From positions 1-18,101 of the forward strand of contig JAKSVZ010000015.1 in the NCBI GenBank assembly GCA_024407725.1: 18,101 bases of DNA, in the 5' to 3' direction. Below, in pieces: positions 1-18,101 of this stretch. The stretch comes from Opitutales bacterium (GTDB taxonomy: Bacteria > Verrucomicrobiota > Verrucomicrobiia > Opitutales > UBA9783). Both the position numbers and the translations under genes were made by a program. Within the stretch, counting starts at the first letter, position 1. Each line of letters opens with the position of its first letter. The notes beneath the pieces are model-generated. The model saw nothing but the letters and a program-made list of their open reading frames with translations, ran no database searches and had not been told where the DNA came from.

Positions 1-2
1 TG

Positions 3-1145
3 TTCTCTCGCCGCAACATCCTGTATTTTCTTCTTTGTACGTTTTTGTTTTGGATGGTAGGTTCGTTGATGGTTTACGTCATAGATCCGTACCATATTTT
101 TCATGAAACGCGGTGGAATAAAAACCTATGGTTTGGTAACAAAACCTTAATCAACTTAGGTCAAATCGAAACCTACCTCAAAAGAAGTAATGATTACGAT
201 AGTATTCTGGTAGGTTCTTCGCACACGATGAACTTCAAAGGTACTGACCTAGCTAAAGCGGTAGGGGCTAAAGGGGTACTGAAGTTGTGTGGCGCTGGAA
301 TTAGTATGGATGAAATCGCTTGGTTATCGCAAGCGATGATAGCAACTTATAAGATTAAAAGTGTAATTTGTACCTGTGAGGATTTTAGTATGTTTCTGGG
401 TAACTGGTACCAATCGAACAAAACGTATATATCTTATCCCATCTTGTCGATGGTTTCTTTCACTTCCTTAGAAAGTACTTTTCAGTTGTTACGTCATAAA
501 GCCATACCTTCATCTAGTAACTTATGGATATGGGATAACCTAGATAATGTTCATAGTTGGTTTGGTTTATGGCGAGGGTTTAAAAAGGAAGATCATGATT
601 TTTGTTTAAAAGTTTTACATAGACTGATAACCGAAGTCAATTATCACGATTGTCATGTTGAATACCAGCCTAACGCTCCAATTGTTGCTCAATTTAATTC
701 GTCGTTATTTGCTTTGTTTCGTAATAACCCATCTGTAAAATTTTATGTGATTAGTCCGCCTTGGGCATGGTCAAATTTTTTACCTACCATGCATCATACA
801 CGTAGGACGGACTTATCGTATGTCTATAATTCTAGCTTTACTTTATGGCGCTACCTAGTTACCGCCTGTGCTGATCTTCCGAATGTCAAAATCTATGGTT
901 GGCACGATTGTCCGTTTGTAAGCAATCTAGCGAATTACTGCGATCATGCCCATTATCATCCGGATATCAACCGTTATATGGCGTGGTGCATTGAGCACGA
1001 TAAGCATCGGTTAACCAAAGAGAATTACGATGCATACGAAGCACGTTGTGTTGAAAACCTACGTGCATTTAAGATCCTAGATGCGTATCCTCATCGTGAT
1101 ACCTTTGATGAGTTGGTCGCCGCGGAAATGCAGGGTGGCAAGTAA
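3..1145 (+). CDS. Hypothetical membrane-anchored protein, 5' end probably just outside the window; weak hints of an SGNH/DltD-like esterase or acyltransferase fold
   Basis: Track ORF 45..1145 starts at a TTG. The same frame stays open to the window edge (FSRRNILYFLLCTF-L-FWMVGSLMVYV), giving an N-terminal hydrophobic helix. It has an LVGSSH motif and a C-terminal CDHAHYHPD (DxxH-like) motif. The C-terminus is rich in His, Cys and Trp. I do not recognise a family with confidence. Confidence 0.55.
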   Translation, partial: FSRRNILYFLLCTFLFWMVGSLMVYVIDPYHIFHETRWNKNLWFGNKTLINLGQIETYLKRSNDYDSILVGSSHTMNFKGTDLAKAVGAKGVLKLCGAGISMDEIAWLSQAMIATYKIKSVICTCEDFSMFLGNWYQSNKTYISYPILSMVSFTSLESTFQLLRHKAIPSSSNLWIWDNLDNVHSWFGLWRGFKKEDHDFCLKVLHRLITEVNYHDCHVEYQPNAPIVAQFNSSLFALFRNNPSVKFYVISPPWAWSNFLPTMHHTRRTDLSYVYNSSFTLWRYLVTACADLPNVKIYGWHDCPFVSNLANYCDHAHYHPDINRYMAWCIEHDKHRLTKENYDAYEARCVENLRAFKILDAYPHRDTFDELVAAEMQGGK

Positions 1146-1216
1146 ACAGTCGCTAACCTCTATTGGTTGTGTAAAAAATTGACGCTTTTAACAGGAAGCA
1201 TTACCCTAAAAGTGCT

Positions 1217-1522
1217 ATGTGTGATTGCAATTTAGGGAATGTAGGAAGCACGTTGGTGGGGCGAAAAGCTCCTGATTTTGCAGCGACAGCGGTGGTTAAT
1301 GGAGGCGAAATTGTTGAAAACTGGTCGCTGGGTCAATTTTTTGGTAAAAAATACATTGTATTGTTTTTTTATCCCAAAGATTTTACGTTTGTGTGTCCGA
1401 CGGAACTGCATGCGTTGCAGCATGTTGAGCAGTATGGTGAAGTGTGCCCCATTGATTGGCATAAAGGGGATCAGGCGATGACTCCGAATACCGATGGGCT
1501 CCATCGCTATTTTAGTAAATGA
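1217..1522 (+). pseudogene. 2-Cys peroxiredoxin (AhpC/Tsa family) remnant with a large in-frame internal deletion
   Basis: The N-terminal part is canonical Prx (LVGRKAPDF...[22 protein letters not shown], with the peroxidatic Cys). It joins directly to the canonical C-terminal tail ([25 protein letters not shown]...YFSK, with the resolving Cys). The product is 101 aa, whereas this family is typically about 195 aa. The central thioredoxin-fold core is missing. Confidence 0.75.
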
Positions 1523-3732
1523 CTGATCGGGATCAGCGGAATTTATTTTGTACTGAGGTTGGTCGAAACTTTTCAGTTATTGCACCCGCAGGGGTTGGAA
1601 AGACTACTGCGTTGGTCGATCGCATTGCCTGCCTAGCAAATCAGAACCCAGAGAAATTAACGCATTTATATGTGCTGTCTTATACGAATGAGGCGGCAGC
1701 GTCGTTAGAGCAGCGCGTTCGGAAGCGGATAGGTGGTAATTCCAACGCTCAATATCAGCTTGCTTGCCTTAAACAGGGTTTTTTTGGGACGATTCATAGC
1801 TTGTGTTTGAAGGTGATTGGGGCATTGGATCCAACCCCCTATGCGTTGTTGACGGATGAGGATGGTTTAAAGCATGCGTTCATGGAATCCCTCACAACGT
1901 CGGATCCGGATTTAGCTAAGTTTAACCATTTGTTTCGTTTTTGGGAGCTTCGGGAATTGATAACCGGTACCCATAATCGTTTTTTATCCTCAAAAGCCAA
2001 CGATCCATCCAGCGATTCCTTGGATTTAACGGTCGTTGAAGATTTGCTGAAGTATGAATGGCATAAAGCGCCTCAGCGGTCTCAAGCTGCGATTAAAAAA
2101 ACACTGGATGAAGTAGGCAATTGGTTAAAAGCCTATCGGCAAACAACCCAATCGATGGCTTACGTAGGACTGCCCCTCTGTCATTCGAGTTATAAGGACT
2201 TTAAACCCCTGTTTGATAATGCTTTTCGCCCCTTTTTGATTCGATTAGAAGCAGAGGCAGTAGCTTGCTGTCGCATCCTGTCGGAGCGTTATTTCCAATT
2301 TCGGAAAGCCCATGGGTATTTAAGCTATGATGATTACAGTGTGTGGGCGAACCGTTGCCTTCAAACTCAAAAAGCAAAGGAGTATTATGGTACGCAGCCG
2401 GTTAATATCTTGTTAGATGAGGCGCAGGATACGGATCCTTTGCAGTTTGAATTCTTGGAAACCTTCTGTTCCTTACACCCAGAGAGTCAATTTTCTATGG
2501 TTGGCGATCCGCAACAGTCGATTTACGATGAGCGGGCGGATGTAAAAAGTTATTTAGCCTATCATCAGCAATTAACTAGCTCCAAAGCATGCGAAGCGTT
2601 AACGTTTTCCTGTACCCATCGCTGTCCTCCGGCGCTCATCAACCCCCTCAACAAACGTTTTCCAAAGATTTTTGATGGAGCCAATAATGTGCCCTATGTA
2701 TCATTGGAAACGGATGTGAATGTTTCGGGTACGTTTAAGCCGATTGCTATGGATCCAGAGGTTAATGCTGAACATGCGACTCAACAGGAGGCTCAATGTA
2801 TTGAGAAGCTCTTACAGGGGCCATTAAAAGGCCATGCTTTATCCGATATCTGCTTGTTGGTTCCTCGGAAAGCTTGGCTGTACGAACTCAAGCAAGCGCT
2901 TGAATTGTTGGGGCGAAAGGTGCAGCTGCATTCTACCCAAGAAACAGGGCGCTATAATCCCCTTTTTTGTGCCTGCTTAACGCTTATTCATGGTATTCAT
3001 ACGCCGGAAGATACCTTTGAGTCGATGGGGCTCTTGCATACGGTGTTGCATTGTCCCGATTGTGATTTGGCGTATGAAGCACGGCAATCGGATAGGGTAC
3101 CCAACGAAACACGCAAGAAAATAGATAACGTGAAGGCATTGGTTCACGATTGCGCTGATTTGTCGCTTTGCGAGGGTCTAGAACGACTCATCGACACACT
3201 TAAGGAGCTTTGTCCGCCAAGCGACCACGATGCGTATTTTATCGATAAAATCTTTTCAGAAGCCTTTGAGGCGCAGCAACAGGGGCAATCATGGGCCAGC
3301 TTAGAACTGCGTTTGCGTTCCTTTTTGGATCAATCGATGGATGCAGGGGTTACGGTTGATCCCAATGCCTTACAGGGGTTCACCTATCACAAAGCAAAGG
3401 GATTGGAATGGGGAACGGTTATCTTGCCTTATTTTTATCGTCCGTACCGAGGGGCTAATAAAAGCTATCCGTACGTCCATCGCACGCATTGTATCTTAAA
3501 TTCATCGTTCGTGGATGCAGCATCCCCCCTCGTGGATGTGAAAGGGGATGAGAAGCGCAACCTACAACGGTTGTTGTACGTAGCCCTTACGCGAGCAAAA
3601 ACGAATTGTTTTTGGGTCAATGACGCACACGTTAAATGTGGGCGAGATGGAACGAGCGAGTGGAACGAAAGCCTATCCTTCGGTAGCCTTTGGGATGAGG
3701 GAACCCCCAAACAGAATGAGGGCGCAAGCTAG
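1519..3732 (+). CDS. Superfamily 1 UvrD/Rep/AddA-like DNA helicase with no C-terminal nuclease domain
   Basis: Motifs seen: Walker [10 protein letters not shown], Ia [65 protein letters not shown]. Only about 45 aa follow motif VI. The start ATG overlaps the upstream stop codon (ATGA at 1519-1522). Confidence 0.85.
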
Positions 3733-3735
3733 CGT

Positions 3736-5112
3736 TTATTTTTTCTTCATCCAATAAAGGGTACGCAGGCTTCCAGGAATAGCTTGCTTTGCCTCAATAG
3801 AAAAGAAGGATTCGAATGAACGTTCGAAGTGTTCCTGCGTGTATTCATCAAAAACATCCTTACGGTTGAGCAACATTTCTTGGATTTTGCTGTCTTCTTT
3901 CGGGATAAATTCAATGATGATGGCATTGAACAGATCGGCGAAATAGGAAGCCAATGCTCCAAAAGGAACGTTGTTTCCGATGGCCAAATGATGGATAAGC
4001 GCCAAGATAAGTCCGCAGTCGGCAGGACCGCGTTGATGCAACGCCAAACGTTCTTGATTAGCCCAACCGATTCCGCCGCTAGGATTGGTTAAATCGAGCT
4101 GTAACGGCAATAAGTTGGTTTCTTGCGTTTTTTTGATGGTTAGGTAATTTTTCTCAACCGCCAGTGGGTCGATATCAAAGGCAACCGTTGGAATACCCTT
4201 GGTGCTCGCCAATCGACTGAAATTTCCATTGTTGGCTCCTAAATCCCAGACGGTTTTAGGGTTGATGGTTTGCAAGAATTGGTCTACCAATTTGGTCTTT
4301 TCGTCAAAGCTGTGTTCGTTGTAATTCGTTGTGGCGTAGTAATTGCCCCACTCGGTAGGTGCTTTCTTAGGTTTGATACCCCCAATGGCCATTTGCAAAG
4401 CATCCATCAACTTGAGCATTTTTTCTTTCGGTAGCGTGCGTTGAACCTTTTTACGGTGCGCGGAATATTTTTGCGTCGCACTGTAGGGAAGCTTAACGTA
4501 CAGCCAATAATTGAGCGACAGCCATTTGCGGTTGGGCAACAGCGTATAAATAACATCCTCAGGAATACCATCAATCCACAGCCGTAACAGTTGATTCGCG
4601 CGCAAATCAACCATCTGCATGAGCATGAGCGGATACAGGAAATGGCGTAAGAATTGACCAAACGCAATCCATGGGTTGGGCTCAAACCGTTCAAACGATA
4701 GGGTGTCAATAAAGATCGGTTTTCCGTTTACAAATTGAATGTTGTACGCACTGGCGTCTTTTAATGAAAAGCCCCATTCCACCAACTGCTTTTGGAGGGC
4801 TAAGGTATGAAGGGCTGCGTCTTTCAATTGACTAAACGACCATTCGTAGGGATATGAGATGAAAGGGATTTTTTCTGCCTCTAAATCAATATGATCCTCG
4901 CCGTAATAAACTTCTTTGTGCGGAACCAGAAAGCCTTGTTCAATGAGCTTATCATAAACCCGTTCAGCTTTAAGCGCATCATAAGTTTCTTTGTAACAAG
5001 GGTTGATGCGTCGGTAAATGCGTCCGTTGGCGCTAAATACGAATCCACTAGGATCGCGAAAAGATCCGGTATTTTGTTGTTCATTCATGCTTGAGGAACT
5101 CATATCAGCCAT
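3736..5112 (-). CDS. Class I SAM-dependent methyltransferase with a large N-terminal domain of unknown function; substrate unknown
   Basis: 458-aa ORF. The C-terminal half has Rossmann methyltransferase motif I (VWDLGANNGNFSRLA), followed by the acidic post-I motif VAFDID. The N-terminal region of about 270 aa (FRDPSGFVF..., YPYEWSF) has no motif I can assign. The gene converges on the helicase gene with a 3-nt gap. Confidence 0.7.
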   Translation of the reverse strand: MADMSSSSMNEQQNTGSFRDPSGFVFSANGRIYRRINPCYKETYDALKAERVYDKLIEQGFLVPHKEVYYGEDHIDLEAEKIPFISYPYEWSFSQLKDAALHTLALQKQLVEWGFSLKDASAYNIQFVNGKPIFIDTLSFERFEPNPWIAFGQFLRHFLYPLMLMQMVDLRANQLLRLWIDGIPEDVIYTLLPNRKWLSLNYWLYVKLPYSATQKYSAHRKKVQRTLPKEKMLKLMDALQMAIGGIKPKKAPTEWGNYYATTNYNEHSFDEKTKLVDQFLQTINPKTVWDLGANNGNFSRLASTKGIPTVAFDIDPLAVEKNYLTIKKTQETNLLPLQLDLTNPSGGIGWANQERLALHQRGPADCGLILALIHHLAIGNNVPFGALASYFADLFNAIIIEFIPKEDSKIQEMLLNRKDVFDEYTQEHFERSFESFFSIEAKQAIPGSLRTLYWMKKK

Positions 5113-5170
5113 TAAAATTATTTAAACAGCGACGGCAACGTTTAAATGCCCTGATGAGGTTGAATTTCAA

Positions 5171-5199
5171 TTGCATTTCCCAAAGTGTGTGATTACAAT
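5171..5199 (+). promoter_or_regulatory. Sigma70-like promoter: TTGCAT, 17 nt spacer, TACAAT
   Basis: The -35 TTGCAT is at 5171-5176, the spacer is exactly 17 nt, and the -10 TACAAT is at 5194-5199. The ATG of the downstream ORF is at 5209, so the predicted leader is only a few nt and there is no Shine-Dalgarno. Confidence 0.4.
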
Positions 5200-5208
5200 T
5201 AAAATATT

Positions 5209-5502
5209 ATGAATGAATTAATCGATTCGCTTTTACCTTTGTGGCAAGAATATCAAGCGCTTATCATCCTGATTGCAGGCTTAATTATTATGTTGATGGG
5301 GTGGCTGTTGGTTCGCAAACCCTGCTGTTGCCGGATCAATCGTTCGGATGCAATCAATGTTGTTGATGTAAAGAGTTTAGGCGGCCGAAAATTCCTGATG
5401 ATTGTTGGTTGCGGACAACAGAAAGTGTTGTTGGCGGTAGAGCCGAACGGCATCCATTACCTATGCTCATTAGGAAACGATGGGAAAACAGAAAGTAAGT
5501 AG
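5209..5502 (+). CDS. Small single-pass membrane protein, FliO-like
   Basis: 97 aa. One TM helix (ALIILIAGLIIMLMGWLLV) is followed by INVVDVKSLGGRKFLMIVGCGQQKVLLAVEPNGIHYLCSL. This parallels the E. coli FliO core (LKISASASLGARERVVVVDVEDARLVLGVTAGQINLLHKL), which I recalled from memory. Confidence 0.45.
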   Translation: MNELIDSLLPLWQEYQALIILIAGLIIMLMGWLLVRKPCCCRINRSDAINVVDVKSLGGRKFLMIVGCGQQKVLLAVEPNGIHYLCSLGNDGKTESK

Positions 5503-5536
5503 TCGCATGGCGCAAGATTTGATAAAATAAAAGCAT

Positions 5537-6592
5537 ATGATCAATAAGCATATTCAACAGTTTTTGGAAGCCGACAAAGGGCATTTAACCCAGCATGTAT
5601 GCCGTACCATCCCAAAAGAAAAGTTGGCATTGCCAGGTCCAGATTTCGTGGATCGGGTATGTGTTCATAGCAATCGCTCCAGTCGGGTTTTACAAAGCTT
5701 AAGCAGCATCCGGAACCATGGGCGCTTGGCAGGAACCGGCTATGTTTCGATTTTGCCGGTTGATCAAGGAATCGAACACTCAGCGGGAGCCAGTTTTGCC
5801 CCCAATCCTGATTATTTTGATCCGGAAAATCTTGTGCGTTTAGCCATCGAAGGCGGATGCAACGCCATTGCATCGACCTACGGAGTGCTTGCAAGTGTCG
5901 CGCATAAGTATGCTCATAAAATTCCGTTTATTGTTAAGTTGAATCACAACGAATTGCTGACCTATCCCAATAAGTTTGATCAGATTTATTTTGCCGATGT
6001 CGATCAGGCGTGGAATTTAGGCGCAGTGGCAGTGGGTGCAACGATTTATTTTGGTTCTGCTGAATCAGATCGCCAAATTGAAGAAACCAGCGCGGCTTTT
6101 GCTCGGGCTCATGAATTGGGTATGGCAACCATCCTATGGTGCTATTTACGCAATGGTTCTTTTAAGACAGACAAACAAGATTATCATACCAGTGCCGATT
6201 TAACCGGTCAGGCGAACCATTTAGGGGTGACCATCGGAGCGGATATCGTAAAACAAAAATTGCCAACCAACAATGGGGGTTTTCGCGATTTGAAGTTTGG
6301 TAAAACGCACGATAAGGTTTATAGCGAGTTAACCTCGGAGCACCCGATTGACTTAACCCGTTATCAAGTCGCCAATTGCTATATGGGGCGCATCGGATTG
6401 ATTAATTCTGGAGGAGCTTCGGGAGCTAATGATTTTCAGGATGCGATTACTACAGCAGTGGTTAACAAACGCGCAGGCGGTAGCGGATTAATCTTAGGAC
6501 GTAAGGCGTTCCAAAAGCCGTTTGCAGAAGGGGTTGAACTGCTTCACACCGTGCAGGATGTCTATTTGGATTCATCCATCACGATTGCCTAA
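5537..6592 (+). CDS. fbaB: Class I fructose-bisphosphate aldolase, DhnA/FbaB type
   Basis: 351 aa, collinear along its full length with E. coli FbaB as I recall it. Shared stretches include [76 protein letters not shown] and a [12 protein letters not shown]-terminus. Confidence 0.92.
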
Positions 6593-6605
6593 AAAAGTAT
6601 TTGAG

Positions 6606-6688
6606 GGGGAAATTTAGCATTGTAGCAGTGGGGTTGAACCTATCAGGTTGGCAACCCAACGCATTAGCACCTATTAATTTCCCCTTTT
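6606..6688 (+). terminator. Long compound hairpin followed by a T-run; candidate fbaB terminator or structured element at the islet border
   Basis: The outer 9-bp stem pairs GGGGAAATT (6606-6614) with AATTTCCCC (6676-6684), followed by TTTT (6685-8). Nested inside are GGGTTG (6631-6) paired with CAACCC (6652-7), and AACCT-atc-AGGTT (6637-6649). Confidence 0.4.
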
Positions 6689-6773
6689 GAAAAAGTCACA
6701 CATCGCCTAAAAACCCTTAGGTGTTGATTTGTATCGATTTTTTCGACGGAACCAAATGATTGTTATGCCTCCG

Positions 6774-7388
6774 TTATTTAATAATGCTCTTTAAAAATTC
6801 TTTGGTTAAGTCTTTGGATGAAATAACTCTAGGGTTTGTGTTTAAATAAGGATTGGTGTTAATAACCTTAACTGTTTTATGATTGGATAATGCAAATTCC
6901 GTTTCTCTTGTTGAACTAGTAAATTTTTCAACTAGTAAGGCACTAATTACTTTTTGCTCGTAAGGTATCCAAAGATTTTGGTCACCCTATTTAAGGGTTA
7001 ATTTATCTTCAATGCCTTCTGTTGCTTTGTTTTTGTTTGAAACAACAGAAGCAGACTTTTTTATAATCAAATTTTTCAATAAGATGAAATCACAGGCAAC
7101 ATCTGCCATGATAAACCAAGCGGTGAGATTGGTAGGATCAATTAAATTGATAAGAATAATAAAATTATAAAATCTTTTTTGTTTCCCCTTAACAAAACCA
7201 GAACTAATTAAATAGTTTTTGACACGATCATAATCATGCAAGTGTAAATCCTTGGCTTCCTGAATCTTTTTTTGGAAATTAGTTAATTGATTGTTCGATA
7301 ATTTAAGCTGTACTATTGCTTTTAAAATGCTGTAAAAAAGCGAATTTGATTCGTAATCTGCGGTATCGATAGGGGATTGATCTTCCAT
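6774..7388 (-). pseudogene. 204-codon ORF interrupted by one in-frame TAG; candidate decayed restriction endonuclease partner of the adjacent C5 methyltransferase
   Basis: Track ORF 6987..7388 (133 aa) ends at a TAG (6987-6989). My translation of the next 70 codons in the same frame is open (GDQNLWIPYEQKVISALLVEKFTSSTRETEFALSNHKTVKVINTNPYLNTNPRVISSKDLTKEFLKSIIK) and runs to a TAA at 6774-6776. The gene is very A+T-rich, on the same strand as the methyltransferase and immediately downstream of it. Confidence 0.55.
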
Positions 7389-7463
7389 AGATACATTTTC
7401 TTAAATGGTATTTGCAGTTAGAGCAATGTTAACCACGTTTGGCACTATTGCCTATGTATGAAA

Positions 7464-8402
7464 TCAATCAATTTCTCCGCCCGTTTTTAAAGCGTCAATT
7501 AGATTATTAGCGACTGCCTCTATCATTTTTGTAGGAACTGAATTCCCAAATTGTTTATAGCATTGTACGTCGCTAACGACTAATTTAAAGTCATCGCCAA
7601 AACCTTGTAATCTTGCGGCTTCACGAGGAGTAAGTTTTCTAGGATTTCTATCTTGTTGTTCTACGAGTATTTCAGACCCATCTTTATAATATCGGGCTGA
7701 GATCGTGCTCGTATAAACGGAATGTTCATTAAATAAGCTGTACCCAAAACCATTTCCTTTAGCTTTGTGTTGCTCTTTTCTCCTTCGAAGGCTTGCCCAA
7801 ATCCTATCAGAAATCGTGTATTTAGGGTCAACATTGTTTTCTAATATATCTCCTAATTTTGTAGGAATGCCTGTTGGTTTAGGAAATTCAAATTCAATAT
7901 GATGATTCTTAAAGCCTACTAAAATAATTCTTTCTCTATTTTGAGGAACACCGAAATCTTTTGCGTTTAATACTTGATAATGTAATTGATATCCTAATTT
8001 ATTTTCGAGGATAGTTTTCATAACCTTAAAGGTATTACCTTTATCGTGGCTTAATAAACCTTTTACGTTTTCAAGCATAAAAGCTTTTGGTTTGTGATAT
8101 TCTAGGATTCTTTCTATCTCGAAAAACATCGTTCCTCGGGTGTCATTAAACCCTTTTCTTTTGCCAGCGATAGAAAACGCTTGGCAAGGAAAGCCGGCTA
8201 ATAGGATATCAAAGCTAGGGATGTCTTTTGCATCGATTTGTGTTATATCCCCACTAGGGATTTCTCCCCAGTTAGCCTTGTAAGTTTGAATGGCAAATTT
8301 ATCTATTTCAGAAGAAAAGACGCAGGTGCCTCCAAGTTTTTGATAAGGACGTCTAATGCCCCCAATACCAGCAAAAAGATCGATAAATTTAAACTTTGCC
8401 AT
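7464..8402 (-). CDS. DNA (cytosine-5)-methyltransferase, apparently intact
   Basis: All the conserved C5-methyltransferase motifs I looked for are present: I DLFAGIGG, IV GFPCQAFS, VI MLENVKG, VIII VPQNRERI, X QFGNSVP. The TRD contains KGNGFGY...SARYYKDGSEILV, which reminds me of CCGG-type (HpaII/MspI-like) methylases. I cannot verify that specificity. Confidence 0.92.
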   Translation of the reverse strand: MAKFKFIDLFAGIGGIRRPYQKLGGTCVFSSEIDKFAIQTYKANWGEIPSGDITQIDAKDIPSFDILLAGFPCQAFSIAGKRKGFNDTRGTMFFEIERILEYHKPKAFMLENVKGLLSHDKGNTFKVMKTILENKLGYQLHYQVLNAKDFGVPQNRERIILVGFKNHHIEFEFPKPTGIPTKLGDILENNVDPKYTISDRIWASLRRRKEQHKAKGNGFGYSLFNEHSVYTSTISARYYKDGSEILVEQQDRNPRKLTPREAARLQGFGDDFKLVVSDVQCYKQFGNSVPTKMIEAVANNLIDALKTGGEID

Positions 8403-8537
8403 TTTTTAATATTTAATCTGTTAAACAATGTTTAAAAGTTAATTTTCTTAATGATTTAAATAATTCCACCAAAACGCAAAAACTAGTTTGTAAGAAGTAT
8501 AGCTCTGCGGGAATTTTTTATCACTAAACGAACCTAG

Positions 8538-8613
8538 TGGCAGGGAAAGTGGGATTCGAACCCACGACCTTCGGTTTAGAAAACCGTTGCTCTATCCACT
8601 GAGCTATTTCCCC
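8538..8613 (-). tRNA. tRNA-Arg (anticodon UCU), CCA encoded
   Basis: Hand-folded cloverleaf from the reverse complement: GGGGAAA-TA-GCTC-AGTGGATA-GAGC-A-ACGGT-TTTCTAA-ACCGA-AGGTC-GTGGG-TTCGAAT-CCCAC-TTTCCCT-G-CCA. It has a G1-U72 wobble and one 27-43 mismatch. Confidence 0.85.
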
Positions 8614-8631
8614 AGTTTACTAAACGAAAAA

Positions 8632-8706
<75 letters not shown>

Positions 8707-8720
8707 TTACAGTTGCTTTA

Positions 8721-8750
8721 ATTTAAGGAGAACCCACCGTAAGGCGTCAA
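8721..8750 (-). promoter_or_regulatory. Candidate promoter for the tRNA-Met/tRNA-Arg(UCU) unit
   Basis: On the minus strand: TTGACG (8750-8745), 18 nt spacer, TTAAAT (8726-8721). The -10 ends 14 nt upstream of the tRNA 5' end. Confidence 0.4.
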
Positions 8751-8822
8751 GTAAAATGCGAGGTAGGGACAATATAGAAAAAGTTTGCTTTATAGGTTGC
8801 TTTAACGCATATTAAAGATAGT

Positions 8823-8897
8823 GCCCTCATAGTTCAAGGGATAGAACCGCGGTTTCCTAAACCGTTAATCCCAGTTCGAGTCTGGGTGCGGGCGCCA
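8823..8897 (+). tRNA. tRNA-Arg (anticodon CCU), CCA encoded
   Basis: GCCCTCA-TA-GTTC-AAGGGATA-GAAC-C-GCGGT-TTCCTAA-ACCGT-TAAT-CCCAG-TTCGAGT-CTGGG-TGCGGGC-G-CCA. There is one U5-C68 mismatch in the acceptor stem. Confidence 0.85.
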
Positions 8898-8919
8898 TAG
8901 GAATAGGGCGCGAATCAAA

Positions 8920-9459
8920 GTGATGATTTTAAGAAGAAAGCTATTGGTTTTTTTGTGCTTCGGCCTTCTCCCGTTGATGTTGAAGGGGGTTGATCAGGCT
9001 CCTGTCCCAATGGTGATTGAAGATATCCATTGGGTGTATCGCAAGGATGACGATTTTAAAGGCATTGTTGAGGCGATTCGGGAGCAAGAAACCCAGCTTG
9101 ATCGCGTAATCGTTCGATCAGATGCGCACAAGCGGGAAGGGTTATACTTAATCATTAAATTCAACCGTTGGTTATCCACCATTCCGGAAGCCAGTAGGAT
9201 CCAAATCACCTTTATTATCAGCCCAGCTTTGGATGATCAAACGTGCGAACTTAGTTTGGAATACACGGGACATTTCATTTTCCCGCAAAACGAATTGTGG
9301 GTTGGGCTTACCGATGAAGCATTTTTAGGTCAATTGGATGATTCAGGGGTGCTGGAGCGCGTTAAAGAGCATCGCAAGGGTTATTTAACGGCTTGGCAAG
9401 CTCATGTCTTTGACCCAGATGGGAAGTGTATTGGGTACGGAGAAAGCTACGCTTGGTAA
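8920..9459 (+). CDS. Hypothetical secreted or periplasmic protein
   Basis: 179-aa ORF with an N-terminal signal-like segment (RRKLLVFLCFGLLPLMLKG). I recognise no catalytic motif. Its composition matches the backbone. Its stop lies 2 nt before the likely priA start. Confidence 0.6.
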   Translation: MMILRRKLLVFLCFGLLPLMLKGVDQAPVPMVIEDIHWVYRKDDDFKGIVEAIREQETQLDRVIVRSDAHKREGLYLIIKFNRWLSTIPEASRIQITFIISPALDDQTCELSLEYTGHFIFPQNELWVGLTDEAFLGQLDDSGVLERVKEHRKGYLTAWQAHVFDPDGKCIGYGESYAW

Positions 9460-9461
9460 GC

Positions 9462-11621
9462 ATGTTCTATTTGTCCATCTTGCCTATCCGTTCGTTGGCA
9501 CGCTCCTTAACGTATACAGCGGCAGAGCCTATTCCGGTAGGTAGTTTGGTAACCATTAGCATTAGGGGTCGCCGAGCGTATGGATTGGTAGAAGCTTGTG
9601 AGACCCAACCTCCCGCCGAACAACTGACGTTGTTGCCCATTGAACAACGCGTGTATGATTTCCCGATTGTAACCGCTGAAAACCTGCAGGTAATTCAATG
9701 GATCAGCCGCCGTTATGCCTGTCCGCTCAATTCGGTTTTAGAAAGTGCGCTGCCTGCTTTTATCCGCCAAGGGAAAGCGTTAACGCAAACGGCGTATTTA
9801 TGCCCCAATGAGGAACCGACAGCAGCCATTCCAAAGCGTGCGACCCATCAGCAGGCTGTGTATGATTGGGTCTGTCAGCATCCGTTTGCAGAAGAGCGAG
9901 CGCTTCATCAAGCGATTGCGAATGCCCATGCTGCGTTGCGTCAATTGATTGCGTCTCATAGGGTTCGGCGGGTCTTTGAGCGGCCACCGGAAGCGAAACC
10001 ATCGAACCCTATTACCTTAACGCAGGAACAGCAAGCGATTACGGATGCCCTAACGCGTGCCCTTCAGAGTCGAACCTATGCAACCCATTTACTCTATGGG
10101 GTAACTGGGTCAGGGAAAACGGAGCTTTACCATGCACTGATTGCGCAGGCAAGGCGTTTGGGGTTACAGACGCTCTATTTGGTTCCAGAAATTGCGTTGT
10201 CGGAACAAGCTCTATCCAAATTGCAGCAACGGTTGGCGTCGCAAGCCATTCGGGTGGGGGTATGGCATAGCTTAAGCACTGAAAAAGAAAAGAAAGCCCT
10301 TTGGCAGAAAGTGTTAACGGGTACGTGTGATGTGGTGTTGGGAACGCGTTCTGCTTTGTTTTTGCCTTTTAAACGTTTAGGGTTGATTTTGGTAGATGAG
10401 GAGCAGGATGCGTCGTATAAACAATCCGAGGTTCCGCGTTATCATGGGCGTGATTTAGCTATTTACCGAGCTCAACTGCATCAGGCGTTATGTGTGTTGG
10501 GGTCTGCTACGCCATCGATTGAAACTTGGCATCAGGTGAAAAAAGATGCCTATGCACTGCATACCTTATGGAAGCGCCCAAATCAGGCGAGCGTTCCAAC
10601 CATTCAGTTTGTGGATATGCACTACGAAAAACCGTCGTTTGAGGGGGCGTATGTGCTGTCGGATTTGTTGCGGCAAAAAATCAACGCGCGTTTGGATCGC
10701 AAAGAACAAACCTTGTTATTTTTGAACCGCCGAGGCTATGCGCCTTATCTGTATTGCCCTAAATGCGCACGACGGATTGAGTGTCCCTATTGCAAAAGCA
10801 CGCTGGTGTTTCATAAGGCGGATGCCAGCTTTCGGTGCCATGTGTGCCAACATCAGGTAACGGCCTATACCCATTGTGCCCATTGCCATAGCCCGTTGAA
10901 GTTAAGCAGGGGGTTAGGTACGCAACGGGTGGAAGCGGGTTTGAAAAAATTGTATCCAAATGTGCGGATTTTAAGGCTAGATACGGATAATCGGGAACAG
11001 CAGCCTCATTGGTATGAGGCGATTATGAGCCATCAATGCGATATCATCATTGGGACGCAGCTATTGGCCAAGGGAATGGACTTCCCAGATTTAACCTTGG
11101 TGGGGGTGTTGCAACTTGATACGCCGGCGCTCATAGAGGATTTTCGTGCATCTGAGCGTATTTTTCAATTGCTTGTGCAGGTTAGCGGGCGTGCAGGACG
11201 TTTGCGTTCCGGTAGCGAAGTGGTGGTTCAAACCTTTGCGCTCAATGACCCGTGTATCGATTTTGTAAAAAAACAGGATACCATCGGCTTTCTCAATCAA
11301 GAATGGGCGTTAAGGGAACGGTACCGCTATCCGCCGTTTCGCACCATGGTTCGTCATGTGTTTCGGAGTTTATCAGAACCCTTGGTGGATTATACCGTCA
11401 AGCAATGGAGTGCGTTTTTAGAGCAAAAAGCACCGGAAACGTGGGAAATTTTAGGTCCCTCTGCGCCCTTCATCAGCAAGGCTAACCGTTATTATCGGCG
11501 GCATCTGCTTTATCTGGGCGAGGACGATTTCGTGCCCCAATTGCAAGCCTTGCGGTCGGAATTTAAAACGCCGCCAGAGGTAATCGATTTGTTGGACGTA
11601 GATCCGGTTGATTTTCGTTAA
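9462..11621 (+). CDS. priA: Primosomal protein N' (replication restart helicase PriA)
   Basis: Walker A GVTGSGKTE, a DEEQD box, and the Cys-rich zinc-binding insert CPKCARRIECPYCKSTLVFHKADASFRCHVCQHQVTAYTHCAHCHS. The C-terminal helicase motifs are QLLAKGMDFPDLTLVGV and QVSGRAGR. I chose the ATG at 9462 (MFYLSILP...). The track start at 9426 would overlap the upstream gene. Confidence 0.9.
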   Translation: MFYLSILPIRSLARSLTYTAAEPIPVGSLVTISIRGRRAYGLVEACETQPPAEQLTLLPIEQRVYDFPIVTAENLQVIQWISRRYACPLNSVLESALPAFIRQGKALTQTAYLCPNEEPTAAIPKRATHQQAVYDWVCQHPFAEERALHQAIANAHAALRQLIASHRVRRVFERPPEAKPSNPITLTQEQQAITDALTRALQSRTYATHLLYGVTGSGKTELYHALIAQARRLGLQTLYLVPEIALSEQALSKLQQRLASQAIRVGVWHSLSTEKEKKALWQKVLTGTCDVVLGTRSALFLPFKRLGLILVDEEQDASYKQSEVPRYHGRDLAIYRAQLHQALCVLGSATPSIETWHQVKKDAYALHTLWKRPNQASVPTIQFVDMHYEKPSFEGAYVLSDLLRQKINARLDRKEQTLLFLNRRGYAPYLYCPKCARRIECPYCKSTLVFHKADASFRCHVCQHQVTAYTHCAHCHSPLKLSRGLGTQRVEAGLKKLYPNVRILRLDTDNREQQPHWYEAIMSHQCDIIIGTQLLAKGMDFPDLTLVGVLQLDTPALIEDFRASERIFQLLVQVSGRAGRLRSGSEVVVQTFALNDPCIDFVKKQDTIGFLNQEWALRERYRYPPFRTMVRHVFRSLSEPLVDYTVKQWSAFLEQKAPETWEILGPSAPFISKANRYYRRHLLYLGEDDFVPQLQALRSEFKTPPEVIDLLDVDPVDFR

Positions 11622-11661
11622 TTTTTTAGGGTTAAGGCGCTTGTCGGGTATACATAACGCT

Positions 11662-12966
11662 TTATTTGCCACCCTTCTTTCGATTGCAATTCCGGCAGAG
11701 CATTTGTAGGTTGTCGTAGGTTGTGCGTCCGCCCTTGCAAACAGGCTTTATGTGATCGCCTTCCATTTCATTAAAGGCAAACTCTTCGTGGCAATACGCG
11801 CATTTATGCTTTTGTTCTTTATACTTCCTCAGTTTGTCTTCTTGCTTAAAAGCACGAATTGTTAGGAGAGCCCCTGCTGCCTTAATATCATCCTCGTATT
11901 CATCCTGAGTGAGTTTGTTGTTTTTTAGTAGCTCGTCCAATCTGTACTTCTCCAAAAGATACTTATAGGCTTTTTTATCCTTAACCTCATTGCCATTGTC
12001 TTCTTTTAGATTGTTCCAAAGCTCTTCTAGGTCTTTTCTAACCTGTTTGGAGTCTAGCTTAGGAAGGTTATCTTTGTAGTCATTATAATATAGACCCCAT
12101 GGAAGACCTTTGGTAAGGTTTTGTTCGGCATCCTCTATGTCTATGACCCCAAAAATGGATCGTGCCCAATTTGCAACATTCTCAAAATACTGAATTAATT
12201 CATGAGCGTCTGCATCTTTTTGATGATCGTGCATATACTGTACTATTCTAGCATCAGCTTGCTCATTTTCTTGATATTTTTTGGCGCTTATCCAACCCAA
12301 TACCGTTTCTAAGTAATCTTGTCTAAGGGGATCTCCTTTTAAATAATATCCTCCTGCTTTATCGGCGGGATTATCTGTTTTTTTGATCGAAAAATAGCTT
12401 TTTGCGCTCGTTAACCACGAACCCGTATAAGAAGCGTTGCGAATTTCTTGCTCGGTCAAGCGTTCTCCTTGAATATTTGCAGTTTTAAACCACTTAATTT
12501 TTTCCTCTGCAGTTCCTTCTAATACATAAATCTGTAATTTATCATAATTCCTGATTTTATTTTGAGTCGTTGGATCTAATCCTGCGAATGACTTGGGGTT
12601 GGTTTTATTGGGGTTCTGTGGATCTTCTGGGATTTCAACAGAAAAATCACTTATATTTCCGTTTGCTGCTTTGCTTCCTATGACATAGGAACAAATAGAT
12701 AACATCCGTTGTTGCCCATCTAATAGTTCGTAAACGCTAGGCTCTTCATCGCTTTTAGCCCAATACATAGTACCAAGTGGTAAATCACCAAGGATAGTAT
12801 AAATGACAGCTTTTTGCTGTTCTAGCTTATAACAAAATTCTCGTTGATACTTCGGGCGGATTATTAATTTACCACCCAAAGCCCTAACCTCATCATTATT
12901 TGGGTCTTGCGTATATCCTTCGACTAAGTTTCTTATTGTAGTATCTTGTTTTAGTGTAGCTTTCAT
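11662..12966 (-). CDS. DUF262 (ParB/Srx-like, GmrSD N-terminal type) domain fused to a C-terminal HNH zinc-finger endonuclease
   Basis: DUF262 hallmarks are present: RPKYQREF near the N-terminus, DGQQR (encoded at 12706-12720) and WFKTANIQGERLTEQEIRNA. The last 48 aa or so form an HNH beta-beta-alpha-Me finger, CAYCHEEF...EGDHIKPVCKGGRTTYDNLQMLCRNCNRKKG (11665-11808). The start ATG overlaps the stop of the upstream methyltransferase (ATGA at 12963-12966). Confidence 0.85.
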   Translation of the reverse strand: MKATLKQDTTIRNLVEGYTQDPNNDEVRALGGKLIIRPKYQREFCYKLEQQKAVIYTILGDLPLGTMYWAKSDEEPSVYELLDGQQRMLSICSYVIGSKAANGNISDFSVEIPEDPQNPNKTNPKSFAGLDPTTQNKIRNYDKLQIYVLEGTAEEKIKWFKTANIQGERLTEQEIRNASYTGSWLTSAKSYFSIKKTDNPADKAGGYYLKGDPLRQDYLETVLGWISAKKYQENEQADARIVQYMHDHQKDADAHELIQYFENVANWARSIFGVIDIEDAEQNLTKGLPWGLYYNDYKDNLPKLDSKQVRKDLEELWNNLKEDNGNEVKDKKAYKYLLEKYRLDELLKNNKLTQDEYEDDIKAAGALLTIRAFKQEDKLRKYKEQKHKCAYCHEEFAFNEMEGDHIKPVCKGGRTTYDNLQMLCRNCNRKKGGK

Positions 12967-13664
12967 ACTTGCTTCTGGATTTGTTTTTTGTGGCGGATAA
13001 GGATACGGGCGTACGGTACAGTTACAATTCCGTCTTTCAGATAGTACAAATCTCCATCGACTGTGCCTCTTTTTTGTATTTCTTTGCGGTATTTTCGATG
13101 TTCGGGTTTATAAGGTTTTACCCCAATCGATAAACCTAAATTGGCGATTCCGAGCCCAATAATCTCGAACTGCTTTGGGCAATACTTTTTCAAAAAGGTA
13201 ATCGGTACGCCCATAACGCCGTCATAGCCGTACGGGATATCCTTTACCTTGCCGACCTCAATGGCGTCGTAATTATCGTACTTGGGGTACTTTTCAGGGG
13301 TATAAACGCAATTTTTGTTTAACCCATGTTCTTTAGTCCGCTTTTTATGGGGTAGGTTCGTGAACCAACAGACCCCTTTGTTTTTGACAAAGCCTTTAGC
13401 GGGATCGTATCCCTTTGAACGCACATATTTTGCGTTTTCCGGAAGAGTGTTTGGATACGCTGTTTTAAAAATCATTGTGCAATTAAACCCTTCCCCAACC
13501 CATAGCTTGTTGTCCTTAATCAGGGGAAAGATCTCTTTATAGGTAATGGCATTTAGATTGCCAATGATGAGGAACTTTTTGTTGTACGCTATGAGTTGAG
13601 CGACATACTCGCGAAACAACGAAAAGGGCGGATTAGTGACCACAATATCTGCTTCCTTTAGCAA
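12963..13664 (-). pseudogene. C-terminal catalytic fragment of an N6-adenine DNA methyltransferase (EcoRI-methylase-like family), separated from its N-terminus by a frameshift
   Basis: It contains catalytic motif IV, VVTNPPF (NPPF encoded at 13623-13634). The track M at 13664 is a TTG. The frame stays open upstream through the repeat (…FDSRERERE-YNQLPYSDLDESFKIPLKGNGDFRSDECIELLKEADIVVTNPPFSLFREY) and back to a TGA near 13850, with no ATG in that stretch. Confidence 0.8.
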
Positions 13665-13726
13665 CTCGATGCATTCGTCGCTACGGAAATCCCCATTACC
13701 TTTGAGGGGGATTTTAAAACTTTCGT

Positions 13727-14062
13727 CTAGATCAGAATAAGGGAGTTGGTTATACTCTCTCTCTCTCTCTCTAGAGTCAAAGCGTAGGACGGCTTGCCGG
13801 TTGGTTCGTAGTGCGTAGCAATGAGCTTTTTTAACCCTAAAGTGGGAAAATCATCCTTAAAATACTTCCAAAAATTGCTTTCATCCGGATCGTCACAATT
13901 TAAAAAGACGGTTTTATCTTTAAAATGCATATGATAATGCTTGAGTTCTTCGTTTATATCATTCATCTGCGTATAGAATTCATCATTCTTGGCATTTTTG
14001 GCTGCTATTAAGGCCGTGTTACGTTTAACATTTGACGTATCGTTATCCATGAAATGACTCAC
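13727..14062 (-). pseudogene. N-terminal fragment of the same N6-adenine DNA methyltransferase, terminated 9 codons after the repeat tract
   Basis: KNDEFYTQMNDINEELKHYHMHFKDKTVFLNCDDPDESNFWKYF...GLKKLIATHYEP matches the N-terminal signature I recall for the EcoRI-methylase-like family. The frame runs into (AG)9 (LERERE), then SITNSLILI and a stop. The start is a GTG at 14062 or an ATG at 14050, only 4-16 nt from the tRNA-His 3' end. Confidence 0.8.
13755..13772. repeat. Perfect dinucleotide simple sequence repeat, (CT)9 on the plus strand and (AG)9 on the coding strand
   Basis: Read directly: ata-ctctctctctctctctct-agag. It lies inside the methyltransferase coding sequence, exactly where the reading frame breaks. 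Confidence 0.97.
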
Positions 14063-14066
14063 TTTA

Positions 14067-14143
14067 TGGGGTGGTAGACCGGGCTTGAACCGGCAACCCT
14101 CGGAACCACAATCCGATGCTCTGCCAATTGAGCTACAACCACC
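14067..14143 (-). tRNA. tRNA-His (anticodon GUG) with the extra 5' G(-1), CCA encoded
   Basis: Reverse complement: G-GTGGTTG-TA-GCTC-AATTGGC-AGAGC-A-TCGGA-TTGTGGT-TCCGA-GGGTT-GCCGG-TTCAAGC-CCGGT-CTACCAC-C-CCA. G(-1) pairs with C73, which is the His hallmark. Confidence 0.9.
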
Positions 14144-14156
14144 ATGATTCGCCTTG

Positions 14157-14185
14157 ATTAGAAGCGATTAGCGGCTAATTGTCAA
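14157..14185 (-). promoter_or_regulatory. Near-consensus sigma70-like promoter for tRNA-His, and probably for the downstream methyltransferase/nuclease genes
   Basis: On the minus strand: TTGACA (14185-14180), exactly 17 nt spacer, TCTAAT (14162-14157). The -10 ends 13 nt upstream of the tRNA-His 5' end. Confidence 0.55.
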
Positions 14186-14214
14186 TTGTTTCTAATGATT
14201 GTTTAGGAATCGCG

Positions 14215-14243
14215 TTGACAATGCGGTTGTTTTGCAGGATAAG
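14215..14243 (+). promoter_or_regulatory. Sigma70-like promoter for the tRNA-Ala/tRNA-Leu unit
   Basis: TTGACA (14215-14220), 17 nt spacer, GATAAG (14238-14243). The tRNA-Ala starts at 14259. Confidence 0.5.
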
Positions 14244-14258
14244 TTAGAAGTATTTAAT

Positions 14259-14334
14259 GGGGTTGTAGCTCAGTTGGTAGAGCGCCACAATGGCATTGTG
14301 GAGGTCGTCGGTTCGATCCCGATCAGCTCCACCA
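14259..14334 (+). tRNA. tRNA-Ala (anticodon GGC), CCA encoded
   Basis: GGGGTTG-TA-GCTC-AGTTGGT-AGAGC-G-CCACA-ATGGCAT-TGTGG-AGGTC-GTCGG-TTCGATC-CCGAT-CAGCTCC-A-CCA. The G3-U70 Ala identity pair is present. Confidence 0.92.
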
Positions 14335-14352
14335 GTAATCCATAAAACTTTG

Positions 14353-14437
14353 GCTGAAGTGGTGGAATTGGCAGACACGCATGATTCAGGTTCATGTGCT
14401 TCACGGCATGGGGGTTCAAGTCCCCCCTCCAGCACCA
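14353..14437 (+). tRNA. tRNA-Leu (anticodon CAG), long variable arm, CCA encoded
   Basis: GCTGAAG-TGGTGGAATTGGCAGACACG-CATGA-TTCAGGT-TCATG-TGCTTCACGGCAT-GGGGG-TTCAAGT-CCCCC-CTCCAGC-A-CCA. This is a class II tRNA of 85 nt. Confidence 0.9.
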
Positions 14438-14486
14438 AAACGAGCGCTGTATCGATGGGTTCACGGATAAAAGGTTAGAGGTGAAA

Positions 14487-15713
14487 ATGATGAAGTACCC
14501 GTGGAAGCGTTTAGGATTCTATGGATTAGCGATGATGGGTGGGGTGTGTGCCGGCTTATCATCCAGCGAATGGCTGTTTACCCTTGCTCATTTTTGCTCG
14601 GAAGCTTTTATTCGTCTGTTTCGCTGCGTAAGCTTACCTATTATTTCGTTGTCGCTGATTGTTGCCCTATCGCGGTATGGAGGGAATCGTTCGCTCAATG
14701 CTGTTTGGAAACGAACCTTGATGTATACGCTTACGACCACGTTGTTGGCGGTTACGGTCAGCGCTATCCTCTATTATCTGATTGCCCCCGAACGGGTTCA
14801 AGTGCTTACGGCTGATACCCCTGTACGAACGTTAGTTGCCGGTAGTTATCTCCAATACCTGCTGCAGATTATTCCCGATAACGCTTTGGGGATTTTTATC
14901 GAGCATCAGGTGTTGGCAGTGTTGGTGCTGAGTTTTATGGTTGGAATGGCGATTCGCGGAATTCCAGACCCACTGGTACGTACCCACATCCAGCGGTTGT
15001 TTGAAGGACTTCACAGCATTTTATCGACGATTATCCGCTACATCATTGCAGGATTACCCCTAGGATTGTTTGGGTTTATCGGCGTGGGTATTCGCGGAAT
15101 GAATGCATCGGTAGCGCTGCAAGGCATGGGCGCTTACTGTTTGGTGATTGTTTTGGCTAATATTCTTCAAGGAACCTTGGTACTGCCTTTGTTTTTGCTG
15201 TGGAAGCATCAAAATCCCTTGCGTGTTTTTAAAAAAATGCTGCCGGCGCTTTCCGTTGCTTTTTTCACCAAATCTTCCGTGGGTACCTTGCCGATTACCT
15301 TGCAGCAGGTAGAGCATAAACTGGGGGTAAAGCCGCAGGTGGGGCAATTCGTATTGCCGTTATGCACAACGATCAACATGAACGGCTGCGGGGCATTCAT
15401 CTTTACCACCGTGTTGTATGTGATGCACAATCAGGGCATTGAAATTACCGCGGGTACCATGCTTGCCTGGATTTTTATTGCCACCTTGGCAGCGATTGGA
15501 AACGCAGGAGTACCGATGGGTTGTTTTTTCTTAAGCGCTAGCCTGCTTTCGTCGATGAACGTTCCTGTGGAATTGATGGGGATGATTTTACCGATTTATA
15601 GCGTAATCGATATGCTAGAAACCGCGTTGAACGTATGGTCCGATTCGTGTGTGACAGTGGCCGTTAATCACGATATGCAGATGAATCCGAACGCTTGTTT
15701 GAACGACCTCTAG
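14487..15713 (+). CDS. Dicarboxylate/amino acid:cation symporter (DAACS family, GltP/GltT/SstT-like)
   Basis: Polytopic membrane protein with the family motif FFTKSSVGTLPIT and the TTINMNGCGAF and NAGVPMG segments. I chose the start at ATG 14487 (MMKYPW...), preceded by GAGGTG. The track start at 14394 lies inside tRNA-Leu. Confidence 0.85.
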   Translation: MMKYPWKRLGFYGLAMMGGVCAGLSSSEWLFTLAHFCSEAFIRLFRCVSLPIISLSLIVALSRYGGNRSLNAVWKRTLMYTLTTTLLAVTVSAILYYLIAPERVQVLTADTPVRTLVAGSYLQYLLQIIPDNALGIFIEHQVLAVLVLSFMVGMAIRGIPDPLVRTHIQRLFEGLHSILSTIIRYIIAGLPLGLFGFIGVGIRGMNASVALQGMGAYCLVIVLANILQGTLVLPLFLLWKHQNPLRVFKKMLPALSVAFFTKSSVGTLPITLQQVEHKLGVKPQVGQFVLPLCTTINMNGCGAFIFTTVLYVMHNQGIEITAGTMLAWIFIATLAAIGNAGVPMGCFFLSASLLSSMNVPVELMGMILPIYSVIDMLETALNVWSDSCVTVAVNHDMQMNPNACLNDL

Positions 15714-15766
15714 GGTGCAGTTTAAACTTGTCTATCGGTGATTACTTGTGTAGCTTGTACAACGAA

Positions 15767-17254
15767 ATGACTACGGAATCTTCTCATACGAAAGCCCCTA
15801 CAGAAACAGAAGCGCAATTGATGGCTGTGCGTCGCGCTAAATTGGAGGAGGTTAAAGCAAAAGTAGGCGATCCGTTTCAAGCCAACGTTAACGTTAGTCA
15901 TACCCTTCAACAAGCTAAGGATGCCTTTGAAGCAGCCGGACAAGACCAAACGCTTAAGGTAGCGGTTGCAGGGCGTATCATTGCCTTTAGGTTGATGGGG
16001 AAAGCCACGTTTTTACAGCTATTAGATCAAACGGGAACCCTGCAAATTTATGTATCGAACCATGAAGATACCGGCATTGGTGCAAGTGCTTATGAACTCT
16101 TTAAGACCTACGATATTGGTGATTTTATCGGGGTTGAGGGCGAGCTATTTCTGACCAAGACAAACGCCTTAACGGTACGTGCTCAAAAAGTTACCTTGGT
16201 ATCCAAGGCACTGCGTGCGTTGCCGGATAAATATCATGGCTTGCAAAATCAGGACACCATTTATCGGCAACGGTACTTGGATTTAATTGTAAACCAAGAA
16301 TCGCGGGAACGCTTTTTTAAACGCTTTGCGATTCTTAAAGGCATCCGTGAGTTTTTGTGGGAACGGGATTTTATTGAAGTGGAAACCCCGATGTTACAAA
16401 GTGTTGCGGGTGGAGCGGCTGCGCGTCCATTTACCACCCATTTTAACGCCCTAGATCGCGATTTTTACTTACGTATTTCGCTTGAGTTGTACTTAAAGCG
16501 TATGTTGGTGGGTGGATATGATCGTGTGTTTGAAATTGGGCGTGTGTTTCGCAACGAAGGGCTTTCAGTACGCCACAACCCAGAATTTACCTTGTTGGAA
16601 TTGTATCAAGCGTATACGGATTATCGCGGCATGATGCGTTTGGTGTACGATTTGGTTCAGTACTTATGTACGAAGGTGATTAAAACAACTACGCTAAAAA
16701 ATGGCGCAGGGTATACCATTGAATTAGGTGGACAATGGGAAGAAATAACCTATGACCAATGCATTAAAGAAGCTACGAAGGATGCTGATTGGTTTACCCA
16801 TTCTAAAGAGGAAAAGCTGGAGGCCTGTAAACGCTTAGGGATTGAAGTGAATCCGGATTTGGAGGATTTTGAGGTAACCAACAATGTGTTTGAAAAGTGC
16901 GTTGCGCCTAAGTTGATGCAGCCGACCTTTGTGACGCAATTGCCTAAGGAACTGTGTCCGTTGGCTAAGTTGAACCCGAACGACCATCGCTACATTGACG
17001 TGTTTGAGCTGTATATCAATGGACAGGAAATAGCTCCGGCTTATTCCGAGCAAAACGATCCGGATGTTCAACGTAAGATGTTTGAATGGCAGGCTGGCGA
17101 GGAAACCCAAAAGATCGACGAAGAGTTTTTGGAGGCGTTGGAGTATGGTATGCCACCAGCAGGAGGTATGGGCATCGGCATTGATCGCCTCTGCATTTTG
17201 TTGACGGGGGCAGATAATATTCGGGACACGTTGCTTTATCCTACGTTGAAATAA
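15767..17254 (+). CDS. lysS: Lysine--tRNA ligase, class II
   Basis: It has an OB-fold anticodon-binding N-terminal domain and the class II motifs: FIEVETPML; motif 2 YLRISLELYLKRMLVGGYDRVFEIGRVFRNEG; motif 3 GMPPAGGMGIGIDRL. I chose the ATG at 15767 (MTTESSH...) because the track start at 15695 overlaps the transporter gene. Confidence 0.92.
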   Translation: MTTESSHTKAPTETEAQLMAVRRAKLEEVKAKVGDPFQANVNVSHTLQQAKDAFEAAGQDQTLKVAVAGRIIAFRLMGKATFLQLLDQTGTLQIYVSNHEDTGIGASAYELFKTYDIGDFIGVEGELFLTKTNALTVRAQKVTLVSKALRALPDKYHGLQNQDTIYRQRYLDLIVNQESRERFFKRFAILKGIREFLWERDFIEVETPMLQSVAGGAAARPFTTHFNALDRDFYLRISLELYLKRMLVGGYDRVFEIGRVFRNEGLSVRHNPEFTLLELYQAYTDYRGMMRLVYDLVQYLCTKVIKTTTLKNGAGYTIELGGQWEEITYDQCIKEATKDADWFTHSKEEKLEACKRLGIEVNPDLEDFEVTNNVFEKCVAPKLMQPTFVTQLPKELCPLAKLNPNDHRYIDVFELYINGQEIAPAYSEQNDPDVQRKMFEWQAGEETQKIDEEFLEALEYGMPPAGGMGIGIDRLCILLTGADNIRDTLLYPTLK

Positions 17255-17273
17255 AGCCTGAAGGCGTTTTTTT

Positions 17274-18101
17274 ATGAACGAAGAAGCGATTCCGGTTGTC
17301 CTCAGTTGTGATGACAAATTTGTCCCCCATGCAGCCTGTGCGATTGGCTCTATTGTCAAAAACTCTCAGCATCGGTATCAATTTTACCTTATTGATTGCG
17401 GCATCAGCGAAGGCAACAAGCAGAAGCTAGCGGCGTGGGATTTAGGAAAAAACACCCTAAAGGTAATGCCGATGCAAAAACTAGAGGCGTTCGAAGGAAT
17501 TCCGCTTCCCAGTTATCTTTCTCAAGCGACTTTGTATCGTCATAGAATCCCCGATTTGTTTCCCGAGCTAACCAAAGCGATTTATCTGGATAGTGATGTG
17601 GTTGTGGTCGGTGATTTGGGGAAATTATGGGACATTGATTTGGGCAATCGGCTGATAGGTATTGTGTATGAAGACCCCTTTTATTCGAAACAATGTTTAA
17701 CATGCTGGAAACTGAACGTGGGTATTCCCCCCGAAAAAAGTTATTTCAATAATGGGGTGATGTTGATGAATTTAGTAGCTTTACGACAGGCGAAATTCCT
17801 TCATCAATTGATTACGTATTTTCAACAGCATGCATCTACTCGTTTGATTGGGCAAGATGTCCAAAATATTTTGCTCGACCCAACGCAGGTGCTAGAGCTT
17901 GATCCTGAATTCAACGGCTTGGTAGCGGGACCTTATGCACGTCGTTGTTTATCGGGGCGCAATTGGGTTTGCTTGCATTTTAATGGTCCTAAGCCTTGGA
18001 ATCTGTACCGATGGTTTGTGAACGTATGGCCGAGTTTTTTCTGCCGTTGTTGCCGGTATTATCACCAGTATATAGAGTTAACGCCTTGGGCGAATGAAGT
18101 A
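17274..18101 (+). CDS. Glycosyltransferase family 8 (RfaJ/LgtC-like), 3' end beyond the window
   Basis: This gene is not in the ORF track because there is no stop before the window end. My translation from ATG 17274 is open for 276 codons. It begins IPVVLSCDDKFVPHAACAIGSI and carries the DxD motif AIYLDSDVVVVGD, NNGVMLMNL, GQDVQNILL and HFNGPKPW, which are GT8 hallmarks. Confidence 0.8.
   Translation, partial: MNEEAIPVVLSCDDKFVPHAACAIGSIVKNSQHRYQFYLIDCGISEGNKQKLAAWDLGKNTLKVMPMQKLEAFEGIPLPSYLSQATLYRHRIPDLFPELTKAIYLDSDVVVVGDLGKLWDIDLGNRLIGIVYEDPFYSKQCLTCWKLNVGIPPEKSYFNNGVMLMNLVALRQAKFLHQLITYFQQHASTRLIGQDVQNILLDPTQVLELDPEFNGLVAGPYARRCLSGRNWVCLHFNGPKPWNLYRWFVNVWPSFFCRCCRYYHQYIELTPWANEV

Follow-up and report, generated by a model that had tools for sequence, protein, structure and literature searches.

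The gene at positions 11662..12966 on the minus strand of an 18,101-nucleotide sequence from an Opitutales bacterium (the window, the whole stretch of DNA that was analyzed) is read here as the endonuclease gene, R, of a mobile two-gene restriction-modification module, whose other member, M, encodes an EcoRI-family N6-adenine DNA methyltransferase. In the sequenced allele, an (AG)9 tract shifts M out of frame. Probably, the module pairs M with a DUF262-HNH nuclease in such a way that the host is protected against R by M, and it is now in an OFF phase.

Domain Organization of R

The R gene is an ORF of 434 aa with an ATG start, its ends agreeing with those in the initial annotation, and it is recorded at NCBI as a “DUF262 domain-containing protein” of an Opitutales bacterium MAG (MCQ2956192.1). 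Profile matches and homologues assign to its product a DUF262-helical-HNH organization. In Pfam searches, the N-terminal part matches GmrSD_N (PF03235, formerly DUF262), a ParB/Srx-fold domain also recognized by Foldseek, at aa 35–180 (12427..12864, minus strand; E = 1.2e-19, 71.7 bits against a cut-off of 33.2), and the extreme C-terminus matches the zinc-finger HNH nuclease domain PF01844 at aa 389–432 (11671..11802, minus strand; E = 3.7e-15; HNH_5 at 2.6e-12). Neither DUF1524 (PF07510) nor ParBc (PF02195) gave a match in R at E ≤ 0.1. The proposal in the initial annotation that DUF262 is joined here to a canonical HNH finger instead of DUF1524 thus stands, and an ordinary GmrSD with DUF1524 is ruled out by the missing PF07510 match together with the zinc HNH at the C-terminus.

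Between the two domains lies a helical region of about 200 aa (aa 183–385; 11812..12420, minus strand), delimited by DSSP on a structural model and by PADLOC profiles. Its first part, up to about aa 274–319, is common to other DUF262 proteins, NsnA and PD-T4-2_A, and is probably a “ParBDB” DNA-binding domain in the sense of PMC12065111; the remainder is a variable linker in which the family alignment reveals two lineage-specific insertions. Another lineage-specific insertion in that alignment, a β-hairpin, falls at about aa 97–125 within the DUF262 domain. The AlphaFold model of R (pLDDT 81.7, pTM 0.65) consists, according to DSSP, of an α/β N-domain, helices at about aa 153–384 and a C-terminal ββα finger, the HNH finger being built from strands 401–405 and 420–424 and helix 425–432.

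The motifs pointed out in the initial annotation are all found in R and are invariant across a family alignment of 21 sequences, on which all statements of invariance are based. RPKYQREF (aa 37–44; 12835..12858, minus strand), an N-terminal DUF262 motif of which R37, P38, Q41, R42, and F44 are invariant, is taken here, by an assumed correspondence and not by alignment, as the counterpart of the motif region that has been linked to nucleotide binding in BrxU. DGQQR (aa 83–87; 12706..12720, minus strand) is the predicted γ-phosphate/hydrolysis site, from its invariance and by analogy with BrxU, where the Q101A and R102A substitutions each lead to loss of NTP hydrolysis and defence (PMC8565348). 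Because the motif is invariant in the family and is needed in BrxU for both activities, nucleotide gating may reasonably be supposed, and NTP gating of R through DGQQR appears plausible on this analogy. A third DUF262-side motif, N164-x2-G167-x2-L170-x3-E174, is likewise invariant. The HNH motif reads C389-x2-C392 ... D404-H405 ... N419 ... C424-x2-C427-N428: the zinc-site cysteines C389, C392, C424, and C427 are invariant in the alignment, and D404, H405, N419, and N428 align with D53, H54, N68, and N77 of the Gme HNH nicking endonuclease (4H9D), for which the residue roles have been described (PMC4619093). Judged by sequence, the C-terminus of R is a canonical zinc HNH with all of the predicted catalytic residues.

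Distribution and Classification of the Family

The initial annotation regarded this architecture as unusual, a view that does not hold. Homologues of R carrying both PF03235 and PF01844 amount to more than 3500 matches, the two-domain architecture is the same in all of the best 120, and homologues at E ≤ 1e-30 form 206 clusters at 50% identity. Furthermore, the PADLOC profile PDLC03418, named “REase_II,” matches R with E = 1e-72 in two stretches, the best of which aligns aa 10–339 with positions 9–300 of the 372 in the profile; three insertions make R about 70 aa longer than the profile and than typical members. This match means that the DUF262-HNH family has already been catalogued as a Type II restriction enzyme. 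The architecture is therefore very widespread and already catalogued, and R is one more member. On its own, the R gene matters little: its architecture is common, NCBI annotation already has a name for it, and a restriction-enzyme profile covers it.

As for novelty relative to the enzyme classes listed in REBASE, the REase_II match comes close to placing the fusion in a known class, and no characterized member was confirmed: none was identified by the literature search, and a look-up of cluster names returned generic names only. The literature search also found no biochemical study of the DUF262-HNH family dealing with cleavage, methylation block or NTP use. There is no solved structure of a close relative of R, since the PDB sequence matches are confined to the HNH finger, and a sequence search of the PDB with the N-domain alone found nothing.

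Pairing with a Methyltransferase and Genomic Context

The link to a methyltransferase gene, suggested in the initial annotation, was confirmed in the window and well beyond it. M (12963..14050, minus strand; PF13651, from a reconstruction of the reading frame) lies directly upstream of R on the same strand, and its stop codon overlaps the start codon of R in an ATGA (12963..12966, minus strand), which implies translational coupling of the two genes. Neighbourhoods were surveyed in 80 metagenome loci, 79 of them with room upstream, and in plasmid and phage records. An EcoRI-family N6-adenine methyltransferase gene was found directly upstream of the R homologue, on the same strand, in 77 of the 79 loci; in 62 of these 77 the M stop and the R start overlap (32 loci, 17 of them by 4 nt) or are separated by 0–30 nt (30 loci). 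Two related loci, L065 and L076, carry R without an adjoining methyltransferase gene. According to annotation, the pair is also found on plasmids of Aeromonas, Variovorax, Gordonia, Sulfitobacter, Mammaliicoccus and others, and a Flavobacterium phage carries it as a moron; about 44 of 77 plasmid records with an EcoRI-family methyltransferase contain a full-length DUF262-HNH gene. The order M then R is thus near-obligate across phyla, plasmids and one phage.

In the window, the module forms an insert of about 2.4 kb with low GC, bordered on one side by tRNA-His(GTG) (14067..14142, minus strand), immediately upstream of M on the same strand, and on the other by the 3′ end of priA (9426..11621, plus strand). 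The G+C content is 37–43% in the insert vs. 47–49% in the flanks. Neither flanking direct repeats nor an integrase marking an integrative island was found around the module. A search for a promoter or terminator of its own for R gave nothing convincing, promoter-like sites being fewer than in shuffled sequences.

Frameshift at the (AG)9 Tract

M is split into two ORFs, 13727..14062 and 12963..13664, which was overlooked in the initial annotation along with the (AG)9 frameshift. Both pieces match PF13651, at 3.1e-34 (profile positions 2–82) and 4.7e-77 (135–345), and the start codon is likely the ATG at 14050, 17 nt past tRNA-His. The tract itself (13755..13772, minus strand; (CT)9 on the plus strand) is located in the variable linker of the methyltransferase. 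The reading frame is intact, giving 365 aa, with (AG)8 or (AG)11, and is out of frame with 9, 10, 7 or 6 units. In the (AG)9 allele, M breaks off after 111 aa, with an immediate stop in each of the two wrong frames. The predicted catalytic motif NPPF (13623..13634, minus strand), recognized by comparison of methyltransferase sequences, is left untranslated from the M start in this allele because it lies downstream of the frameshift. Since one unit fewer or two more would give the whole 365-aa protein, the module looks phase-variable and currently OFF.

An alternative is that the module is a decaying remnant without reversible switching, in which a fixed, inactivating (AG)9 mutation has made M a pseudogene, while R is silent, has no activity or is being lost. 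This agrees with the severe truncation and the immediate stops, and also with the lack of heterogeneity: a second, independent assembly (Logan; locus L084) has the same (AG)9 allele on an identical contig, although both (AG)9 assemblies apparently come from one sample, and a second allele with another (AG)n was not found at the window locus, that contig being the sole other one. Plain decay does occur elsewhere in the family: the R gene of L007, for instance, is interrupted by an in-frame stop, and the M gene of L064 has an additional frameshift. Against decay, an uninterrupted 18-nt dinucleotide repeat within coding sequence is a classic substrate of reversible slippage, and this one is the only dinucleotide tract of at least six units in the 18-kb window. 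Removal of a single unit gives back the whole of M, and reconstruction and alignment reveal no other lesion in M or R.

The relatives of the module argue against decay as well. Gut relatives have polymorphic tracts of (AG)5–26, followed by an M C-terminus encoded in all three frames. Two related gut loci that are otherwise 100% identical have 26 vs. 5 AG units, and within one related gut lineage n is 5, 11, and 26 among loci 98–100% identical to each other; the more distant loci L064 (about 76% identical) and L082 have 24 and 13 units, respectively. Tract length thus varies among relatives of the module, because related gut loci differ in this feature alone. On this balance, decay without switching is rather unlikely, and a module resting in its OFF phase is preferred.

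Proposed Mode of Action

For the switchable restriction-modification module, the following course of events may be proposed. M would methylate an adenine within a short target sequence on the host DNA. R would bind DNA through its DUF262 domain and the helical module, and its HNH site would cut unmarked DNA, with NTP binding and hydrolysis at DGQQR licensing the cleavage, as in BrxU, GmrSD and SspE. Given that each HNH site cleaves one strand, R would probably work as a dimer. The module would at present be in its OFF phase in this genome, and M would be regained through slippage of the tract by –1 or +2 units. Once translation of M stops about 760 nt upstream, translation of R should fall too, because the start codon of R lies within the stop codon of M and R is without a recognizable promoter or Shine-Dalgarno sequence of its own; self-restriction would be avoided in this way. 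Two observations count against this explanation: R is intact beside a broken M, a state that should not be tolerated in a classical restriction-modification system unless R is silent, and R stands alone in L065 and L076.

A more far-reaching reading, which can be put forward only tentatively, is that EcoRI-type M and DUF262-HNH constitute a distinct class of restriction-modification system: a GmrSD-type NTP-driven sensor-nuclease that is blocked, not triggered, by methylation, and whose expression is set by (AG)n slippage. R would then depend on a nucleotide cofactor, in contrast to orthodox Type II enzymes. With Type II systems the window module shares separate, adjacent R and M genes and an R that matches a family listed as Type II; the “Mg2+ only” criterion of these enzymes, however, may fail for R because its NTP-binding motif is conserved. 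In some relatives, where each of the three frames downstream of the tract encodes the M C-terminus, slippage would alter the coupling to R without losing protection. The family would, as far as its sequences suggest, combine a classical protective methyltransferase with a nucleotide-driven sensor of Type IV kind (GmrSD, BrxU, SspE). If cleavage by R is NTP-dependent and methylation-blocked, two restriction classes that have been treated separately would be connected, and the family could supply new sequence-specific HNH cutters.

It was also suggested in the initial annotation that the protein clamps or slides on DNA, that is, that R is a ParB-like nucleotide-closed clamp which loads at a site and slides along the DNA before the HNH cuts. 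The N-domain does belong to the ParB/Srx fold and its NTP motif contains an arginine, and DUF262 followed by a DNA-binding domain mirrors the layout of ParB (PMC12065111). Nevertheless, R has no ParBc match in Pfam, Foldseek gives weak matches to CTP-bound ParB and Noc (E 0.2–2.7, probability ≤0.35), and BrxU, the sole DUF262 nuclease with mechanistic data, shows NTP-driven dissociation from dimer to monomer instead of closure of a clamp (PMC8565348). The sequence of R says nothing on sliding. A sliding clamp is accordingly improbable, and the assignment of R as a ParB CTPase clamp was rejected on the profile and fold comparisons.

Comparison with Known Systems

Like GmrSD and BrxU, R has an N-terminal DUF262 ParB/Srx domain with DGQQR, a helical middle and a C-terminal His-Me finger with DH...N...N. 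BrxU (7p9k_A) is indeed the best whole-chain Foldseek match to R, with a probability of 0.98 and a TM of 0.23, a likeness at the level of domains only, which counts against the favoured explanation. The nuclease of R is a compact zinc HNH of PF01844 and theirs is DUF1524; proteins of the R family have 360–434 aa vs. about 590. GmrSD and BrxU are stand-alone and modification-dependent, whereas genes of the R family are almost always found right behind a methyltransferase gene. That R is itself a GmrSD-like Type IV enzyme, attacking modified foreign DNA and having no protective partner in the neighbouring M, would suit the modification dependence of GmrSD and BrxU, the sensing of host phosphorothioate marks by SspE, the intact R without a functional M in the window and the two solitary relatives, but it is most improbable: the near-constant synteny with coupled stop and start codons across phyla, plasmids and phage is what a protective partner predicts, an m6A-triggered enzyme would be suicidal beside an m6A methyltransferase, the DUF1524 that defines GmrSD is absent, and the matching PADLOC profile is REase_II, not a Type IV model.

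SspE of the SspABCD-SspE system (6JIV) also combines a DUF262 NTPase, a DNA-binding middle and a His-Me nuclease, and is tied to host DNA modification. There, the modification is phosphorothioate made by four proteins, vs. a predicted m6A made by one EcoRI-family enzyme here, and the nuclease is a DUF1524 that nicks; the structural match to R is weak (Foldseek E 0.08). The DUF262 domain and the following helical region of R are matched by the PADLOC profiles for Menshen NsnA (2.9e-25, aa 32–274) and PD-T4-2 protein A (5.7e-14, aa 32–319). Unlike R, these proteins have no nuclease of their own and act with separate ATPase and effector genes, and no neighbours of this kind were found beside R.

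Phase-variable restriction-modification through simple-sequence repeats is known from phasevarions, and the AG repeats in hpyAVIBM of H. pylori are an example. As in these, a dinucleotide tract lies within the M ORF and its unit number sets the reading frame. For the most part, the best-studied phasevarions involve Type III mod or Type I hsd genes from host-adapted pathogens, whereas M in the window is a Type II-like gene in an environmental Opitutales MAG, known here from the (AG)9 allele alone. Through the (AG)n tracts, phase variation of Type II-like restriction becomes amenable to testing outside pathogens.

Compared with the EcoRI system, M belongs to the same PF13651 family and is 46.7% identical to M.EcoRI over aa 15–317. 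R.EcoRI, in contrast, is an unrelated PD-(D/E)XK enzyme, and the gene order is R then M, vs. M then R in the window. No avoidance of GAATTC, the M.EcoRI site, was found in the window (6 sites vs. 7.0 expected). In Sulfitobacter, GAATTC is not methylated by the homologous M, and the gene pair was independently proposed to be a restriction-modification system in a study that also found a strain-specific m6A motif, GGCATC (PMC9025767).

Domain Organization and Distribution of the Endonuclease

The restriction-type endonuclease gene (R; 11662..12966, minus strand) encodes a protein of 434 aa, recorded as MCQ2956192.1 from the Opitutales MAG GCA_024500545.1. The DUF262-HNH composition proposed in the initial annotation was borne out by Pfam: GmrSD_N (PF03235, the former DUF262) covers residues 35–180 (E = 1.2e-19) and HNH (PF01844) covers residues 389–432 (E = 3.7e-15), and neither DUF1524 nor ParBc matched at E ≤ 0.1. 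Both sets of active-site motifs are conserved. All of the motifs quoted in that annotation occur in R and do not vary in its alignment with 20 homologues, namely RPKYQREF (37–44), DGQQR (83–87), N164..G167..L170..E174, and the C-terminal C389xxC392...D404H405...N419...C424xxC427N428, and R retains every residue invariant in the family. D404, H405, N419, and N428 align with D53, H54, N68, and N77 of 4H9D, an HNH nicking endonuclease from Gme, and the roles of those residues have been summarized (PMC4619093).

An alignment-based AlphaFold model (pLDDT 81.7, pTM 0.65) consists of an alpha/beta N-terminal domain, helices from about residue 153 to 384, and a beta-beta-alpha finger at the end. In Foldseek searches, the top whole-chain PDB match was BrxU (7p9k_A; E = 2e-4, probability 0.98), with a TM score of just 0.23; SspE and ParB CTPases gave weak matches, and the HNH finger resembles those of 4H9D, Cas9, McrA, and endonuclease VII.

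The architecture had been regarded as unusual, which proved wrong. More than 3500 homologues were found at E ≤ 1e-5 among 5.8 billion proteins, and the best 120 of them all carry the PF03235–PF01844 pair, with a typical length of 360–365 aa and 40–45% identity to R. Three insertions, near residues 97–125, 275–283, and 345–365, make the R protein some 70 aa longer than is usual. An exhaustive scan of 50%-identity representatives gave 206 clusters at E ≤ 1e-30, rising to 798 at the looser cut-off of E ≤ 1e-10. The homologues are named “DUF262 domain-containing protein” or “HNH endonuclease family protein” in their source databases, and the PADLOC-DB profile REase_II (PDLC03418, 372 positions) matches R in two stretches (E = 1e-72). 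Lesser PADLOC matches are to two other DUF262 proteins, NsnA (residues 32–274) and PD-T4-2_A (32–319). No biochemical study of a DUF262-PF01844 enzyme whose partner is an EcoRI-family methyltransferase turned up in a literature search. R is thus a further member of a known and catalogued, but uncharacterized, kind.

A Mobile Methyltransferase–Endonuclease Operon

Directly upstream of R on the same strand, two ORFs (13727..14062 and 12963..13664) match EcoRI_methylase (PF13651) at profile positions 2–82 and 135–345, respectively. They are fragments of one methyltransferase gene (M; 12963..14050), and the start codon of R lies inside the ATGA that ends the second. This pairing was surveyed in 80 metagenomic loci fetched with the family alignment, two plasmid loci, and one genome locus. 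In 77 of them, R is preceded on the same strand by an EcoRI-family methyltransferase; four have no room upstream of R, and just two have room but no methyltransferase nearby. Of the 77 pairs, 32 have an R start that overlaps the M stop (in 17 as the 4-nt ATGA), and another 30 have a gap of 0–30 nt. The earlier description of R as hard-wired to a methyltransferase is therefore right, and it holds generally.

The M–R pair is annotated on plasmids of Aeromonas, Variovorax, Gordonia, Sulfitobacter, Mammaliicoccus, Pediococcus, Microbacterium, Dietzia, and Arthrobacter; a Flavobacterium phage, vB_FspS_laban6-1, carries it as an insert on the opposite strand. Among plasmid records, 77 carry an EcoRI-family methyltransferase homologue and about 44 a full-length DUF262-HNH gene. 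The window's copy of the pair spans about 2.4 kb and is bounded by tRNA-His (14067..14142, minus strand like M and R), 17 nt after which lies the probable ATG of M, and by the 3′ end of priA. G+C content within this copy is 37–43% vs. 47–49% in the flanks; no integrase and no flanking repeats were found around it. The M→R operon is near-obligate, tightly coupled, and mobile.

In an Enterococcus dispar plasmid (pK205-4b-C; locus L002, 61–4699), M and R are separated by 2.6 kb containing optrA, an oxazolidinone/phenicol resistance gene, which looks like an insertion splitting the operon. The two solitary R genes lie at 2127–3230 in locus L065, beside T5orf172, NYN, and YchF genes, and at 1756–2859 in locus L076, beside a RuvB-like gene; they are hard to account for if R is a classical restriction enzyme.

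A Dinucleotide Tract Puts the Methyltransferase Out of Frame

M is out of frame in this allele, which the initial annotation missed. At 13755–13772 lies an uninterrupted (AG)9 tract, which reads (CT)9 on the plus strand; it is the sole dinucleotide tract of at least six units in the 18 kb window. With nine units, the protein stops after 111 aa; in reconstructions with eight or eleven, both ORFs fuse into an intact enzyme of 365 aa. The repaired M, 46.7% identical to M.EcoRI, aligns end to end with that enzyme and with further members of the family, and the alignment takes in both the NPPF motif and the C-terminal Y-x-R-I-L-I-R strand. The tract sits in a variable linker separating two conserved blocks. 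An independent Logan assembly of run SRR17543914, identical over 5276 nt (100%), also has nine units, so the tract is not one assembler's quirk; no length variation was seen between the two assemblies.

In this environmental Opitutales MAG, the tract looks like a contingency locus, with M in an OFF state. No promoter-like or Shine-Dalgarno-like signal was found ahead of R in the window, and R starts within the M stop codon, so its translation should fall when ribosomes terminate 760 nt upstream in M. Such a reduction would account for the tolerance of an intact R, and slippage by −1 or +2 AG units would turn both genes on again. A fixed pseudogene of M, rather than a switch, would fit the single allele seen, and plain decay occurs elsewhere in the family, e.g., an in-frame stop in R of locus L007, but the sole lesion here is one repeat unit, and this alternative is rather improbable.

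Repeats in Related Loci

More surprising than R itself are this putative switch and the three-frame arrangement with (AG)5–26 in gut relatives. In a human-gut lineage of the M→R module, an (AG)n tract lies close to the 3′ end of the methyltransferase gene: n = 26 in L027 (3722–3991), 5 in L029 (2864–3091), 11 in L031 (1687–1926), 24 in L064 (1243–1493), and 13 in L082 (3756–3925). L027 and L029 are 100% identical outside the tract. The conserved C-terminal motif Y-x-R-[ILV]-x-[IV]-R is re-encoded 3′ of the tract in all three frames in the first four loci and in two frames in L082. Since (AG)n reads (Arg-Glu)n in every frame and the C-terminus is re-encoded, the methylase of this lineage appears to be frameshift-proof. 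The choice of frame alters the distance from the methylase stop to the R start, which is 152, 78, or 10 nt in L027. We know of no described precedent for this arrangement.

Assorted simple repeats are found at the edges of other modules, such as G10 just 5′ of M in L007 (2749–2758), G9 at the M–R junction in L071 (3814–3822), and (GGCTT)11 upstream of M in L006 (2709–2763), which suggests that repeat-mediated switching arose several times in the family.

Proposed Mechanism and Comparison with Known Systems

In the proposed scheme, M would mark an adenine in a short target sequence, R would recognize DNA through its DUF262 domain and the helical region after it, and the HNH site would cut unmarked DNA. 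The matching helical region of other DUF262 proteins is a DNA-binding “ParBDB”/SspE-M domain (PMC12065111). NTP hydrolysis by BrxU, which must precede cleavage, needs the residues equivalent to Q86 and R87 (PMC8565348). Given this requirement and the invariance of DGQQR, NTP-licensed cleavage by R is considered a fairly likely prospect, and the earlier “nucleotide-gated” reading is plausible. One HNH site cuts one strand, so R would be expected to act as a dimer.

Mechanistically, R would work most like GmrSD, BrxU, and SspE, which combine a DUF262 NTPase, a helical DNA-binding region, and a His-Me nuclease, but it departs from them in two defining features, DUF1524 and stand-alone modification-dependence. 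By gene organization and PADLOC profile, R belongs with Type II restriction-modification, among which an NTP requirement would be unorthodox. The suggestion that R clamps or slides on DNA in the manner of ParB found nothing in its favor beyond the shared fold, and is very unlikely. Least probable of all is a Type IV, modification-dependent enzyme, favored solely by analogy with GmrSD/BrxU and the two solitary R genes; the missing DUF1524 and the conserved link to an m6A methyltransferase contradict it.

The gene order differs from that of EcoRI on E. coli plasmid pU90-3, where M.EcoRI follows R.EcoRI, a protein unrelated to R. Specificity seems to vary in the M family, because one homologue is inactive on GAATTC: in Sulfitobacter indolifex, with a homologous M→R pair on pDSM14862_g (locus L086, 2480–4632), GAATTC is unmethylated and a strain-specific m6A motif, GGCATC, not in REBASE, was reported (PMC9025767). 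If this motif is due to the paired methyltransferase, the family would include asymmetric targets.

Other Features of the Window

A second low-GC insert (31–35%; 6987–8402, minus strand) lies beside tRNAs at 8538–8897; both inserts thus adjoin tRNA genes. It encodes a C5-cytosine DNA methyltransferase (7464..8402; PF00145, E = 1e-105; PADLOC MTase_II). The ORF after it, of 133 aa (6987..7388), matched nothing in Pfam or PADLOC and is possibly its restriction partner. The sodium:dicarboxylate symporter ORF (14394..15713) has a mechanical start that overlaps tRNA-Leu(CAG) (14353–14437); translation probably begins further downstream, at the Met-Met near 14484.

Follow-up and report, generated by a model that had tools for sequence, protein, structure and literature searches.

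A probably phase-variable EcoRI-family adenine methylase beside a DUF262-HNH nuclease in an Opitutales genome: a restriction-modification operon whose nuclease may depend on its methylase

The window analysed here is a stretch of 18,101 nt from an Opitutales bacterium (contig JAKSVZ010000015.1 of assembly GCA_024407725.1). Its minus strand carries a two-gene unit, running from 14062 to 11662, that encodes an EcoRI-family adenine methylase followed by a DUF262-HNH nuclease. The operon is flanked in this MAG by tRNA-His and priA. The tRNA-His(GTG) gene, called by ARAGORN, is on the same strand at 14067-14142, and the methylase gene starts 4-16 nt past its 3' end. The methylase-nuclease operon is horizontally acquired; att-like direct repeats were looked for in the flanks of the islet and none were found. 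Scanning of the minus strand 5' of the methylase and of the nuclease returned no sigma-70-like promoter, a consensus that may differ from that of verrucomicrobial promoters. Window positions 8841-14116 recur without any difference in a second assembly made from this sample (Logan SRR17543914, L087).

The methylase gene (12963-14062, minus strand) is predicted from its ORFs and from matches to Pfam PF13651 and the PADLOC MTase_II model to encode an N6-adenine DNA methyltransferase, and its probable start is the ATG at 14050. As sequenced, its reading frame is interrupted. One ORF runs from 14062 to 13727 (111 aa) and another, containing the NPPF motif, from 13664 to 12963 (233 aa), with a change of frame between them. 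At about codons 93-99 lies a perfect (AG)9 repeat (13755-13772, minus strand; (CT)9 on the plus strand) that encodes ..LERERE.. and forms a slippage tract. A tract of this kind is expected 0.00 times by chance (200 dinucleotide-preserving shuffles). It sits where a strand ends and runs into a loop leading from the N-terminal domain to the GDGDFRS motif, and this loop is poorly conserved and variable in length across relatives. In the (AG)9 frame a 10-codon out-of-frame tail ends at a premature TAG (13727-13729, minus strand), leaving an OFF product that is a stump of 111-117 aa. The sequence-only reading of this DNA had predicted that one AG unit fewer or two more would restore the frame, and both (AG)8 and (AG)11 do yield a single 361-aa methylase ORF; one additional unit leads to an immediate stop. 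The tract is therefore a simple sequence repeat of the kind that marks phase-variable restriction-modification (R-M) genes, with -1 or +2 units giving ON and 0 or +1 giving OFF. The OFF frame is not an artefact of one assembler since the second assembly of SRR17543914 also gives (AG)9.

Apart from the (AG)9 frameshift, no damage to the methylase is seen. The repaired protein matches PF13651 (EcoRI_methylase) over profile positions 2-345 of 345 (E 5e-122), scoring 407.9 bits against a gathering cut-off of 26.4, and matches PADLOC MTase_II model PDLC03297 with an E value of 3e-107. It keeps all 95 columns that are invariant in the family (alignment A2), on both sides of the break, and its NPPF catalytic motif IV lies at 13623-13634 (minus strand). 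Two modules vary across the family. VR1 (aa ~186-227; 13368-13493, minus strand) occurs as discrete types, and VR2 (aa ~299-345; 13014-13154, minus strand) is a swappable cassette that is followed by a conserved end, Y-A-R-I-L-I-R. The types of VR1 and VR2 recombine freely among family methylases. By analogy, the two modules together are inferred to set target specificity. The AlphaFold model of a homologue of the same type (P0124, alignment A3) has a mean pLDDT of 66, with values below 50 over residues 241-346, and its C-terminal third is too poor to locate the two modules or to show how VR2 lies with respect to the active site. A sequence search of the PDB with the methylase gave no match.

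The nuclease gene (11662-12966, minus strand) is intact and encodes 434 aa, as judged from its ORF, Pfam and PADLOC matches and a fold match. The N-terminal part of the protein contains a DUF262/GmrSD_N domain, a ParB-like NTPase (PF03235, aa 35-180, E 1e-19; 12427-12864, minus strand), with a DGQQR motif at aa 83-87 (12706-12720, minus strand). The C-terminus is a PF01844/PF14279 HNH domain; the PF01844 match covers aa 389-432 (11671-11802, minus strand), and Pfam, a PDB sequence search and the alignment identify a Cys4 zinc site and D-H-N-N catalytic residues there. All 72 invariant columns of an alignment of 28 family members (A1) are kept, including DGQQR, the four zinc cysteines and D404/H405/N419/N428. 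By fold, the nuclease comes closest to BrxU among PDB entries and next to SspE; by sequence, a PDB search matched the HNH domain alone. The match to PADLOC REase_II model PDLC03418 (E 1e-72) is split into two stretches by insertions, and typical family nucleases match that model over all 372 positions with E values of 1e-131 to 1e-168. The window proteins are outliers in the family: the nuclease shares no more than 50% identity with the loci compared and has ~70 residues more than the ~364 aa that are typical. ORFs, the (AG)9 tract and Pfam thus agree with the general proposal of the sequence-only reading, that of a module of R-M type in which a repeat can switch the adenine methylase, now OFF, and the DUF262-HNH nuclease is intact.

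The methylase and the nuclease are almost always adjacent across 160 related loci. Among loci found with the nuclease as seed, 73 of 75 have the methylase directly upstream on the same strand, and a nuclease lies downstream in 60 of the 66 found with the methylase. The family has thousands of members across phyla, on plasmids and in some prophages, and small plasmids carry just this pair. NCBI names the proteins "DUF262 domain-containing protein" or "HNH endonuclease family protein" and "adenine-specific methyltransferase EcoRI family protein". Because both window proteins match PADLOC models, automated defence annotation would call the locus a type II R-M system. The gene pair is already catalogued in these type II models and is not new as a pair. 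The sequence-only reading had held that no system with this gene pair was described and had named prior cataloguing as a known R-M type as grounds for giving up its proposal; the PADLOC-DB models list the pair at the catalogue level, and the adjacency counts also speak against novelty of the pair. No description of the methylase/DUF262-HNH pair or of its repeat switches was found in the open-access literature, which is a weak negative.

Repeats occur in or beside the methylase gene at 9 of the 160 homologous loci. Adlercreutzia (L057) carries a G9 tract at the equivalent codon, ~94, where it is in frame. Other methylase genes carry repeats just before VR2: (AG)12 in L059, (AG)11 in L020, (GAAGA)10 in L049, (ACAG)24 in L083 and G10 in L026. 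Repeats are also found 5' of the methylase gene, as (AGCC)19, (AGCC)10 and (GGCTT)7-11 (L064 from Neisseria perflava, L156, L134 and L049). An (AG)n tract at the site of the window's tract is present at none of the 160 loci, including the closest methylase relatives, which are 59-63% identical, and the best 240 protein matches show no repeat-encoded peptide runs. The repeated appearance of such tracts in methylase homologues from other phyla strongly favors genuine phase variation. Judged from these tracts, phase variation is a family trait, and the window locus itself probably switches as well.

The nuclease family has no hypervariable block comparable to VR1 or VR2. Nuclease identity correlates with identity of the methylase core (r 0.48) and hardly with that of VR1 (0.09) or VR2 (0.05), and regression of nuclease identity gives coefficients of 0.60 for the methylase core and -0.015 for each of VR1 and VR2. 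In the pair L038 and L056, both genes have 77-97% DNA identity except for a ~240-nt VR2 block of 8-47%, and the nucleases are 95% identical. Intact nucleases are also found at loci whose methylase is broken by an insert of 1.8 kb that is probably an IS (L018) or carries a frameshift (L013), and at loci that lack a methylase in the vicinity (L004-6, L082 and L086). These loci and the window all depart from the type II rule that an active nuclease needs its cognate methylase, although the solitary and methylase-dead loci may owe protection to another methylase encoded elsewhere in the genome, or their lesions could be recent. Since the nuclease has no variable module, does not co-vary with VR1 or VR2 and is intact beside dead or absent methylases, we infer that it is generic and depends on the methylase. 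The comparative data argue against a nuclease that reads the methylase's sequence independently, as a classical type II enzyme would. The PADLOC label of type II restriction enzyme may imply independent recognition, if it rests on biochemistry.

The preferred explanation, to which we give about an even chance, is that the locus is a horizontally acquired, phase-variable R-M operon with a generic nuclease that depends on the methylase. Replication slippage by -1 or +2 AG units would toggle the methylase between the full-length enzyme and the stump, and OFF would be the majority state in the sequenced population. The nuclease would be a generic NTPase-nuclease without a sequence-reading module of its own, and the methylase, in whose VR1 and VR2 the target specificity would reside, most likely finds or licenses targets for it, in the manner of type I and type III systems. 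An intact, separate nuclease beside a switchable methylase is normally paradoxical. The comparative data suggest that the nuclease may borrow its specificity from the methylase, which would resolve the paradox: it would be tolerated beside a broken methylase because methylase-OFF would mean restriction-OFF. Reduced nuclease synthesis, caused by the ATGA junction and by lost translation over the last 760 nt (polarity), would probably be a secondary safeguard.

The alternative that survives best gives the junction the leading role. In this explanation, which we consider unlikely, a classical type II nuclease acts autonomously, its synthesis needs ribosomes that finish the methylase ORF, and the repeat is a master translational switch. 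The stop codon of the methylase (TGA) and the start codon of the nuclease (ATG) overlap as ATGA (12963-12966, minus strand), preceded by AAATCCAGAAGCAAGT, just as the sequence-only reading had quoted them. No junction is commoner in the family, where 31 of 74 relatives have overlapping genes, about 20 of them as ATGA. The frame break had been put about 760 nt upstream of the nuclease, and the distance from the premature TAG (13729-13727) to the nuclease ATG is 761 nt, which makes polarity plausible. A promoter-like site was not found on the minus strand between the methylase and nuclease starts, that is, inside the methylase gene, and the PADLOC label of the nuclease family, REase_II, also fits an autonomous enzyme. 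The overlapping junctions and the missing promoter also support a single operon, as the preferred explanation has it. However, the argument for coupling that the sequence-only reading drew from the lack of a Shine-Dalgarno sequence at the nuclease start falls away: none of the ~12 gene starts of the window has one, so its absence there is uninformative. An in-frame GTG (13641-13643, minus strand) with AAGGAAG just before it is a possible restart site for a 226-aa C-terminal methylase fragment and is the start picked by the gene caller for that fragment (P0121); therefore, ribosomes could arrive at the ATGA even with the methylase OFF. In about one-third of the relatives (26 of 74) the methylase and nuclease genes are separated by 19-3578 nt, at some loci with extra genes in between, and many relatives have a clear AGGAGG of the nuclease's own. 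In relatives with a three-frame switch, the distance from the methylase stop to the nuclease start differs among the three frames, and it is short in one alone. The lack of co-variation between the nuclease and the methylase specificity modules also speaks against an autonomous enzyme, and leaky expression of such an enzyme would be lethal in an unmethylated cell. The case for a master switch by translational coupling, as the sequence-only reading had proposed it, is weak.

A frameshift fixed in a decaying or domesticated R-M islet, with the repeat incidental to the inactivation, is improbable. It accords with the single population state on record, (AG)9 in both assemblies of the sample, with the failure to find close relatives for comparison, and with the dead methylases elsewhere in the family (L018 and L013). 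However, an 18-nt perfect dinucleotide tract is not expected by chance, and in the window it lies exactly at the sole lesion of an otherwise perfectly conserved gene. Repeats have also arisen repeatedly in the methylase family, including in the same loop, and the nuclease is fully intact.

Quite improbable as well is a modification-dependent, GmrSD-like type IV nuclease directed against foreign modified DNA, with a methylase that serves a separate role such as regulation of a phasevarion. The sequence-only reading had offered this as its own alternative, and it keeps some standing from the DUF262 N-domain with its intact DGQQR, from BrxU, a GmrSD-family type IV enzyme, as the best structural match, and from the solitary intact copies of the nuclease. 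It is disfavored by the near-obligate methylase linkage: same-strand adjacency, often with overlapping codons, is hard to explain for unrelated functions, and GmrSD-type IV enzymes are characterized by having no cognate methylase. In addition, Pfam assigns the C-terminal domain to canonical HNH (PF01844) and finds no DUF1524 domain in the nuclease, and small plasmids that carry this pair alone are typical of R-M cassettes. An error in the (AG)9 count, with the methylase truly in frame, is extremely unlikely, since library PCR is error-prone at repeats but two different assemblies give the same count and the 18-nt tract is well inside the read length.

A broader proposal extends the preferred reading, that of a methylase-dependent nuclease, to the whole family, and we advance it tentatively, as possible but short of an even chance. 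The "type II" label may hide an uncharacterized class of R-M systems in which an EcoRI-family methylase, with two exchangeable modules that set the target, guides or licenses a uniform GmrSD-like NTPase-HNH nuclease. The repeats would then switch the whole system ON and OFF, as proposed for the window and Adlercreutzia (L057), or would select, elsewhere in the family, among three C-terminal methylase cassettes in overlapping frames, a three-way specificity switch. If the nuclease does borrow its specificity from the methylase, a very widespread family has been misfiled as ordinary type II, a compact, reprogrammable methylase-guided nuclease would be on offer, and the repeat-driven ON/OFF and three-frame cassette switches would add to the ways in which epigenetic states are known to switch stochastically. 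Should the nuclease prove autonomous, the locus just adds another case to the phase-variable R-M systems. Type I and type III systems of host-adapted pathogens are where phase-variable methylases have been well studied, whereas the pair described here is catalogued as type II and comes from an environmental verrucomicrobial MAG.

Type III mod-res systems, such as that of M.MmyCI of Mycoplasma mycoides and the ModA and ModH phasevarions, share with the window a coding-region repeat that toggles the frame of an N6-adenine methylase. The mod gene of M.MmyCI contains 12 AG repeats (PMC3498834). In type III systems a restriction subunit that lacks its methylase does no harm and the whole system is stochastically ON or OFF, a likeness that holds for the window insofar as its nuclease is, as we propose, dependent. 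However, Mod is a beta-class enzyme with a central TRD, whereas the window methylase belongs to the EcoRI family, and Res is an SF2 helicase with a PD-(D/E)XK nuclease rather than a DUF262-HNH protein. The domains in the window are not those of type III, and the logic alone may be shared. M.EcoRI is also a PF13651 enzyme with an NPPF motif, but it is not phase variable and its partner, R.EcoRI, is a PD-(D/E)XK nuclease unrelated to DUF262-HNH; the window family, unlike the EcoRI system, combines swappable methylase modules with a constant nuclease.

GmrSD, BrxU and SspE resemble the window nuclease in having a ParB-like DUF262 NTPase with DGQQR, a helical linker and a His-Me finger nuclease. 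They differ in having DUF1524 (EHxxP) in place of a PF01844 HNH with a Cys4 zinc site, and the window family is shorter. They also stand alone or with BREX or Ssp genes, whereas the window nuclease is in an operon with an m6A methylase. BrxU and SspE, the closest solved folds, both act next to modules that modify the host DNA (PMC12707154), in line with a nuclease that depends on its methylase. Outside type III, repeat-mediated ON/OFF switching or altered specificity is known from Cj0031 of Campylobacter jejuni, a phase-variable type IIG enzyme (PMC4889913), and from type I hsdS and hsdM genes that carry repeats (PMC7383803). The functions of these systems reside in one polypeptide or a defined complex, whereas those of the window are divided between two separate genes catalogued as type II. 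Two further candidates were considered and set aside as members of other families: MhoVII of Mycoplasma hominis, which has a TA repeat in a type II methylase and consists of beta and alpha methylases with an AlwI-like nuclease, and the enterococcal TIV-RE (EF_B0059), which is a DUF262-DUF1524 protein.

The methylase gene is read on the minus strand in two frames, the first running from ATG 14050 (or GTG 14062) to a TAG at 13729-13727 and the second from 13664 to a TGA at 12963-12965. The switch of frame falls at a perfect (AG)9 tract at 13755-13772 ((CT)9 on the plus strand), and such a tract occurred 0 times in shuffled sequence. In silico, (AG)8 or (AG)11 yields a single methylase ORF of 361 aa, while (AG)10 leads to an immediate stop and (AG)9 to a stop after ten codons. 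The repaired protein is a complete EcoRI_methylase (PF13651; E 5e-122; profile positions 2-345 of 345) that keeps, before and after the break, all positions invariant in a 21-member alignment, and the tract is the sole lesion of the gene. The methylase stop is overlapped, as ATGA, by the ATG of the nuclease gene (12966 to 11661, minus strand), whose 434-aa product has profile matches to DUF262/GmrSD_N and HNH domains and retains all 72 invariant residues of a 28-member alignment. All of these checks agree with the description in the sequence-only reading (broken methylase frame, AG repeat, ATGA overlap and intact nuclease), which is accurate. The predicted model of a same-type methylase homologue is poor. 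The predicted structure of the nuclease is confident (pLDDT 85), and its nearest folds are BrxU, then SspE. These two are DUF262 nucleases that form the restriction arm of host-modification systems (PMC12707154), and fusions of COG1479/DUF262 to HNH linked to modification systems were seen in earlier comparative work (PMC3632139).

The same reading knew of no described system with this gene pair and switch logic, but the pair is catalogued, as both proteins match type II restriction-modification (R-M) models in PADLOC-DB, a catalogue of defence-system models. The methylase matches the methylase model PDLC03297 (E 3e-107) and the nuclease matches the restriction enzyme model PDLC03418 (E 1e-72). 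Ordinary members of the nuclease family cover all 372 positions of PDLC03418 (E 1e-131 to 1e-168), so this model was built from the DUF262-HNH family; PADLOC R-M models derive from REBASE-based sets. NCBI names for the two proteins are generic only. In a nuclease-seeded search of species-representative genomes (80 loci from many phyla), 75 loci had room upstream, and 73 of these have an EcoRI-family methylase immediately before the nuclease in the same orientation; a methylase-seeded search (80 metagenome loci) placed the nuclease downstream in 60 of 66 with room. The pair is carried by 85 plasmids, some of them only 7-10 kb long and from lactic acid bacteria and enterococci, and is rare in phage genomes (7/50,697). 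The locus, which is repeat-switchable, belongs to a widespread family that catalogues already list, so the gene pair is not new. Among unclassified gold-standard methylases reassigned via profiles such as EcoRI_methylase, only M.SsoI, which is identical to M.EcoRI, was validated experimentally, according to a preprint (10.1101/2023.12.13.571470). In the open literature searched, phase variation in this family and evidence for a generic nuclease within it both appear undescribed.

The presence of an intact nuclease beside an OFF methylase may be explained by how the family is built. Besides its conserved core, the methylase has two blocks, VR1 (aa ~186-227) and VR2 (aa ~299-345), each of which comes in discrete types that cannot be aligned with one another. 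The two combine freely; the window's VR2 type is found with several different VR1 types. The nuclease contains no comparable block. Across 1,770 locus pairs, nuclease identity correlates with methylase-core identity at r 0.48, compared with 0.09 for VR1 and 0.05 for VR2 similarity (regression coefficients 0.60, -0.015 and -0.015, respectively). Two related loci, L038 and L056, share 77-97% DNA identity through both genes but only 8-47% in a ~240-nt VR2 cassette (L038:2902-3141), a clean swap beyond which the match recovers, reaching 97% where the nuclease gene begins. The two nucleases share 95% identity. In a further locus (L018), a 1.8-kb insertion (2645-4423), probably an IS, interrupts the methylase gene at its NPPFSL motif and carries a 515-aa ORF on the opposite strand; the downstream nuclease (4986-6098) is intact. 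Another intact nuclease lies beside a frameshifted methylase (L013), and solitary intact copies occur in L004 to L006, L082 and L086. With VR1 and VR2 as putative specificity determinants, these patterns and the nuclease fold point to a generic NTPase-nuclease whose targets would be chosen by the methylase, in the manner of type I and type III systems, and a methylase-OFF state would then automatically be restriction-OFF. A modification-dependent nuclease would suit the domain architecture and the solitary copies, but it leaves the near-obligate operon with the methylase unexplained.

The window tract encodes LERERE, at the end of a strand entering a length-variable, poorly conserved loop. The closest methylase relatives (59-63% identical) lack the tract, and repeats are present in or beside the methylase gene in 9 of the 160 related loci, with repeated origins, differing units and three locations. 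Adlercreutzia sp. ZJ176 (L057) has G9 at about codon 94, in the same loop and in frame. Others lie just before the C-terminal variable module ((AG)12 in L059, (AG)11 in L020, (GAAGA)10 in L049, (ACAG)24 in L083 and G10 in L026) or 5' of the gene ((AGCC)19 in Neisseria perflava L064, (AGCC)10 in L156 and (GGCTT)7-11 in L049 and L134). The AGCC unit is also found in Neisseria/Haemophilus modA. In N. perflava CCUG 17915, (AGCC)19 (L064:3848-3923) precedes the methylase ATG by ~60 nt, and a stop codon separates the two; the tract would have to act through a promoter, 5' UTR or upstream ORF rather than the methylase frame. Since the window tract is the only lesion, lies in a variable loop and belongs to a family with recurrent repeats, it strongly, if indirectly, suggests a genuine phase-variation switch. 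The gene could instead be a fixed pseudogene, but this agrees poorly with an uninterrupted 18-nt repeat at its only lesion and with that recurrence. An assembly error in the repeat count is unlikely, as another assembly made from this sample shows no difference over window 8841-14116, (AG)9 included. The toggling of an adenine methylase by AG repeats is an established mechanism, and M.MmyCI likewise carries AG repeats (12) within its gene (PMC3498834).

Where the repeat precedes the C-terminal module (L059:4765-4995, L049:1480-1780, L026:4590-4809, L020:1-249 and L083:1391-1867), all three frames past it are open for 13-126 codons and each ends in the family's conserved C-terminal motif, Y-x-R-I-x-I-R. 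Homology between alternative tails extends across phyla (for example L049 frame 2 and L026 frame 0, 58% over 64 aa, E 1e-20). The repeat seems to select one of three methylase C-terminal cassettes whose reading frames overlap.

The interpretation in the sequence-only reading is supported in part, and its proposal that the tract is a master switch, with nuclease translation coupled to the methylase ORF, is weak. The ATGA overlap is genuine and of a kind usual in the family (31 of 74 junctions overlap, ~20 as ATGA, and 16 have gaps of 1-11 nt), making some translational coupling likely. The missing Shine-Dalgarno fails as an argument, as none is recognisable at any gene start in the window; upstream regions are A/T-rich, which suggests mostly SD-independent initiation in the source organism. 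A GTG at 13643 (minus strand), which follows AAGGAAG and from which a gene caller began a 226-aa fragment, could let ribosomes reach the ATGA even in the OFF state. Additionally, many relatives carry an AGGAGG of their own, or their two ORFs are set apart by 19-3578 nt or by inserted genes (e.g., RhuM-like genes, or optrA on an Enterococcus plasmid). In relatives with three open frames, each methylase frame terminates at its own distance from the nuclease start. When the methylase is OFF, coupling and polarity probably reduce the amount of nuclease made but are unlikely to be what keeps the cell alive.

The window, 18,101 bp long, is a complete contig of an Opitutales (Verrucomicrobiota) metagenome-assembled genome, and in it the pair lies between priA (end at 11621) and tRNA-His (14067-14142, minus strand). 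The block has 37-44% G+C compared with 47-50% in its flanks, which suggests a small acquired islet; a search for att-like repeats gave none. The methylase start lies 4-16 nt past the tRNA-His 3' end on the same strand (14050-14142), leaving no room for a promoter. Transcription may therefore run on from the tRNA gene into the operon, and the resulting mRNA, translated with almost no leader, would start close to the methylase codons.

Among the relatives, a prophage locus (L001) has two tandem methylases followed by the nuclease, and L144:1796-5205 has three tandem paralogous EcoRI-family methylase genes and no nuclease downstream. The 8.6-kb Enterococcus dispar plasmid pK205-4b-C (L089) carries optrA, an oxazolidinone/phenicol resistance gene (1164-3131), between methylase (61-1017) and nuclease (3593-4699). 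RhuM-like ORFs identified by eye beside or inside the operon (L016:3833-4510, L082:3561-4523, L086:189-836 and L093:4133-4759) have N-termini of the form IIIYxxxDGxxKIEVxxxxETVWLSQxQM. A second low-G+C islet in the window (6600-8700, 31-36% G+C) adjoins a tRNA cluster (tRNA-Arg 8538-8613 and tRNA-Met 8632-8706). Within it, a gene for a C-5 cytosine DNA methylase (7464-8402, minus strand; PF00145, E 1e-105; PADLOC MTase_II) precedes a 133-aa ORF (6987-7388) that matches no family, and the islet may be another R-M remnant. A 101-aa peroxiredoxin-like ORF (1217-1522) matches only positions 1-50 of 124 of AhpC-TSA plus a 1-cysPrx_C tail and seems to have been shortened internally or to have decayed; its last bases are shared with the start of a UvrD-like helicase gene (1519-3732).

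Follow-up and report, generated by a model that had tools for sequence, protein, structure and literature searches.

A predicted AG-repeat switch in an EcoRI-family DNA methyltransferase gene adjoining a DUF262-HNH nuclease gene in an Opitutales genome

The window, the whole 18,101-base stretch of DNA that was analyzed, comes from a metagenome-assembled genome (MAG) of a member of Opitutales (Verrucomicrobiota). Next to a tRNA-His gene it carries a strain-specific island with two genes on the minus strand, one for a DNA methyltransferase (M) and one for a restriction endonuclease (R). The M gene is frameshifted at a simple sequence repeat (SSR). The features of this locus, in window coordinates, are as follows.

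11628 to 14065, no strand assigned: strain-specific restriction-modification (R-M) island of 2438 bp, in place of which relatives have 90 bp between priA and tRNA-His
11662 to 12966, minus strand: gene R, an intact ORF of 434 aa, with a GmrSD_N domain (DUF262, DGQQR motif) and a canonical HNH domain
12963 to 14050, minus strand: whole M gene, frameshifted at the tract, for an EcoRI-family N6-adenine methyltransferase with motif IV NPPF
12963 to 13754, minus strand: C-terminal part of M, 263 codons and a stop, its frame offset by 2 nt downstream of the tract, with GDFRS, TNPPF, and PYARILIR
13727 to 14050, minus strand: N-terminal ORF of the 9-unit allele, 107 aa and a TAG at 13727 to 13729, with the DEFYT and NCDDP motifs
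13750 to 13752, minus strand: TAA that ends the 7-, 10-, and 13-unit frame immediately after the tract in the in silico series
13755 to 13772, minus strand: perfect (AG)9 tract, (CT)9 on the plus strand, a frame-setting SSR
14067 to 14142, minus strand: tRNA-His(GTG), with its 3' end 16 nt upstream of the ATG of M, marking the insertion point

The island is missing from two contigs of related genomes, which share about 91% nucleotide identity with the window and carry 90 bp at this place, indicating that the M-R pair is a recently gained 2.4-kb island. The surrounding gene order (aldolase, a 160-aa ORF, priA, SDF transporter, lysS) is kept in both relatives. The G+C content of the island is about 0.37 to 0.41, compared to 0.46 to 0.50 in the flanks. 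The M-R cassette is a recent horizontal acquisition. A search for direct repeats that would flank the island as integration scars returned none that were convincing. The cassette might be transcribed by read-through from the tRNA-His gene. A scan of the minus strand upstream of M detected no sigma-70-like promoter, the counts being no higher than in shuffled sequences, and such a scan is uninformative for Verrucomicrobiota.

A contig in the Logan collection (L001, from run SRR17543914) is identical to the window over 5276 bases, the (AG)9 tract included, and possibly represents the same population. This run is part of a study of horse-faeces metagenomes (PRJNA438436; PMC9529974), suggesting that the organism is host associated.

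The preliminary description of this DNA placed an (AG)9 tract at positions 13755 to 13772. This proved exact, both on reading the sequence and in Tandem Repeats Finder (period 2, 9.0 copies, 100% matches). On the minus strand, the surroundings of the tract read ...TTGACTCT(AG)9TATAACC... (with longer context, ...GCTTTGACTCT(AG)9TATAACCAAC...). When in frame, the tract encodes ...L-E-R-E-R-E.... It is also, as had been proposed, the only SSR in the window: a scan of all 18,101 bases found no other dinucleotide repeat of at least 5 units and no homopolymer longer than 7. The tract is far beyond chance expectation. In 200 dinucleotide-preserving shuffles, matches to an (AG)6 pattern (12 nt, one mismatch allowed) averaged 0.01, and the four overlapping matches of the real sequence were reached in none of the 200. 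The locus shares with SSR contingency loci a perfect, slip-prone repeat inside an ORF.

The two reading frames that meet at the tract were described earlier as an N-terminal frame that stops 9 codons past it, at the TAG at 13727 to 13729, and a second frame that stays open; translation bears out both. From the ATG at 14050, the N-terminal frame reads MDNDTSNVKRN...KPSYALTLERERESITNSLILI up to its stop. Across the tract, it reads ...SYALTLERERESITNSLILI and then the stop, the TAG coming nine codons after the serine codon AGT. The C-terminal frame is open through the tract, as ...REREREYNQLPYSDLDESFKIPLKGNGDFRSDECIELLKEADIVVTNPPF..., and continues to the stop at 12963 to 12965. A database protein of 226 aa (P0001) is a gene call whose start lies within this C-terminal part.

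The M gene was rebuilt in silico with 5 to 14 AG units. Alleles of 5, 8, 11, and 14 units give a single ORF of 359, 361, 363, and 365 aa, respectively. Those of 6, 9, and 12 units run into a stop after ...ITNSLILI, nine codons past the tract, and those of 7, 10, and 13 units stop immediately, at GTA TAA. The earlier claims of an immediate stop at 10 units and of one repeat-length class in three being ON hold in this series. The gene is also ON at 8 or 11 units, as claimed, but the length of about 365 aa given for the product has to be corrected to 361 aa (8 units) or 363 aa (11 units). In silico, the repeat count decides whether the product is full length or truncated, and no other lesion is involved.

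The protein encoded by the 8-unit allele matches the EcoRI_methylase profile (Pfam ID PF13651) over positions 2 to 345 of 345, with 408 bits (cut-off 26.4) and an E value of 5e-122, and the PADLOC MTase_II model (PDLC03297), which is a Type II model, with an E value of 2.7e-107. Motif IV, TNPPF, is found at residues 138 to 142; DEFYT, NCDDP, and GDFRS are also present, and all of these motifs are invariant in the alignment. With a full-length profile match, motif IV, and the N-terminal motifs, the joined protein is a member of the EcoRI_methylase family. NCBIfam has no model that matches M, and a sequence search of the PDB returned no match to it.

An alignment of 92 full-length homologues, taken from the retrieved loci, has 104 columns with a conservation of 90% or more. 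The joined M retains 102 of these, with C50L and N67D as the only exceptions; L50 is also present in the related proteins P0180 and P0184. The homologues are about 340 to 380 aa long, and each of the 92 is a single ORF across the point where the tract lies in the window. The preliminary description had named two observations that would speak against a switch, namely, additional disabling mutations elsewhere in the gene and homologues that are naturally split at this point. Neither was found, since the Pfam match runs from end to end, the conserved columns are kept, and the homologues are unsplit. By these comparisons, the tract is the sole lesion in the M gene.

The same homologues bear on the suggestion that the 9-unit mRNA yields the full enzyme constitutively and at a low level, through programmed -1 ribosomal frameshifting or transcriptional slippage. 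A shift of -1 (or +2) inside the tract or just past it would indeed join the two frames. However, none of the 92 full-length homologues needs a frameshift, the GAGAGAG sequence offers no X XXY YYZ slippery heptamer, and the OFF frame extends for only 9 codons. To our knowledge, transcriptional slippage is confined to homopolymers and does not occur on dinucleotide runs. Such recoding is therefore extremely unlikely.

The tract is located between the conserved blocks LGLKKLIATxY and LKGxGDFRS, in the most length-variable stretch of the family. This linker comprises 27 to 73 residues in the homologues and 40 in the window M. At the residues encoded by the tract, the frequency of the most common amino acid per column is 0.3 to 0.6. 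Residues 88 to 94 form a strand, residues 95 to 111 a low-confidence loop, and residues 112 to 115 the next strand in an AlphaFold2 model whose quality is moderate (mean pLDDT 68.6). This places the tract at the end of a strand and the start of the low-confidence loop. Gain or loss of Glu-Arg pairs in this linker should be tolerated.

The R gene begins within the end of M, as the stop codon of M and the ATG of R overlap in ATGA (12963 to 12966). In Pfam searches, R contains only the GmrSD_N (DUF262) and HNH (PF01844) domains. It matches the PADLOC model REase_II (PDLC03418), a Type II restriction enzyme model, with an E value of 1e-72. NCBIfam gives only weak HNH matches, and a sequence search of the PDB returns only generic HNH matches. 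R differs from its family at 14 of 99 conserved columns. Decay of R was considered and rejected, as the canonical CxxC...DH...NLQxLCxxCN signature of the HNH domain (NLQMLCRNCN in R) and the DGQQR motif are kept; the 14 departures seem to reflect a divergent lineage.

The presence of separate, adjacent, and co-oriented M and R genes is typical of Type II R-M systems. R has neither the SF2 helicase nor the PD-(D/E)XK nuclease of a Type III Res subunit, and its C-terminal domain is PF01844 HNH, not the DUF1524 that is fused to DUF262 in the GmrSD/BrxU Type IV enzymes. The window M is neither an orphan methyltransferase nor a Type III mod gene. The start of R has no strong Shine-Dalgarno sequence of its own, and the stop of the 9-unit allele falls 760 nt upstream of it.

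A survey of homologous loci shows that an R homologue is found directly downstream of the M homologue, on the same strand, in 144 of 160 loci. In most of these 144, the two genes overlap by 4, 11, or 1 nt or are separated by a gap of 1 to 5 nt. The M-R pair spans many phyla, including Patescibacteria and archaeal MAGs (L002 to L164), and is also found on plasmids of cultured bacteria, such as Variovorax, Macrococcoides, Enterococcus, Lactiplantibacillus, and others (H1 to H40). Its retention in so many loci and its presence on plasmids indicate that the combination of an EcoRI-family methyltransferase with a DUF262-HNH nuclease is a widespread mobile R-M module. Records name the nuclease only "DUF262 domain-containing protein," though a Type II REase model that covers it exists in PADLOC. 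The pair in the window has the same gene order and tight coupling as other such modules (PDLC03297 with PDLC03418), and its M and R show 35 to 66% identity to any family member.

Long SSRs are rare in this family, being found in about 4 of about 165 homologues, which suggests that switching is sporadic and not typical of the family; nearly all M-R modules have no SSR. The tracts found are as follows, in the coordinates of each contig.

L078, 318 to 329: (AG)6 in the linker that matches that of the window tract, in frame
L165, 4258 to 4269: G12 in the linker that matches that of the window tract, frameshifted; G11 or G14 would be ON
L165, 5087 to 5114: (AG)14 or more in the C-terminal region; the contig breaks inside the tract
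L149, 2415 to 2456: (GA)21 before the C-terminal motif, with the conserved ending in another frame
L040, 6939 to 6948: G10 at the corresponding C-terminal place, in frame

Tracts of at least 6 AG or GA units occur twice in 161 kb of M genes and not at all in 149 kb of R genes or 863 kb of flanking DNA. As the AG/GA repeats of the family are found in M only, it is questionable whether R acts independently of M. The overall enrichment of SSRs in the homologous M genes relative to the flanks was not significant (6 versus 27 tracts, p = 0.42), nor was that of G/C homopolymer and dinucleotide tracts (p = 0.20). We read the occurrence of differing repeat units at a shared linker, ON in some and OFF in other unrelated lineages, as a sign of repeated selection for switchability. 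The linker repeats of the distant homologues L078 and L165 lend independent, if indirect, support to a switch in the window M.

Several of these homologues show further peculiarities. In L165 (Logan run SRR33454342), positions 4001 to 5114 encode P0180, an M homologue that is split by the G12 tract. In L040, a Muribaculaceae MAG, the alternative frame past the G10 tract also ends in the conserved motif (...PYFRILIRRCQ and a stop). L149 encodes a homologous methyltransferase at positions 1456 to 2862 (JGI Ga0310695_10028360), and the three frames that follow its tract differ in outcome. One gives the short, family-typical ending (...PYFRIVVRRMPQV and a stop), another stops immediately, and the third reads through into a second copy of the C-terminal module, for a protein of 468 aa that ends in YRRILIKRK. 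A third copy of this module is found in the ORF at positions 2481 to 2672, making the L149 tract a possible three-way switch of the C terminus.

In the window, the (AG)9 tract is probably a slipped-strand ON/OFF contingency switch in the methyltransferase gene of a Type II-like R-M cassette, caught in the OFF state. Replication slippage would add or remove AG units, presumably at a useful rate. Alleles of 3n+2 units (5, 8, 11, or 14) would produce the whole enzyme, the Glu/Arg stretch in its variable surface linker differing slightly in length, and at every other length translation would end within nine codons of the tract. The assembled 9-unit allele would be OFF, and the loss of one AG would turn it ON.

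The premature stop probably uncouples R from M and lowers the expression of R, through loss of translational coupling and polarity. With the R start overlapping the stop of M, the whole cassette might thus be silent together. If R were expressed independently of M, an OFF state of M should be lethal. Two assemblies have the OFF allele next to an intact R as their consensus, so OFF cells are viable. Both this consensus and the confinement of repeats to M fit with R being silent, or dependent on M, when M is OFF. The likely benefit would be population-level variation in the restriction barrier, and hence in the methylation pattern, of a gut commensal.

A second allele of M was sought by several routes. 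A set of 5.8 billion protein clusters, queried with the joined protein as well as with the N-terminal ORF, yielded none, and neither did the GTDB species representatives or the JGI metagenomes, where the best identity was 60%. Apart from its own C-terminal gene call, the best database match of the joined M is 66% identical. The N-terminal ORF as a query retrieved no near-identical fragment from the protein clusters. When the C-terminal gene call and R were looked up as exact sequences, a single identical contig, the Logan one, emerged. The only tract length on record is 9 units, in the MAG contig and in this identical contig, which possibly comes from the same population. The N-terminal ORF was found in no NCBI protein record, and for the C-terminal piece the only entry is a Logan gene call; the neighboring genes do have NCBI records. 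When short N-terminal database fragments were scanned for repeat-encoded peptide tails, only P0180 stood out, with its truncation at the G12 tract. Judged by their peptide tails, the remaining truncated fragments look like contig ends or ordinary frameshifts.

The records of the tract also bear on the idea that 9 units is an assembly or sequencing error and that the true tract has 8 (or 11) units, with the gene ON. The source is a MAG, and repeats are error prone in PCR-based libraries. However, the NCBI MAG and the Logan contig, although not fully independent and possibly built from the same reads, agree over the entire region that they share, and a tract of 18 bp fits well inside a short read. 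A miscount is thus very unlikely, and even if there were one, the tract would still be a switch, caught ON.

The search for alleles also bears on plain decay. On this view, a single slip, in a tract present by accident, disabled the recently acquired cassette; the allele of 9 units has become practically fixed, and M is a young pseudogene without adaptive switching. No second allele is seen in the searched databases, the N-terminal ORF has no protein record of the kind that its neighbors have, and SSRs are not significantly denser in the family than in its flanks. The recent arrival of the island, missing from relatives at 91% identity, has left little time for further lesions and makes a fresh inactivating slip plausible as well. 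On the other hand, a perfect 18-bp dinucleotide run does not come from chance and is mutable regardless of purpose, and it is the only lesion. An intact R is hard to square with a permanently dead M unless R is silent too. The unrelated repeats at the same linker of distant homologues, ON in some and OFF in others, likewise point to selection for switchability. We consider decay rather unlikely and retain the contingency switch as the preferred reading.

Among known systems, the closest parallel to the window M is mmyCImod, a Type III mod gene of Mycoplasma mycoides subsp. capri, whose AG tract starts at nt 320 (PMC3498834). In that gene, (AG)10 gives the ON state, whereas (AG)12, which has a TAA directly behind it, gives OFF; mod overlaps res, and two clones have been isolated that differ in tract length and activity (PMC3498834). 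In both systems, an AG tract lies about 300 nt into an N6-adenine methyltransferase gene (nt 279 in the window), stops are close by in both wrong frames, and the methyltransferase gene precedes the nuclease gene and overlaps it. However, mmyCImod belongs to a Type III system, with a Res helicase-nuclease that needs Mod, whereas the window R has the DUF262 and HNH domains and M belongs to PF13651 (Type II in PADLOC). Moreover, two tract lengths are known for mmyCImod and a single allele for the window M.

A Type II methyltransferase ORF with AG repeats is also found in Helicobacter pylori, where hpyAVIBM codes for a C5-cytosine methyltransferase and contains 4 to 5 AG units (PMC3411764). The repeat number varies among strains, giving both frameshifted and in-frame alleles (PMC3411764). 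That enzyme belongs to another family, whereas the window tract, about twice as long, is in the gene of an m6A enzyme that adjoins an intact nuclease gene. The DUF262 domain of R is shared with GmrSD/BrxU enzymes, whose nuclease domain is DUF1524 and which attack modified DNA on their own (PMC12707154). R differs from these in having an HNH domain and a methyltransferase partner.

The preliminary description likened the tract to the basis of phasevarions. The methyltransferases just described are precedents for the AG repeat unit, but the phasevarion analogy goes beyond the evidence in that M is part of an R-M pair with an intact R. Surveys of phase-variable methyltransferases cover Type III mod and Type I hsd genes, and phasevarion hosts include Haemophilus, Neisseria, Moraxella, Streptococcus suis, and Actinobacillus (PMC5909438, PMC7383803). 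A 2026 review finds only "limited representation" of phase variation in Type II systems (PMC13076061). With phasevarions, the window locus shares SSR-based ON/OFF control of a DNA methyltransferase in a host-associated bacterium, the window switch being a prediction from sequence. Phasevarions, however, are defined by demonstrated genome-wide changes in expression. They also mostly involve Type III or Type I systems with tetra- or pentanucleotide or homopolymer repeats, whereas the window M is Type II-like and contains AG repeats. A gene-regulatory role for the window M is possible but unsupported.

What is new here is a candidate SSR-controlled methyltransferase in an EcoRI-family/DUF262-HNH cassette of a horse-gut member of Opitutales; the type of mechanism is already known. 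As this mechanism is a textbook one, the gain is in scope and not in principle. So far, phase-variable methyltransferases are well known from pathogens with small genomes, and nearly all of the work concerns Type I and Type III systems. The candidate, from an uncultured gut member of Verrucomicrobiota, would extend them to commensals, to the EcoRI-methylase family, and to the DUF262-HNH type of nuclease. Genes frameshifted by repeats get annotated as pseudogenes in MAGs, so that they are missing from lists of R-M systems and from predicted methylomes of gut communities. A switch in M next to an intact R also raises the question of how self-restriction is avoided.

A broader and distinctly doubtful reading is that the M-R modules form a cross-phylum family with Type III-like logic, in which mutable repeats at two hot spots serve a wider switching strategy. 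One of these permissive hot spots may be the linker that follows the ATHY motif, and the other the region ahead of the C-terminal PYxRILIRR motif. The nuclease would need the methyltransferase for its expression or targeting, which would explain why repeats are found only in M. The dinucleotide tract of L149 may then pick among three C-terminal modules in three frames, which, if true, would be a case of specificity switching by frameshift, beyond simple ON/OFF control. The (AG)9 tract of the window would be one case of a strategy used by gut commensals, Verrucomicrobiota included. Our searches returned no description of such a wider strategy.

Some other parts of the window also deserve mention. 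A second strain-specific island, at positions 6596 to 8537, has a G+C content of about 0.33 and, like the M-R island, is missing from the relatives at 91% identity. Next to it is tRNA-Arg(TCT), at 8538 to 8613. The island contains the genes for a C5 cytosine methyltransferase (7464 to 8402, minus strand) and a 133-aa ORF (6987 to 7388, minus strand). The latter has no match in Pfam, NCBIfam, or PADLOC. This island is possibly another R-M cassette, with an unrecognized nuclease. The mechanically called ORF at 14394 to 15713, for a sodium:dicarboxylate symporter, begins inside tRNA-Leu (14353 to 14437). Its true start is farther downstream, because the product in the relatives has 408 aa. Finally, a 23-nt inverted repeat (14118 to 14140 and 14261 to 14283, 91% complementary), located between the divergent tRNA-His and tRNA-Ala genes, simply reflects a shared tRNA arm sequence.
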